Made by a program: the position numbers and the translations under genes
Assembly (NCBI GenBank): GCA_963662275.1
Contig: OY759316.1
Coordinates: forward strand, 3,424,001-3,488,000
Source of the DNA: Candidatus Cloacimonadales bacterium
Lineage (GTDB): Bacteria; Cloacimonadota; Cloacimonadia; Cloacimonadales; DAONDQ01
DNA: 64,000 nt
Direction: 5' to 3'
The notes under the pieces: generated by a model
Databases searched by the model: none
Told to the model about the DNA's origin: nothing
Seen by the model: only the letters and a program-made list of their open reading frames with translations
Shown here: positions 1 to 64,000 of the stretch, piece by piece
Numbering within the stretch: the first letter of the stretch is position 1
Layout of the letters: each line of letters starts with the position of its first letter

Positions 1-1162
1 GCAATTTGATTTGTATTTCTTCATCGGAATCATCAGAAAGAAGTATATCTATGATGTTTATTTTCTTTTGTTCGCTCAACGAATCATATATGTTTTTAAG
101 CTTCACTTTCAAAGCATGATAAGATTCATTTCCAAGTAACTTGGTTTTATTTTCACTTTCGAGATTAAATCTGTAGCAGTCAGTATCTTTTTTCCTAATT
201 AAAGCTCGAACTTTTGGATAGTCTTTTTTATCACAAACATTCATTACATTGAATATTAGATTTCTCTCCTCCTGTGTAAGATCGATGACCTCACCTGTTG
301 TTATATCAATTAACTCAAGGTTATTTATTTCCTGAAGAAGCCTGAATTCCTGGAAGAAGGGATGTGCTCTGTGAATTCTATCCTCTGTTGGTTCTAAATA
401 ACATTTTCCTTTGATAGTTGGCTTTAAAGGTCTTTGAGTGAATATGACTTTATATATCTCATCTTTCAAAGAATCTGATAATTCTTTGTGATATTGTCTT
501 TGAGTATTCCAAAGAGTATTAAATTCGTTTTCTATCATCTCACGAGTAGGAAATATCTTTTCATCAGCAATATCTGATTCGTATCTGAATTTGGTTGGTT
601 TCTTATGATGTTGGTCATTGAGATTGACTTTACAATTTATGTTCCATAAATATTCGCCGATTGTGCGTACTTTTGTTTCAGTTAGTTTGTGTTGTAGATT
701 TGATATAGCATCAGATATCTTTGTTCCTTTTTCTTGTGCATTCTCTTTTCTGTTACTCTTAAAGCCTCTTCTTTTTGCTAAATGTATGAAAGCTCGAGAA
801 ATCTCATAAAGAGTAATTTCTTTATCTAAAGCTCTATGCCTTATTTCAAGAGGGTCTTGCATAAAGAGAGAAGTTCTCTCCTTTTCATTCTGTGGTAGAA
901 GAGAATGAGCATCTAAGCAATTCAATAATTGTTCCCTGCGTAGAAGATAGCGATCAAGATTCTTTCGGATAGAACGATAGTTTCTTCTTTTTACACTCAA
1001 GGGTTCTTTAGTTTTGTCATCTCTGCCATCAGGGAATATACGTACACCCATTTTGATAATATCAATCGGATTATCATTTGAATCCAGTTTAAGCATGCAC
1101 CATCCGATAGAAGTAGAACCCATATCGATACCAAGTCTGTAATTTTCTTTAGTTACTTTCAT
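1..1162 (-). CDS. cas9: Type II-C CRISPR nuclease Cas9, 5' part (runs off the left edge; absent from the ORF track)
   Basis: Manual translation from ATG 1162 (GGAGG upstream): MKVTKENYRLGIDMGSTSIGW (RuvC-I), MGVRIFPDGRD, Arg-rich bridge helix KRRNYRSIRKNLDRYLLRR, HLAKRRGFKSNRK, IFTQRPLKP, KCYLEP..RAHPFFQEFRLLQEINNL. Frame is open for 387 codons to the edge. Confidence 0.97.
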   Translation of the reverse strand, partial: MKVTKENYRLGIDMGSTSIGWCMLKLDSNDNPIDIIKMGVRIFPDGRDDKTKEPLSVKRRNYRSIRKNLDRYLLRREQLLNCLDAHSLLPQNEKERTSLFMQDPLEIRHRALDKEITLYEISRAFIHLAKRRGFKSNRKENAQEKGTKISDAISNLQHKLTETKVRTIGEYLWNINCKVNLNDQHHKKPTKFRYESDIADEKIFPTREMIENEFNTLWNTQRQYHKELSDSLKDEIYKVIFTQRPLKPTIKGKCYLEPTEDRIHRAHPFFQEFRLLQEINNLELIDITTGEVIDLTQEERNLIFNVMNVCDKKDYPKVRALIRKKDTDCYRFNLESENKTKLLGNESYHALKVKLKNIYDSLSEQKKINIIDILLSDDSDEEIQIKL

Positions 1163-1219
1163 TTTTTCCTTGACCTCCGCACAGAATTTGTGTATCTGTA
1201 AATATATAACCTTAATTAA

Positions 1220-1304
1220 TTTGTTTGTAAAATGGTGTCAAGCTGTTAATAAGGTTTTTACCAACAAATGCCTTTCCAGATTCCGATCTGGTTAGGCTTT
1301 TTTT
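1220..1304 (+). ncRNA. Putative tracrRNA, divergent from cas9
   Basis: Anti-repeat-like GGTGTCAAGCTGTTAAT, then nexus-like AAGG..CC, then hairpin GCCT..CCAGAT-TCCG-ATCTGG..AGGC (1270-1297) and a T7 run. Lies directly upstream of cas9. The 5' end is approximate. Confidence 0.72.
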
Positions 1305-1307
1305 ATA

Positions 1308-1606
1308 TTTATTTTCACTTTTTTTAATTTTTTTTCAAATGCTCCCTCTTTCGAAGTTCGAAGGACGAAGTGCGAAGTTCGAAAGAAGAGAATAACAGAC
1401 AGATTTATTTCCACAAATCCCTGCTCTGTAATTCTGAACTATAAATTTCTTTAAAATCTTCTCTGTATCTGCTTTTTAAAGTTTTCGTACTTCGCACTTC
1501 GAACTTCGAACTTAAGATTTATTTTTCATTTTTTAAAAATAAATCGAAATGCTCCCTCGATTTGGGCAAAAAGCTCCCTCCTATATATATATGAGAGGCG
1601 TTTTTG
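1308..1606. repeat. Composite repeat: inverted CGAAGTN heptamer tracts (1351-1384 / 1482-1513) between ~41-bp imperfect direct repeats (1308-1348, 1518-1558), plus a TA-loop hairpin
   Basis: TCGAAGTTCGAAGGACGAAGTGCGAAGTTCGAAA versus TTTCGTACTTCGCACTTCGAACTTCGAAC; both direct repeats end AAATGCTCCCTC. Confidence 0.75.
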
Positions 1607-1650
1607 CAGAAGGTGTTAGGTTCCAGGTGCTAGGTGCTAGTTCAGAACAG
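1601..1650. repeat. AGGTGYT-type heptamer tract (related copies near 19122, 20692, 47122 and 49391)
   Basis: TTTTTGCAGAAGGTGTTAGGTTCCAGGTGCTAGGTGCTAGTT; the reverse complement of 49391-49433 reads TTTTTTGCAGAAAGTGTCAGGTTTTAGGTTCTAGGTGCCAGTT. Confidence 0.8.
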
Positions 1651-1722
1651 AAAGAGCAGAGCAGAAGGAACCAGAACAGATGCAGAAGGACCTCCAGAAA
1701 TAAATGAAAAGAGGAAAAGAAA

Positions 1723-2209
1723 ATGAAACCCAAATTCAATCACAGACAGCCAGAAAGAGCGAAGTCCGGAAATACACCCCGATGTCTTGAGAATCTTCGA
1801 AGTTGGAGAATAGCTCAGAGTCTTACTGAGACATGGACAGATGCCAATATTTGGGAAAACGTATGGATGGAATGATGGAACATCATCCTGGATTTCTTCT
1901 AATCGAGAAACCATAACCTGGCAATCAACTACCGCCAATGACGATAATACCATACCAGCAATTCAGAATCTCTGGTTATCTGCTTATCCGAATCCTTTCA
2001 GTAGCAACCTGAATGTCCAGGTCAACAGCAAATTAACAGCCCCTGTTTCTGTTCAACTATTTAATCTCAAAGGACAGCTTGTATACGCTGATAAAACAGA
2101 ACCAAATCACTCAATCACAATCAACAAAACGTTAAGCAACGGTATCTATTTTCTGAAGGCAAGACAGGGGAATGATACCTGTGCACGTAAAATCATCCAT
2201 ATCAAATAA
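1723..2209 (+). pseudogene. Fragment of a secreted protein with a T9SS-A/FlgD-like C-terminal domain, probably truncated or frameshifted
   Basis: ORF 1841-2209 has AYPNPF..LFNLKGQLV..LSNGIYFL..KIIHIK but no signal peptide. An overlapping upstream frame (ATG 1723) reads WRIAQSLTETWTDANIWENV and then stops. Confidence 0.5.
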
Positions 2210-2261
2210 TACTCTTTTTTATTGTAGAAACGTGCAATTTGCGCGTCTCTATTGAAAAGGA

Positions 2262-2442
2262 TGAACTTCCCTGAAAGCAGGTTTTCGCAACCGATGATGA
2301 AAGCTGAGTTCTCCGAGTGAACAGATTTATCTATTTGTATCGAGGAGACGACATTGCACAACCTTATAGGGTCACATTGGGTCATTTCGATACAATTTCT
2401 CCTTCGTCGAAATCACTCAATGAACCGGCTCTGAGCTTTCAT
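2262..2442. repeat. Nested stem-loop element; its 5' end recurs at 52811
   Basis: Nested complementary pairs 2297-2305/2434-2442, 2315-2320/2413-2418 and 2335-2343/2387-2395. 24 of the first 25 nt match 52811-52835. Confidence 0.6.
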
Positions 2443-2580
2443 GTACAGTGCGAAAGAAGAGAAGACAGGGCTGAAGATGAATTTGTATATATTGTTTTAT
2501 TACTAAGGCAGATATCTTTGAGGCGTTGCATCATATAAAATACAATCTATCCACCGATTGAAAATCAGCGTTGCATTGCA

Positions 2581-5500
2581 TTACACTGTCACATACTTGG
2601 CATCAACAGAATATCCCTGGTCTTTAACGATGGAAAGATCCTGGACGAGAGTGATATAATTATCAATTTGCTTTTTGTCTGGAGTATGTCCTGACTTGTA
2701 ATCAATTATGAGTATCAGTTTATTCTTTTCATCGATAAGAAGACGGTCGAGATGATATGCTTCCTGGTATTTACCGAAAATAGTGAATTCAGTAAACACT
2801 TTATTCCATTTTGTTTTATCAAAGAGTGAACTCTCTGCTTTTACAAAATCACGGACACTTGTCTTTACTTTTTCTAATTCAGCAGGATTGAGATAATGTC
2901 CATATAACTCAGTCGTTTTAGAGATAGCCATAGTGAATTCATTCTCTTCTCCATAGGACAGAAAAGACATCATGAAATGAGTGGCATTGCCTATCATATT
3001 GCTCTTATTAACAAGGTAGCTTTGTTTCAGATCAGATTTCAAATAATCCTGGAGATTCTTCTTTTCAATAGCATACTTGCTTCTGTCTGTTTCTATATAA
3101 TCGTTGAAATCAACATTCATCACATTCTTTTTCATTGCTTCAGATAATGCCTTGTCTTGTAACGTCCCATACAAGGCTTCTAATGTAAATTTCTGGATAT
3201 CCTGCACCCAGCCATTCCCGGAAACGGTGTGATAGAGAACTTGCAGCAGAAGTTTTGGAATCGAGATATCTTCCTTGGTTGTTGTGATTTTCTCTGTCGC
3301 GGCTGCAATTCCGTCCTTATTCTTATAAGCAACATACACAATCAAGTTTAAAGCAGCTCGAGTAAGAGCAACATAAATGGAATTCAGTTCTTCGATGGCT
3401 TGCTGTTTTGTATTATTTTCAGCCATTGTTGTTAGTTTAGTATTTGGAATAACGCCATCATAATTGCATGTATAAGCGTATTGTTCCAGCCTGGAGAACA
3501 TAGGTCTTTTCAATTCCATGTATATTTTCAAATCTGTGGATGTACCACCTCTTGCCCCTTCTGCTTTCGTATAAAAGAAAACATTATTGAATTGCAACCC
3601 TTTGGCACGATGAATTGATAGAAGAGTCAGTCCTTCTTTTGTCTGCATTCCAATTTGACCCATGGATTTATTCTTTTCCAATTCTTTGCAAAAAGTCATA
3701 AAACCATGCAAAGTCAATGGTTCATCAGCTTTCTGCTGCTCAAAATCAGCAACGATATCCAGGAAACGGTGCAGATTCTTGATATCATTATCATATTGCC
3801 AGATCTCTGTAAAATGGTAAGCTCTGATGATCTTAGAACAGTAATCCAGTAGATTCTCCTGTCTAAATGATTCCATAACCTCGAAAACCTTGGCTATTTC
3901 AGGAAAAGCCAACAATTTAGAAGTTAACTTCTCCTTTTCTGAATTCCTGATGATTACCAGGATACGTTTTAAAGTATCAGCATCAAGGAGTACGGCATCA
4001 GAGCGCAGGAATTTCAACAAATCAAGCCAACGTTTCCGAAGGGTAAAACGCAATAAATACATCAGCGGTTTTACTGATCGATGATGTAAAATGGAATAGG
4101 TGGATTCCCAAATATAATCGATGCCGTTTTCTGTCAGTACGGCTGCAATATTCTTCAGATCTATATTCCGCCGTGTTAAAATGACTGTCTCATTCATAGA
4201 TAATTGATTATTCCTGGGATCAATGAGAGGAATGACCATATCTTCCACAAATTCCCGAATGGCTGACTCGTCATTTGAGACTGTATTTTCTTTATCCTCT
4301 GTTAGATTCCTGAAACGAACCTTCACTCCGCCAATCATTTCCCGATGCTTTGGTTCGGGTTGAACAAGTTTATAATCCCAATCAATACCATGAGCAGCTA
4401 AATTTAATATCATATTCTCATGAAGAAAAACTGTGTTGATGAAATTCATCACAGGTTGATAAGAACGGAAGGAAATGTTCAAATATTCCTCATCACAGTG
4501 AGTAAGTACTTTCTTCATATTGATCAATAAGTCTCTTTCCCCTCCCCGCCAGCGATAAATGGATTGCTTTTCGTCCCCAACAACGATCACACCACCATAA
4601 GGTTTCGCAGTTTCACCACTGATCAGTTCCCTGATAATAGGCAGCAAAATCTGAAACTGAAGAATAGAGGTATCTTGGAATTCGTCGATCAGGAGAAACC
4701 GGATACGATTCGTGAGTAATTCGTAAAAACGATTATTCACATAGCCGTAATCCATATCCACAAGAGATAATTCAGGATCATAGAGATACTTATATGTATA
4801 ATAGGCAATATCGCTGTAGGTGAAAATACGTGTTTGGAATCTCAATTCATCATAATATTTGAAAAGCTTACGAGAAAACTGCTTAATTGCATATTGTTCG
4901 AGCAAAAATCTTTTATGAAAGAGATATTCTCCAAAAATACCTGCTGCATCTGCACAACGTTCTTCGAGTTCAGCGGCGAATGGTTCCTTCTTAGAATTGA
5001 ATTTCGTATTATTCCAGAAACTACTGCATCCTAGCCAGAGTGAATTCTTGCGTTCAACTCGTGTTGGCTCTTTGAAATAATCACGAATAAAAGCTGGGAT
5101 ATCGAAATTAGAGCCGTCTCTTCCATCCAACCATTGCTCACGATATTCTTTATTTAGCAGTTTTGAAATCAGTTCTCCCGGATATTTAGCATGGATAAAT
5201 CTCCACCATTCTGTAACAATCGCTATCATCCTTGTAGAATATTCAATCCATTTCGCTTCGGCAATCGTCTCCCAAGCCTTGAACATTTCTTGTGTATCCG
5301 TCTGCATTCCCGATTCCTGTTGCTCTACATAATGGAAGAACCAGCGTTGATCGATCAGTTTCACCAGGAAATCTCTATATGTCTCTATCGTTTTATTCCG
5401 GGATTGCTCAAAAAGAGTCCGGATAATGGATAGATTGTCTTTGCTCAACATGAATTCATAAAGTTTTGGCAGGATGTCATCCGTTGCATTATCATCAATA

Positions 5501-5904
5501 ACCGGTTCCGTTATTCCCAGGAAGGGAGCAACATGCGATTTGAAGATATTGAATAGCAGTGAGTCGATTGTACTGATCTGGAGTTGGTTTTTATGAAGAA
5601 GGATCTGTTGGCGTACACCTTTAAAAAAGGTAATATCTTCATCTGTTATTGAGTATCCGAATATCCCTGTGAATGTCGCAGATAGAGCTTTTCCTTTCTC
5701 GCTGCCAGAGACTAATTCCTCCAAATGCTCATAAATCCTGTTCCGTATTTCTGCCGTGGCTTTCCTCGTAAATGTCACGATACAGATTTCTCGGAAATTG
5801 ATCTCCTGTTTGCGACAACAAAGTAATATATTGATGAATTCTAAAGATAACCTGTACGTTTTACCTGTACCCGCACTGGCGCTGATCACTTTATTCAGTA
5901 ACAT
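2581..5904 (-). CDS. addA: UvrD-family helicase/PD-(D/E)XK nuclease, AddA-like
   Basis: ASAGTGKT, VTFTRKA, LIDEFQDT, VGDEKQSIYRWRG, SIHRAKGLQF, YVALTRA; C-terminal LDRL..IIDYKSG. Confidence 0.9.
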   Translation of the reverse strand: MLLNKVISASAGTGKTYRLSLEFINILLCCRKQEINFREICIVTFTRKATAEIRNRIYEHLEELVSGSEKGKALSATFTGIFGYSITDEDITFFKGVRQQILLHKNQLQISTIDSLLFNIFKSHVAPFLGITEPVIDDNATDDILPKLYEFMLSKDNLSIIRTLFEQSRNKTIETYRDFLVKLIDQRWFFHYVEQQESGMQTDTQEMFKAWETIAEAKWIEYSTRMIAIVTEWWRFIHAKYPGELISKLLNKEYREQWLDGRDGSNFDIPAFIRDYFKEPTRVERKNSLWLGCSSFWNNTKFNSKKEPFAAELEERCADAAGIFGEYLFHKRFLLEQYAIKQFSRKLFKYYDELRFQTRIFTYSDIAYYTYKYLYDPELSLVDMDYGYVNNRFYELLTNRIRFLLIDEFQDTSILQFQILLPIIRELISGETAKPYGGVIVVGDEKQSIYRWRGGERDLLINMKKVLTHCDEEYLNISFRSYQPVMNFINTVFLHENMILNLAAHGIDWDYKLVQPEPKHREMIGGVKVRFRNLTEDKENTVSNDESAIREFVEDMVIPLIDPRNNQLSMNETVILTRRNIDLKNIAAVLTENGIDYIWESTYSILHHRSVKPLMYLLRFTLRKRWLDLLKFLRSDAVLLDADTLKRILVIIRNSEKEKLTSKLLAFPEIAKVFEVMESFRQENLLDYCSKIIRAYHFTEIWQYDNDIKNLHRFLDIVADFEQQKADEPLTLHGFMTFCKELEKNKSMGQIGMQTKEGLTLLSIHRAKGLQFNNVFFYTKAEGARGGTSTDLKIYMELKRPMFSRLEQYAYTCNYDGVIPNTKLTTMAENNTKQQAIEELNSIYVALTRAALNLIVYVAYKNKDGIAAATEKITTTKEDISIPKLLLQVLYHTVSGNGWVQDIQKFTLEALYGTLQDKALSEAMKKNVMNVDFNDYIETDRSKYAIEKKNLQDYLKSDLKQSYLVNKSNMIGNATHFMMSFLSYGEENEFTMAISKTTELYGHYLNPAELEKVKTSVRDFVKAESSLFDKTKWNKVFTEFTIFGKYQEAYHLDRLLIDEKNKLILIIDYKSGHTPDKKQIDNYITLVQDLSIVKDQGYSVDAKYVTV

Positions 5905-8749
5905 TCAGCCTCCCTTTCAACATACGTTGCAAATCGACACGGGTAATATCAGCAAAACGATCGCGCCCCTTACTTTTTGATGTAAGTGCAAATCCACGAT
6001 TCTGTAAATCTTCGAGAGTTTCGTCTAAACGTTCTGTGAATCTCTCATATAATTTATCTCTACTTTTTTTATTATCCAGGTCTTCCACTTTCTGCATAAA
6101 AATCATATAGAAAAGAGCTTTGACCAAATTGAATTCATCAGAATCCATCCAATCATAATAAAATAGAATATAAAACAGTAATTGGTCACGATCTAGGTTT
6201 GTATCGTTCTGGGTAGTCTTATAATCAATAATGATCGCTCTTTTATTTGCATCTTCCAAACGAAGGTCAGCTCTGCCTCGTATTTTTACCCCTATTCCAT
6301 GATCTTTTTCACCTGGTTCAAAAAGTACTTTATATTTTCGTTCCTCATCTGTCATTTTAACCTGTTCAGGGATTGGTCTGATCATCTGAAATCCATAGAT
6401 TTCGCTAATGCTCTTCACTAATGTATCAGTGCTTTCTATCAGTTGCTGCCATAGAATTTCACGAAAAAAGAGGTCACTATAATTATGAGGTAATTTATAA
6501 TATAGATCATTTACTTTATTCATAATCAGCGATAACCGAGCCTCCAGGAAATCAGGAGTCCAAATCTTTTCCAGGAGTTTAATATCAAAGAATTCACCGT
6601 TCGTATGTTGATTTAAGTAACTCCAGCAATGACGGTAGAAATCGTGTGAGATATTCCCTATCATCTTCTCCGTAAGACAATTCTCATCGGGGTCTTCGAT
6701 CTCTTCCAAACGTGTATGGTATTGCAGGTAAGAAGCAAAAGAATTTACTCTCAGAGCTGCATAGTGAGAATAATCAAGAAGATAATAATTTGCTTCCAGG
6801 TCTTCCTGAGGATCGAATGGTAGATGAAAGAACTCATCTCTAACTTCAGGGTTGGGAATATCTGCTGAAGGAACAGTATCTTTTTCAAAAAGAGTAGAAT
6901 AGGCTAGCTTATATCCATTATCATTCCAATCCTGTGTTTCAATAATACTAGATGGAAGAAAGAGTTTGATCTCTTCCACAAAAGAGCTGGCATCTTTATC
7001 TTCGTCTTCATTTGCCAGGTAATATATCCAGGCAGTTTCAGCAGATAACAGGAAACGGAAAAAATAATACTTCTCTCGTAACCGAATATCTTCATATGTT
7101 TTCAAACCTAGCATTTGACGTTGAGTTTCCGAAAATAACCAAGGTACTTGAGTTGTACCAGGTAAATCACCCTCATTCGCATTCAAAACAGCAATATGCT
7201 GATAACATAGGTTACGTGTATCAATCAGATTGGATATTTTCGTTCTCTTTTGCTCAAATGATGAATGATTATACCTAATCATCTTGGGTTTGAGAAATTC
7301 CAATACCAGGTGGACAATTCCCTGCGCCAAAGCAGTAGGTGATGCGGTAAAGAATGAAGACCAATTGGTTACAATTTTCAGTTCCTCTATCGCCTGGAGA
7401 TTACCCAGAGCTTCATAAAGTACTTCTTCCAGGTTGGAACTGTTCTTTTCAATATCAGACAGGATCAGTTGCACCGGTAATCCATTATCCCTGTTCACCA
7501 GGTTAATGAAATCCTTGATTGACCAAATACTTAGAAGCTGCTTCAAGTAAGTGCAAATCCTGTTCAAAAATTGAATGGTGACTTGATTAAGCTCTATTTG
7601 CTTTGCTACATCGAGGAATTGCAAATCGAGATCAATGTATTGATAATCGTTCTTCACCAGGTTATCAAATTCACTACGAATGATTTCACGTTCTACCGCT
7701 TGAGGTACAAAACAGGATAGTGCATCATCAGTAAAGATGAATTCCCCAAGAGAAATCAGAGGTAAAAGATATTTTTGAAAGCCCGGTTCAAGAAGAAGTG
7801 ATTGGAGCATTCTATCGCTGATCTCCCAAAACCTAAAAACTGTGGTTCGGCAAAAGGAATCATTGATAGGAATTGCAAATTTAGAAGCAGATAAGTATTT
7901 CGCATAAGGCTCTCGTGTAAACACAGGATCTAATATCAATTCAGGCTGTTCAGAAGATTTAGTTTCCATCATCTGGAAAAAAGCTGAGAGCATTCCAAAA
8001 TGATTAAAGCATTTTACAAGTCGAATCTTACCAATTCGATAATCAGCTATGCTGTCAAGTTGCCAGTCTTTCACCTCAAGTATGCTTTCAGGCATGTGAT
8101 AATAAACGACCACTTCTTTATGATTATCCTCAAGAAATGTGCTGATATGAGATTCTAATTTTGTATAATAGAACTGATTTACAAAAACGAAACGCTCATA
8201 TTTATCCAAGAGTTGCAATTGCAGATTTGCTGTTCGATTAGCAAAAATTGTATCTGTAAATCCTTTGCTATTCAATACTGCTGAATAGTTCTTCCGTAAT
8301 TGTAACAAGTTTGTGTAAGTATCAATCTGCCAATCTTGTAGATCAGCCTCTTGTTCTTCCAAAATGAGTAAGAGTTTTTCAGGATCAATCATTTCTTCAT
8401 TCAATTCCTCAAAGAACTGGAAGAATTTATTCGCTAAATCAATTGATTGAAAGTAGTTTTGTATGTAGAAAGTTGATTTGAGAGAATCATCAAGAGCCTG
8501 ATAAAGTAGAAGTGTTCGTTTTTCTTCCCGAATGACTGGTACTTTAGGCATGAATAGGCATGATTTCATTTCATCCATATTCAAAAACAGAACCTCTTCG
8601 AATTTCCAGCTTAATCGATGAATTCTGAGTGCTTCCTGTTTTGCTGCATCTGTAGGGAAAATAAGAACAGAACCGTCTTTCGCTTCTTCACTAACGACAA
8701 TACGTGTGAAGTCTTCTTTAAAGGATAAAAAACGGGGTTGGATAGGCAT
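5891..8749 (-). CDS. addB: AddB-like subunit (inactive helicase core plus PD-(D/E)XK nuclease)
   Basis: DTRNL, ANEGDLP, R.MLGL.TY..REKYYFFR, IRGRADLR..IIDYKT; overlaps the addA start. Confidence 0.82.
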   Translation of the reverse strand: MPIQPRFLSFKEDFTRIVVSEEAKDGSVLIFPTDAAKQEALRIHRLSWKFEEVLFLNMDEMKSCLFMPKVPVIREEKRTLLLYQALDDSLKSTFYIQNYFQSIDLANKFFQFFEELNEEMIDPEKLLLILEEQEADLQDWQIDTYTNLLQLRKNYSAVLNSKGFTDTIFANRTANLQLQLLDKYERFVFVNQFYYTKLESHISTFLEDNHKEVVVYYHMPESILEVKDWQLDSIADYRIGKIRLVKCFNHFGMLSAFFQMMETKSSEQPELILDPVFTREPYAKYLSASKFAIPINDSFCRTTVFRFWEISDRMLQSLLLEPGFQKYLLPLISLGEFIFTDDALSCFVPQAVEREIIRSEFDNLVKNDYQYIDLDLQFLDVAKQIELNQVTIQFLNRICTYLKQLLSIWSIKDFINLVNRDNGLPVQLILSDIEKNSSNLEEVLYEALGNLQAIEELKIVTNWSSFFTASPTALAQGIVHLVLEFLKPKMIRYNHSSFEQKRTKISNLIDTRNLCYQHIAVLNANEGDLPGTTQVPWLFSETQRQMLGLKTYEDIRLREKYYFFRFLLSAETAWIYYLANEDEDKDASSFVEEIKLFLPSSIIETQDWNDNGYKLAYSTLFEKDTVPSADIPNPEVRDEFFHLPFDPQEDLEANYYLLDYSHYAALRVNSFASYLQYHTRLEEIEDPDENCLTEKMIGNISHDFYRHCWSYLNQHTNGEFFDIKLLEKIWTPDFLEARLSLIMNKVNDLYYKLPHNYSDLFFREILWQQLIESTDTLVKSISEIYGFQMIRPIPEQVKMTDEERKYKVLFEPGEKDHGIGVKIRGRADLRLEDANKRAIIIDYKTTQNDTNLDRDQLLFYILFYYDWMDSDEFNLVKALFYMIFMQKVEDLDNKKSRDKLYERFTERLDETLEDLQNRGFALTSKSKGRDRFADITRVDLQRMLKGRLNVTE

Positions 8750-8793
8750 GAATCCCCCAATGTTTAATACATAATACTGCTTTCATCGAATTA

Positions 8794-8942
8794 GACCCCC
8801 CTCCCCCCCTTCCCAAGGGGGGATTAGCTTTTCTTTCCCAAATGTGGAATAGCTGATCCTCTTCAAAGTTGCTTTTTTAAGTATATACACATTCCCAAAA
8901 CCTGGTTTAATATCCCCCCTTGGGAAGGGGGGGAGGGGGGTC
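8794..8942. repeat. Perfect 31-bp inverted repeat pair built of C/G runs
   Basis: GACCCCCCTCCCCCCCTTCCCAAGGGGGGAT (8794-8824) and its exact reverse complement (8912-8942). Looser relatives near 20744 and 49335. Confidence 0.9.
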
Positions 8943-8982
8943 ATTTTCTGCAAGTAATCCCCCCATATGTTGTTTAAATTAT

Positions 8983-10074
8983 CTATACATCCATTAGTTT
9001 TTCGCGTATTTTAGCACTGACCATATCCATCACCCAGACAACGATGGCAATAAGCCACATAATAACACCTACATTGCGCCAAGCAAGCATCATCTGCTGC
9101 TGCTGGAGAGCAAGACCAATACCTCCACCACCAACAAAACCCACAATTGTTGCCATTCGAACATTGATATCCCAACGATAAATCGTAAATGCCAGGAAAG
9201 GCGCTAATATCTGGGGAACGACGGCATATCTCCAAACTTGAAGTGTTGAAGCACCGGTTGCTTTGATCGCTTCGACAGGTCCGTTATCTATGTTCTCAAT
9301 CTGTTCTGAATATAGTTTCACCAACGAAGCAATAGAATGAATCATAAGTGCCAGCATACCTGCAAAGGGACCAATTCCTACCCAAACCGAAAAGATGATT
9401 GCCCAGACAATAGCTTCTATGGAACGGAAAATCGTTGATGTCGTCCTGACTATATAATAAATGATACTGCTGAACCAGTGTTTTTTCATCAGATTCTGTG
9501 CTGCCAAAAAACTTAGTAAAAAAGCAAAGGGAATAGCTACAATCGTTGCCATTAGTGCCAACATGACAGATTCTGCCAAAGCAAACAGCATATCTGTCAG
9601 GATAGCCAGATTCGGATGAATCAGACCGGTTACGATTCCTTTTGCATTTCTAAAATGAGTAAAGAACTTCACCGGTTGTATTTCAACAATGACATAACCC
9701 ACAGCTAAAGTAAGCAGCATCAGGAATACAGATCCCCAGCCCCAAAGCCTGGTATACCATCTACCCGGCTTGGTTTTTTCAGGCAAAAACAATTTGATCC
9801 CTACAGAATCCTTGATGAATATCATTACGATTGAAAGCAATACTGGTAGTATAAAAATGGCTAATGTGAAAATATGAGTTATAATCCATGGATTCTGATT
9901 AGTTGGAATCCAAGAACTGCATAATTTGATAACAGAGGAATTATCCAGTTCAAACCACTTCATTCCAAGATAATACATACCACCGAGTATATATAGCCAC
10001 ATGAAGTAATCCAGGACAAATGCCCTGAACCAATCATACCGGATAGAATTAGCGGATTTCGATTTGCTTGGCAT
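8983..10074 (-). CDS. phnE: Phosphonate/phosphite ABC transporter permease with an extended N-terminal membrane region
   Basis: KLYSEQIENIDNGPVEAIKATGA, YRWDINVRMATIVGFVGGGGIG. Start is uncertain (10074 preferred; the track gives 10146). Confidence 0.88.
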   Translation of the reverse strand: MPSKSKSANSIRYDWFRAFVLDYFMWLYILGGMYYLGMKWFELDNSSVIKLCSSWIPTNQNPWIITHIFTLAIFILPVLLSIVMIFIKDSVGIKLFLPEKTKPGRWYTRLWGWGSVFLMLLTLAVGYVIVEIQPVKFFTHFRNAKGIVTGLIHPNLAILTDMLFALAESVMLALMATIVAIPFAFLLSFLAAQNLMKKHWFSSIIYYIVRTTSTIFRSIEAIVWAIIFSVWVGIGPFAGMLALMIHSIASLVKLYSEQIENIDNGPVEAIKATGASTLQVWRYAVVPQILAPFLAFTIYRWDINVRMATIVGFVGGGGIGLALQQQQMMLAWRNVGVIMWLIAIVVWVMDMVSAKIREKLMDV

Positions 10075-10804
10075 CTTCACCGTAGATGGCTTGGAATCGC
10101 TCATCATCGATCTCCTGTGGACTACCTTCAAACACGATTTTTCCATCCTTTAAGGCAACAACACGTGTGCCATATTTCCGGGCTAAACTTAGAAAATGCA
10201 GTGAACATACAACTGTCATATTATCTTTTGTATTCAAATCCCCCAGGTGTTGCATCACTGAATCTGCTGTCGCAGGATCAAGACTTGCTACAGGCTCATC
10301 TGCCAGGATTAGTTTAGGTTCCTGCATCAATGCCCTGGCAATGGCAACTCGCTGTTGCTGTCCACCGCTCAGATTCTTGACCAGACGATCTGCATACTGG
10401 ATCATACCAACACGTTTCAAGTTCTGTGTTGCTGTATCCAATTCACTTTTCTTCCAACTGGAAAAAATACCGTGATGTCCCAATCTTCCGGTCAGAACAT
10501 TCGTCATAACACTTAGATTCTTAATTAAATTGAATTGCTGAAAAATCATACCGATATGACTACGGATTTCCCGAAGATGATCACCTTTTGCAGCACAAAC
10601 ATCATCTCCATTGAACCTGATTTCACCCTGGGTGGGTTCGATCAAACGGTTTATACATCTTAGGAGAGTTGATTTACCAGACCCCGAAAGCCCCAGGAGA
10701 ATGACGAATTCGCCTTCCTTCACAGTGAAATGGATATCATGCAATGCATGAGTTCCATTTGGATAAATTTTATGTAGATTTTTAATCTCTAAAAGAGAAC
10801 TCAT
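10049..10804 (-). CDS. phnC: Phosphonate ABC transporter ATPase
   Basis: [45 protein letters not shown]. Confidence 0.93.
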
Positions 10805-11709
10805 TGAATCATTTTCTCAGGATCGAAGCCTAAACTCTTCAAAGTTGTACGGACAATATCATAATCTGCGTTTGTTGATGGAACAAGACCATCAATCTGA
10901 TACAAATCCTTCAATGTTATCTTCCCATCAGATGATGAGGCAAAATCAAGTAGTGAAGCCACAATCTTTTCCTTCATTTTTGGATCCATATCTTTTCTGA
11001 AAGTGACAGTATCGTTGGGAATCCAATCCGTAAAACCAATAATTTTTATCTTCTGAAAGACATCAGGATAGGTTTCCACTATTGTCTTCCGTGAATCCTG
11101 TGGAACATTATTAATATCCGGAGGTGACCAGAAGGATGCTGCGACATCTGCTTGTCCTTGGTATACAGAGAGAATAGCAGCAGGATGACTTCCTGCATAG
11201 TACGTTTTTCCAGGTTGAATGTTCTTCTGTTTCAATATCGCTGATGGATAGATATAACCGGAAGTAGAAGCTGCATCTGTATAAGCGATGGTTTTGCCCT
11301 GAATATCATCAATGGAATTCAATTTACTATCTTCTCTTGCTACAAATTGTCCCCGATACTGTTTCAATCCATTCCGAACAGTTGTCAGTGCGACTTCTGC
11401 TCCGTATTTCTGGTGCGCTAGTATATAGGCAAATGTGGCAAGCCAGGCAATATCAGCTTCATTTGTTCCTAAGGCTTCTATCACTGCGGCATAACTTGTG
11501 GGTACAGCCACCTTAAAATAATAGCCTGTCTTTGCATGCAAATAATTGGAGATTGCCTCTCCACTTGTAATAATCTTACCAGCTTCCATGGATGGAACAA
11601 AATACATCTTTATCGGATTCTGCTTTGTCCCGAGAGGTGTGTTCGGACTACAAGCTTCGACTATCAACATGAGAATGATAAGACAAAGCAAAATAATCAT
11701 TTTCTTCAT
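10801..11709 (-). CDS. phnD: Phosphate/phosphite/phosphonate ABC substrate-binding lipoprotein
   Basis: Lipobox-like VEAC, TSYAAVIEAL, DAASTSGYIYP, GSH, IPND. Confidence 0.9.
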   Translation of the reverse strand: MKKMIILLCLIILMLIVEACSPNTPLGTKQNPIKMYFVPSMEAGKIITSGEAISNYLHAKTGYYFKVAVPTSYAAVIEALGTNEADIAWLATFAYILAHQKYGAEVALTTVRNGLKQYRGQFVAREDSKLNSIDDIQGKTIAYTDAASTSGYIYPSAILKQKNIQPGKTYYAGSHPAAILSVYQGQADVAASFWSPPDINNVPQDSRKTIVETYPDVFQKIKIIGFTDWIPNDTVTFRKDMDPKMKEKIVASLLDFASSSDGKITLKDLYQIDGLVPSTNADYDIVRTTLKSLGFDPEKMIQ

Positions 11710-11817
11710 CGCCTGCTCCTATTTTTCTATCGTTATGTAATAGGTTCGAACGAGTTATTAATACTTCTAATTCAATAACAAATGGTAAAAACCAGATTCC
11801 TTTAAATTATATATGTT

Positions 11818-12552
11818 CTACAATGTCAAAATATTTATGAGATCACTTAACTCAGAGATGATGAATGTTGGAGAAATCTCACTTTCTTCTTCTTGATTTT
11901 GGGGATTATACCAACATGCATCCAACCCGAAATTTAAAGCTCCAAAGATATCTGAATGCAGGTTATCGCCAATCACCAGGACTTCTCCGGGAACCGGATT
12001 TCCCAATTGAAAAAGGGTATGATGGAAAAAAGCAGGTTCAGGTTTGGAATAACCGATTTCTTCTGAGATAATTACTTTACAGAAGAATTTTTCAAAACCG
12101 GATTTGCTTATCCTTCTGTGCTGCACCCTGGCAATACCGTTTGTCACAAGACACATTTGATATCTGCCATGAAGTGTTTCTAAGAGTTCCCTTGCTCCTG
12201 GCAACAGTTGTATTTGCTCGGATAAATGATCAAGGTACTTTTCGCTGCATTCATTTGCATCCAGGTGATGCAATGAAGATATCTCCAGGAACAAATCCCG
12301 GAAACGGGCTTTCTTCAGATCATCTAGTTTGATCCTCTTTTCTTCAAAGGCTCGCCAGTAACCTGCATTGATCCTAGTGTAAACATGTTTTAACTTCGTC
12401 ATATCTTCAGTACATTGAAAATCCCTAAATGTTAAACAGAGAGCCATGTCTTCTGCCTGGTTGTAATTGAAAAGGGTATTGTCGAGATCAAATAGAAGAT
12501 ACTTGTAATTCTGATGAGTTTTGTCGGTATTAGTATTCTGATTTGGCATCAT
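11818..12552 (-). CDS. HAD hydrolase, YjjG-family noncanonical pyrimidine nucleotidase
   Basis: LLFDLDNTL, VTNG..VQ, ISEEIGYSKPEP.FF, IGDNLHSDI.GA. Confidence 0.88.
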   Translation of the reverse strand: MMPNQNTNTDKTHQNYKYLLFDLDNTLFNYNQAEDMALCLTFRDFQCTEDMTKLKHVYTRINAGYWRAFEEKRIKLDDLKKARFRDLFLEISSLHHLDANECSEKYLDHLSEQIQLLPGARELLETLHGRYQMCLVTNGIARVQHRRISKSGFEKFFCKVIISEEIGYSKPEPAFFHHTLFQLGNPVPGEVLVIGDNLHSDIFGALNFGLDACWYNPQNQEEESEISPTFIISELSDLINILTL

Positions 12553-12566
12553 TAGAATTCAATTGT

Positions 12567-13847
12567 TTAAATCAATTCCCAATCCTGGAAAAACTGATCG
12601 ACTACGAGGATGTCTCTTTGCCATACTTCCTTGATCTGCGATTGTTCTACATCATCGATTGTGAAACCTGAATTGTTGAATAAATTACTGCTGAAGATAG
12701 GCATTTCATCCGGCTGGAGTATTACTTGTTCATAGATATCCGTAAAAGATAGCAAACCGGATACGGTGACAGTTTCACCTAAGAATTTGTTGACAACGGA
12801 TACAACACGAATGCTGATCTTCCCAAGCTTTTTGTTCATTTCATCAGCTAGTTTCTGAATCATGGGATATGCTGAAGTACCAGTAATCATAACTAAATTA
12901 TGCTTCCACCGTTGAATATCTTTGATGAATTCACGCTTTGCATTTTTCCAGTTATCCAACAGTAAACGAGTCATGCCAATGCCGTTCTCTAATTGAGGAT
13001 AATCCCCATAGAATTCATCAGTAGGTATTTCTTCCCCGCAAAGATTATAGATTTCATCAGCACAATAGATTTTATTCGGTTGAAAAAGCTCACTTACCCT
13101 CCTGGTCATATCGAGGACTTCACATGCTTTTCCTGCATCAATTGGTCTAATCAGGGGAAGGTTTTTTCGATAACTGGTAAGTCCCACAGGAACAACACCA
13201 ATGGAAAGGACATTTAAATCTGATGAGCAAAGATCGAGTAGTGTCTTCTCCAATTCTGTACCATCATTCCATTCGGGGACAACTACGATTTGAACATGCA
13301 TTTCAATTCCGTTTTCTGATAAAGTCCGCATGATTTCCATGACGTTAATCGTTTGTCTATATCCCATCATCTTTTGTCTCAGAACACTATTCGTGGAATG
13401 CACAGAAATGTATAAGGGGGATAGTCGTTGAGTAATGATCTTCTTGATATCTCTTTCACTAATGTTCGTTAAAGTGATAAAATTACCAAAAACAAATGAA
13501 AACAAGTAATCATCGTCCTTTTCATAAAGAGTAGTACGTAATTCAGGACGCATCTGATCAACAAAACAAAAGACACAGCGATTGGTACACATTCTACAAT
13601 TATGAGGAATTGGTTCAATACCCAATGGATTTTGCCAGTTTTGTTCTATTTCAATTCGTTTTTTAAAACCATCTTGATCGATGTATTCGATATTTAATTC
13701 CCTGTCTGCACCATAAAACTGGAGATCGATAAAATCATAAATATTCTTATCATTCATAGAGATAATCGTGTCTCCTACCTTTAATCCATTTTTCTCCGCT
13801 AAGCTTTTAGGAATAATGGATTGAATTTTAAGAGACATAAACCTCAC
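12567..13847 (-). CDS. PDZ + radical-SAM-like DUF512 protein
   Basis: N-terminal PDZ-like SLAEKNGLKVGD, C.NRCVFCFVDQ, KDDDY, YPQLENGIGM. Confidence 0.87.
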   Translation of the reverse strand: MRFMSLKIQSIIPKSLAEKNGLKVGDTIISMNDKNIYDFIDLQFYGADRELNIEYIDQDGFKKRIEIEQNWQNPLGIEPIPHNCRMCTNRCVFCFVDQMRPELRTTLYEKDDDYLFSFVFGNFITLTNISERDIKKIITQRLSPLYISVHSTNSVLRQKMMGYRQTINVMEIMRTLSENGIEMHVQIVVVPEWNDGTELEKTLLDLCSSDLNVLSIGVVPVGLTSYRKNLPLIRPIDAGKACEVLDMTRRVSELFQPNKIYCADEIYNLCGEEIPTDEFYGDYPQLENGIGMTRLLLDNWKNAKREFIKDIQRWKHNLVMITGTSAYPMIQKLADEMNKKLGKISIRVVSVVNKFLGETVTVSGLLSFTDIYEQVILQPDEMPIFSSNLFNNSGFTIDDVEQSQIKEVWQRDILVVDQFFQDWELI

Positions 13848-14176
13848 CTTTCCTTCATGAAAATGATTTTTGCATGTACCAGGATGCTTATTTGGAAAAG
13901 AAAAAGATGTTTGTCAATGAGAAATAAAGAAGGTATATTTTCGCCTTTTCTATTAATTCTTATCTTTCTTATTATGAAATATACTCTTCACTCGTAGTTC
14001 GCTTTTCGATGTGTTTTGCTGAAATATCTCTAATTATCTGCCTGAGAAGAAGAAAGCTAAGCTGCCACTTTTTTTATTGAGATGATCTTCCCATTTATTT
14101 ATCTTGTCTATCTCAAGGTTTGGAAGAAAAGTTGCATAAGTACTACTAGCTTATAATATGCTTATAGGAGGAAATT

Positions 14177-17100
14177 GTGAGATTCAAGTATATAATTATC
14201 CTGATCCTTTTCGGATTAGGAATCCAGTTTTTACCCGCTCAACCCGCTATGTGGCCTAGTGCTGTTGCTATCCGTCAAGGATTAAACATTGAATGGTTTC
14301 GTACCGCTGCTGCAGGTCCAGATGGCTCTATGATTATCGTTTGGTCTGATACCAAATACGGTGGTAGAGATATGTGGGCACAAAAAGTCGACGCTAATGG
14401 TAATTTCCTGTGGGGAGCACAGCCTCTCCTCATTGATAACAAATTTGACCGACAGGAAGATCCTGTCATTATCGCTACAAATGATAATGGGTATGTGATT
14501 GCCTGGATCGATTTCTCTACAGATCTTGATGGTAATGTTTATGCTCAGAAAGTTAGCAACACCGGACAAATTCTTTGGCAACAAGGTGGAGTTCCCTTGT
14601 GTGTGACTGCTGGTAACCAGATTTCAATCAACGGTTGCGCAGATAATACTGGTGGTGCTTATTTGAATTGGGTCGATTCACGAAATCCCAGTAAAGATAT
14701 TTATGGAGCTCACGTTCTTTCTGATGGAACAATGCCCTGGGTACTGAATGGCATTCCTTTTGCTAACAGCACAGGTGATGAGGCTTCCAATACTATGTGG
14801 GAAGATGGTACCGGTGGTTTTATTATCGCTTATTCAAATAAAGTAGAACAACAAAGCGATATTTATATCAATCGTTTCCTGCCCAGTGGCTCTTCTGCTT
14901 GGGGAGGCACTCAGGTATTATCAAATGGACCAAATGACCAGGATATGGTGAAAATGGCTCCCGATGGTACAGGTTCTTTTATTCTTACCTGGAAGGACAT
15001 GCGTGCTACTGATCCTCAAATTTATGCACAACGGGTGAATCTGGATGGTCAATTCCTGTGGGCTAACCCTGTCAATGTGTATCCTGAACCTGATACAATT
15101 TTATCCAATCAAACCAATCCCCGAATTGTTCAATCAAGTGACAGCGGGGCTATTATTGTTTGGGAAGATAATAGAAATGATGATGTCTATACAGATTTGT
15201 ATGCGCAAAAACTGTCAATTTCCGGTTCCTTACTCTGGCCTGTAAGTGGTATTGCTGTTTCCATTGCTCCCTTCCATCAGAAGGATCCACGCCTAATTGA
15301 TGATTCAAATGGCGGTTGTTTTGTTGTTTGGGATGATACACGTGATGGAAATTACCCTAATGTTGATATCTATTCTCAGCACATTCTTACCGACGGAACG
15401 ATGGTTTGGGAAACGAATGGACGTCCAGTATGTAATGCTCCCGGTGAACAATCAGGTTCACTGATCAAGCGCTCTGGAAATGATTTGTTCGTATGTTGGG
15501 CTGATTCCCGTAATGGTTCTATCGGTCTATACTACCAGGTCGTTACGACTGCTGGTACAAATCTTCTGGAAGCCAACGGTAAACGTGTCATTTGGGGACT
15601 AAGTGGTGATGCTGTAAAAGATCAATCAGTTATGCTGAAACGTTCCAATGATGTCGTTGTAATTTGGCAGGATACTCGTTTTGCTAATTTTGGATACCAG
15701 ATATTCTTCCAGATTATTCGTCCTGATAGTACGGTGTTAATGCCAGTAAATGGCAAACCGATTACCGCTTTTTCTAATGGAAACCAGGAAAGTCCTTCCG
15801 CAGTTGTCACACCAGATGGACAAATCGCGATCACTTGGAAAGAACAACGTGGAGAATATCCAAAAGTATATGCTCAACTCTTAGATATTAATGGAAATTA
15901 TCTGTGGGGAGATATGGGTATGGAAGTTACCCTTTCAACACCTATTGAACAAAGATATCCAAAGATTTCTTATGAAGATGGGGCTTTTTATATAGGCTGG
16001 TCAAATTCTGATTCTTTAAACGCTGATAGTCGTTTATTCCGTATTTGGGGTCAGAAGATTGTTAATGGAGAACGTATGTGGGGAGCAAACGGAAAACTGA
16101 TTTCTGAAACTCCTGTAGGAGCAAATCCCACTGAATGCCTGATGCAAAGAATAGTTGGACGTTATTTCGTTTGGCTTACCCAAGATGTTTTATATGCAAA
16201 ACTTGTTGATGCAACCACCGGTAACAGTGCTCCTGGTTGGAATGTCAATGGTAATCGTTCTTCACGTTATGTAGGTGATGGGCTTCTACAGTTATCCCCG
16301 ATTGCTGCTGCTGCCGGAGATGGATTAGTAGTAGTGTGGGAAGATTTACGTAATCAATTTATTAAAAATCTCTATGCTCAAAAGTATAATGTTGATGGTT
16401 TACTTGCTTGGGATTCACTGGGTGTTCATCTCGGCGGTTTTGGTCATGAACAGGATCAATCTGCTTTATATATCGCTGATGGTGTTTACATTCCATGGCG
16501 TGAGAATGTGGATGGGGCAACCCAGGATATTCTAATGCAGAAATTATCAATGTCAGGCGAACCAATGTGGGATGAAGACGGTATTTACGTCATTCAAAGA
16601 CCATCGACCCAATCTGCTCCTTCGATTGCTCCCATTGATAACGACATCAATTTACTGGTTCCCTGGGAAGATACTTTTGATCTGGAAACTGATATCCTCA
16701 TGCGTCGTATCGGTTCCAACGGTGTTGGATATGACAATGCTTTAGGATATGTTGTTTCAGATGCCCCAAAATCTCAGTTCAACCCATCTGTTGTTTCCAT
16801 GGGTAATTATCAGGACTTCATTGTCTGGGAAGATGCACGTTCGAGCGGAAAGACTGAAATTGACGGACTTTACATCCAGTTTGTTGATTATCTCCATGTT
16901 GTCCCCAACAGCGATCTTGTTACTCCTGCCCCTGTTGCAGTTCTTTATAATAATTATCCGAATCCATTCAATCCAGAAACAACCATAAGTTTCAGTCTTC
17001 ACAAACAGGGAAAAGCAAAACTGGAGATCTTTAATATTAAAGGACAGAAAGTGCGTACACTCTTGGATGATACTGTAACTTCAGGATTGCATAACATCGT

Positions 17101-17209
17101 ATGGAATGGAAACAATGATGATCATAAATCTGTTGGATCAGGTGTTTACTTCTATAGACTTACAGCCGGACATCTTATCGGCACAAAGAAAATGATTCTA
17201 ATCAAATAG
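14177..17209 (+). CDS. Secreted repeat (beta-propeller-like) protein with FlgD/T9SS-A-like C-terminal domain
   Basis: Signal peptide; many W.D.R....DIYAQ....G..LW repeats; NYPNPFNPETTISF..IFNIKGQKVRTL..WNG..SGVYFY. Confidence 0.85.
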   Translation: MRFKYIIILILFGLGIQFLPAQPAMWPSAVAIRQGLNIEWFRTAAAGPDGSMIIVWSDTKYGGRDMWAQKVDANGNFLWGAQPLLIDNKFDRQEDPVIIATNDNGYVIAWIDFSTDLDGNVYAQKVSNTGQILWQQGGVPLCVTAGNQISINGCADNTGGAYLNWVDSRNPSKDIYGAHVLSDGTMPWVLNGIPFANSTGDEASNTMWEDGTGGFIIAYSNKVEQQSDIYINRFLPSGSSAWGGTQVLSNGPNDQDMVKMAPDGTGSFILTWKDMRATDPQIYAQRVNLDGQFLWANPVNVYPEPDTILSNQTNPRIVQSSDSGAIIVWEDNRNDDVYTDLYAQKLSISGSLLWPVSGIAVSIAPFHQKDPRLIDDSNGGCFVVWDDTRDGNYPNVDIYSQHILTDGTMVWETNGRPVCNAPGEQSGSLIKRSGNDLFVCWADSRNGSIGLYYQVVTTAGTNLLEANGKRVIWGLSGDAVKDQSVMLKRSNDVVVIWQDTRFANFGYQIFFQIIRPDSTVLMPVNGKPITAFSNGNQESPSAVVTPDGQIAITWKEQRGEYPKVYAQLLDINGNYLWGDMGMEVTLSTPIEQRYPKISYEDGAFYIGWSNSDSLNADSRLFRIWGQKIVNGERMWGANGKLISETPVGANPTECLMQRIVGRYFVWLTQDVLYAKLVDATTGNSAPGWNVNGNRSSRYVGDGLLQLSPIAAAAGDGLVVVWEDLRNQFIKNLYAQKYNVDGLLAWDSLGVHLGGFGHEQDQSALYIADGVYIPWRENVDGATQDILMQKLSMSGEPMWDEDGIYVIQRPSTQSAPSIAPIDNDINLLVPWEDTFDLETDILMRRIGSNGVGYDNALGYVVSDAPKSQFNPSVVSMGNYQDFIVWEDARSSGKTEIDGLYIQFVDYLHVVPNSDLVTPAPVAVLYNNYPNPFNPETTISFSLHKQGKAKLEIFNIKGQKVRTLLDDTVTSGLHNIVWNGNNDDHKSVGSGVYFYRLTAGHLIGTKKMILIK

Positions 17210-17227
17210 TTCTATCTATGATAAATC

Positions 17228-17258
17228 AAAAGGGCAGTTTTATACTGCCCTTTTTTTT
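17228..17258 (+). terminator. Intrinsic terminator, probably bidirectional
   Basis: AAAAGGGCAGT-TTTAT-ACTGCCC-TTTTTTTT between convergent genes. Confidence 0.88.
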
Positions 17259-17375
17259 ATAGTTTCATTTTCCTGAAGTACGAAATTCCCTGTTTGAATA
17301 ATTAGGTCTTGATATTTTCGAAGGGAATGTTGGACTCCAGGTCGCTATTAAGACTTATTCCACAAAATCTTGTTC

Positions 17376-18776
17376 TTAATTCACTGGTATCCCAATACAA
17401 TTCATGATACCACCAGTTTCGGTTCCGCCAAACATCTTAGGAAGACCAGTGCCAAAGTACAAATTACCTCCATTTACCACGATAGAAGTACTGATGGAAT
17501 TCATTTTCTCACTTTTCCATACCGATTCACCGGTTTTTGTATTGTAGCCCCTGATGATTCCATCCGTTGAACCAACGAAATAGACATCCCCTGCGACAAA
17601 GCCTGACTGAGTCATCCAAGCGGGTTGAATCTCTTTCATTTTCCACAATACTTTACCAGTTCCAAGGTCAAACTTCGCAATATCCATCAAGTGCTTTTCC
17701 GCATCTGCATATTTGTATGCATTGTTTGCCCAGGCGCAAATACCATTTTTATCTATCGAAGACGAAGCAAGGAAACCACCACCGGTTGCTCCCAAACCAA
17801 GTTGAGCGCTCCAAACATCTTTACCAGTCGTTCTATCTAATACCCAAAGCGTCCCGTTCTTCTGACCGGCAGCTATGAGCTTCACTTCTTTACCAGCTAT
17901 CTTAGCTTCAAATAATTGGGGAGCTGCACCAAAATCATAGTCAGGTCCTTTTGGCTGAGCCATTGTCCAGACATCATTTTTCAGACATTGTTTCATCCAT
18001 TTCAACTTCCCCGTAAGTGCATCTACCGCCACAATTGCATCCGACATATCAGTTGCAGCTCCTGTATAATTATTGCCTGTATCGAAATAGAGAGTTTTCG
18101 ATTCTTCATCCAATGCAAATCCACTCCAGACAGCCACTCCGTTTTCTTTACCTGTGACCGTTTTAAATTCCCAGATATTCTTTCCGGTCTTAGCATCATA
18201 TGCCTCTACCCTACCCTGGAAATCAGTCACAAAGTCCTTTTGCTGATCCATCCCTTCATCCATTGAACAGACTGGAACATACACCATGCCATTGAAATAC
18301 AGCAATGCTCCTGTATTACCGGATACAGGCTGGTCAGTGAATTTTGCTTTCCATTTGACTTGCCCATCCGTCTTGGCAATTGCATAAAGCATACCTTCAG
18401 CACTTGCCTCAAAAAGCATGTCGTCTCCGAGTACACCTGTCCCAGAAAAACCATACCACGCCCCTTTCGAATCAACAGACTGGATTTTATTCTCCCATAA
18501 AATCTTTCCTGTAATAGCATCTGCAGCATAAACAGTTCCACCCCAATCAGCATAATAAACAATGCCTTGATCAACCAGAGGTTTATGAGTAATCAAATAT
18601 TTAGACTGCGCAGTCCATAATACTTTGGAATTACCAAAATTCCCACTATTGATTGTTGATAGAATGTCAGCATTCTGGTTTTTTAATTCGTTTGAACCGG
18701 CTGCGAATAGTGTTGTCATAAGGCTCATGGAAAATACTAAGAATACTAACAACGATAGATAACTTGATTTCTTCAT
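17376..18776 (-). CDS. Secreted PQQ-binding-like beta-propeller protein
   Basis: Repeats A.DA.TGK..W, GVAVWS..A.D..TLYF.TGN, DYDFGAAP. Start moved to MKKSS (GGAG RBS, signal peptide). Confidence 0.82.
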   Translation of the reverse strand: MKKSSYLSLLVFLVFSMSLMTTLFAAGSNELKNQNADILSTINSGNFGNSKVLWTAQSKYLITHKPLVDQGIVYYADWGGTVYAADAITGKILWENKIQSVDSKGAWYGFSGTGVLGDDMLFEASAEGMLYAIAKTDGQVKWKAKFTDQPVSGNTGALLYFNGMVYVPVCSMDEGMDQQKDFVTDFQGRVEAYDAKTGKNIWEFKTVTGKENGVAVWSGFALDEESKTLYFDTGNNYTGAATDMSDAIVAVDALTGKLKWMKQCLKNDVWTMAQPKGPDYDFGAAPQLFEAKIAGKEVKLIAAGQKNGTLWVLDRTTGKDVWSAQLGLGATGGGFLASSSIDKNGICAWANNAYKYADAEKHLMDIAKFDLGTGKVLWKMKEIQPAWMTQSGFVAGDVYFVGSTDGIIRGYNTKTGESVWKSEKMNSISTSIVVNGGNLYFGTGLPKMFGGTETGGIMNCIGIPVN

Positions 18777-18978
18777 TTTCTCTCCTCTATTATTTGGATT
18801 TATTTTAGCAAATATTAGAAAATATAGTAAAAATATGTTAATAAACAATGCTTTTATCAACTTGTTGGCAAGTAATAGATTTACGATGCGCTTTCGTTAA
18901 TCTTGACTAATAATCAACGATAGGATTAGCGATTGAACGTGAGAAAAGAAATTAATGATGCTCTTGTGAGCCTCTTAT

Positions 18979-19065
18979 AAAACAACCGCAGCACTACCGC
19001 AGCACAATCGCTCCTATAAGCGGTTCTGCTTTGGTTGTGTTGCTGTTGCTGTTTGGTTGTGTTTG
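18979..19065. repeat. 11-mer tandem tract followed by inverted copies (fold-back)
   Basis: AAAACAACCGC-AGCACTACCGC-AGCACAATCGC, then GCGGTTCTGCT-TTGGTTGTGTT... Confidence 0.6.
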
Positions 19066-19216
19066 TTTTGTTTTCCAAGTGACGTATCACTGACTTCTGG
19101 CGGTAACTGTGTGGTAACTAAGACCTGACACCTGCCACCTTCTGCAGCCTTTCATATCAAACCATTCGACCTATCCACCGATGACTAATCGACGCTCCGG
19201 ACTGCTCTGCTCCCTC

Positions 19217-19255
19217 TATGCTGTACCCTGTACGCTGTACGCTGTACGCTTTACC
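19217..19255. repeat. Short heptamer tract, reverse complement of the 48471 array unit
   Basis: TGCTGTA-CCCTGTA-CGCTGTA-CGCTGTA-CGCTTTA. Confidence 0.8.
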
Positions 19256-19333
19256 CTATTCGCTTCTGCAAATTTTCCTTGCCAGATATTCCCCAAGAAC
19301 AAATTCTTAAATGCTGAAATCTATTATTATTGA

Positions 19334-19894
19334 GTGGAGAGAATGAGAAGAAAACGCACCCTGTTCTGCCCCAAGAACCGCAACTCCAGGTCACTGGCAG
19401 TGTCAACCTGCTGTATCTGTGAGAAGTTGGGTGACTGTAAAGTTTTCATGTCTTTCTACCGTGATCATAAGCTCGAATATAACAAATTTGTAAAAGAAAC
19501 ATTACTAAAATTCCCAGATAAATACCAAATGGAGGTAATCCTCATGGCTGAAAAGAAGCAATTCGTGCAGGTTGTGGATCATGCAACCGGACGGGTGGAA
19601 AGAGTCATCGAACTGGATAAGCTCGAACGCCTTTCCCCTGAAGACAAACTCTCTCTCTCAAAGGGCAAAGACCTCTTCCTGGTGACACATGTCATTGAAC
19701 CTGTCATCAAGATCGAGATGAAGAAGAGACTCATCGATACGGAAATGAACTTCCATCGTGAAGAGGAAGAAGTGAAGCCGGAAGTAAAACCGGAAGCGAA
19801 ACCGGTAGTAAAGCCTGAACCAACAGATTTATTTGCTGAAGAACCTAAGAAAACTGAACCAGCACCAACCCGTGGTCGTAAGAAAAAAGAGTAA
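19334..19894 (+). CDS. Hypothetical protein: Cys-rich N-terminus, strong internal start at 19544, Pro/Lys/Glu-rich tail
   Basis: Open frame; GGAGG precedes ATG 19544 (MAEKKQF); C-terminal VKPE repeats. Confidence 0.7.
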   Translation: MERMRRKRTLFCPKNRNSRSLAVSTCCICEKLGDCKVFMSFYRDHKLEYNKFVKETLLKFPDKYQMEVILMAEKKQFVQVVDHATGRVERVIELDKLERLSPEDKLSLSKGKDLFLVTHVIEPVIKIEMKKRLIDTEMNFHREEEEVKPEVKPEAKPVVKPEPTDLFAEEPKKTEPAPTRGRKKKE

Positions 19895-19917
19895 AGTAAG
19901 ACGCCGTTCTTACTGCT

Positions 19918-20010
19918 GCGTGGAGTAGGATTCCGATCCTACTGAACACAAGACTGCCGGGGACGTCAGTCCCTACGACCAAAGACTGCCGGGGACGTCA
20001 GTCCCTACGA
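19918..20010. repeat. REP-like cluster: a GTGG hairpin plus two identical 29-bp GTAG REPs (period 32)
   Basis: GCGTGGAGTAGGATTCCGATCCTACTG; AAGACTGCCGGGGACGTCAGTCCCTACGA at 19950 and 19982. Confidence 0.85.
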
Positions 20011-20676
20011 AATTCTTGCAACGCATTCCTCTCCTTCGTTTCGTACATTTGAAACGAAGGTCGAAACCGGATAGGCTTCCATTTCCCGATTGGCTAATGG
20101 AAGCAGAAGTTTGGAAAGCAGTACAGGATCCTGGTTCCAGTAGCTGAGCCATGCTTTTTCAGTATCTGGGGTAAGAATAACCGGCATACGTTCATGAATA
20201 GGTTTCATAGTTTCATTTGCAGCACAGGTAATAATGGCTAAGGTTTGAATTTCACTGCCATCTGCACCGAGCCAGCGATCCCAGATGCCCGCAAATGCAA
20301 AGTGACCACGCTCTGTGGGATGAATAAAGTAAGGCTGTTTCGAGGGCTTCTGCCATTCATAGAAACCGGAAGCAGGTATGATACATCGTCTGCGTGTTAT
20401 CGCAGACTTGAAGGTAGGCTTTTCCAATACACTTTCCGCTCGCACATTGATCATTTTATATTGCGTTTCAGCAGTCTTCGACCAGGATGGTATCAACCCC
20501 CACTGGAAATAAGTGAGCACATTTCCCTTCGTAGTTGAAATAAAAGACGGTATCACATTCGTTGGTGCTATATTGAAATGAATGGGTATCTGCTCATCCC
20601 GATTCTGAATATCATATTCATCCAACAATTTCTTCAACTGATCATACTTAAAGATTTGAGCGAAACGACCGCACAT
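20005..20676 (-). CDS. SOS response-associated peptidase (SRAP/YedK/HMCES family, abasic-site crosslinking)
   Basis: N-terminal MCGRF, FNIAPT, WGLIPSW, INVRAES, GFYEW, IHERMPVIL. Confidence 0.95.
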   Translation of the reverse strand: MCGRFAQIFKYDQLKKLLDEYDIQNRDEQIPIHFNIAPTNVIPSFISTTKGNVLTYFQWGLIPSWSKTAETQYKMINVRAESVLEKPTFKSAITRRRCIIPASGFYEWQKPSKQPYFIHPTERGHFAFAGIWDRWLGADGSEIQTLAIITCAANETMKPIHERMPVILTPDTEKAWLSYWNQDPVLLSKLLLPLANREMEAYPVSTFVSNVRNEGEECVARIS

Positions 20677-20691
20677 GTGTACCTCCGGTAC

Positions 20692-21010
20692 AGGTTCTAG
20701 GTGTTAGGTGCTAGGTGTTAGGTTGCAGAGAAGAGCATCTGATCTCCCTCCCATTTGCAAAGGGAGGGATTAAGGGAGAGCTAGTTCTGGTCTGCTATTA
20801 TCAGCTACAAGCTTCTTCAAAGGGGGAGCAAGTTTTATCTGCAACTCCTCTGGAGTGATAGATGATAGCCCATAGCGTAAGCTATGGGTCAATAATGAAG
20901 AATGATATGAATCCCGAATGGATGCCACCTCCATCTCCACATTTCAATCGTTCCACCCCTGCAGGGTTTAGAATGTTTGGGGTTGATTCTTTACCCATAG
21001 CTTACGCTAT
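20692..21010. repeat. Mosaic repeat region: heptamer tract, CCCTCC..GGAGGG palindrome and an 18-bp IR element
   Basis: ATAGCGTAAGCTATGGGT (20872-20889) is inverted at 20993-21010; internal hairpin CCCATAGC-GTAA-GCTATGGG. Confidence 0.7.
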
Positions 21011-21086
21011 CATCTTCCTCTCTCACAGGGGCGAAAGGAATTCGCCCTATCCGCCTTAAAGAATAAGGCGCTCCAGTCTGACAATC

Positions 21087-23693
21087 TTAAATCTTAAATG
21101 ATTTGATTATCTCCGCTACTTGTGCTATCGCTTCATCTATCTTCTCAACGCTTTTACCACCAGCCATAGCTTGGTCGGGTTTACCACCGCCTTTGCCGTC
21201 AACGAGTTCAGCGATCTTGCCGGCAAGCTTGCCAGCAGGATATTTACCCATGAGATCAGGGGTAGAAACAACCAGCAAAGAGACTTTGCCTTCTATTTCA
21301 GAGAAGAGAACACCGATACCGGATTTGAGCTTCACTTTGAAGACATCCGCCAGGTTGCTGAGTTCCTTCACATTCTTCACTTTGAAGCGGGAAGCTACGA
21401 CCTTCATGCCATCTATGTCCATGGCTTTGTTCAGCAACTCTTCCAATTCAATGGCAGCAGCTTTTTGAGTAAGAGTATCCACTTCAGCCAATAAATCTTT
21501 TATCTCAATCTGCATCCTGTCAATTTTGGGAAGTACCTGCAATTCTGGGACACCCAGGGCAGAAGCGATATCTGTCTGTTTCTGTTCAAGTAAACGAATA
21601 TAGAGTTCGACTTTATCGCCTGTGATGGCTTCAATACGGCGTACACCGGAAGCGATGGATGCTTCGGAAGTGATTTTCACAGAACCTATCTCACCTGAAT
21701 TATGCAGATGTGTTCCTCCACAGAGTTCCATGGAGAAGTCACCGACTTTCACCACACGGACATGATCACCATACTTCTCTCCAAACAGAGCCATGGCTCC
21801 CAGTTTCTTGGCATCATCAATACCCATTTCCTGAACTTCCACAGATTGGCAGGCACGTATCTGTTCATTCACGATAGACTCGACCTTCTGCAGTTCCTCA
21901 TCCTTCAAGGCATAGAAATGTGTGAAGTCAAAGCGCAGGGCATCGGCTGAAACCAGCGAACCCTTCTGCTGCACATGCTCTCCCAAGACTTGGCGTAAAG
22001 CCGCATGAATAAGATGCGTGGCAGTGTGATTACGGGCAATGCGCAAACGCTGGTAGGAATCCAGCACTGCTTCATATGGAAGTTCGCTGATTCCGCCTTT
22101 CAAGATTTCACAGTAATGGATGGTGAGATCATGTTCCTTCCTAACGTCCAAAATGCGTATCTCTGACTCGTTATTCTTCAGTACCCCGTTATCTCCAACC
22201 TGACCACCGGATTCAGCGTAGAATGGTGTTTTATCGAGCACAATGCGTAAAATGCCATCTTCACCGATGGTATAGCGTAAGATCTTTGCTTCGATCATTG
22301 AAAGATCATAGCCTACGAATTCTGTCTTAGTGTTATCTATGAGAATTGTCCAATTCAGTTCTTCCGTTGTAGAAGTGAATTTGGATGATTCGCGGGCACG
22401 GGTACGCTGCTTCTCCATTTCTTCCTTGAAATCAGCTTCATTGACAGTGAGATTCCTCTCTTCTGCGATTTGAACCGTCAGATCGAATGGAAAACCATAG
22501 GTATCATAAAGCATGAAGGCATCTGCACCTGATATCTCGTTACCGACTGTGTTTTTCACGATATCTTCAAAAATGACCAAACCCTTATCCAGTGTCTGGT
22601 TGAATCTATCTTCTTCAGCCTTGATCACCATCTTCAAAAATGGCGCTTTTACTTTTAGTTCAGTGAAATGATGTCCCATCATCTCGACCAGTGTATCGAC
22701 CAGTTGATACAGGAAAGGCTCGTGGAAATTGAGCTTCCTGCCATGACGTGCCGCTCTTCTTAAAATACGGCGCAGCACATATCCGCGTCCTTCATTGGAA
22801 GGCATGCCGCCATCGGCAATGGCAAAGGAAAGGCAACGAATGTGGTCAGCAATGATACGGTGGGAAACACCTGTCTCTTCTGTGTAGGGAACCTTGCTCA
22901 ATTCTGCTACTTTCTCTAAAATAGGCAGGAAGGCATCTGTCTGGTAATTGGTTGATTTCCCCTGTAAGACTTGCGTGATGCGTTCCAGTCCCATACCGGT
23001 ATCCACATATTTATGCTGAAGCGGGTGCAATTCCCTGTCTTCAGTGCGATTATACTGGATGAACACGAGATTCCACAATTCCATGTAACGTTGGCAATCT
23101 CCGTTCACCTTGCATTCATGACCCGGGACATGCTGTTTATCACAGAATTCAATGCCTCTGTCGATATTGATCTCGGAGCATGGTCCGCATGGTCCGGTCT
23201 CCCCCATTTCCCAGAAATTGTCCTTATCACCATGATACGTAATATGGGTAGGGTCGATATCTGTGAGGGATTTCCACAATTCATGGGCATCATGATCAGA
23301 AGTATGCACTGTGGCATGAAGCAGTTCCTTGGGAAGTTTCCATTCCTGGGTGAAGAGTTCCCACGCCCAAACGATAGCTTCCTTCTTGTAATAATCACCA
23401 AATGACCAGTTTCCCAGCATTTCGAAGAAAGTATGGTGATAGCCGTCACGTCCCACTTCTTCCAGATCGTTGTGCTTTCCGCCAGCACGGATGCATTTCT
23501 GGCTGTTCACAGCACGTTTATAAGTGATAGGCACCTGCCCGAGGAATATATTCTTAAACTGGTTCATCCCCGCATTAGTGAATAACAGGGTAGGGTCATC
23601 ATGCGGTACGACGGAAGAAGACGGTTTATAGTCATGTCCTCTTTCCTTAAAGAAATCTATAAATTGTTGTCTGATCTCATTACTTGATAGCAT
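21087..23693 (-). CDS. alaS: Alanine--tRNA ligase
   Basis: DPTLLFTNAGMNQFK, HHTFFEMLGNWSFGDY, TPFYAESGGQ, NHTATH, ELCGGTH, GKGGGK. Start at MLSSN after AAGGAG. Confidence 0.99.
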   Translation of the reverse strand: MLSSNEIRQQFIDFFKERGHDYKPSSSVVPHDDPTLLFTNAGMNQFKNIFLGQVPITYKRAVNSQKCIRAGGKHNDLEEVGRDGYHHTFFEMLGNWSFGDYYKKEAIVWAWELFTQEWKLPKELLHATVHTSDHDAHELWKSLTDIDPTHITYHGDKDNFWEMGETGPCGPCSEINIDRGIEFCDKQHVPGHECKVNGDCQRYMELWNLVFIQYNRTEDRELHPLQHKYVDTGMGLERITQVLQGKSTNYQTDAFLPILEKVAELSKVPYTEETGVSHRIIADHIRCLSFAIADGGMPSNEGRGYVLRRILRRAARHGRKLNFHEPFLYQLVDTLVEMMGHHFTELKVKAPFLKMVIKAEEDRFNQTLDKGLVIFEDIVKNTVGNEISGADAFMLYDTYGFPFDLTVQIAEERNLTVNEADFKEEMEKQRTRARESSKFTSTTEELNWTILIDNTKTEFVGYDLSMIEAKILRYTIGEDGILRIVLDKTPFYAESGGQVGDNGVLKNNESEIRILDVRKEHDLTIHYCEILKGGISELPYEAVLDSYQRLRIARNHTATHLIHAALRQVLGEHVQQKGSLVSADALRFDFTHFYALKDEELQKVESIVNEQIRACQSVEVQEMGIDDAKKLGAMALFGEKYGDHVRVVKVGDFSMELCGGTHLHNSGEIGSVKITSEASIASGVRRIEAITGDKVELYIRLLEQKQTDIASALGVPELQVLPKIDRMQIEIKDLLAEVDTLTQKAAAIELEELLNKAMDIDGMKVVASRFKVKNVKELSNLADVFKVKLKSGIGVLFSEIEGKVSLLVVSTPDLMGKYPAGKLAGKIAELVDGKGGGKPDQAMAGGKSVEKIDEAIAQVAEIIKSFKI

Positions 23694-23791
23694 CAGTTTC
23701 TCCTTATTCCCATTTAACACAGATAATTAGCGTACTTAAGAAAAGCCCTGAAAAGGGAAATGAGTGTCAAGAAGAAAAAAAGAGATATTAT

Positions 23792-23830
23792 AAAAAAAAC
23801 CGTACGATCTCAAGTGAGATAGCACGGTTT
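23792..23830 (-). terminator. Likely intrinsic terminator
   Basis: Minus strand reads AAACCGTGCTATCTCACTTGAGATCGTACGG followed by T8. Confidence 0.65.
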
Positions 23831-23848
23831 ACATTAAAGATTAACTGA

Positions 23849-26482
23849 TTACTTTAGTAAAACTACTTTTTGGGTTGCCTTATATTTACCGGCGGTCATT
23901 CTATAGAAATAGACCCCACTGCTGACTGTTCTACCTTGGTCATCCTTGCCATTCCATACCAGGTGATGTTTTCCTGCATTCCATTCTTTTGAAGTGAGAG
24001 TGAGAACTCTACCACCTTTAGCGTTATAAATCGTGATATTCACAAAGCTGTCCGTTTTCAAATCAAACGAAATATTCGTTTGTGGATTGAAAGGATTTGG
24101 ATATGCCGGATTGAGCATTGTTAATGTTGGAATTACAGGAGTTGTATTTGGATCACCTTGCTCAAGAACATGAACAGACACCGGTCCATGGAATTCGTTA
24201 GTTCCGTTGAATTCGACACTCTGAAGCCAGTAGAAATAAATTCCTTCCTGGGTGATTTCATCATCCTGGAATTCATAACTATGTTGGGTTGAACTGTTTG
24301 TTCCATATAGCAGCGGTGAAACCAATATAGCATCAGGAAGAACATCTGATTCAGATCTATAGATATTATAGCCCAAAATATCGGTTTCAGACTGTGTAAT
24401 CCATTGCAGACAGACTACACCTTGCGTATTGAGAACTGCAGAAAAAGAAGACAGTTCCACGGGTAATGCTCCTTCAAACTGCTGTCCATCAGATCTGCCG
24501 ATGGTGAAAACACCTTTTGCACTACTCAGATTCTCTATATAGACAGAAATTGAGCGTCCCCAACCAAATCCCATTAACGGGGTTGAGCCTTGATAGATAA
24601 CAGGAGAAACTGGATTGCTCCAATTATTCCAGTTAAAATTATTGTCATCCTCTGCAGTCCAGGTGAAGTTATAGTTCTTTCCACCGCTTTGAGTACCGTT
24701 TAGTGTCCAAGAACGTTTAATCCTGTTGGGAAAGAACGTACCCGTATTGGACGTGGACACAGAAAAATCTGTAATATTCACATCATTTTCTGTTATTGTT
24801 AGGTATTGTCCGCCTGCATTGTAATATCCATCCACAGTCATTATACAACCCGGAGCAAAGGAACCGTTGGTAAAGGTGATATTTCCCGTAACCGTGAGTT
24901 TGTGTCCATCAGTATTAAAAACGCCGTTCTCTAAATGCAGGAAATTGCAGGTCAGGTCTGCTGAAAGAGTCAGTCCTGCAGCATTGTTTATATCAACATA
25001 ATTGGCAGCTGAAAGTCCGTTTCCGGTATTCTGAGCAGAAGAACCGCAGTAAAAATAATTCGCTCCTGAATCATAAGATCGGCTACCGGTTACCAGTATA
25101 TGCCCTTCTGTTCCGCTGGTTGTGATTCCAGATGAACTGGTTATATATAAATTACCTAGCGAACTCAGCATAAAATTAGGTTCATATCCTTCATCATAAG
25201 TTCCGCTGGCATTTTTAATCTTGTACGTACCTGGTTTTAAATAACCTCCTCCATCCACAGTAAAATATAAATGAGCATAGTATATGGAAGCATTGGTCGT
25301 ACCTATTTCAACATCGCTCTTCAGATTTAGGGTTCTTCCATTATTGACAGAAATATTCCATTTGCTTTGATATCTGTCTAAACCTGTCTTTAGCTTTATG
25401 TCAGATGACCTATACAACCCCAAGTTATTTGAAAAATATATATTCACATATCCGGTTCCTGAAGTAGTGCCATTATATGCTACGAAATTATCAGCATCCG
25501 CTCCCACGTTGAGACTTCCTTCGAGCCAAAGAGTGGTTATACTATTTGTATTTGTTGAGGCGATAAATGAGCCGGTCACAACTTCAAAATCCTCACCAAC
25601 ACTGAATGTAACCCCGCCGGATTTGGTCAGTGTTAAAGTACCTCCATCTATCTTGACACCTTTCTTCACATTGATCGTTGCATCGTTTATTCCGTTTTTA
25701 AGAACCAGTTTCCCTCTATTGATGGTCAAGTTTCCTTTGATATCTAGAGTTGTGGTCTCTGTTCCCATCAGCCGATATTCTGAATACCCGGTGTCATTGA
25801 CCGTGAAATCACCCTGGACATTTGTAAAGGCACCGCCTCCATTAACATCATCAGTTCCCGTCCATAAATCTATTACCACATTTCCCCAGGTTATACCTGA
25901 AGTTAGACCACCTGTACCCTGCGCAACGATTTTCAAGGTACCGTTTCCGTTTCCTCCATTATTGGAATCAGCAAAATAGCGGTTTGTGCCTGGAACTGTT
26001 CCATCATCCATACTGTGAATATAGGTTCCGCCACCATAGATGTAGAAGTTCGTTACATCGAGTCCCAAACTCCACAAGTATAATTCTCCCCCATCAAAAA
26101 CTTTTAATGTAGTAACTCGAACATCTCCATCGCTGTAAAATTGCCCATAAACATTTAGATAGGAGAATTTAGTGCTGTCTTGGGCGAGTAGATCAGACTC
26201 GACATTCAAAATACCACCAGCTTCAATGATAACTCCTGAACCTGTCCCATATTCTCCCAATCCGGCAAGATCATTGAACATGGAATGTCCGGATTGTACC
26301 ACCCAAACATCGTTATTGCTGATGTTAGTCCAGGTGGGAGCTGTTCCGGTTCCGTCCCTGGATGATCTGAAATTGTGAGGATTTGTAAAAGTACCGTTTG
26401 TACGTGAATACCAAGTATAACCAAATAAACCAATGTACGAAAATGTAAAAGCAACCATCATAAGCAACAGCTTCTTTGTCAT
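23849..26482 (-). CDS. Secreted beta-helix-like protein with LPVELSSF linker and FlgD/T9SS-A-like C-terminal domain
   Basis: Signal peptide; G/T/N-rich beta repeats; LPVELSSFSA..LQW.TQSE; AYPNPFNPQT..WNGKD..SSGVYFY. Confidence 0.85.
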   Translation of the reverse strand: MTKKLLLMMVAFTFSYIGLFGYTWYSRTNGTFTNPHNFRSSRDGTGTAPTWTNISNNDVWVVQSGHSMFNDLAGLGEYGTGSGVIIEAGGILNVESDLLAQDSTKFSYLNVYGQFYSDGDVRVTTLKVFDGGELYLWSLGLDVTNFYIYGGGTYIHSMDDGTVPGTNRYFADSNNGGNGNGTLKIVAQGTGGLTSGITWGNVVIDLWTGTDDVNGGGAFTNVQGDFTVNDTGYSEYRLMGTETTTLDIKGNLTINRGKLVLKNGINDATINVKKGVKIDGGTLTLTKSGGVTFSVGEDFEVVTGSFIASTNTNSITTLWLEGSLNVGADADNFVAYNGTTSGTGYVNIYFSNNLGLYRSSDIKLKTGLDRYQSKWNISVNNGRTLNLKSDVEIGTTNASIYYAHLYFTVDGGGYLKPGTYKIKNASGTYDEGYEPNFMLSSLGNLYITSSSGITTSGTEGHILVTGSRSYDSGANYFYCGSSAQNTGNGLSAANYVDINNAAGLTLSADLTCNFLHLENGVFNTDGHKLTVTGNITFTNGSFAPGCIMTVDGYYNAGGQYLTITENDVNITDFSVSTSNTGTFFPNRIKRSWTLNGTQSGGKNYNFTWTAEDDNNFNWNNWSNPVSPVIYQGSTPLMGFGWGRSISVYIENLSSAKGVFTIGRSDGQQFEGALPVELSSFSAVLNTQGVVCLQWITQSETDILGYNIYRSESDVLPDAILVSPLLYGTNSSTQHSYEFQDDEITQEGIYFYWLQSVEFNGTNEFHGPVSVHVLEQGDPNTTPVIPTLTMLNPAYPNPFNPQTNISFDLKTDSFVNITIYNAKGGRVLTLTSKEWNAGKHHLVWNGKDDQGRTVSSGVYFYRMTAGKYKATQKVVLLK

Positions 26483-26684
26483 AAAAACCATCCTTTCATT
26501 TTCTTGTTACTTGTTTTATTACTTTTCAAAATATGCTTGGATTATTGCTTAGTGTGGCATTAGAATGAATAATTGTTCATAGTCACAAAGCAGTTCCATA
26601 GCAATGCTACAATATTTACAATGATTATATTTTATTTATTTTCGTGTCAAGTTTTTTGTTGTAATGTATATCGTATTTGAAAGC

Positions 26685-28545
26685 GAGACTGTTCAAAATT
26701 AACCTCCATTTTACGCAGCCTTATTGGTAGTGACAGAGAAAAAGTGGTCTAAGTGCGACCAATCCACATTTTCTTGACATATGCGGGAGATATTTAAACT
26801 TGCTAAAAGTGATTCCTGACGCATGATTGGTTGACCTTTATCGACCAGTTCTTTGAACCAAAGCGAAAACACAAGGTTGCGGGTGGTTTCTTCAGATTTT
26901 AGTCCAAATCTACCGGATGTCACCTTCTTGATTTTGCGGTTCCAGCGTTCAGAGACATTGGAAGTCAAACCTTTGCTGAGGTGTCTCCAATCACTAATGA
27001 TATTGCTTTTGATGTATTCGGCGGCGGTTGGGGGAGTAATAGCTGTCAGGCTTGCGATACCCTTTTTCCTTCCGCCCGCCGTTTCTCTTCGGAAAGCTTT
27101 CATAATCCTCTTCTTAAAGAACTTGTCCCTGTCTTCAGGGAGATGACATTGACTGATTCTTTTGAAGAGATTTCGTATCTTATGGAACTTACAGAGTTGG
27201 TAATGGACTTTTGGAAACACTGTTTTTCTTGCAACTGCTAACGATTTACTGCCATCACTGACAATCAGGGTTGGATCTTTCCTGTAGAGCTGTCTGAAGG
27301 TTCTGAAACATGCTTCGAATGATTCTTTCTTTGTGTCAGGATACAACTCACAAAACAGAGGGATGTGAGTCACAAAATCAACAATACTGATGACATAGTA
27401 CGGAATACCTTTGATCTTCACATATTTCTCATCAATGCTGATCTTTCCGCTCCACTTACCGATTGAGTTCAGAATCAGGCTCTGCAGGTCAGCGATTTCA
27501 TGCCAGAGATTTGAGACTGTAGCTTTACAGGTGTTGAGCAGCAAAGCTATCGTCTCGAAGTTCATACCGCTTCCAACCAGGTAATGTACCAGCAGACACA
27601 GGTTCTTGCGTTCCAGACTATGGAACGGCTTTGCATCGGCGGTTCTATGGGATGTATTGCCTTTAGCAGTCTTCATTTGTTCCAGGAGTCTGTCACAGAT
27701 AACAGGTGTATTCTGCTGACCGGCAAGCAGTTTCAGCAGATGTACAGCATCACCGCCTACTGTCTTTTTCAGAAGAAGCTTCTGAGCTTGCTTAACTACA
27801 GACAGAGAATTGACCTGAGAAGCATATTTGCAGAAAGTGGTATAGGACATTTTAAAATCATGATGGCTGATGAACTCCTGATACATGACATTTAAAGGTA
27901 AAAGCAGGTTATTGATAACAAAATTCTCGATCTGAGGAATACACTCCAGCAGGTCAACTTTCCGGCTTAAATATGCCAGGATATCATGACCATGCTGCTC
28001 AAACTCTTGCCAGAAATTATGTACATTCCTGCGGTCTGCGTAGTTAAACAGATCAGCTATTTGCTGAAGTGTAAGGAGGTTGTCTCCGCCTATTCCTACT
28101 AATAAGCGTAGAAACGCTATTAAGAACTTGTGGTTTGATGTTGTCTCAGGCAAAGTGAATGAAAATGGTACGTTAATACTTACATGGTATTGGTTACTTT
28201 CATGACTAACACTTACCGCTTCTTGAATTGGAGTGTTTTTTTGTCATAATATCCTCCCTTTTGTTACCAGGTAACAAATGCCATTGAAGCTATAGCAAAA
28301 AACTTGTAAAGAACTATTTTATATGATTTTAACTACACATTTAGTCAGAAACGGCTTCGAAACATTACTTATAATCGCGTGTTTTTCAATTTTAGTCAAA
28401 AAGCTTAACTTGTGATTTGGTGTCCTTAGCAGAGCTTATCTGTCAATTCTGGAAGGTATGTTAAATTATGACCGTTTCGACCACTTTTTTCAACTTGCTA
28501 CTTTCTAACTTATTGAATATTATGAATAACTTCATGAACAGTCTC
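26685..28545 (-). mobile_element. Insertion sequence, 1861 bp, with 11-bp perfect TIR and 8-bp target-site duplication
   Basis: GAGACTGTTCA (26685-26695) and TGAACAGTCTC (28535-28545); TTGAAAGC at both 26677-26684 and 28546-28553. Confidence 0.95.
26711..28247 (-). CDS. DDE transposase (IS6-like core with CxxH insertion); the RBS-bearing ATG at 28247 is out of frame by 1 nt at an A7 run
   Basis: ISIDEKYVKIKG, LIVSDG, QLCKFH, TSNVSERWN. GGGAGGA-N4-ATG at 28247; the long frame opens at 28243. Confidence 0.88.
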
Positions 28546-28629
28546 TTGAAAGCTCTGCCATTATTCAGATAGATAGACTTAGGTAAGACTGCCAGCAAAC
28601 CTTATGGTTAATTGTTAAGTTAGTTTTAC

Positions 28630-29433
28630 TTAATCCAGCGGTCGTTTATTTTTGTGTTCTGCGATCCATTTCTTGGCTCTTGCTTGGATTTGTGATTTCT
28701 GGGTCGAGGTTAAATCATTGGTTATGCGATCTTCAGCTTGCTTTGCTGCAACATATTCTTTAGCAGAAGAAAGTAAATACCAAAAATATGCTTCAGGCTT
28801 ATTCTGAATTGTACCTTCACCATTTTCATAACATGTTCCTACAAGGTATTGCGCTTCAGGCTTCCCTTGTTTTGCTGCTTTGAGATACCACTTTAAAGCC
28901 TCTTTTTTATCCTGGACAACCCCTTCGCCCTTACTATAAGCATTACCGAGATAAATTTGTCCTACAGAACCTCCGTCTTTTGCTGCCTTGCCGTACCACT
29001 TGACTGCCTCTGATTTATCCTGAACAACCCCTGCGCCTATATCATAACAATATCCAAGATTATACTGAGCGCATGAATACCCTTGCACGATAGCCCAGCG
29101 AAACTTTGTTGCTTGATAAAACAACTTTACTGCTTCTTCTTTATTCTGAACAGCCCCTTCTCCCCTGATGTAACAAACCCCAAGATTGTTTTGCGCAAAG
29201 GCATATCCTTGTTCAGCAGACAACCGATACCACTTCACTGCTTTCTCAAAATCCTGATCGACCCCTTTTCCAAAATTATAGCAGCAGCCAAGGTTATATT
29301 GAGCTTTGGCATTTCCTTTCTCAGCAGATTGCTGTAAACCATCATAGTAACCGAAGTCGTAATAGTAATACAAATTGGCATGAACCATACCGATGGAAAG
29401 CAAGATAAAGAAGACTAAATAAATTCTACGCAA
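28630..29433 (-). CDS. Secreted Sel1-like repeat protein
   Basis: Repeats AQYNLG.CY..G.GV.QD..KAVKWY..AA.QG; signal peptide. Confidence 0.92.
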   Translation of the reverse strand: MRRIYLVFFILLSIGMVHANLYYYYDFGYYDGLQQSAEKGNAKAQYNLGCCYNFGKGVDQDFEKAVKWYRLSAEQGYAFAQNNLGVCYIRGEGAVQNKEEAVKLFYQATKFRWAIVQGYSCAQYNLGYCYDIGAGVVQDKSEAVKWYGKAAKDGGSVGQIYLGNAYSKGEGVVQDKKEALKWYLKAAKQGKPEAQYLVGTCYENGEGTIQNKPEAYFWYLLSSAKEYVAAKQAEDRITNDLTSTQKSQIQARAKKWIAEHKNKRPLD

Positions 29434-29505
29434 ATTACACCTCTGATTTGAAGTTAAAATTTCACTTTCCCGGAAAGGGATTGAGCAATCTCAGTATTTT
29501 AAAAT

Positions 29506-32184
29506 CTATAATACTTTTTCCACATCCACAACATCGCTGGTAAGATCAGTCTTAACAGTAAAACCGTGTTTCCTGAAGACGCTTATCATGCGGTGATTAT
29601 CGGTAGAAGTCTGGGCTACAACCTTTTCCAGGTGCCAATGGGAGGCAATATCCATACAGAAATCTGTCAGTTGGCTGCCTAGCTTTTTATTCTGCCATTT
29701 TTCAGGTACAAGAACGGCATATTCCACAGTTTCATGATCTGGATCAGCAACTATACGGCCAATACCGATCAGCTTCTTCTGCCCTTCGACAAGAGTTTCA
29801 GCGACAATGGCAATTTCACGGTCATAATCGATAAAGCAATAGCGGATTGCCACTTCATGGGAATTCCAATTGAAGAAGTAACGGAAACGCTGGTAGATCG
29901 CTTCCTTGGAAGTACTGCCCAGCATATCCAGCCATAATGTCTCATCCTCAGGTTTGATAGGACGAAGCATCACTTCTGTTCCATCTGTGAGGGTGATCTG
30001 TTTGATATATTCCTCAGGATACGGACGTAAAGCCAAATGAGCATACGTTTCCATACCTGCAATCTTAGGAGTAACCACAACACGCGCATCCAGGGCAATC
30101 ACTCCCTGTGGTGTCGCTAACAGAGGATTGATATCCAGCTCTGAAATCTCCTGGTAATCCGCTGCCAGGTAAGACATGCGGATGAGAACTTCTATCAGTT
30201 TATCCAAGGTTACAGGCGGTTTTCCGCGATATCCTGTGAGTAATGGATAGATTTTGAGCTTTTCCAGCATTCTTCTGGCAAGCTTTTCATTCAAAGGTGG
30301 TAATTCCAAAGTACGATCAAGAAACAATTCAGCATAGATGCCACCTGTTCCGATTAAAAGAACAGCTCCGAACACAGGGTCACGCTTGATGCCGAGAATC
30401 AGTTCCACACCGTTCTCCAGGTCAACCATCGGCTGGACGGTTACGCCTTCAATGGTGGCATCGGGACGAAGCGTACGGGCATTATTGGTGATCTGTTCAA
30501 AGGCTTTTATCACTTCTTCGGGAGTATTCAGATTGAGAATGACACCGCCTACATCCGTTTTATGCGTAATTTGCGGAGAAAGTATCTTTAACACAACAGG
30601 ATAGCCGATTTGCTCCGAAAAAGCAACCGCCTTCTCTGCTGAATCAGCTAACTGTGGAAGTGTGGTGGATATGCCAAAAGATTCGAGCAGGTATTTGGAA
30701 GAGGCTTCTGAAAGAACATTATTTTCTTTTTTGATGATCTTATCAAACTTCTTTCTGAAGGCAGTTCTATCCAAAGTAAATTCTACAGGGATATCTTTGG
30801 GAGTTTCATATAAGGCTTTCAAATTCTTTCCATAATCCACCAAAGTCATGAAAGCGCTGATTGCCTGTTCAGGAGTATTATAGGTTGGGATACCTGCTTC
30901 CATGAGGATATTATCTCCTTCCCGCATACTACCTCCACCAACCCAGGCAGCCAGGATCGGCTTTTTGCTCTTTTCTCCAAGCAAACTTATTCCTCGCGCA
31001 GTACCGCTGGGATTGGTCATTGCCTGTGGAGTTAGAATCACCAGGACTGCATCAACATTGGTGTCTTCAAGAACAATAGAAACTGCTTTGGCATAGCGTT
31101 TGGCACGTGCATCCCCGAGTACATCAATAGGATTTCCATGTGACCAGAAAGGAGGTAAATTATCATTCAACTGATCCATAGTTGCATCTGAGAGTTTTGC
31201 CAGTTCACCGCCATAAGTGATCAGTGCATCTGTAGCCATGACACCCGGTCCCCCGGCATTTGTAACAATAGCCAGGTGTGGTCCGGCAGGAACTTTCTTA
31301 TGCCCGATCAGTTCTGCAACATCGAATATCTGCCCAATATCATAGACACGTGATATACCTGCACGCTGGAAAGCTGCATCATAGACATTATCAGCAGCAG
31401 CCATTGCTCCTGTATGAGAAGCAGCTACAGCGGCGGATTCAGGAAAGCGTCCTGCTTTATAGGCAATGATGGGTTTGCTGCGCGCAAAAGCACGACTGGC
31501 AGTCATGAATTTACGGGCATCTTTGATAGATTCTATATAAAGGATGATACATTTGGTCTCTTCATCTTCACCGAGATAATCGATCAGGTCACCAAAATCA
31601 ACATCGATGGTATTTCCAATGGAAACGAGATAAGAAAAGCCTATCTTTTGCTCGATCGCCCAGTCCAAAACAGAAGTGCAAAGCGCTCCTGACTGAGAAA
31701 CAAAGGCGATGTTTCCCTTTCGAGGCATACCATTACCAAAACTGACATTCAGCTTATTGGCGGGTGAGATAAATCCAAGACAATTGGGTCCCATGATACG
31801 CATCCCGGGATAGCTTTTACGTAGCTCTTCAATCTGCCTTTCCAAAATGATTCCTTCTTCTCCGGCTTCTTTGAATCCTGCAGAAACGATGATAATACCC
31901 AATATTCCGGCATCTCCGCACTTCTTGATATACTCCGGCACTTCTTTTGGATCTGCGCAGATAACACCTAGTTCAGGTGTGTTGGGAAGGGATTTGATAT
32001 CCGGATAGCACTGAATTCCCATCACAGCTTCCAGGGAAGGATTGACTGGATACACGACACCATTGAAACCGCTGGTGACAATATTGCTCAGGATACGTCC
32101 GCTCACACTCTGCGGATTCGAACTAATACCCAGGAGGGCAATACGTTTCGGTTTAAAGATATGATCTAAGTTGTGAACATTCAC
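29506..32184 (-). CDS. Protein lysine acetyltransferase Pat/PatZ-like (NDP-forming acyl-CoA synthetase-like domains plus GNAT)
   Basis: GPNCLG, SQSGA, ASHTGA, HKTDVGGV, LDINPL, then LALRPYP..IDYDREIA GNAT domain. Confidence 0.9.
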   Translation of the reverse strand: MNVHNLDHIFKPKRIALLGISSNPQSVSGRILSNIVTSGFNGVVYPVNPSLEAVMGIQCYPDIKSLPNTPELGVICADPKEVPEYIKKCGDAGILGIIIVSAGFKEAGEEGIILERQIEELRKSYPGMRIMGPNCLGFISPANKLNVSFGNGMPRKGNIAFVSQSGALCTSVLDWAIEQKIGFSYLVSIGNTIDVDFGDLIDYLGEDEETKCIILYIESIKDARKFMTASRAFARSKPIIAYKAGRFPESAAVAASHTGAMAAADNVYDAAFQRAGISRVYDIGQIFDVAELIGHKKVPAGPHLAIVTNAGGPGVMATDALITYGGELAKLSDATMDQLNDNLPPFWSHGNPIDVLGDARAKRYAKAVSIVLEDTNVDAVLVILTPQAMTNPSGTARGISLLGEKSKKPILAAWVGGGSMREGDNILMEAGIPTYNTPEQAISAFMTLVDYGKNLKALYETPKDIPVEFTLDRTAFRKKFDKIIKKENNVLSEASSKYLLESFGISTTLPQLADSAEKAVAFSEQIGYPVVLKILSPQITHKTDVGGVILNLNTPEEVIKAFEQITNNARTLRPDATIEGVTVQPMVDLENGVELILGIKRDPVFGAVLLIGTGGIYAELFLDRTLELPPLNEKLARRMLEKLKIYPLLTGYRGKPPVTLDKLIEVLIRMSYLAADYQEISELDINPLLATPQGVIALDARVVVTPKIAGMETYAHLALRPYPEEYIKQITLTDGTEVMLRPIKPEDETLWLDMLGSTSKEAIYQRFRYFFNWNSHEVAIRYCFIDYDREIAIVAETLVEGQKKLIGIGRIVADPDHETVEYAVLVPEKWQNKKLGSQLTDFCMDIASHWHLEKVVAQTSTDNHRMISVFRKHGFTVKTDLTSDVVDVEKVL

Positions 32185-32277
32185 GAAAACCTCTATTATT
32201 TATTGTTATTTAAATAAAGGTTTTGAGGTATAGTGTGCAGGTCAAGATTTTTCTAAAGTAACCCATCGTAAAGCCAT

Positions 32278-32303
32278 GTACCGCGTTATTTATAACGCGG
32301 TAC
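32278..32303. repeat. Palindrome with perfect 12-bp arms upstream of pat
   Basis: GTACCGCGTTAT-TT-ATAACGCGGTAC. Confidence 0.7.
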
Positions 32304-32407
32304 TGGCAAAGGAAACTGAATGAATTCTCGAGATTCCTTTAATAAGTGCTTATTAATCGTCGATGACATATTGTGCCCTCAAACCCTTATTATTTCACTT
32401 AATTTAT

Positions 32408-32511
32408 TCCAGTTTTAATCCTGTTTGATACCAGTTTCATTCCTGTTTCATTCCTGTTTCGAGAGATTGGAATGGCATAGGTTTAGACTTGGTTCAAGCT
32501 TGGTTTTAGTC
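32408..32511. repeat. Two 11-mer tandem tracts
   Basis: Five TCCWGTTTNAT-like units (32408-32462) and three TGGTTYAAGCT-like units (32479-32511). Confidence 0.7.
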
Positions 32512-32669
32512 TCGTATAGATTATGGGGAAAGAAGTCGATTCTTAGATGATGGTTTGGATTTTTTCTAAAAAAAGAAATTGAATCTTTCCGATTTATATT
32601 GACATTTATACGAGATACTAAATTATGATATGTACCATAAAATAAACATATATAAAAGGAGTTAATATA

Positions 32670-33368
32670 ATGAATTTAAAATCACTTAGCATACTTTACA
32701 TAGTCGTAATGATGTATTCAGGATTAGAAAATGGTAATTACCAGGATGAGTTTGAAGCATTGAGAAAAATGTGTGATAATCTCTACCATACTGATTCTAT
32801 GCCGTTTATTCTTGATAAGAACCATGATATTCCCATGCATCTGTTTAGTCCCAGGTTACGCAATTTGCTCGATAGTGATGAATTTGAAGCGAGAAAACTA
32901 TGGGATTTCATCAGCGCAAGAGAGAATGTCATCCGTATGCTCACAGCAACAGAGATGGAAAATCCGGCTGCGGAGGCGTTGTCGTATCGCTTTGAGGAAT
33001 TTTACACAGGTAAACCTGAAGAAAATGGCAGTATCATTCAATTCAAACAGATTATTGGATATATGATCAAGATCATCATGGAGTTGAATGGTTATGTTGT
33101 TGCCCAGAGGAGAGTTAAAATCAATCCACATCCGAGTCCTAAGTCTATAACAGAACATAGGTTCTTTGCAACAGCCTCGCGGTATCGAAAGCTGAACGAA
33201 AAGGATCTGAAAGCCATTTTAAAGAATATCAGTGATCCGAAGGAAAGAAGGTTGTTCACGGTCATATTCAAGTTAGTAACAACAGGACAAACCCAATATC
33301 AAAAGACTTATGCACTGGATAATCTGGCTTCCTGGGATGTCCTGGTAAAATCGAAACAGGGTAAATAA
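32670..33368 (+). CDS. Hypothetical protein
   Basis: AAGGAG RBS; 232-aa open frame with LWDF..RENVIRM.TAT..PAAEAL and KQIIGYMIKIIME..GY..ASRY. Confidence 0.75.
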   Translation: MNLKSLSILYIVVMMYSGLENGNYQDEFEALRKMCDNLYHTDSMPFILDKNHDIPMHLFSPRLRNLLDSDEFEARKLWDFISARENVIRMLTATEMENPAAEALSYRFEEFYTGKPEENGSIIQFKQIIGYMIKIIMELNGYVVAQRRVKINPHPSPKSITEHRFFATASRYRKLNEKDLKAILKNISDPKERRLFTVIFKLVTTGQTQYQKTYALDNLASWDVLVKSKQGK

Positions 33369-33398
33369 CATAACAAACATAGGATTATAGGAGGAAAT

Positions 33399-33530
33399 AT
33401 GGCATTTGTCCATTTACACGTTCATTCTGAATACAGTTGGTCAGATGGAGCTTGCCATATTGCTAGACTGGTGAGAAGAGCTAAAAAGCTTAACAGACGG
33501 CAGTATTTATGACTTACACATTAGAATTAA
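33399..33530 (+). pseudogene. dnaE: 5' remnant of DNA polymerase III alpha (start of the PHP domain)
   Basis: GGAGG-N3-ATG; MAFVHLHVHSEYSWSDGACHIARLVRRAKKLN, stop at 33512. A shifted frame continues TAVFMT, resembling the AVAMTDH motif. Confidence 0.8.
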
Positions 33531-33535
33531 TAACC

Positions 33536-34669
33536 TTATTCCTCCAAAGATAGAAATTCATGATAAGAATCTCTGTTGATGACTTTTGAGTTAATGATAG
33601 GATAGTTTTCAAGGAAAGTTCTACTGAATGAATATCTGACTTTGGGATTCCATTTAATCTCATAGGCATTGAAATTACCGTTAATTTCTTCAATATAGTC
33701 AATTTCCTGTTGCTGTGTTGTCCTCCAGAAATATGCACTCTGATATAATTTCTTGTACTCGATTACTTTACGTCTTTCGCTAATGACGAAATTCTCCCAT
33801 AATGCACCAATATCTGATCGGCTTCCAACATGATTGAAATTACTAATGACAGCATTTCTTACACCGTTATCATAAAAGAAGAACTTCACACCTCTTCTGA
33901 TTTCATTTCTCAGATTTCTGCTCAGTGCAGGTAAGCGGAATACAATAAAAGCTCTTTCCAGTAAACTGATATACTTTTGGACAGTTTGATTATCCGCACC
34001 AACGAGATTTCCTATTTCGGTGAAAGAAACCTCAGAACCGATTTGATATGCTAAAGCTTTGACAATTTTTTCAAGCAGTTCAGGCTTTTTGATCTGCCCA
34101 AGAACAAACAAATCCTTATACAGATAGCTATCTGCCAGTAATTTCAGAATCTCCATTTCGTTGCCTGAGGTTGTAACTACTTCGGGATAATACCCGAAAA
34201 CGAGCCTATGCTCTAATAATCTTTGCTCTTCAAGTAAGCCCTTGAATTTCACCATTTCTCCATAAGCTAATGGATAAAGAATAAACTCAAACTTTCTGCC
34301 TGTGAGCGGTTCTTTGATTTTCCCGGTTAATTCAAAAGATGATGAACCCGTTGCAATCACCTGGATATCCGGATAATTATCCACCAGCAACTTGATTGTA
34401 AGTCCGATATCACTTATTCTTTGCGCTTCATCGATAAATACGATTTCTCCATCGCCAATCAGGCTTTTTAGTCTCGTTGAGGTTGTGTTGCTTAATATTT
34501 CTCGGATATCAGCTTCATCTCCATTGAAACGCACTATCTTTTTACTAGTATTCTGGAGAAGCATATTTACTAAGGTTGTCTTGCCTGATTGTCTTGGTCC
34601 AAAGATAATAACTGCCTTTTTCTGAAACATGTGTTGTTCTATTTTCTTTAAAATCATGCGATAAATCAT
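33536..34669 (-). CDS. AAA_14 ATPase with DUF4143 domain
   Basis: GPRQSGKTT, FIDEAQ, IATGSS, LTGRK, KFFFYDNG, GALWENF, FWRT..QEIDY..AYEIKW. Confidence 0.92.
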   Translation of the reverse strand: MIYRMILKKIEQHMFQKKAVIIFGPRQSGKTTLVNMLLQNTSKKIVRFNGDEADIREILSNTTSTRLKSLIGDGEIVFIDEAQRISDIGLTIKLLVDNYPDIQVIATGSSSFELTGKIKEPLTGRKFEFILYPLAYGEMVKFKGLLEEQRLLEHRLVFGYYPEVVTTSGNEMEILKLLADSYLYKDLFVLGQIKKPELLEKIVKALAYQIGSEVSFTEIGNLVGADNQTVQKYISLLERAFIVFRLPALSRNLRNEIRRGVKFFFYDNGVRNAVISNFNHVGSRSDIGALWENFVISERRKVIEYKKLYQSAYFWRTTQQQEIDYIEEINGNFNAYEIKWNPKVRYSFSRTFLENYPIINSKVINRDSYHEFLSLEE

Positions 34670-34692
34670 GGTTACTCCGTATAAAATTTAAA

Positions 34693-34749
34693 TATTCAGC
34701 GAATACGATCGCTACATATCATAGTATTCAGCGATTGCGATCGCTATAT
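34693..34749. promoter_or_regulatory. Tandem palindromic operator-like sites upstream of the DUF4143 ATPase
   Basis: TATTCAGCGAATACGATCGCTA and TATTCAGCGATTGCGATCGCTA, period 32; core AGCGA-N6-TCGCT. Confidence 0.6.
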
Positions 34750-34977
34750 GTTATGAAATAAGCATACTGATTTTGGTCAAGTAATATCTCTTATGTGTGT
34801 TCCACTATATATGACTTTGGAAAAACCAAATGTATTCAGCTTAACACTTTATAAATAAGGCAATACAGAGTACTACAACCTACAATAATACTCTTGGGAA
34901 TAAACAGAAAAAGTATTAATTTATCTTACATGAACCTATCCTTATAGAGTTCAATGTCCTTTTGTAAGGAGATTGTT

Positions 34978-37900
34978 ATGATTCGTTACACCCCGGCTTT
35001 TATTCTACAGAAATATGAAGAAAATGTCTTCCATGGAAATCTTACAGCTTATGTTCTATTGTTTGATATAGCTGATTTCACTAAGATAGGAACTGCTTTA
35101 CAGAAAGAAGGAAAACAGGGAGCAGAAGAGCTAAGTCGATTTTTAGATTTAATATTTTGTATGCCTATTGAATTTGTTGAGAAATTTGGGGGTTTCGTAA
35201 GTGTCTTTGCCGGGGATGCCTTTTGCGCCATCTTTCCTGATGCAGAAGCAGAAAGTATAATTTCTGTTGTTAATTCAATCAGCGAATACTTCCGGGAAAA
35301 CAAGATCTATAAGAGCATTATCGGAGACCTTTTATTGCATGTACGACAAACTATATGTTATGGTTCTTCGGAGTGGCAGATATTCCATAATGATCTGCAG
35401 AATGAGTATGTATTCCAAGGGAATATCATGCAGGAAGTGGCAGTTTTATCCTTGCAGAAAACAGATGTTATCTGGTCTGAAACAGCAGCACGTCAAATAG
35501 GAAAAGAAAGATTTATTCCGGAAGGGATAGGTTTCGTACTTCATGATAAATCCATTACAGCAAAGACCTCAATCAGGGAATATCACTATAGCAAGACGAC
35601 ACCTTTATTGTTTTGTCACCCCCGTTTTCGGGACGTGCTTCCTCAAAACGAAATACGTACCGCAGCATTTTGCTTTGCTTCTTTAGAGAAAATCAAAGTG
35701 ACAGAACAAGAGGAAGCGATAGCAATTCTTCATAATTTAGCTAATAAATACGGTGCTTTTCTCGACAAGTTGGATTACACGGACAAAGGAATGGTGGCGC
35801 TTCTTCTGTTTGGATTACCTCTTAGTGAGGGAAAAACCCTGGAACGGATATGCAGTTTTTCCGTGGAAACAGTGGATAGCCTTCCCACTATTATTTTGGG
35901 TATCAGTTGTGGAAGCGTATTTGCCGGATATATCGGACGGGATGAAATCAAGGAATATACTGCTTTTGGACATCCGGTAAACCTGGCAGCCAGGCTGATG
36001 AGTAATGCCAGAGCCGGGGAAGTTCTTGCCGATACCTTTCTTTGGCAGGAAATGAATGCAAAGTATGATTTTGATTATCTCGGCACATTGAATCTGAAAG
36101 GGATTGCCTTACCTATGCGGTATTATCTGCTCAGTCGAAGAACAAAAGATCAGGCATGGCACCAGGAAAGCCGGTTTGTAGGTAGAGATGAAGAGCTTTC
36201 TCTTATCAGGACATCCATTGATGACAGTATAACCTCCAATGAAAATGCCATTATCTATGTTTCAGGAGATGCCGGTATCGGTAAAAGCAGGCTGGTGAAA
36301 GAAGCATTGGCAAATTATTCAGCGCTTGCTTATCATAAGTTCAATATCACATGCGATACTTTTTTGCCAAAGCCATTGGAAGCCATTAAACAGATCATTA
36401 AAACATATGCCTATTATAATTCACAACTACCTGAAGATGCGGGTATTGCCATGTTCAAGGGTTTGTGGATGGCTCTTGCCCAAGAGGATATCGAGCTGCA
36501 GCGTATAGAGTCAATTATTGCCTTTCTCCTTGGTTATGAGTGGATGGGTTCAATATGGAATATCCTTCCTTCTGATGAAAAACCCAATCAGTTGAGAAAT
36601 GCCTTTCTCCGATTTATGGAACAGTTGGCAAAGACAAAGCCCGTACTTGTTCATTTGGATGATGGACAATGGCTTGCAGAAGAAAGTAAAGTGTATCTGC
36701 AAAAGCTGAGCGAGCGGGCAATTACTCCAATTATCATCATTTCTTCCTGCCGATATCTGGAAAACGGAGAAAAAGTGGAATTGGGACTAATGAGACATAA
36801 GCGAATTGATCTTGAACTGAATTCACTCAGTGATCTTGGAAGTTATGAATTGATCAGGTCTATCCTCCGTTTGGCATACATACCCGATGCAACCCTTCGT
36901 CTCATCACTAACAGGGCAATGGGCAATCCTCTCTTTATTGAGCAGTTAACATCCTTACTGATGGAAAGCGGTAATATCAATGATAAAGGCGTTATTACCG
37001 GTGAAGTGGCATATTTAAGTTCCTTCAGCATTAGCGATATCATCAGCAATCGTATCGACCGCCTTTCTGAAAAGGTGCGGGAATGCATGTATAATGCAAG
37101 TATCCTCGGAACCGAATTCAATGTCCTGGTATTGTCTCAAATGCTCAAGGGAGAACCTGTGGATGAGCTTGAGACAGGTGTGAAGAACCGCATTTGGAGA
37201 GATCTCGATGAATTGCGTTACATTTTTACCCATATCCTGATCAAGGATATCATATATCAGCGAATGGTAAGTGAAAAACTGCAAGAACTTCACCAGGCTG
37301 CTGCTGAGTCTATGGAAATCGTCTTTGCTGATAAAATTGATGAGTTCGCAATGGAAACAGCCATTCATTTTGAGAAAGGCAATCAGCCACTCAAAGCAGC
37401 AGAATATTACGATAAAGCTGGTTTCTTTTTTAAGGCTAAATTTGACTTTGCAGGTGGGATATCCAATTTGCGTAAAGCCCTCTTAATCAGAGAAACCGCG
37501 TTGGGAGCAGAACATTCCTCTACGGCAAGTTCTCTGACTAACCTGGCTGAGTTATATAAAGCCCAAGGTAAGTACGAGCAAGCAGAGCCACTGTACCTGA
37601 GAGCATTGGAAATACTGGAGAAAAACCTCGGTGCAGAACATCCCGATATCATTCCTCCTCTGAATAACCTGGCTGCAATGTACAAAGACCAGGATAAATA
37701 TGAGCAAGCAGAACCACATTACCTGAAAGCCCTAACCATCAAAGGAAAAGTTCTGGGTGCAAAGCACCCTGATACGGCTCCAGCGCTGCTAAACCTGGCA
37801 CATTTATTCTGGCTGCAGGGAAAATATGAAGAAGCTGAACCTTTCTACCAGGGAGCAATGGATATTTATGAAACTGTCCTGGGTGCAGAACATCCGGATA

Positions 37901-38892
37901 CAGCAAATTCATCCAACAATCTGGCTTCTATTTATCATTATCAGGGGAATCATGAACAAACGGAATCGCTTTACCAAAGAACACTTCAAATCAGGGAAAT
38001 TGTCCTGAGCGCAGAACATCCTGATATGGGTGGTTTATTGACCAACCTGGCAAGCTTGTATTGGCTGCAGGGGAATTATGAACAAGCTGTACCGCTTTAT
38101 CAGAAAGTTCTGGAAATTCGAGAAACGGAAATGGGGGCAGAACACCCTGATACAGTAAAAGCACTGAATAATCTGGCTAGTTTGTATGATTCCCAAGGTA
38201 TCTATGAGAAAGCTGAACCCCTTTATAGGAGAGCATTGGAAATCAGGGAAAAAGTGTTAGGCGCTGAACATCCGCTGACTGCTCAATCCCTGAATAATTT
38301 GGCAGGATTGTATGATTCCCAGGATAACTTTAATCAAGCCGAGCCTCTTTATGTAAGAGCATTGGAAATCAGGGAAAATGTCTTGGGTACCGAGCATCCT
38401 CTGACAGCACAATCGATGAATAAATTGGCAAGTTTTTATGACTCGCAGGGAAAAGACGAACAAGCAGAACAAATATACTTGAGGGCATTGGATATAAAAG
38501 AAAAAGTCCTGGGTGCAGGTCAACCCAATATGGTAACTTCCATGAATAATCTGGATGAACTATATAGCTACCAGGGCAGGTATGACCAAGCGGAGCAGCT
38601 TTACCAGAGAGCTTTGAAGGTTTGGGAAAAGGTCTTAGGTGCAGGTCATCCGAGCATGGCAACTTCGATGAATAATCTGGCAGAATTCTATAGCTCCCAG
38701 GGAAGGTATGATCAGGCGGAACAACTCTACCAGAGAGCCTTGAAAATATGGGAAAAGGTGATGGATACAGAGCATCCTCATACACTGCAAAGTATTAAAG
38801 GGCTTGTTGATTTATATGATAAGATGGGAGAGCACGACAAAGCAAAAGTGTATCAGGAAAGGCTGGATAATATTCTGAAGAAAACTGAATAA
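34978..38892 (+). CDS. Tandem class III adenylate cyclase + STAND-type ATPase + about 11 42-aa TPR repeats
   Basis: FDIADFT and FAGDA; DKG and EYTAFGHPVNLAARLM; FVGR, GDAGIGKS, VHLDDGQW, GNPLF; repeats GAEHP.TA.SLNNLA.LY..QG.YE.AEPLY.RALEI. Confidence 0.9.
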   Translation: MIRYTPAFILQKYEENVFHGNLTAYVLLFDIADFTKIGTALQKEGKQGAEELSRFLDLIFCMPIEFVEKFGGFVSVFAGDAFCAIFPDAEAESIISVVNSISEYFRENKIYKSIIGDLLLHVRQTICYGSSEWQIFHNDLQNEYVFQGNIMQEVAVLSLQKTDVIWSETAARQIGKERFIPEGIGFVLHDKSITAKTSIREYHYSKTTPLLFCHPRFRDVLPQNEIRTAAFCFASLEKIKVTEQEEAIAILHNLANKYGAFLDKLDYTDKGMVALLLFGLPLSEGKTLERICSFSVETVDSLPTIILGISCGSVFAGYIGRDEIKEYTAFGHPVNLAARLMSNARAGEVLADTFLWQEMNAKYDFDYLGTLNLKGIALPMRYYLLSRRTKDQAWHQESRFVGRDEELSLIRTSIDDSITSNENAIIYVSGDAGIGKSRLVKEALANYSALAYHKFNITCDTFLPKPLEAIKQIIKTYAYYNSQLPEDAGIAMFKGLWMALAQEDIELQRIESIIAFLLGYEWMGSIWNILPSDEKPNQLRNAFLRFMEQLAKTKPVLVHLDDGQWLAEESKVYLQKLSERAITPIIIISSCRYLENGEKVELGLMRHKRIDLELNSLSDLGSYELIRSILRLAYIPDATLRLITNRAMGNPLFIEQLTSLLMESGNINDKGVITGEVAYLSSFSISDIISNRIDRLSEKVRECMYNASILGTEFNVLVLSQMLKGEPVDELETGVKNRIWRDLDELRYIFTHILIKDIIYQRMVSEKLQELHQAAAESMEIVFADKIDEFAMETAIHFEKGNQPLKAAEYYDKAGFFFKAKFDFAGGISNLRKALLIRETALGAEHSSTASSLTNLAELYKAQGKYEQAEPLYLRALEILEKNLGAEHPDIIPPLNNLAAMYKDQDKYEQAEPHYLKALTIKGKVLGAKHPDTAPALLNLAHLFWLQGKYEEAEPFYQGAMDIYETVLGAEHPDTANSSNNLASIYHYQGNHEQTESLYQRTLQIREIVLSAEHPDMGGLLTNLASLYWLQGNYEQAVPLYQKVLEIRETEMGAEHPDTVKALNNLASLYDSQGIYEKAEPLYRRALEIREKVLGAEHPLTAQSLNNLAGLYDSQDNFNQAEPLYVRALEIRENVLGTEHPLTAQSMNKLASFYDSQGKDEQAEQIYLRALDIKEKVLGAGQPNMVTSMNNLDELYSYQGRYDQAEQLYQRALKVWEKVLGAGHPSMATSMNNLAEFYSSQGRYDQAEQLYQRALKIWEKVMDTEHPHTLQSIKGLVDLYDKMGEHDKAKVYQERLDNILKKTE

Positions 38893-39161
38893 TAAGGATA
38901 TTTTTAACATTCATAGCGATAGCTGCAAAAAGCTGAGAAAATAGATATCTATTGGCTAAATGATCTTATCAGTTATTATATAATTAGTTCTGATTGAATG
39001 TGGCGCAAGGGCGATAAGTATTTTAGTATACTACATAAGTTCGGTTAGTATTAGTTCTGAATGGGCTTGTATAACTCATTTTCGGTAGCTATTGATTCAA
39101 AAAATAGCATGTATGAAATTCTCTCACGTTCCAACATAGACATGCAAACAAAGGGAATTAT

Positions 39162-41684
39162 ATGAATATAAACTCTTTTAAAGATCGTCGCTTTACCTCC
39201 TTTTTTTCATTAATTATCGTTGCATCACTAATGATCATCGTTGTGGTTTTCCTTTTTTTAAATGGTCTGGAGAAAAAAAACCGTAAGGATGAAGCAGAAA
39301 ACTTACTGCTATTAGTGCAGCGCAATGAAACAATGCTTGAGAATTGGGTTGTGGAGAGAAAGACAGACCTTCAATTATTGGCGTCGAACACCCTCTTGGT
39401 TGAGAAATTAAGCAATTATAAACAAAATGCTGTTTCTCCAAATGACACAAAATTTATTATTGATCTGCTTTTTCGGTACAGAACACAAAAAAAATATCGA
39501 GATGTATTTTTTACCGATATAAATGGCAAAGTATTGATATCGGCGAATAGTAAAAATAATTATAGTAAAGCACTTATCATTAATGATTGGAAAGCAGGAT
39601 TGCTTAACAAGGATATCAATATGGGAGATATGAAGCGAAGTGAGATATCCCATGATGAAATTGTTCTAGATTTTTACTTACCTGTTTTCAGAGAAACAAA
39701 TCATGATGTAATTCCAGTAGGTTTTTTGGTTTTACGCGCAAGTCCTCAAGACTTTATCTATCCTATGTTAGATAACCTTCCGAGAAAGTCTAAAACTACC
39801 GAAAGTAATTTGGTCGAAAAACAAGGGGATAACGTCGTATACTTAAATCAATTAAAGCACAAATCTGAAATTCCTTTTCGCTTCAGTTTACCCCTTTCTA
39901 CGCCAAATCTTACAGCAGCAATGGCTGCAAATGATATGGCAGGCTCATATATAGGGAAAGACTATGCCGGTAATAAAGTAATTGCAGCGATGGATTCTGT
40001 AAGATTTACTAAATGGCATCTTATAGCCAAGATTGATTATAAGGAAGCTCTATCAGGTTTTTATGCAGAACGGATATTAATTTTTGTGATTTTGCTGATA
40101 TTAATTGCTTTTGTATTGGCTATTTTAATAAATAGAGGAATAAAACAGAAATTTGAAATCCTAACAATGCAAAATGAAAATGAAGATAAGCATATGGCAA
40201 TTCTAAAACACTTTGAGTATCTATTCAAAAATGCCAATGATATTATCCTGCTGACTGATTTTGATGGTAAAATTGTGGAGGCAAATGGAAAAGCTGAAAA
40301 CATGTATGGTTACAGTTATGATGAACTTAAAGGGATGAATATTTATCAAATTACTGCCCCGGAATTTCATGAATTATCCAAAGGAATAGAAACAAGTCCT
40401 GATATTTCAACAGGAAGAGTCTATGAAGTTGATCATATTAGGCGATCAGGGGAACATTTCCCTGTGGAAATAAGCGCAGTAGCTATAACTGTAGGTGATA
40501 AGCAATTCATACAGAGAATAATCCGGGATATTTCCGAGAGGAAGCTGGCTGAAAAACAACTGCTTGATCTGAATAAGCAGTTGGAATGCAAAGTGACAGA
40601 GCGCACGAAAGAAGTAAAAGAGGTTTACAGTAAATTAGAAGGATTTTTCAAAGTCAGTATTGATCTACTTGCTATCGCCAATTCCGAAGGGTATTTCCTA
40701 CAGTTGAATCCTGAATGGGAAAAGGTTTTGGGATATACTATCGAGGAATTGACCAATAGAAAATACCTGGATTTCGTTCATCCTGATGATCTTCAAAGTA
40801 GTTTGGATGCTTTAAAAGTCATGTCCCAGGAAACGCCATTGAAACACTTCATCACACAATATCTCTGTAAAGACGGTACATATAAGTTCCTGGAATGGAA
40901 TGTAGCTCCGGAAAGTGATCTTCAATATATTTCAGCTCATGATATCACTGACAGTAAAATAGCAGAGGATAAAATATCTGCTTTAAATACAGTGTTAATG
41001 AATACAAATAAGGAATTGGAAAGTTTTTCATACTCTGTCTCCCATGACCTGAGAGCCCCATTGAGAAGCATGGAAGGTTATAGTTCTGCCTTACGGAATG
41101 GATATGCAGATAAAATAGACGAACAGGGAGTGCATTACCTGGATAGAATACAGAATGCTGCTGTAAAAATGTCCACGTTGATCAATGATATGCTGGAATT
41201 ATCACAATTGGGACAAAAGCAGCTCTCCTTCCAGATTATCAATCTCAGTGATATCGCCAATAAGGTGGCGATAGAATTGAAAGAGGCATATCCTGAACAA
41301 AAAATATCCTTCAGAATTGCTGAGACAACATCCATTTCAGCGGATAGTGATTTAATGAAGATTGTCTTTAAAAACTTACTGGATAATTCCCGTAAGTTCT
41401 CAGCTAAGAAAGAAGTTAGTGAGATCGTTTTCGCTTCAAAAAAAGAAAAAGGACAAACCGTATATTATGTCCAGGATAACGGTGAAGGATTTGATATGGA
41501 ATATGCTGATAAACTGTTTACTCCCTTCCAGCGATATCACCATGCTGAGAACTTTGCCGGAACGGGAATAGGTTTAAGCATCGTATTTAGAATTATCAAC
41601 CGTCACAATGGAATGGTCTGGGTTGAGAGCACGATTGAAAATGGTACAACTGTTTTCTTTACCATAAACTCCAAAGGAGAATGA
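39162..41684 (+). CDS. Membrane sensor histidine kinase (Cache-like, two PAS, HisKA/HATPase)
   Basis: Two TM segments; PAS motifs; FSYSVSHDLRAPLR, NLLDNSRKF, DNGEGFD, GTGIGL. Confidence 0.93.
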   Translation: MNINSFKDRRFTSFFSLIIVASLMIIVVVFLFLNGLEKKNRKDEAENLLLLVQRNETMLENWVVERKTDLQLLASNTLLVEKLSNYKQNAVSPNDTKFIIDLLFRYRTQKKYRDVFFTDINGKVLISANSKNNYSKALIINDWKAGLLNKDINMGDMKRSEISHDEIVLDFYLPVFRETNHDVIPVGFLVLRASPQDFIYPMLDNLPRKSKTTESNLVEKQGDNVVYLNQLKHKSEIPFRFSLPLSTPNLTAAMAANDMAGSYIGKDYAGNKVIAAMDSVRFTKWHLIAKIDYKEALSGFYAERILIFVILLILIAFVLAILINRGIKQKFEILTMQNENEDKHMAILKHFEYLFKNANDIILLTDFDGKIVEANGKAENMYGYSYDELKGMNIYQITAPEFHELSKGIETSPDISTGRVYEVDHIRRSGEHFPVEISAVAITVGDKQFIQRIIRDISERKLAEKQLLDLNKQLECKVTERTKEVKEVYSKLEGFFKVSIDLLAIANSEGYFLQLNPEWEKVLGYTIEELTNRKYLDFVHPDDLQSSLDALKVMSQETPLKHFITQYLCKDGTYKFLEWNVAPESDLQYISAHDITDSKIAEDKISALNTVLMNTNKELESFSYSVSHDLRAPLRSMEGYSSALRNGYADKIDEQGVHYLDRIQNAAVKMSTLINDMLELSQLGQKQLSFQIINLSDIANKVAIELKEAYPEQKISFRIAETTSISADSDLMKIVFKNLLDNSRKFSAKKEVSEIVFASKKEKGQTVYYVQDNGEGFDMEYADKLFTPFQRYHHAENFAGTGIGLSIVFRIINRHNGMVWVESTIENGTTVFFTINSKGE

Positions 41685-41685
41685 A

Positions 41686-42126
41686 ATGAACAACAAAAAG
41701 ATACTTCTTGTTGAGGATAATCCTGATGATATTGAACTGACAATATTGGCTTTTAAACAAAGTAACTTACAAAATGAAGTTGTCGTTGTGAGAGACGGTC
41801 AGGAAGCCTTGGACTACTTGTTTTGCACTGGCACATATGCAAGTAGGGATATGAACGATTATCCGGCAATCGTGCTTTTGGATTTGAATCTGCCCAAAAT
41901 CAAAGGGCTGCAAATCCTGAAGGAAATAAGGTCTAATCCACATACACAGTTAATTCCTGTCATCGTTCTTACCAGTTCAAAGATGGAGAAAGATTTGATT
42001 CAGAGTTACCTTGGTGGTGCGAATAGCTATATTCAGAAACCTGTGGTTCTTTCTGACTTCTTCTCAGCAATCAATGCCCTTGGTGTTTTCTGGCTATTGG
42101 TCACCGAATTACCTCCAAAGACCTAG
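41686..42126 (+). CDS. Single-domain response regulator (Rcp1-like)
   Basis: LLVEDNPDD, LLDLNLPK, VLTSS, ANSYIQKP. Confidence 0.93.
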   Translation: MNNKKILLVEDNPDDIELTILAFKQSNLQNEVVVVRDGQEALDYLFCTGTYASRDMNDYPAIVLLDLNLPKIKGLQILKEIRSNPHTQLIPVIVLTSSKMEKDLIQSYLGGANSYIQKPVVLSDFFSAINALGVFWLLVTELPPKT

Positions 42127-42128
42127 AA

Positions 42129-44045
42129 ATGGAAAAATTCTTAAGAATTCTGTTTATTGAAGATTCAGAAGATGATGTCTTTCTGATCACAACTCACATC
42201 CAGAATTCCGGTTACACGGTATCAGGTACAAGGGTTGATAATGACCACGATTACCTGGTTGCATTGCAGCAAGGTTATTACTGGGATGTGATTTTATCAG
42301 ATTATGCCCTGCCTGGATTTTCAGGAAGAAGAGCTTTGGATCTGTTTCGTAAAACAGAATTAAAGATACCATTTATCCTGATATCGGGAGCGTTGGGAGA
42401 AGACATAGCTGTCTTAATGCTGAAATCAGGAGCCAGCGACTTTGTATTAAAGAATAATCTCCGAAGATTAGTACCGGCAATTGAAAGAGGTGTGGAAGAA
42501 AGTAAACAAAGACGGGAACGCCAAGCTTCTGAGCAACCTATAACACCGGCAGAAGGCATCTTGCTACGTAGCCCTGTTGTTGTTTACCAGGGAAGTCTTG
42601 AACTCAGGGAACACCCTAAATTTATCTCAGATAATTTCCGAATATTCGGCTTTAACATGGATGAATTTCAGAATGAGCAAGTTCTGTTCAGCGATATCAT
42701 ATATCCTGATGATCTTAACAGGATTACCGCTGAAATCTTGAATTATGACAAACTGAAAGTTGATAACTATACACTCCAGTACAGAATAATCAACCCAAAA
42801 CAAGAAATCACTTGGGTAAAGGATTATATCACAGTGATTCGCAATGAGAAAGGGGAAGTCACGAATAGGGAAGGAACTCTTATTGGTATCACTGACCTGG
42901 AAGTAACACCGGAAAAGCAGCAGGAGAACTTTGAAATATACAGAAGTCTTTTCCAGGATAATATTGAATTATTATTGGTAATTGCACCCGAAACCCTTAC
43001 CATCATTGATGCAAATCGAGCAGCTTGTATTTTTTATGGCTACACACATGATGAAATCCTGAAAAAGAAGATATATGACCTCAGTATCGGTAACAAGGCA
43101 GAATTATATTCTGAATTTACCAAGTCACTACATTCTAATAATTACCGAACTTATGATAAGCATAAATTATCCAATGGGCAAATACGAACACTGGAAATTC
43201 ATGCCGGTCAGGTTAACCTCGGTGGAAAGGCGTATATACGGGCTGTATTGTTCGATATCACAAACCAGGATGCACAGGAAAAGAAGCCTGGAGGAATCGA
43301 TAAATATCTGGATTTACTGGATATCCTACCTCATTGCACGATGATTACGGATATGAAGCATAACATACTTCATGCCAATGCTGAATGTGTCAAATTGCTC
43401 GGATATTCTTCCATTAAAGAATTGGTGAATAAATCAGGTATGGAGCTGTTTTCCCCTGAATACATTCAAATGTTTGCCGATCAACAGATTGTGGATACTT
43501 TGATAAACACCGGACAAATTCAAAGCATGAAAGTCAGACTTATAAATAAAAACGGTACTATCTTTTGGAATTCAATGGATTGCCGTCTAATTAAAGACAC
43601 TGATGGAAAACCAGATGGAATATTATCTGTTTTCTCCGATACAAGTAAACAGGACAAGGCATTTCAGGATGTTGAGGAAAGTGAACAGAGATTTCTGTTA
43701 AACTTCGAAAACGCTCCGATTGGCAAGGCAATGGTTACGATGGACAATAGCTTTCTGAAAGTGAATCAAGCTTTTATCAGGATGTTGTTATGGGTGAACA
43801 GGGATTACTCACAGTATACAATGCTGGATCTTTTTAATACGGAAGATATTCAGTTCTATATTTCTTCCACTAAACAACTAACAGATAAATCAACTGATCA
43901 TGTATCATGGAAAAGCATGATTAAAATTGATGATAATCAAACAATGCCTGTTCAGATTTCTGCTACGCTTATTAGTTTTGAATCTATTCCACAGTATTTC
44001 CTTATCCAAATGGAAGAAATTACTCAAAGTAAACAACAACTGTAA
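42129..44045 (+). CDS. REC + multiple PAS domain protein with no recognisable output domain
   Basis: ILFIEDSEDD..LSDYALP..GASDFVLK followed by four PAS-like segments. Confidence 0.85.
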   Translation: MEKFLRILFIEDSEDDVFLITTHIQNSGYTVSGTRVDNDHDYLVALQQGYYWDVILSDYALPGFSGRRALDLFRKTELKIPFILISGALGEDIAVLMLKSGASDFVLKNNLRRLVPAIERGVEESKQRRERQASEQPITPAEGILLRSPVVVYQGSLELREHPKFISDNFRIFGFNMDEFQNEQVLFSDIIYPDDLNRITAEILNYDKLKVDNYTLQYRIINPKQEITWVKDYITVIRNEKGEVTNREGTLIGITDLEVTPEKQQENFEIYRSLFQDNIELLLVIAPETLTIIDANRAACIFYGYTHDEILKKKIYDLSIGNKAELYSEFTKSLHSNNYRTYDKHKLSNGQIRTLEIHAGQVNLGGKAYIRAVLFDITNQDAQEKKPGGIDKYLDLLDILPHCTMITDMKHNILHANAECVKLLGYSSIKELVNKSGMELFSPEYIQMFADQQIVDTLINTGQIQSMKVRLINKNGTIFWNSMDCRLIKDTDGKPDGILSVFSDTSKQDKAFQDVEESEQRFLLNFENAPIGKAMVTMDNSFLKVNQAFIRMLLWVNRDYSQYTMLDLFNTEDIQFYISSTKQLTDKSTDHVSWKSMIKIDDNQTMPVQISATLISFESIPQYFLIQMEEITQSKQQL

Positions 44046-44062
44046 CGCGTAACAAATTAGTT

Positions 44063-44620
44063 TTACAGTTTGCTAATTATCCCTTTTGCTTTCTTTAAAA
44101 ACTTCACAAACTTTTCTTCTGCATCCGGATTCATTGAACCGCCAAAAAAGAGGGAATCAACTTTCACCATTTTGAAAAAGCCTGTAAGTGTTTCATTCAT
44201 TTTTTTAGGAATAGAGGAATAGTATTTTGCAGGTGCACCGGAAGCCATGATAAGAATATATTTCTTGCCGGGTGTGAAGTTAACTGTCATATTTTCACCA
44301 ACAAATATGCACCAGCGATCCAGGAAAGTCTTGGCAGTGCCGGATATGTAATCCATATAAATAGGAGCACTGAGGATAACACAATCAGCATCGATAAACT
44401 TCTGCATAACAGGTGTCAGGTCATCTTTTAAAGCGCAATGCTGGTTTATCGGTAAGTTAATCTGCGTCCCACAATTTCCACATGACTTAAAATTCAGATC
44501 ATACAAAGATATAATTTCTGTCTTATGTCCCTGTTTTTTTGCTTCTTCGATCAAAGTATTCACCATACGTGCTGTGTAACCGTTTTTACGAGAACTGGAA
44601 ATAAAACCAAGTACTTTCAT
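44063..44620 (-). CDS. Flavodoxin-family iron-sulfur flavoprotein / NADPH-dependent FMN reductase
   Basis: SSSRKNGYT, C.NC..C..KDD, SAPIY, KTFLDR. Start at MKVLG after AGGAG. Confidence 0.88.
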   Translation of the reverse strand: MKVLGFISSSRKNGYTARMVNTLIEEAKKQGHKTEIISLYDLNFKSCGNCGTQINLPINQHCALKDDLTPVMQKFIDADCVILSAPIYMDYISGTAKTFLDRWCIFVGENMTVNFTPGKKYILIMASGAPAKYYSSIPKKMNETLTGFFKMVKVDSLFFGGSMNPDAEEKFVKFLKKAKGIISKL

Positions 44621-44722
44621 AATATCTCCTATTTGATTGTTTGAAAATGTCGTCTCGTTGGATTTCAAATCTCCAATACCTTTATTATACAATCCCAGAT
44701 GAAAGGAGATTTGGATTCACCC

Positions 44723-45397
44723 CTATTTATGCTGCGTAGTTTTAATTTTTCCAGCAATCGTACTGAGTAATCGATTGAGAAAATCACGATAGAATTCAAT
44801 AGGGGTAACCAGGTTATTCACAAAGGCATAAAATGTTTTTGCATGCAGGATTGCCAGGTTCGCCATGGTACGTAAGCTATAAAAAAGGTAAGAGATGAAA
44901 ATGACAGGATTTTCTTCCTTTCTGACTGTACCATCTTCCTGACCAAGACGCAGAGCTTCTTCCACCAGGGCAAAACCTTTCTGGTTCACTTCCAAGAATT
45001 CATTCAGCGTATCTTCCTGGATCTGGGTATAGTCCAATCCCTGTACGTCCATATAGAGTTGGAAACGTAGATACTCAGGATAAGAATTAAAAAACCGGTA
45101 ATATTCTTCTCCAAAAGCAACAACTTTATCAAAACCGGTTGCAGCAAGTGCCATCCTTTTTTCCAGGGCATCAATCTTCATCCGATTATAGCGTAGATGA
45201 ACGGCTAAATACAGATCATCCTTACTTTTAAAGTATGTGTATAATGTACGTCGACTGAATTCTGCCACTTTACCTACTTCATCAAGAGTAGTACTATCGT
45301 ATCCTTTTTTGAAGAAAACTTTCTCAGCAGCAGTGATAATCTCTTCTCTATGCCTGGCTTTTTCACGTATTCTACGTGCATTCATCATATACTCCAT
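44723..45397 (-). CDS. TetR/AcrR family regulator
   Basis: IITAAEKVF..KGYD.TTLDEV...AEFSRRTLYTYFKSKDDL. Confidence 0.92.
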   Translation of the reverse strand: MEYMMNARRIREKARHREEIITAAEKVFFKKGYDSTTLDEVGKVAEFSRRTLYTYFKSKDDLYLAVHLRYNRMKIDALEKRMALAATGFDKVVAFGEEYYRFFNSYPEYLRFQLYMDVQGLDYTQIQEDTLNEFLEVNQKGFALVEEALRLGQEDGTVRKEENPVIFISYLFYSLRTMANLAILHAKTFYAFVNNLVTPIEFYRDFLNRLLSTIAGKIKTTQHK

Positions 45398-45702
45398 TTG
45401 TTTAATTAACTCACATGTGTGAATTTATATATGGGAATATCCTGTGTCAAGAAGATTTATGAGATAGATAACTAGTGATACCCTACAAGGGCGTATCTAA
45501 TACCTTTTCTGCGTTTTGTTGCCGATGATCCTGACACCTGATTTGAATCTATCAGCTAAAACTTTGGAGAAATACGAAAGCCTGGTTGTCAAACTCCGTT
45601 TTGATATTTGGAGAATATGAGTTTCTACCCTTTTCAAAGAAGTTCCATATCAGTAGATATCCGAATAGTGAAGACGACTATACAAGAGAGACACCAAAAA
45701 GT

Positions 45703-45728
45703 GAGACGCCCATATAGGGCGTCTCTAC
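45703..45728 (-). repeat. GTAG-type REP hairpin
   Basis: Minus strand reads GTA-GAGACGCCC-TATAT-GGGCGTCTC. Confidence 0.7.
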
Positions 45729-45829
45729 ATTTGATTGACACAAATTGAAGTGTTCAAGTTGTTAAAATCCAGTTATCTTATCATACATCTAGATTGATAA
45801 CTATTTAGATTAGTAACATAGGAGGATAT

Positions 45830-46735
45830 ATGGAGATAAATAAGAAGACTTTTGAGTGTTTGTATAAGCACTTTCGGGAAATTCTACCAAACAGGATCAT
45901 GAAAGAGTTGGAATTATCAGCATCTGAATATGAGAAAATTCTACAGCATTGGGGGTTGGATGAACAAACGCAAATAGTACTTTCAGATGAAGCTAAGGGT
46001 ACAGGTAAACGCTTCATGCAGCTAACTCGTTATTCGTATTTAGAGGATTCTGACCAGGAAAAAGGGGTTCCCTGCCCACCTGCATATAAAAAACTGGAAG
46101 GGAAAGTATTTCCATTACCCTTGCACTCTGAGATTAAAAATCCCAAGATAAGTCTCTTAAAAATAATGGATCAACGTCGAAGCATAAGGGTATATGATGA
46201 TAAGACGCTTTCGATCGCTGAATTATCCTACTTATTATGGTCAACCCAAGGAGTTCGTCTGCATAAACAAACAGAAAAAGTATCATTTACTTTGCGGACA
46301 GTACCATCTGCGGGAGCGCGACATGCATTGGAAACCTATCTCCTGATCAATCAAGTGGAAGGTATCCCAGCAGGACTGTACTTTTATAATGTACAGGATC
46401 ATCAATTGATTCAGCTTAATACACAGCCTGATATTGCTGATTATATATCACAAGCATGCTGGGAACAGCCTATGATCAAAACTTCTGCTGTCACTTTCAT
46501 CTGGGTGGCAATTCCTTATCGCATGAGTTGGCGTTATGGAGAAAGAACGTGGCGTTATCTTCATCTGGATGCAGGACATGTATGCCAGAATCTATATTTA
46601 GCAGGAGAGTCTATTAATTCAGGAGTATGTGCTATCGGAGCTTACTCAGATGAACTTTTTGCGATTGCCCTGGATTTGGATATCGACCAGGAATTTGTGA
46701 TTTATGCAGCCACAATCGGCAAAAAGCTGGAATAG
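45830..46735 (+). CDS. SagB/ThcOx-type nitroreductase-family dehydrogenase
   Basis: RRSIRVY, LSYLLWSTQG, RTVPSAGARHALETY, LDAGHVCQNLYL. No YcaO partner seen. Confidence 0.88.
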   Translation: MEINKKTFECLYKHFREILPNRIMKELELSASEYEKILQHWGLDEQTQIVLSDEAKGTGKRFMQLTRYSYLEDSDQEKGVPCPPAYKKLEGKVFPLPLHSEIKNPKISLLKIMDQRRSIRVYDDKTLSIAELSYLLWSTQGVRLHKQTEKVSFTLRTVPSAGARHALETYLLINQVEGIPAGLYFYNVQDHQLIQLNTQPDIADYISQACWEQPMIKTSAVTFIWVAIPYRMSWRYGERTWRYLHLDAGHVCQNLYLAGESINSGVCAIGAYSDELFAIALDLDIDQEFVIYAATIGKKLE

Positions 46736-46746
46736 GGAAAATTTGA

Positions 46747-46775
46747 TTGACATGAAAACCACCCATTTATAGCTT
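46747..46775 (+). promoter_or_regulatory. Candidate sigma70 promoter of the tRNA cluster
   Basis: TTGACA-N17-TAGCTT, ending about 20 nt before tRNA-Lys. Confidence 0.55.
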
Positions 46776-46796
46776 GACCAAACGTTCAGCAAAAGT

Positions 46797-46871
46797 GGGC
46801 TTGTAACTCAGTGGTAGAGTATCTGCCTTTTAAGTAGAGAGTCGTTGGTTCGAGTCCAACCAGGCTCACCA
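46797..46871 (+). tRNA. tRNA-Lys (TTT)
   Basis: Cloverleaf; anticodon arm TCTGC-CTTTTAA-GTAGA; GGTTCGAGTCC; encoded CCA. Confidence 0.95.
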
Positions 46872-46879
46872 ACTTTTGC

Positions 46880-46954
46880 GACCCCATCGTCTATCGGTTA
46901 GGACTCCAGATTTTCATTCTGGCAAGAGGGGTTCAATTCCCCTTGGGGTCGCCA
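46880..46954 (+). tRNA. tRNA-Glu (TTC)
   Basis: CCAGA-TTTTCAT-TCTGG; GGTTCAATTCC; CCA. Confidence 0.95.
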
Positions 46955-46987
46955 TCATTTTTTGAGGAACGTACAGATCAAATAAGT

Positions 46988-47062
46988 GTCCCTTTCGTCT
47001 AGGGGTTAGGACACAAGATTCTCAGTCTTGGAACAGGGGTTCGATTCCCCTAGGGGATGCCA
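46988..47062 (+). tRNA. tRNA-Glu (CTC)
   Basis: CAAGA-TTCTCAG-TCTTG; GGTTCGATTCC; CCA. Confidence 0.95.
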
Positions 47063-47281
47063 CTTTTTATCTACCACAATTCTCCCAATTTACTTGAATT
47101 CCCAAAAGGTATCCTTACTGAAACCTGACACCTGAAATCAACAATCTACAATTAAATATTACTTGACTTATCGTAATATCTTCAACATTTCTTGCATCAT
47201 ACGTGTATATTAAGCATAACCTCTATCGATATCATCTATCATTATATACTTTAATCCAAACTAAAAAATAGAGGAGATCAC

Positions 47282-48433
47282 ATGAAAACAATAATATGTG
47301 CTTTTTTTTATTTAGCCATAACCAGCTTTTTAATGGGGACAAACAACTTCGGATTTTCAAAGGCAGTCTACACGACAAATGAAGAAGCCAAATCAGAGAA
47401 TCCTATAGTAACTCCTATGCTGGGGCAGTTTAATGAAGATGAAACCAGGGATGTAAACGCACCGGATAATGTCTCTATTTCTGTTGTAAATGGAATTGTC
47501 ACCTTGTCCTGGTCTCCCGCAGCCAATGCAACCAGCTACATCGTGGAAGGCTCCGGAATATGTGACTCATGCTTTTCAGATGTATCATCAACCGGCAGTT
47601 TTTCTAACTCGGAAGGATATGTGCATTGGGAAAAGTCATCCCCTGAACATTTTCAGTTTTATCGGGTAAGGTCTGTAATGAGCGACTTGCCTGCGAACTT
47701 CATCCTCGTGGAAGGGGGTACTTTTAATAATCATATATCTGATGTAACGCTTTCAACTTTCTATATAGACAAATTTGAAACTACCCAGGGATCATATCTT
47801 GCAGTGATGGGGAATAATCCGTCGATTGAATTTGGCGTGGGCTCGAACTATCCAGTTTACTACGTCTCTTGGTTCGATGCAATAGAATATTGCAATTGCA
47901 GGAGCCTGCTCGAAGGATTAACCCCATGTTACAGTTACAGTACCTTCGGAACGAATCCGGATAACTGGACTGTAGGTTGGGATGCTGATCAAAACAACCA
48001 TGTGAATGTTGCCTGCAACTGGACGGTCAATGGCTATCGCTTGCCGACCAGCATGGAATGGATGTATACCGCCTGGAGCGGGAATCTCCACCAAAATACT
48101 TTATACAGCGGGAGTTCCGATATGATGTGGTTCGGATGGCATTGTTATAACTCCGGTAACCGTACCCATGAGGTGGGAACATTGATGCCAAACCTGCTGG
48201 GTACCTATGATATGAGCGGTAACGTCTGGGAATGGGTCTGGGATATTTATGGTCCATATCCTGAAGATGCACAGACAAATCCTACCGGAGTAACTTTGGG
48301 ATCTACGCGAACCATTCGCGGTGGATACTTTTACAGTTTGCCTGAGGGATGTGAAGTTACCTTCCGGTATAATTACACACCTACTTATATTGATAAAGGC
48401 ATTGGGTTCCGGATTTGCAGGTCAGCCCCCTGA
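47282..48433 (+). CDS. Secreted FGE-sulfatase (SUMF1/C-type lectin fold) domain protein
   Basis: VEGGTF, YPVYYVSWFDA, YRLPTSMEW, YDMSGNVWEW, RGG...GFR. Confidence 0.9.
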   Translation: MKTIICAFFYLAITSFLMGTNNFGFSKAVYTTNEEAKSENPIVTPMLGQFNEDETRDVNAPDNVSISVVNGIVTLSWSPAANATSYIVEGSGICDSCFSDVSSTGSFSNSEGYVHWEKSSPEHFQFYRVRSVMSDLPANFILVEGGTFNNHISDVTLSTFYIDKFETTQGSYLAVMGNNPSIEFGVGSNYPVYYVSWFDAIEYCNCRSLLEGLTPCYSYSTFGTNPDNWTVGWDADQNNHVNVACNWTVNGYRLPTSMEWMYTAWSGNLHQNTLYSGSSDMMWFGWHCYNSGNRTHEVGTLMPNLLGTYDMSGNVWEWVWDIYGPYPEDAQTNPTGVTLGSTRTIRGGYFYSLPEGCEVTFRYNYTPTYIDKGIGFRICRSAP

Positions 48434-48470
48434 TATGCTGATTTAATATAATGTATATACAGAAGGTGAT

Positions 48471-48722
48471 AGCGTACAGCGTACAGCGTACAGCGTACAG
48501 CGTACAGCATACAGCGTACAGCATACAGCGTACAGCATACAGCGTACAGCATACAGCGTACAGCATACAGCGTACAGCGTACAGCATACAGCATACAGCG
48601 TACAGCATACAGCGTACAGCATACAGCATACAGCGTACAGCATACAGCATACAGCGTACAGCATACAGCGTACAGCGTACAGCATACAGCATACAGCGTA
48701 CAGCATACAGCGTACAGCGTAC
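48471..48722. repeat. 36-unit heptamer tandem array AGCRTAC
   Basis: 252 bp, no indels; only two variants, AGCGTAC and AGCATAC. Confidence 0.98.
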
Positions 48723-48778
48723 AGGTAACAGGTTCAGAGAAGAAGAGAATGTTCTTCTATTTCGTATTTCATAACTCG

Positions 48779-49030
48779 GACTCTGTGGAAAAAAGTAGCT
48801 AAGGAATACTGGAGTCCAAATCGCCACCGTGACTTTTTGATAATAGATTAATTATTGGCGATACGGACTTCAGTATTCCAATTACCTAAACAATTGATTA
48901 TTAACACTTTAAATTCGTTATTTTCCGCTAATGCCGAAGTCCGCAATTCCTATAAATTAGTAATAGTATGGTTGTTTTCTTTGGAATTTTGAACTCCGGC
49001 ATGCTTGTCTGGACTTTTTTCCACAGAGTC
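48779..49030. mobile_element. MITE, 252 bp, with 18-bp perfect TIR and 7-bp TSD
   Basis: GACTCTGTGGAAAAAAGT / ACTTTTTTCCACAGAGTC; TAACTCG at 48772-48778 and 49031-49037; two internal hairpins. Confidence 0.9.
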
Positions 49031-49139
49031 TAACTCGTAATTATTAATTAGCGATGCCTGACTGCTCTGTTAATTCGTACTTCGAACTTCCCCTAAGTCG
49101 CCCTTGAACAACCTGCTTAAGTGAAACTCAAAACCAGGT

Positions 49140-49433
49140 AATCAGAAACTAATCAAAAACTAAAATACTTTAGGAGCTGGTTAGGAGCTGATTAGGATCT
49201 GACTAGGTGCTGAATACTATCTCTCACGTGTGCCACTTGAGAGATAATTAAAAATGAAAAATGAAAAATTAAAAAATCAAGATTAAAAATGGCAGAAGCG
49301 TGGAGTAAGATTCCGATCTTACTGTCTTCTCTGCTCCCCCAATTTTATAAAGAGGGGGATCAAGGGGGCGTTAGTTCTTCTCTTCTTTGGAACTGGCACC
49401 TAGAACCTAAAACCTGACACTTTCTGCAAAAAA
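49140..49433. repeat. Mosaic of 11-mer tracts, AAAAATG heptamers, a GTGG REP, a C/G palindrome and AGGTGYT-type heptamers
   Basis: Four TAGGAGCTGRT-like units (49171-49214); GCGTGGAGTAAGATTCCGATCTTACTG (49298-49324); CCCCC..GGGGGATCAAGGGGG. Confidence 0.8.
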
Positions 49434-49528
49434 TGTTATATTGTTGGATTCGTAACCCTTCAACTATGGAAGAACCCGAGGTTACAAACCATCGGGGAAA
49501 ACATGATGTAATCATATGGTACAAGGTC

Positions 49529-49593
49529 GGAACGTTGTTTTCAAACAGCTATGCTATTGGAACGCTGTTTTCAAACGGCTATGCATTTTCAAA
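49529..49593. repeat. 30-bp tandem duplication containing small hairpins
   Basis: GGAACGYTGTTTTCAAACRGCTATGC at 49529 and 49559. Confidence 0.75.
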
Positions 49594-49659
49594 TGGCAAG
49601 ATCGTAGCCTAATAAATTAAGCGTTCCAGCAGAAGAGCTGTCAACACCTGAAGTATATG

Positions 49660-50289
49660 CTACGAGAGCTTTTCAATCACATCTACAGCAGATTTCAAAT
49701 CCGGTACAATAAAATCAGGCATCGCTTTCCAGTTCTTTCTTTTTTCCATGAACTCTATTTTTCCATATCCTGTTTGAACTAGTATTGTCTTTAATCCGGC
49801 ATTCCTTCCAAACTCGATATCCTGGTATTTATCACCTATCATCCAGGACAGATTCGGTTTGAAATCAAAGTCTTTCCTGGCGTCAAGGAACATACCAATA
49901 CCCGGTTTCCGGCTGGGATGCTCACAATTCCAAGGTTCTACAGTTCCCTTGGCATAATAGGGTGAATAATAGATACTATCCACATAAGTCTGACCTTCGT
50001 GAAGAAGTTCCTTGAGCTTGGCATGAACGGCATCAACTTCATTTGCGGTAAACAAACCTCGTGCAATACCTGACTGATTAGTAACAATAAAGACATAAAA
50101 GCCCAGTTCATGAAGTTTCTTTATTGATTCAATCGAATATGGATACAGTTCGAATTGGTCAGGATGATGTATGTATCCAGTAGAATCAGGATTAATTGTA
50201 CCATCCCGATCCAGTAATACAGCTTTGGCAGGAAATGGCTTATTCTGTACTTGCTGTTCCCTGTTCCCTGTTCGCTGTTCTCTTCCCAT
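49660..50289 (-). CDS. gmhB: D-glycero-D-manno-heptose 1,7-bisphosphate phosphatase (HAD-IIIA)
   Basis: LLDRDGTIN, VTNQSGIARG, RKPGIGM, WMIGDK..DI..G; sits directly after lptD. Confidence 0.85.
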   Translation of the reverse strand: MGREQRTGNREQQVQNKPFPAKAVLLDRDGTINPDSTGYIHHPDQFELYPYSIESIKKLHELGFYVFIVTNQSGIARGLFTANEVDAVHAKLKELLHEGQTYVDSIYYSPYYAKGTVEPWNCEHPSRKPGIGMFLDARKDFDFKPNLSWMIGDKYQDIEFGRNAGLKTILVQTGYGKIEFMEKRKNWKAMPDFIVPDLKSAVDVIEKLS

Positions 50290-50291
50290 AA

Positions 50292-52736
50292 CTAATTCCT
50301 GTCAGAAGTTTGCAGTCTCAACGCATCCGGTAATTGAATTGCATATAGAATCAGCCTGTAATCCCAGCTTTTATTGCTGCGAGTGTAGTTCATTTCCAAA
50401 CGCCAGCAATGCAATTGCCTAATCAGTTGAATGGATTGGGATACCATTCTCTCTGATTTAACATCGAGGTAGTTGGAATAAGTCATAGACCAGTTTTGAG
50501 TCAGCTTGCAATTACCGCTGATTCGTATATTATTACTTCTAGGATCAAATGGAGAATGAGGTCCGGAAACATCCTGCCCCATTGTTAATGACCAGCTTTC
50601 AGGATTGCTGATTTTTTCATATTCCTTGATACTCTGAACTTCCTTTTTTGCAGCAGTCGTGTCAGGAAATTGAATACCGGCAAACAAAGGATTCTTTAGT
50701 TTGGGGAAATAATTCACATAATTTGATTTCCCTGACAAGGTTACAGAATGGGAGGCATACCAGTTTGAAAGTCGCCAGTTATTCCATTGAAGAGTGTATG
50801 GATTCTCTGTCACAGACCAAGTTTGAGAATAGGTGAACTTGAAATCACCAATTTCCAGATCACCAGGTTTCATAGAGACACGATGTGAGATATTTGATAA
50901 TTTTTTATTCATCGCATCTGTATTATAACTGGCATTGGCATTCCATAAAATGAAATCATTCAGTTTCAGTTCCTTACGTTTATCGTTTGGAGCCAGGCGC
51001 AGTTGCCATTTCTGCTCCAAAGCAAAACCCATACTCCTGGATTTTTGCCCTGTGGGAAGAGAGATTGACTCGAAGCTGTAAAATCTGTCATTCCGTTCCT
51101 GATTTGGTGAATAGCTGAAGGAAATCCTGGGAGTAATAATATGCCTTACTGCTGATACATAAGATTTTGAAAAAACACGGATGCCATACATCGAGAAGAA
51201 CGCAGAACTGGAAGTATTCCAAGCATATCCCCGAGCAGGCTTGTCATTTTTCATATCCCTATCAAACCAAGCTTCTGAATAGCTGATTCCCTGCGCCAGG
51301 TTCAGCCAACCCAGCAATTTATAATCGTAGTTTGCTCCGGTATTATGTTCAATACCAGCATGATGAATAGAGATTGGATTTCCCAGGGAGTCCGTGGAAT
51401 TATGGTAAAAAATATCAGCAAACGTGGGCTTCTTTGCTGTGATATAACCATAATGAACAGCATGGACATTATAATTATATGAAAAATGGGACCACCAGGT
51501 ATCGCTTTCGTTTGCTATATCAGTTGATTTTTGAAACAATTCATACAAGGGTTTGTAGGGCAAAGTATAAGACATCGTCGGTAAACTGATTGACCTGATA
51601 TCATTAATAACATCATCCGAGTAAGAAGAAGTGACACTGATATTGGAACCAAGAAAAGGTTTTCGATATGAGACGGTCGAGTATACAGTCTGGGTTAGAA
51701 ACTCAGATGAATTGATGTCATAATTTAAGATGCTTTTACCGCTAACAAGATTTACATTTGCATCAAGTGTTGAACGATTGCCCAATTCCTGGTGATGATT
51801 TGTTGTAATTTGCCATTGATAATTTGTCTGCCCAAAATCAGTCTGTTGATTCTTCACAGTCGCCATGAAATTACCTTGGAATAGATATCTCTTGATGTAT
51901 TGACCAGAAAAGGAAGCATTCCAGCCTCTCAATTCCAGGTAATCAAATGAAGCGGTGGCATCTGCAAATTCGGCATAGGGATAGAAGAAAGCGATGTTTT
52001 TCAGGTATTTCCCTTCATATGTACTGTAACCAGGTTCAGGGATAAGGAAACCAGCATGTCTACCACGCTTAATTGAGAATGCAGCATAGGGAAGACCGAA
52101 TACAGGGATATGGTTTACATAGAAAATTACAGGCTTTCCCACAATCTTATTATCTCTGAAAAACCTCATTTTATTACTGTAAATATAGTAATCCGGAGCT
52201 TCAGCATCACAGGTGGTGAATCTCCCCTGGTCAACGTCGTAAACGTCATCACCTACCTTGCGCAATTCCTTTCCATAATAATAACCCTTATCGAATCGGG
52301 CTGCCCCTTGGAAAATGAGACCTGTCTTTGAATCTACATCATAAAAGACGCTTGAACCGGCAAGATACTGATCAGTATCCTGCATAATCGTATGCCCTGA
52401 AGCAAAGGCGGTATTTTTTTTCAGATTGATCGACATTGAATCAGCAGTAATCTTAGAATTACCATAATCAATTGAAGTATTGCTTTGTAATTGGATCAGT
52501 TCTTGATCATAGTTATAGGAAACACTATCGGCGGCGTAGAATAATGAATCCTCTACCGCAGCTTTGATTTTTAACGAATCAACTGGAATAGAAAGACTAT
52601 CCGGTTGTATCTTCAGTGAATCATATGGTAACGTAGATTGATTCGGTTTATTTTGAGCATGAATAGGAAGAGCAATACACGATAAAATCGCCATTGTCAC
52701 GATAATTATTAGGATATTCTTCTCTATTACATTCAT
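50292..52736 (-). CDS. lptD: Putative LPS-assembly protein LptD
   Basis: Signal peptide, OstA-like N-terminus, FTTCD..P.Y, R..GFLIP, C-terminal RQLHCW; aromatic-rich beta strands. Confidence 0.85.
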   Translation of the reverse strand: MNVIEKNILIIIVTMAILSCIALPIHAQNKPNQSTLPYDSLKIQPDSLSIPVDSLKIKAAVEDSLFYAADSVSYNYDQELIQLQSNTSIDYGNSKITADSMSINLKKNTAFASGHTIMQDTDQYLAGSSVFYDVDSKTGLIFQGAARFDKGYYYGKELRKVGDDVYDVDQGRFTTCDAEAPDYYIYSNKMRFFRDNKIVGKPVIFYVNHIPVFGLPYAAFSIKRGRHAGFLIPEPGYSTYEGKYLKNIAFFYPYAEFADATASFDYLELRGWNASFSGQYIKRYLFQGNFMATVKNQQTDFGQTNYQWQITTNHHQELGNRSTLDANVNLVSGKSILNYDINSSEFLTQTVYSTVSYRKPFLGSNISVTSSYSDDVINDIRSISLPTMSYTLPYKPLYELFQKSTDIANESDTWWSHFSYNYNVHAVHYGYITAKKPTFADIFYHNSTDSLGNPISIHHAGIEHNTGANYDYKLLGWLNLAQGISYSEAWFDRDMKNDKPARGYAWNTSSSAFFSMYGIRVFSKSYVSAVRHIITPRISFSYSPNQERNDRFYSFESISLPTGQKSRSMGFALEQKWQLRLAPNDKRKELKLNDFILWNANASYNTDAMNKKLSNISHRVSMKPGDLEIGDFKFTYSQTWSVTENPYTLQWNNWRLSNWYASHSVTLSGKSNYVNYFPKLKNPLFAGIQFPDTTAAKKEVQSIKEYEKISNPESWSLTMGQDVSGPHSPFDPRSNNIRISGNCKLTQNWSMTYSNYLDVKSERMVSQSIQLIRQLHCWRLEMNYTRSNKSWDYRLILYAIQLPDALRLQTSDRN

Positions 52737-52782
52737 AACGGCAAATTATTGGCTTTCATAAACATGTCAAGAAGTCCTCAAA

Positions 52783-52931
52783 GGAAGTACGAAGTGAGAA
52801 GTGCGAAGTGTGAACTTCCCTGAAAGCAAGTTTTCTCTGCCGACAATGAAAAGAGGTGGCGAACTCCGTTTCGCCACATGCCAAATCGGAGTTTGACATA
52901 CCAGTTTTCAAGTCAAATTCGAAGTACGAAA
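52783..52931. repeat. Mosaic: CGAAGTN heptamers, a partial copy of the 2262 element, and two CTCCG-loop REP-like hairpins
   Basis: GAAGTACGAAGTGAGAAGTGCGAAGTG; GTGGCGAACTCCGTTTCGCCAC; TGCCAAATCGGAGTTTGACA. Confidence 0.7.
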
Positions 52932-53033
52932 AGAAACTGAGTATTTATTAATATACTCCAAAGAAAAGTTTGACGATTTTATCTGCACACCTAACTTGGA
53001 GTCATCATGGTTCAGTTCAATAAGGAGTGTTTC

Positions 53034-54281
53034 GTGGCAGCAAAATATCAAGTTCCCCGTGGTACATTTGATATTCTACCCCAGGACAGTTATAAATGGG
53101 AGTACATCATGACCACATTCAGAAATGTGGCAAAACGATATCAATATAGAGAAATCGTGACCCCCATCTTTGAGACTGTAGATCTCTTTGAAAGAAGTGT
53201 TGGTGATACATCCGATATCATTCAAAAGGAAATGTATAAATTTGAAGACAAAAAGGGACGTGTGTTTGCATTGCGTCCTGAAGGTACAGCACCCGTTGTG
53301 CGCAGCTATGTGGAAAACAATCTCGGTGCCAATGGCGGACTGACAAAGATTTTCTATATTGGTCCAATGTTCAGGTATGACAGACCGCAAGCTGGTAGAT
53401 ATCGTCAATTTTATCAGTATGGTGTGGAAGCGATTGGCAGTGAACACCCGTATGTAGATGCAGAAGTAATCGCACTTCAGTACACATTTTTGAAAGAATT
53501 GGGTCTGACGAAATTTGAAGTGGAAGTAAATAGCGTTGGTTGCCCGGAATGTTCAAACGCTTATAATGAAGCTTTGAAAGATTATTATCAACCGTTTCTT
53601 AAGGAATTATGCCCTGACTGCCTGATTCGTTTTGAAAAGAATCCCAAACGAATCCTGGATTGCAAAGTACCTGCCTGTAAGGAAATCAGTAAGGATGTTC
53701 CAACTCAATTGGAATATTTGGATGAGAAATGCCTCGCACATTTTGAAATGGTGAAGTCCTATCTAGTGGAAATGAAGATACCGTTTACTGTCAATCCGCA
53801 TATTGTCAGGGGATTAGATTATTACACAAGAACAGCCTTTGAATTCATTAATCGAAATCTGGGTGCACAGAATGCCATTGGCGGAGGCGGGCGTTACGAT
53901 AAACTAGTGGAGCAAGTTGGTGGAAAAGATTCTCCCGGTATTGGCTTTGCAGCCGGTATTGAAAGACTCTTATTGTCACTCGATAATGAAAATCTGCCCA
54001 TAGGAGAACAGCCCAAACCTTTGTATTATTGGATCGCTATTGGTGAGAATGCCAGGAAACATAGTATCCTGACTGTGTCCGAGTTACGATTTTCCGGATA
54101 TTCCGTTGATTTTGACTTGGAAAAGGAATCATTGAAGAGTCAGATGAAAGCTGCAGATAAATCAGGTGCAAAGTACGCCCTGATCTATGGAGATGATGAA
54201 TATCAAAAGCATGTGGTGATCCGTAAAAATTTGGAGAGTGGAAAACAGGAAGTAATCAGTTTGGATGAATTAATTCCTTAA
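53034..54281 (+). CDS. hisS: Histidine--tRNA ligase
   Basis: PRGTFD, ALRPEGTA, FRYDRPQAGRYRQF, IVRGLDYY, GGGRYD. GTG start after AAGGAG. Confidence 0.98.
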   Translation: MAAKYQVPRGTFDILPQDSYKWEYIMTTFRNVAKRYQYREIVTPIFETVDLFERSVGDTSDIIQKEMYKFEDKKGRVFALRPEGTAPVVRSYVENNLGANGGLTKIFYIGPMFRYDRPQAGRYRQFYQYGVEAIGSEHPYVDAEVIALQYTFLKELGLTKFEVEVNSVGCPECSNAYNEALKDYYQPFLKELCPDCLIRFEKNPKRILDCKVPACKEISKDVPTQLEYLDEKCLAHFEMVKSYLVEMKIPFTVNPHIVRGLDYYTRTAFEFINRNLGAQNAIGGGGRYDKLVEQVGGKDSPGIGFAAGIERLLLSLDNENLPIGEQPKPLYYWIAIGENARKHSILTVSELRFSGYSVDFDLEKESLKSQMKAADKSGAKYALIYGDDEYQKHVVIRKNLESGKQEVISLDELIP

Positions 54282-55607
<1,326 letters not shown>

Positions 55608-55629
55608 GAACAGAATATATGGAGGTTTT

Positions 55630-56838
55630 GTGAAATACCACATCATGTCAATTTTCTTATTGATCATTTCTATCAGTCTCTTTGCTGATCCCATGGGTTT
55701 TGTTGCCCCTCAGTATCTGCAGAGCTATTATGATAATTTCAGTAATAATTATCTGAATGCTATTTCTGCAGGCAGAGGTCATACAGGTGTTGGACTAACT
55801 GGCAATGTCGAGAATGTTCTGCAGAACCCAGCAGCCTTTACAACAGATCACTCTCAACTGTATATTGAGATTTTTATCAAGCCCCCTGTTAGTGAATTTA
55901 ATAAATACCAGGATCAACAATATGAATCGCTTGTTCCTATCGGCATTTTTGCCTATGGATTCCATGCCTGGAAACATTTCAATTTTAGTATGAATTACTC
56001 AACCCCTCAAAGCATTGAATATAATGTTCTATCCTTAGAGCTTAATACTGGGGATATCATTTTTCACTACCCCAGCTATTATTTGTACCAAATCACGGCA
56101 ACCGGGAATTACGAATGGAAAAATCTGCGTATCGGTCTGAATCTTCTGAATGAGATTTACAGTTTTAAAGACCAGGTCACTTGGGGAACGGCTATCCTTG
56201 ACCGTGTTGATCACATGGACTATGCTTTAAGATTCCAACCGGGTCTTTATTACAAATACAAAGGTGTCAGTATTGGTACAAGTTATATGCCATCCACTCA
56301 ACATACGTATAATTTTAGATACCAGTCATACGATGTGACACTTCCTTCCCAATTCAACGCTGGAATTGGTCTGACCTATAATGTTACTCGTTTTGCTACA
56401 GATATAAATCTCACTAACTGTAGTGAAATGTCAGATCAATTCAAGAATCGACTAGATTTCAAAGCCGGTATGGAGACTGATTACCATAAATATACTCTCC
56501 GCTGTGGATTCATGAGTATTCCAAGCGTATGGCAAGGTGCCTATATCCTGCCAATATACAATGTTCCAGGTGGACTTGTTACCAATCTTCCGGATTCTGT
56601 AGGTATGATTAGATCAACAGCCCAATCCATGCTTACAGGTGGTTTTACTTGGCACTCTGAGTTAGCTGATCTGACTGTAGCATTTATCCAGGATGTGCAG
56701 AATAAGGCAAATTATACATCTGTTTTTGGATCGATAAGTGTAAATCTCAATAAATTATCAATTAAGCGTATCATCCCTGGTGATAAGGAGAAAGAAATTC
56801 CTCTTGAAGATGATACTGAGATCGAATACCTGGAATAG
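55630..56838 (+). CDS. Probable outer-membrane beta-barrel (FadL/PorV-like)
   Basis: GGAGG then GTG start; signal peptide; A.SAGRG.TG...NPA motif; alternating aromatic strands. Confidence 0.6.
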   Translation: MKYHIMSIFLLIISISLFADPMGFVAPQYLQSYYDNFSNNYLNAISAGRGHTGVGLTGNVENVLQNPAAFTTDHSQLYIEIFIKPPVSEFNKYQDQQYESLVPIGIFAYGFHAWKHFNFSMNYSTPQSIEYNVLSLELNTGDIIFHYPSYYLYQITATGNYEWKNLRIGLNLLNEIYSFKDQVTWGTAILDRVDHMDYALRFQPGLYYKYKGVSIGTSYMPSTQHTYNFRYQSYDVTLPSQFNAGIGLTYNVTRFATDINLTNCSEMSDQFKNRLDFKAGMETDYHKYTLRCGFMSIPSVWQGAYILPIYNVPGGLVTNLPDSVGMIRSTAQSMLTGGFTWHSELADLTVAFIQDVQNKANYTSVFGSISVNLNKLSIKRIIPGDKEKEIPLEDDTEIEYLE

Positions 56839-56861
56839 GAAAGAATCTGGTAATAGATCAA

Positions 56862-57914
56862 ATGAATACAATCTACCCCATAAAGTTATTAGAAGATAAA
56901 ATCATCCTTCTTGATCAAACTCGATTACCTCAAGAAGAAATTTGGCTCGAGATGATAGACTATCGTCAAATGATTGAAGCGATTAAAATGCTTCGGATTC
57001 GCGGAGCTCCATTATTGGGATTGGCTGCCATAGCAGCAGCTTATCTGGCTGCTATTCAATTCTTAAGAGAGAAAGAATTCATGAAGCTGATGGATAACGC
57101 AGTTGATGAGATAGAATCTTCAAGACCAACTGCTGTGAATCTATTCAAAGCTACTACCAAGATCAGACAAATATTACATGAATCCATTGATTCAAAAGTT
57201 ATTAAGGACAAACTACGTACTCTTTACGAATTTCTCTATGAGTATGAAGAATCCGCTTGTGAGAAGATAGGAATGAATGGAATTACTCTATTCGCTCCAG
57301 ATAAAAAATTGAATATCATGACCATCTGTAATACCGGCAGTTTAGCTACTATTGGTATTGGTACAGCTTTGGGAGTGATTAGAAAGCTTACTGTTGATCA
57401 TGATGTCCATGTCTATGCTTCTGAAACCCGTCCCCTGTTACAGGGAGCGCGTCTTACCATGTGGGAACTCCAGAAATCTGGAATCCCTTCCACACTGATC
57501 ACAGATAATATGGCAGGATGGGTAATGAAGACAAATTCGATAGATGCTGTACTTACCGGTGCAGACAGGATCACAGCCAATGGAGATACCGCCAATAAAA
57601 TAGGAACTCTCAATTTAGCCATATTAGCCAAATATTTCAAAATCCCCTTTTATGTCGTTGCCCCGGTAACTACCATCGACTCTTCCTTGGAATCGGGTTC
57701 GGAAATAGCGATTGAAGAAAGGGAGCACAACGAAATATCTTCTTTAGGTAATAAGCAAATTGCACCGATGGGAATTCATGTTTTCAATCCGGCTTTTGAT
57801 ATCACACCGGCATCGCTGATTACAGCAATAATCACTGATAGTAGAGTTTTTATTCCTCCATATCATTTTGATAATGTAGGGATAGACCCATGTGTCTATC
57901 CAAATATTAATTGA
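56862..57914 (+). CDS. mtnA: S-methyl-5-thioribose-1-phosphate isomerase
   Basis: LDQTRLP, IRGAP, RPTAVNL, CNTGSLAT, ETRPLLQGARLT, GADRI..NGDTANKIGT. Confidence 0.96.
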   Translation: MNTIYPIKLLEDKIILLDQTRLPQEEIWLEMIDYRQMIEAIKMLRIRGAPLLGLAAIAAAYLAAIQFLREKEFMKLMDNAVDEIESSRPTAVNLFKATTKIRQILHESIDSKVIKDKLRTLYEFLYEYEESACEKIGMNGITLFAPDKKLNIMTICNTGSLATIGIGTALGVIRKLTVDHDVHVYASETRPLLQGARLTMWELQKSGIPSTLITDNMAGWVMKTNSIDAVLTGADRITANGDTANKIGTLNLAILAKYFKIPFYVVAPVTTIDSSLESGSEIAIEEREHNEISSLGNKQIAPMGIHVFNPAFDITPASLITAIITDSRVFIPPYHFDNVGIDPCVYPNIN

Positions 57915-57983
57915 AAATAGGAGGATAGACACATGGGTCTATCCCTACATTGCGATTAAGTAGGATTGGAGTTCTACTCTACA
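57873..57983. repeat. Inverted GTAG REP doublet (perfect 29-bp IR) plus a third REP variant
   Basis: AATGTAGGGATAGACCCATGTGTCTATCC (57873-57901) with its exact reverse complement at 57923-57951; AGTAGGATTGGAGTTCTACTCTAC follows. Confidence 0.9.
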
Positions 57984-58016
57984 ATGTTTAATAGTTCAAA
58001 ATAGATAGAGGTTCAT

Positions 58017-59141
58017 ATGAAAGTGACGATTCAGAGATTTGATGGTTACGTATTAGAAGATCTGAAACAGTATTTTGTCGGGTTGTTTGAAGAATATGGT
58101 CTTTGGGAGAAATTCAAGGATAAGAAAACTATCCTCTTGAAACCTAATCTCCTCGGCGCTTTTGAACCTGAAAAAGCAGTTACTACTCATCCTCTAGTTT
58201 TGGAAGCACTAATCCAATTATTGTTTGAGAAAGAAAAACAGGTTATGATTGGCGATAGTTCTGGGGGTACTGTATCTCTACAAAAAGTATGGGATAAAAC
58301 CGGTATGTCCGATTTGGCAAATCGTTATCCGGTAAAATTACTCAATTTTGCAGAAGCAGGCGTTGTGGAAATGGAGAGGAATGGATTCAGCTATCCCATT
58401 TCAAAAGCCTTTCTTGATGCAGATGGAGTGATCAGCATATCAAAGTATAAAACTCATGGTATGATGCGTTTCACAGGAGCAGTCAAAAACATGTTTGGTC
58501 TGATTCCCGGGTTGAAGAAAACTGAGTTTCATAAATTAAATCCGGAAACCAATCAGTTTGCATCCCTTTTAACAAATCTTTATCAGTCCGTTAAGTATAA
58601 GATCGATCTTCACATCATGGATGGGATCATGGGTATGGAAGGAGATGGACCGACCGCAGGTATTATCCATAATTTCGGGCTGATCTTCAGTTCACAGAAT
58701 GCACCTGCCCTGGATTATGTTGCCTGTAACATGATGGGTTTCGATTGGAGAAAGGTACCCGTTGTATGGCAGAGTCTCCATGAAGAGGGTATCCTACCCT
58801 CTCGTATTGAAATTCCACAAGAATGGGAAGGTTTTCAATTTGAAAATGTGAAACTAGGTAGTGTTAACTTCAGTAGTAAAATGATGAACCACATCCCTTC
58901 CCTGGCAAAGAAATTTATCAAAACCCAGTTTGAGTTTTATCCTGATTTTAACGATGACTGCCGTTTATGCCAGGTTTGTGTGAAAAGCTGTCCGGTACAG
59001 GCAATCAGTTATACAAAAGGGGATAAACATCCCTTGATTAATTACACAAAATGTATTAATTGTCTTTGCTGCCATGAATTATGTCCGTATCGTGCAGTGT
59101 ATATCCATAAATCACGTTTTGCTAAGTTATTTATCCATTAA
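58017..59141 (+). CDS. DUF362 protein with C-terminal 2x[4Fe-4S] ferredoxin domain
   Basis: LLKPNLL, TTHP, KTH..TGAVKN.FG, EGDGP, two CxxCxxCxxxCP motifs. Confidence 0.92.
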   Translation: MKVTIQRFDGYVLEDLKQYFVGLFEEYGLWEKFKDKKTILLKPNLLGAFEPEKAVTTHPLVLEALIQLLFEKEKQVMIGDSSGGTVSLQKVWDKTGMSDLANRYPVKLLNFAEAGVVEMERNGFSYPISKAFLDADGVISISKYKTHGMMRFTGAVKNMFGLIPGLKKTEFHKLNPETNQFASLLTNLYQSVKYKIDLHIMDGIMGMEGDGPTAGIIHNFGLIFSSQNAPALDYVACNMMGFDWRKVPVVWQSLHEEGILPSRIEIPQEWEGFQFENVKLGSVNFSSKMMNHIPSLAKKFIKTQFEFYPDFNDDCRLCQVCVKSCPVQAISYTKGDKHPLINYTKCINCLCCHELCPYRAVYIHKSRFAKLFIH

Positions 59142-59156
59142 CAAGGGAGCTAGATC

Positions 59157-59789
59157 ATGATTCATCTCCAGTATTTTGGACAATCCTTCTGGAAAGTATG
59201 GAATGAAGAAATTGCGATTGCCATTGACCCATTCCATGATCTCGGATTTCCTCTTCCCAAGAATGTGGAAGCAGATGTTGTCCTTAGCAGCCATGATCAT
59301 TTTGACCATAATAACTTGGAATTGATTAAGAATACATCATTGATTATCAAAACACCCGGTGATTTTACTTATCAAAACATTCTTTTCGAGGCATTTAGTA
59401 CTTTCCACGATGAGCTGCAGGGAGCAAAAAGAGGAAAAAATTTAATCTTCAAATTTACGATGGAAAAGCATGTAATTATTCATTGTGGTGATTTGGGTGT
59501 TGTTCCATCTCCTGAGATCATCAAACAGATCATGCACCCGGATATCTTGTTTATTCCGGTAGGTGGATTTTACACCATAGATGCAGATAAAGCATACGAA
59601 ATTGTTCAGTTATTACGACCGACCCTTGTGTTCCCGATGCATTATAAAACGAATTTAGTTGACAGTAAGATAGCTCCTGTAACAAGCTATCTTACAAAGG
59701 TAGATAACATAATCGAAATTCAGGATAATAAACTTGATTTGACTGAAGATATCTTCCAAAGCCCTAAGACAATCATCCTGCAATTTTAA
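59157..59789 (+). CDS. MBL-fold metallo-hydrolase
   Basis: IDPF, SHDHFDHN, HCGDLG, IPVGG, PMHY. Confidence 0.9.
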   Translation: MIHLQYFGQSFWKVWNEEIAIAIDPFHDLGFPLPKNVEADVVLSSHDHFDHNNLELIKNTSLIIKTPGDFTYQNILFEAFSTFHDELQGAKRGKNLIFKFTMEKHVIIHCGDLGVVPSPEIIKQIMHPDILFIPVGGFYTIDADKAYEIVQLLRPTLVFPMHYKTNLVDSKIAPVTSYLTKVDNIIEIQDNKLDLTEDIFQSPKTIILQF

Positions 59790-59802
59790 TAAGGAAGGAA
59801 TC

Positions 59803-60108
59803 ATGCTGAAGAAGAGAAAGTCCAGTAATCGGATCTACCAGTATTTAATTCTAGGTGGAATTGGGGTCTTATTTCTTTACATCGCTTTTTTTGATAGCAG
59901 CAGTTTTTTAAACGTTATTAAAGTAAAAATTCAGAATAAGAAACTTAATAATGAAGTTAGCAAGGTCCAAGTACAAAATCGCGAGTTAATGGAAAAAAAT
60001 AGGAATCTGAAAGATAATCCTGTTGAGATCGAAAAAACTGCTCGTGAAAAAGTAGGGATGCAAAAACCTAACGAGAAGGTTTATCGCTTCTTCAAAGAGA
60101 AAAAGTAG
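59803..60108 (+). CDS. Septum formation initiator family protein (FtsB/DivIC-like)
   Basis: Single TM, coiled coil, IEKTAREKVGMQKPNEKVY. Confidence 0.85.
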   Translation: MLKKRKSSNRIYQYLILGGIGVLFLYIAFFDSSSFLNVIKVKIQNKKLNNEVSKVQVQNRELMEKNRNLKDNPVEIEKTAREKVGMQKPNEKVYRFFKEKK

Positions 60109-60153
60109 AATAGTCTTTAATAATAAATTTTTTAGGAGGTTCTAACTGGCATT

Positions 60154-61887
60154 ATGAATGATCAAAATTCTTTACCACCCGAACCTAGTGAAGAAAAAAC
60201 AGGTATTCAATGCTTATTATCCGAAGCTCTCTTAAAAACCCAGGCAAATGAAAGAGTACCTGATCCAATTAAGCATATCTTGCAGAATTTATGTAATAAT
60301 GAACAATTAGATCTATCGACATTTGAACAACTACAGGAATTCATTGAAAATGAAACAACAGATTTACAGCTTATCTATGACATTTCCTATATACAATTAG
60401 TATATTATATAAGATCATTTCCATATTTTATCCGGAAATTCCACTCTCGCTCTGTTTATGATATTATGTGCCTGGCTATGGATCAGAGATTCCATTATCC
60501 GGATCAGAATCCAACGAAAATCCTAAATGAATTAAAGAAACATTTAGCCAAAACTGATGAAGCCAAGATCAATTTTAACAATCTCTCATCTGCACTGATA
60601 TTAGCTCAAATTCAGGCATACGATCTGACGTTGATTTACCTTGATAAGATCATTGATCCACAACATGATAACCCAAAACCTGTTATCCAGATCCTGACTG
60701 ATTTGATCAGGGCACTCATATATCGAAGACGTGGAGAATTCTTAAAAGCCCATAAAAAATTTGCTGAGATTTGTCTTGATTTATCACGATTTCAAGATTT
60801 AGAAGCTATACTCTACGTGCTAAATGATTGGACATATTTGTTCAACAGAGCAGGAGAACAACAAAGATCCATTTCAGCATTCAAACTAATCAGAGATAGT
60901 TTAGATAACACAAAATCAATGAATTATGCCAAAACACTTTACTATTTGTTTTACATCACGAAATATGAAAGACCAAAAGCTGAAAAAATTCAGTATCTGG
61001 AGGAACTTCTTCAGATACCCAACACAGTTCTTCAGAACCATGAATTACTCTATGTTCACTTTTATGCAGGTAACTTCTATTCCACGATACAAGTCAATTT
61101 TGCTGAATCAATCAAGCATTTTACTGAATCTAACTACTTTCTCATGAAAAGTTGGGAACAGCTTCTTCAGAATAATGCTTTCTTGCACGAGCATTTACCT
61201 ATGGATGAATTGAAAGTCGTTTCTTCTATCTTTGAATATAGGCTAAAAGACCTATTAAATGAAAATAGCCTTCAGATTAATCAATTTGTGCAATATCTGG
61301 AATTTGCCTATAATGAACAGAATAAATTATATGATAAAGTGCAGGAATTATCACTTACTGATAGTCTAACAGGTTTAAGAAACAGGCGTTACTTGCTGAA
61401 TAACATCCCACATTTACTTTTCCTGGCGAAAAGACACAAGAATCCCATAAGTTTCATTATGCTTGATATCGATGATTTCAAAAAAGCAAATGATATATAC
61501 GGGCATCTGGCTGGAGATAAAATACTTCATGATTTATCCGAATTGATACAAACTATGTTCCGTAAAAGCGACATTATTATTCGTTATGGTGGGGAAGAGT
61601 TCCTGTTAGTTCTATTCGATGCCCACACTGAAGATTCTTTAAGATTAACTGAAAAATTAAGAGAAGCAGTGGAGACAAATACATTTACTTTTCAAGATTA
61701 TCAAATTCATATCACCATTAGCGGGGGAATCAGTTCACATATATTTGATGATAAAGAAACAGAAGAGATTAACCTTGAAGATATGATCTCATTAGCAGAT
61801 CATGCCCTATATTATTCAAAAAAACACGGTAAGAATTCAATTACAACATGTGAACAGCTTGCGAATAAATTCCAGATGCCACTTTAA
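60154..61887 (+). CDS. Diguanylate cyclase with helical/TPR-like N-terminus
   Basis: TDSLTGLRNRR, DIDDFK..ND.YGH..GD, RKSD I-site, RYGGEEF. Confidence 0.92.
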   Translation: MNDQNSLPPEPSEEKTGIQCLLSEALLKTQANERVPDPIKHILQNLCNNEQLDLSTFEQLQEFIENETTDLQLIYDISYIQLVYYIRSFPYFIRKFHSRSVYDIMCLAMDQRFHYPDQNPTKILNELKKHLAKTDEAKINFNNLSSALILAQIQAYDLTLIYLDKIIDPQHDNPKPVIQILTDLIRALIYRRRGEFLKAHKKFAEICLDLSRFQDLEAILYVLNDWTYLFNRAGEQQRSISAFKLIRDSLDNTKSMNYAKTLYYLFYITKYERPKAEKIQYLEELLQIPNTVLQNHELLYVHFYAGNFYSTIQVNFAESIKHFTESNYFLMKSWEQLLQNNAFLHEHLPMDELKVVSSIFEYRLKDLLNENSLQINQFVQYLEFAYNEQNKLYDKVQELSLTDSLTGLRNRRYLLNNIPHLLFLAKRHKNPISFIMLDIDDFKKANDIYGHLAGDKILHDLSELIQTMFRKSDIIIRYGGEEFLLVLFDAHTEDSLRLTEKLREAVETNTFTFQDYQIHITISGGISSHIFDDKETEEINLEDMISLADHALYYSKKHGKNSITTCEQLANKFQMPL

Positions 61888-61890
61888 TTT

Positions 61891-62592
61891 ATGATATCAC
61901 AGTTATTAGAACAACATGACTCGATTCTCTATTATTCAGGGGATAAATCACAGGATTACCGTTCCTTATTGACCGATCATGAAGGAGTTATGATCCATCA
62001 AAATCTAGTTCCGAAAAACAGAATGGTCATTGGAGAACAAACACAATCTAACTACATCCATTTGGCAGAAGAAAAAGATGCTGGTGCGGGTTTTGTTTTA
62101 GAAAAACCAAGAATCCCGATTGCTGACGGATTTGTGACTCAAACACCGAATTTATTTCTTATGGTCAGATCCGCGGATTGTGTACCCATCCTGCTGTTTG
62201 ACCCGATCACAAAAACCGTTGGAGTAGTTCATTGTGGACGAGATGGAACAAGAAGAAATGCTGTTGGTGCTGCCATCAGCTTATTCTATTCCGCCTTTTT
62301 CGCAAAGCCTGGAGATATTCTTGCTATTATTGCACCCATGATTTGTGAGAAACATTATGAGGTCGATGCAACAACTTTTGAACAATTTGAAAGAGAAACA
62401 GCAATAAAACAAAATTTCCCTTGCCTTGATTTGAGACGTGCAGTTCATCAGCAATTGCTACAAGCTGGAGTTTTAGGAAAAAATATTGAACATCAAAGAG
62501 TCTGTACATATGAAGATGAAAGGTATTTTTCCTATCGCCGGGATGGGACAAAAAATCGTCAGATCTTCATGATAGGATTGGGAAATGAGTAA
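61891..62592 (+). CDS. pgeF: PgeF/YfiH family protein (purine nucleoside phosphorylase / polyphenol oxidase-like)
   Basis: ADG.VT, SADCVPILL, HCG, CT....FSYRR. Confidence 0.85.
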   Translation: MISQLLEQHDSILYYSGDKSQDYRSLLTDHEGVMIHQNLVPKNRMVIGEQTQSNYIHLAEEKDAGAGFVLEKPRIPIADGFVTQTPNLFLMVRSADCVPILLFDPITKTVGVVHCGRDGTRRNAVGAAISLFYSAFFAKPGDILAIIAPMICEKHYEVDATTFEQFERETAIKQNFPCLDLRRAVHQQLLQAGVLGKNIEHQRVCTYEDERYFSYRRDGTKNRQIFMIGLGNE

Positions 62593-63877
62593 AATTTATG
62601 AAAATGATAATCAGACTTTGCATTTGGAAGTACCTGATGATCATATGAGTGCTATGCTTACTATTCATCCGGAAAATGGGATGATCAATGAGAATGATAT
62701 CCTGGAACTAATTCGGGAAGCGGGTGTGACAAACGGCTTCCTGGAAGCCACTACATCTCTTTTACATGATAACTATGTTAAAAAATACAAGGAACCTTTC
62801 CCCATTGCTTTATGCAGATATGAAACCAGGGAACCAGAAATTACTTTATTGTATGACCAAAATGATACCTATCATCCAAGCGCTTCTCTTGATAAAAACC
62901 AAACACAAAAATGGAGTTATGTTGAGAAAGGAGCTGCGGTTGCTAAACTCGTTGTGTTTAATGAAGTCGGAAGAATCTTCAATGTCTTTGGAGAAACGGT
63001 TGATACAAACTATGATCTTGAAAGCCTAATCCAATCATATGAAGGTGAGAACATTTCCTATGACCCGATGAGTAGACAATTCATTGCAACTCATACAGGA
63101 TATCCCTATAGGAATGAAAAAGGGTTGCTGAGCATTATAAAGGATTTCCACATTGATGTTGATGTTGATCATTCATATGGTGATATCGCTTTAGCAGGTA
63201 ATCTGTCAATTAGGGGATCTGTGGGTGAGGGATGCAATATTTCTGTACTTGGTGATTTGTTTATTTCTGGCAATGTGATGCAATCCACCATTCGTGCCGG
63301 TGGTTCAATTACTATCCAGGGCTTGATTTCTGACTGTTCTGAAACGGGTATCCACGCACAAGGGGATATGAACCTCCATGCTGCTGAACGTTCAAAACTG
63401 ATCTGCTTTGGGAATGTTAACTTTGAATACAGCTTGGAAGATTGCAAACTAATCGGTGAGACTTCAATAAAGGGTGACTCTCAGGAAAGCCGTATCATTG
63501 GCGGAGTTAGTTATTCTGCAGGTTCAATCGATATTGCTAGTGCAGGGAATGGATTGGGTATCAATACAGAATTGGAAGTCACTATCAGTCCGTATTTGAA
63601 AGAACAGATGATTAACACTATGCGTGAAATCTTTCGATGCAAGGATCAGCCTAGCCCGGACCAGGATCAACTGGATGAATTAAATAAGAAAATGAATAAT
63701 CTGGAAACACGTTTAGACCAGGAAATTGACAGAATTCTCATCGGAGTAGATCAAGATTCCTTGTTTATTAAAATCCATAAGAAACTTTACCCCAATACTT
63801 ACCTGAGAATATTAAAAAAATCATATACTGCTGTTGAAGAACAGGAATCCTTTTTACTTACAGAAAACGAAAAATAG
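62585..63877 (+). CDS. FapA/DUF342 family protein
   Basis: D.MSA.L at the N-terminus, DVD...GDI..GN..I.G.V beta-helix, C-terminal coiled coil. Confidence 0.78.
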   Translation: MSKIYENDNQTLHLEVPDDHMSAMLTIHPENGMINENDILELIREAGVTNGFLEATTSLLHDNYVKKYKEPFPIALCRYETREPEITLLYDQNDTYHPSASLDKNQTQKWSYVEKGAAVAKLVVFNEVGRIFNVFGETVDTNYDLESLIQSYEGENISYDPMSRQFIATHTGYPYRNEKGLLSIIKDFHIDVDVDHSYGDIALAGNLSIRGSVGEGCNISVLGDLFISGNVMQSTIRAGGSITIQGLISDCSETGIHAQGDMNLHAAERSKLICFGNVNFEYSLEDCKLIGETSIKGDSQESRIIGGVSYSAGSIDIASAGNGLGINTELEVTISPYLKEQMINTMREIFRCKDQPSPDQDQLDELNKKMNNLETRLDQEIDRILIGVDQDSLFIKIHKKLYPNTYLRILKKSYTAVEEQESFLLTENEK

Positions 63878-63886
63878 GATATCAAA

Positions 63887-64000
63887 ATGTTAAAAATCAC
63901 ATTAGTTCAATTGTTGCTCCTTTTTACCTTATCCATGCTCGCTCTCGAACCACATTTTATGACTGATCCCGATATTTCACCCGATGGTCAGACTGTTTGT
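63887..64000 (+). CDS. 5' end of a secreted PD40-repeat protein (tricorn/S41 protease-like), truncated by the window edge
   Basis: MLKITLVQLLLLFTLSMLALEPHFMTDPDISPDGQTVC; not in the ORF track. Confidence 0.6.
   Translation, partial: MLKITLVQLLLLFTLSMLALEPHFMTDPDISPDGQTVC

Follow-up and report, generated by a model that had tools for sequence, protein, structure and literature searches.

A type II-C CRISPR-Cas9 locus of Cloacimonadota with a probable divergent tracrRNA gene upstream of cas9

A stretch of 64,000 nucleotides (the window; G000:C1:3424001-3488000 in a genome of 4.38 Mb) begins within what is very probably a complete type II-C CRISPR-Cas9 locus of Cloacimonadota, with a divergent tracrRNA gene upstream of cas9 and an array that is read opposite to cas9. 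The probability of this overall reading is estimated to be roughly 0.88. Intact genes with their motifs, the complementarity between repeat and anti-repeat, and the conservation of tracrRNA and repeat sequences, with covariation across relatives, are directly established. The gene order on the minus strand is cas9 (1047 aa), cas1 (295 aa), cas2 (111 aa), and then the CRISPR array, with everything after cas9 lying downstream of it and outside the window (Table 1). The three genes share one strand, abut or overlap, and are uninterrupted. Overall, the locus is intact yet ordinary, and its array is split by mobile elements.

Table 1. Positions of the genes and of the predicted RNA features at the locus
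Feature	Position	Strand	Evidence or remarks
cas9	L009 16019-19162	-	TIGR01865
cas9, first 387 of 1047 codons	window 1..1162	-	RuvC-I (D13), arginine-rich bridge helix, REC lobe
cas1	L009 15129-16016	-	cas1_NMENI TIGR03639, 262.8 bits
cas2	L009 14810-15145	-	TIGR01573, 83 bits
cas9 ribosome-binding site GGAGG	window 1174..1178	-	11 nt before ATG; sequence read directly
Putative tracrRNA anti-repeat	window 1211..1251	+	repeat BLAST, RNAduplex, cofold
Nexus-like hairpin GGTTTTTACC	window 1253..1262	+	cofold, RNAalifold; conserved AAUAAGG before it
Predicted tracrRNA terminator	window 1270..1304	+	bipartite hairpin 1270-1297, then T7 1298-1304

The Cas9 protein and the subtype of the locus

An earlier note on this DNA had drawn attention to an open minus-strand frame with Cas9 motifs and had described its product as an unannotated type II-C Cas9. 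The frame is present, appearing in the open reading frame listing at 2..1162 of the window (387 aa, ATG start, open to the window edge), and it carries the quoted motifs: RuvC-I GIDMGSTSIGW at residues 11-21, RIFPDGR at 41-47, KRRGFKSNRK at 130-139, and QRPLKP at 243-248. Beyond the edge it continues without a stop codon to 1047 aa and a left end at G000:C1:3422019 (L009 16019), and the downstream part, which the note had proposed to check for disruption, contains HNH_4 and RuvC_III. Also, cas1, cas2, and the array were all found to the left of the window, where the note had suggested looking for them. The Cas9 seemed unannotated only because the window edge cuts the gene; the exact protein can be found in a public collection, and NCBI and JGI already list relatives as "type II CRISPR RNA-guided endonuclease Cas9" and "Csn1", respectively.

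The match to TIGR01865 reaches 606.1 bits (cut-off 100) and covers residues 8-1040 and the whole of the model (positions 1-1070 of 1070), and the Pfam domains detected are Cas9_a, HNH_4, and RuvC_III. Predicted catalytic residues reside in the motifs GIDMG (D13), IVIELAR (E516), QIDHILP (D599, H600), SNKIL (N614), and HHAIDA (H738/H739, D742). Residues 5-765 can be aligned to a solved Cas9 of 1082 aa (E 4.5e-68), with the catalytic motifs matched column for column. No alignment to this solved chain was obtained for residues 766-1047, the region of the WED and PAM-interacting domains, and thus no PAM can be transferred from it.

The operon comprises cas9, cas1, and cas2 only, which matches the definition of subtype II-C in Chylinski et al. 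2013 (PMC3737331). No Cas4 or Csn2 family was matched among the 12 neighbouring ORFs scanned, and the lack of csn2 or cas4 near the locus indicates a II-C architecture. A search of the genome for Csn2 (PF09711) gave no match, but this search is weak because control genomes gave none either. The single genome match to Cas4 (PF01930) is located at 1997541-1998092, which is 1.4 Mb away and beside another cas1. A 1107-aa UvrD-like helicase (window 2581-5904) was considered as a Cas4-like accessory protein and rejected, as it has no Cas4 or PD-(D/E)XK Pfam match.

The top 14 matches among solved structures are Cas9 chains of 1055-1154 aa. The best of these relatives (1082-1095 aa) are presumably Neisseria- and Geobacillus-type II-C enzymes. 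We take the best matches 8ja0, 6kc8, and 6jdq (1082-1092 aa) to be Neisseria meningitidis Nme1Cas9, 5x2g to be Campylobacter jejuni Cas9, and 8uza and 8uzb to be Geobacillus-type Cas9. Compared with the Neisseria-type chains, the compact enzymes 8uza (E 1.4e-62) and 5x2g (E 5e-30) are more distant. Scores for solved chains of the Staphylococcus and St1 types are far below those of the top 14 (E 1e-29 to 1e-33). The protein is similar in size to Nme1Cas9 (1047 versus 1082 aa), and the RuvC-I, bridge helix, REC, HNH, and RuvC-III segments of the two align. The same minimal operon, 36-nt repeats, and 30-nt spacers are likewise shared with the II-C system of N. meningitidis. The II-C call of the earlier note is therefore supported by the gene architecture, the lack of a Csn2 match, the distant Cas4, and the best solved relatives, which are presumably II-C enzymes.

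The putative tracrRNA gene and its conservation

A putative tracrRNA gene of ~75-95 nt, situated some 50-140 nt before the start codon of cas9, lies within approximately 1211-1304 of the plus strand. Its anti-repeat core is an exact 14-mer (1233-1246) that pairs perfectly with repeat positions 4-17. Nucleotides 1248-1250 pair with repeat positions 1-3 over a 1-nt bulge to give 17 bp in all, and 1211-1226 can form weak, A/U-rich pairing with repeat positions 18-33. The core is followed by TAATAAGG (1247-1254) and the nexus hairpin GGTTTTTACC (1253-1262). RNAduplex yields -25.8 kcal/mol for the repeat:anti-repeat duplex (repeat positions 1-34) and cofolding yields -43.4 kcal/mol, and in these predictions the anti-repeat is followed by the nexus and then by the terminator, as is canonical. 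Furthermore, the 79 nt from 1228 to 1306 have a folding z score of -3.83, and 0 of 200 shuffled sequences were as stable. The order anti-repeat, nexus, terminator opposite cas9 had been seen in the earlier note and recurs here at 1211-1304; the complementarity of the repeat that it had anticipated was found with 1233-1250 and, more weakly, back to 1211. Its placement of the anti-repeat at 1220-1250 came close, but the predicted duplex spans 1211-1251.

Two other 150-nt segments of L009 equal or beat the anti-repeat in duplexfold energy (-28.7 and -25.9 versus -25.8). Thus, energy alone does not single out the anti-repeat, whereas the exact match, its position, and its conservation do. The L009 stretches 225-450 and 8400-8625 were evaluated as alternative tracrRNAs on account of their low duplexfold energies and were rejected, since neither has a BLAST match to the repeat of at least 11 nt. 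Outside the array, the genome contains no longer match to the repeat than the 14-mer, and by our own arithmetic a chance match of this length, on either strand, within ~140 nt upstream of cas9 is expected only ~2e-5 times. A simple sigma-70 scan found no plus-strand promoter in 1163-1232, although its promoter rules may not be those of this phylum. A simple terminator scan did not flag 1270-1304 because its pattern disallows internal loops.

Of the 20 relatives retrieved, 19 have an equivalent module before cas9 in divergent orientation, and in the remaining one (L041) the sequence available upstream is limited to 64 nt. The anti-repeat is conserved in 20 of 20 aligned sequences, and 11 of the 13 pairs found by RNAalifold in these sequences carry compensatory changes. 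The nexus pairs in this alignment are 52-63, 53-62, and 54-61, the last of which is changed on both sides in four sequences, and both-side changes occur at every pair of the 10-pair terminator stem across 20 genomes. In eight genomes (G012, G032, G074, G072, G042, G001, G037, and G106), the anti-repeats track the divergent 3' half of their own repeats, with duplexes of -35 to -51 kcal/mol. Across relatives, the plus-strand 5' 19 nt of the repeat are conserved, whereas the 3' half varies. Judged by these comparisons of sequence, the tracrRNA is real as a conserved element.

One might still suppose that the 14-nt match arose by chance and that 1270-1304 merely terminates a neighbouring plus-strand transcript. 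The genome-wide BLAST E value for the 14-mer is indeed 0.32, and an Rfam search returned no tracrRNA family, with seven weak matches that are all far below the gathering score. But no plus-strand gene to the left needs a terminator, because cas9 on the other strand fills that space, and the arrangement recurs in the 19 relatives with anti-repeats that follow their own repeats. A coincidence is scarcely credible in our judgment, and this proposal is already contradicted by the comparative sequence data.

Relatives were found by searching genomes by order; a single-protein search of genome contigs revealed none. The best non-self Cas9 relative is 58% identical, and the Cas9 of the same-genus genome G002 is 63% identical in the N-terminal half and 54% in the C-terminal half. 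The Cas9s of Candidatus Cloacimonadota / Cloacimonetes metagenome-assembled genomes belong to the same clade and have the same length (about 1030-1090 aa) and Pfam set. The assignment of the locus to Cloacimonadota follows the source names given for homologs. Likewise, the locus layout, the conserved 5' half of the repeat, and the tracrRNA module are all alike in the same-order genomes fetched. The block CTTGACCTCC (plus strand) at the cas9 ribosome-binding site also recurs before cas9 in L023, L024, L025, and L035, which are relatives whose upstream sequence was inspected.

Direction of the array and the proposed guide RNA

Transcription, the direction and ends of transcripts, processing, activity, and the PAM are matters that we infer from the features described above. 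The conservation, with covariation, of the plus-strand anti-repeat/nexus/terminator module implies that crRNAs are probably read opposite to cas9. Only on the plus strand does the anti-repeat precede hairpins and a T-tract, which is the order that Cas9 guide RNAs need. In addition, in both spacers that match the host genome itself, the two mismatches lie at the end that is 3' on the plus strand, where the seed would be. The array would thus be transcribed from the plus strand, and each crRNA would consist of a spacer followed by GUUACAGCUUGACACCA... The tracrRNA anti-repeat would pair with the 5' part of the repeat (17 bp, one bulge), Cas9 would bind the AAUAAGG-nexus and the 3' hairpin, and its RuvC and HNH sites would cut spacer-matching DNA beside a 3' PAM.

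The complementarity might instead be read entirely from the cas9 (minus) strand, with both crRNA and anti-repeat derived from it, the complementary stretch being the 5' leader of cas9, and no divergent tracrRNA gene existing at all. Duplex energy is symmetric in this regard (-26.8 kcal/mol for minus with minus, -25.8 kcal/mol for plus with plus), and the cas-distal position of the degenerate repeat fits a leader adjoining cas2. On the minus strand, however, the well-paired part would be the repeat 3' end, far from the spacer to be presented, and trimming would remove the conserved half of the repeat. Only the cas9 ribosome-binding site and reading frame follow the anti-repeat in this direction, with no hairpins or terminator, and the conserved covarying hairpin with its T-tract reads as a terminator on the plus strand only. 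Minus-strand transcription is accordingly regarded as very improbable.

A plus-strand array has counterparts in other II-C systems. The Neisseria tracrRNA gene is located between cas9 and cas1, whereas the tracrRNA of this locus would be encoded divergently upstream of cas9. The AAUAAGG junction after the anti-repeat is presumably the same in Neisseria, whereas the repeat:anti-repeat duplex proposed here has just 17 bp with a bulge. Chylinski et al. 2013 (PMC3737331) report transcription of the array from the strand opposite to the cas operon in N. meningitidis and C. jejuni, as we propose for this locus, and include a position upstream of cas9 among the four usual sites of the anti-repeat.

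The split array and the resident prophage

The array contains 20 copies of a 36-nt repeat, with 19 spacers that are 30-31 nt long. A BLAST search with the repeat gave 21 rows for these 20 repeats, of which 18 are full-length (17 exact and one with one mismatch), one is split, and one is degenerate. The degenerate copy is at the plus-strand start of the array, its cas-distal end, which is unusual and sits oddly with a single upstream leader promoter. Every full-length repeat, as read by eye, contains TTGAC(A/G/T) at positions 9-14 and a T/A-rich hexamer 16 nt later at 31-36. Repeat-embedded promoters have been demonstrated in Neisseria, and their presence at this array is a guess.

The split repeat is interrupted by a 4559-bp IS21 composite. 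This element encodes IstA (NF033546, 220 bits) and IstB (NF038214, 225 bits; Pfam IstB_IS21, 201 bits). Its inverted ends share an identical core of 33 nt and contain repeated TGAGCCA motifs, and the element is flanked by a 5-bp target duplication, ACACC. Thus, it possesses the istA and istB genes, terminal inverted repeats, and short target duplication that define the IS21 family (IstA transposase and IstB helper ATPase). The array copy differs in that istA is separated from istB by a nested 1869-bp IS, which encodes a 480-aa MULE/IS256-like transposase. At 361 aa, the istA frame of the array copy may be shortened. The genome is rich in insertion sequences: the IS21 ends occur 10 times and the nested IS 39 times. 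The other nine IS21 copies measure ~2.69 kb each by the spacing of their end matches, which indicates that they lack the nested IS. Contigs from four runs, when aligned to the array, covered almost none of the spacers, but those joining 10488 to 12358 confirmed an IS21 form without it.

Spacers 6 and 7 each have a target in a resident prophage that is identical at 28/30 positions. The mismatches fall at positions 26 and 30 in one and 28 and 29 in the other, which is the predicted seed end. The 3' flanks of the two targets, GGGTGTTG and CATTGCCT, share only TG at positions 4-5, and this carries no weight for the PAM given that there are just two targets, possibly with escape mutations. No protospacers were found for a 955-nt array stretch among 50,697 phage records, and a search with the same stretch against 203 genomes of the order matched only other arrays. 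Exact-string searches likewise recovered no protospacer for five spacer stretches (spacers 6, 7, 17, 18, and 19 of 19) in viral contigs or for one of these five in metagenome contigs.

These observations raise the question of whether a real II-C system has since become non-functional through decay or silencing, and hence tolerates a split array and near-perfect self-targeting spacers. The composite insertion within a repeat, the abundance of insertion sequences, the two prophage matches, and the lack of protospacers for any spacer tried would all suit such a history. But cas9, cas1, and cas2 are uninterrupted with intact catalytic motifs, 17 repeats are identical and another differs by a single base, and the tracrRNA module is intact and like those of relatives. 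Moreover, the mismatches to the prophage coincide exactly with the positions at which an active Cas9 would favour escape mutations, and if repeats have promoters of their own, the insertion into one of them would not have to silence the array. Loss of function is therefore considered unlikely, though with less assurance than in the case of minus-strand transcription.

If the system is active, the prophage matches, whose mismatches are confined to the seed end, would be the trace left by a Cas9 that forced the prophage to escape. A promoter in every repeat would mean that the array-splitting IS silences nothing. A tentative combination of these ideas, which we consider possible but on balance doubtful, is that in the sub-clade of the window, G002, G017, G168, and G077 the short bulged 17-bp duplex suffices, crRNAs are made without RNase III from repeat-embedded promoters, the insertion silences nothing, and the prophage has escaped from active Cas9. 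A bolder proposal, for which no support was found, is that Cas9, guided by partly matched spacers, may regulate the prophage by binding to it without cleavage.

The earlier note supposed that the PAM is probably uncharacterised. Among the publications listed, as judged by title or abstract, none was found to report experimental work on a Cloacimonadota Cas9, but large computational PAM catalogues exist in CRISPR-PAMdb (PMC12996302) and the PAMpredict data (PMC9617884). The general understanding of Cas9 systems is unchanged by this locus. It does add a verified complete and compact (1047-aa) II-C Cas9 from the largely uncultured phylum Cloacimonadota. With the gene, the repeat, the probable crRNA strand, and the tracrRNA defined, there is enough for single-guide RNA design and a PAM test, and the C-terminal 280 residues have no sequence alignment to any solved Cas9. 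The locus also presents an IS-rich genome that has inserted into its own CRISPR array, and its self-matching spacers with seed-end mismatches would constitute a small natural record of a host Cas9 in conflict with a prophage resident in the same genome.

The cas9 gene and its neighborhood

The source genome (G000) is a single contig of 4,378,784 bp that is 99.97% complete. The window occupies G000:C1:3424001-3488000, and the region to the left of the window is contained in an overlapping stretch (L009, G000:C1:3406001-3426000), from whose positions 18000 is subtracted to obtain window positions. A 387-aa ORF begins at an ATG and spans positions 2..1162 of the minus strand, open at the left window edge. 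An earlier note had read this frame as a type II-C Cas9, and all of the motifs that it quoted are located in the translation. It also correctly proposed that a stop beyond the window edge had hidden the frame, and this is the sole cause of its invisibility. Leftward extension encounters no stop until a 1047-aa protein is complete, and the HNH and RuvC-III regions sought there are found. This protein matches the Cas9 equivalog profile TIGR01865 over its full length (606 bits), with Pfam domains HNH_4, RuvC_III and Cas9_a.

The best solved-structure matches, covering residues 5-765 (E 4.5e-68), are chains 8ja0, 6kc8 and 6jdq (1082-1092 aa), which we take to be Neisseria meningitidis Cas9. Column matching to solved Cas9 places the catalytic residues at D13 (RuvC-I), D-H 599-600 and N614 (HNH), and HHAxD 738-742 (RuvC-III). 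Residues 766-1047 do not align to the solved chains; the equivalent C-terminal region of known Cas9 proteins carries the wedge and PAM-interacting domains.

The cas1 and cas2 genes and the array, which the note had proposed to look for left of the window, are all present downstream of cas9. This gene set fits the definition of minimal II-C architecture in PMC3737331. A genome search for Csn2 gave no match (control genomes were blank too), and the single Cas4 match lies 1.4 Mb from the locus, adjoining another cas1. The proposed II-C subtype is supported by the cas9-cas1-cas2 set, the lack of a Csn2 match and the distant Cas4.

Two more cas1 genes are found in the genome (G000:C1:1998738-1999589 and 3092853-3093674), which probably represent two further CRISPR-Cas systems. 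The former is adjoined by cas4 (1997541-1998092), and the latter sits within an 896-aa open frame that suggests a fusion protein. On the other side of cas9, the CRISPR locus has two positional neighbors: a protein of 122 aa carrying a type IX secretion C-terminal sorting domain (window 1841-2209, plus strand) and a UvrD/REP-type helicase of 1107 aa whose C-terminal extension is long (2581-5904, minus strand).

Locations of cas genes, mobile elements and spacer targets in genome G000
Feature	Location	Strand	Description
cas9	L009 16019..19162	minus	1047 aa, uninterrupted ORF
cas1	directly downstream of cas9		type II, TIGR03639 cas1_NMENI, 262.8 bits
cas2	downstream of cas9, with cas1		TIGR01573, 83 bits
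istA	L009 12478-13563		IS21-family IstA in array insertion
istB	L009 9394-10245		IS21-family IstB in array insertion
nested IS	L009 10489-12357		1869 bp, between istA and istB; 480-aa MULE/IS256-like transposase
spacer 7 target	G000:C1:1555055-1555084 (L042 15055-15084)	plus	28/30, mismatches at 28 and 29
spacer 6 target	G000:C1:1558207-1558236 (L042 18207-18236)	minus	28/30, mismatches at 26 and 30
L042 is the stretch of G000 that holds both spacer targets.

A tracrRNA candidate and its counterparts in relatives

The longest repeat match outside the array in the whole genome, as judged by BLAST, is a 14-mer at window 1233-1246, oriented such that its plus-strand transcript is complementary to the plus-strand repeat transcript. 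The array repeat is complementary to the proposed anti-repeat, perfectly so for repeat positions 4-17. RNAduplex pairs window 1211-1251 with repeat positions 1-34 at -25.8 kcal/mol, with positions 1-3 paired beyond a one-base bulge and weak A/U and G/U pairs outside positions 1-17. Duplex energy alone is not decisive, because two unrelated L009 windows give similar energies and mirror-image pairing of both minus strands gives the same score. Downstream of the anti-repeat, the cofold shows a small GGTTTTTACC hairpin (1253-1262) and, after a linker, a bipartite hairpin (1270-1297) with seven T residues (1298-1304). The 79 nt at 1228-1306 fold with a z-score of -3.83, and 0 of 200 shuffles were as stable. 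Rfam returned no family match for the candidate, and a simple promoter/terminator scan flagged nothing there. PMC3737331 gives four usual locations for anti-repeats, and a position upstream of cas9 is one of them.

A search with the Cas9 protein alone revealed no close related loci. Among 201 genomes of the same order, 34 (G000 counted) have Cas9 homologs, the full-length ones at 40-63% identity, and 20 of these loci were fetched for comparison. An array lies within the fetched stretch in 17 of the 20; its repeats share the 5' 19 nt of the plus strand (GTTnCnnCTTGACnCCAAA) and diverge in the 3' half. Nineteen of the 20 loci carry the same divergently oriented module on the strand opposite cas9, in the region 20-140 nt before its ATG; in the twentieth (L041), only 64 nt of sequence is available ahead of cas9. 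The module comprises an anti-repeat and A(T/C)AAGG, then a GG...CC hairpin and a GC-rich hairpin with a T-tract. An alignment of 20 sequences, including that of the window, has 15 invariant columns, and 11 of the 13 pairs predicted by RNAalifold have two-sided changes that preserve pairing.

In eight relatives (G012, G032, G074, G072, G042, G001, G037 and G106), the anti-repeat is a near-perfect complement of the divergent 3' half of its own repeat, giving duplex energies from -35 to -51 kcal/mol. Such co-variation of repeat and anti-repeat across two separate loci is what would be predicted for a tracrRNA and excludes chance. In the window and the nearer relatives G002, G017, G168 and G077, contiguous pairing ends after CCA:UGG, making the duplex short. 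Overall, the proposal of a tracrRNA with anti-repeat, nexus and terminator in that order is supported by the repeat match, the cofold and conservation in relatives.

Beyond the terminator, window 1332-1399 and 1483-1513 hold a short dispersed repeat of GAAGTTCGAAGG/GTGCGAAGTTCGAA units with inverted copies. At E <= 0.001 it recurs at 41 other genome places, some of them in tandem (for example, 1928660-1928867), and it resembles a REP-like intergenic element. A 47-nt direct repeat (1302-1348 and 1512-1558; 72% identity, with AAATGCTCCCTC at its end) has both copies in the gap that separates the tracrRNA terminator from the next gene.

Array structure, probable transcription strand and self-matching spacers

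The array follows cas2 with a period of 66 bp and, in plus-strand reading, the repeat GTTACAGCTTGACACCAAAGCTCTTTGACTTAGTAC. BLAST of the repeat against the genome gave 21 rows representing 20 repeats (17 exact, one with a single mismatch, one split and one degenerate, the last at the cas-distal end), which delimit 19 spacers, all 30 nt long but for one of 31 nt. A 4559-bp insertion (L009 9172-13730; G000:C1:3415172-3419730) splits the fifth repeat from that end; a 5-bp duplication, ACACC, flanks it, and its inverted ends have an identical 33-nt core and recurring TGAGCCA motifs. This insertion carries IS21-family genes and a nested element; contigs of three public runs join L009 10488 straight to 12358, corresponding to the IS21 form without the latter. 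Genome-wide, the IS21 ends occur 10 times and the nested element 39 times. In the same-genus genome G002, an array (C21:29250-31065) matches that of G000 at 74-75% over ~900 nt, consistent in sequence with a common repeat and differing spacers; the G002 cas9 is on a separate contig, C113.

Four observations point to crRNAs read from the plus strand, opposite cas9. In the other orientation, the spacer would not border the repeat half that is conserved and well paired, and the anti-repeat, hairpins and U-tract would not run in order from 5' to 3'. Furthermore, a perfect 11-bp hairpin, CCTAACCTATC / GATAGGTTAGG, lies in the gap between the last repeat and cas2 (L009 14755-14783), with a T-rich run, ACATTTTAT, behind it on the plus strand only. 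From its sequence, this hairpin is a possible terminator that would stop transcripts of the array before they run antisense into cas2. Finally, the mismatches of both self-matching spacers fall at the plus-strand 3' end. The predicted orientation is exactly that of the N. meningitidis and C. jejuni II-C arrays, reported as opposite to cas in PMC3737331.

When the 19 spacers were compared with the genome by BLAST, two strong off-array matches were found, for the neighboring spacers 6 and 7. Spacer 7 has its target within a tape-measure gene that matches PHROG tail families at E 2e-25, and that of spacer 6 is in a 145-aa ORF 1.2 kb downstream, within a co-directional gene run that looks like a resident prophage. 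If crRNAs are read from the plus strand, the mismatches lie within the PAM-proximal seed and would be the trace expected of escape from an active Cas9. An inactive CRISPR system would account for tolerance of the self-targets equally well. No protospacers were found in phage records; viral_contigs and metagenome_contigs, searched with stretches from five spacers and from one spacer, respectively, gave none either, and in 203 genomes of the order, the arrays were the only matches.

On the plus strand, the degenerate repeat comes first and adjoins an apparent gene fragment, which speaks against a single upstream promoter. Every repeat compared has TTGAC(A/G/T) at positions 9-14 and, 16 nt on, a T/A-rich hexamer (TAGTAC in G000; TAGAAT, TTTAAT and TAAAGT in relatives), reminiscent of the repeat-embedded promoters known in Neisseria. 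By this analogy, such promoters in the G000 array are offered as a hypothesis only: TAGTAC does not end in T, and pairing with the tracrRNA puts a constraint of its own on TTGACA.

Placement and significance

The homolog search gave 1237 matches at E <= 0.001 among 7999 scored candidates; to judge by the names of the homologs, the clade belongs to Candidatus Cloacimonadota / Cloacimonetes. The nearest non-self protein (58% identity) is already annotated as Cas9. Among the papers listed by a full-text literature search, none concerns a Cloacimonadota Cas9, judging by titles and abstracts, and 'Cloacimon' does not occur in the examined portion of the supplements to the Cas9 catalogue PMC7606464. 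Large computational PAM catalogues exist, as PMC12996302 describes, and may already include a predicted PAM for this protein.

The first reading of the DNA was right on the gene, the subtype, and the tracrRNA and its layout. The finer points of the locus (an IS-split array, a short anti-repeat and self-targets mismatched in the seed) are agreeable rather than surprising. Together with its well-supported tracrRNA, this is a complete and apparently intact II-C Cas9 locus from an under-studied phylum.
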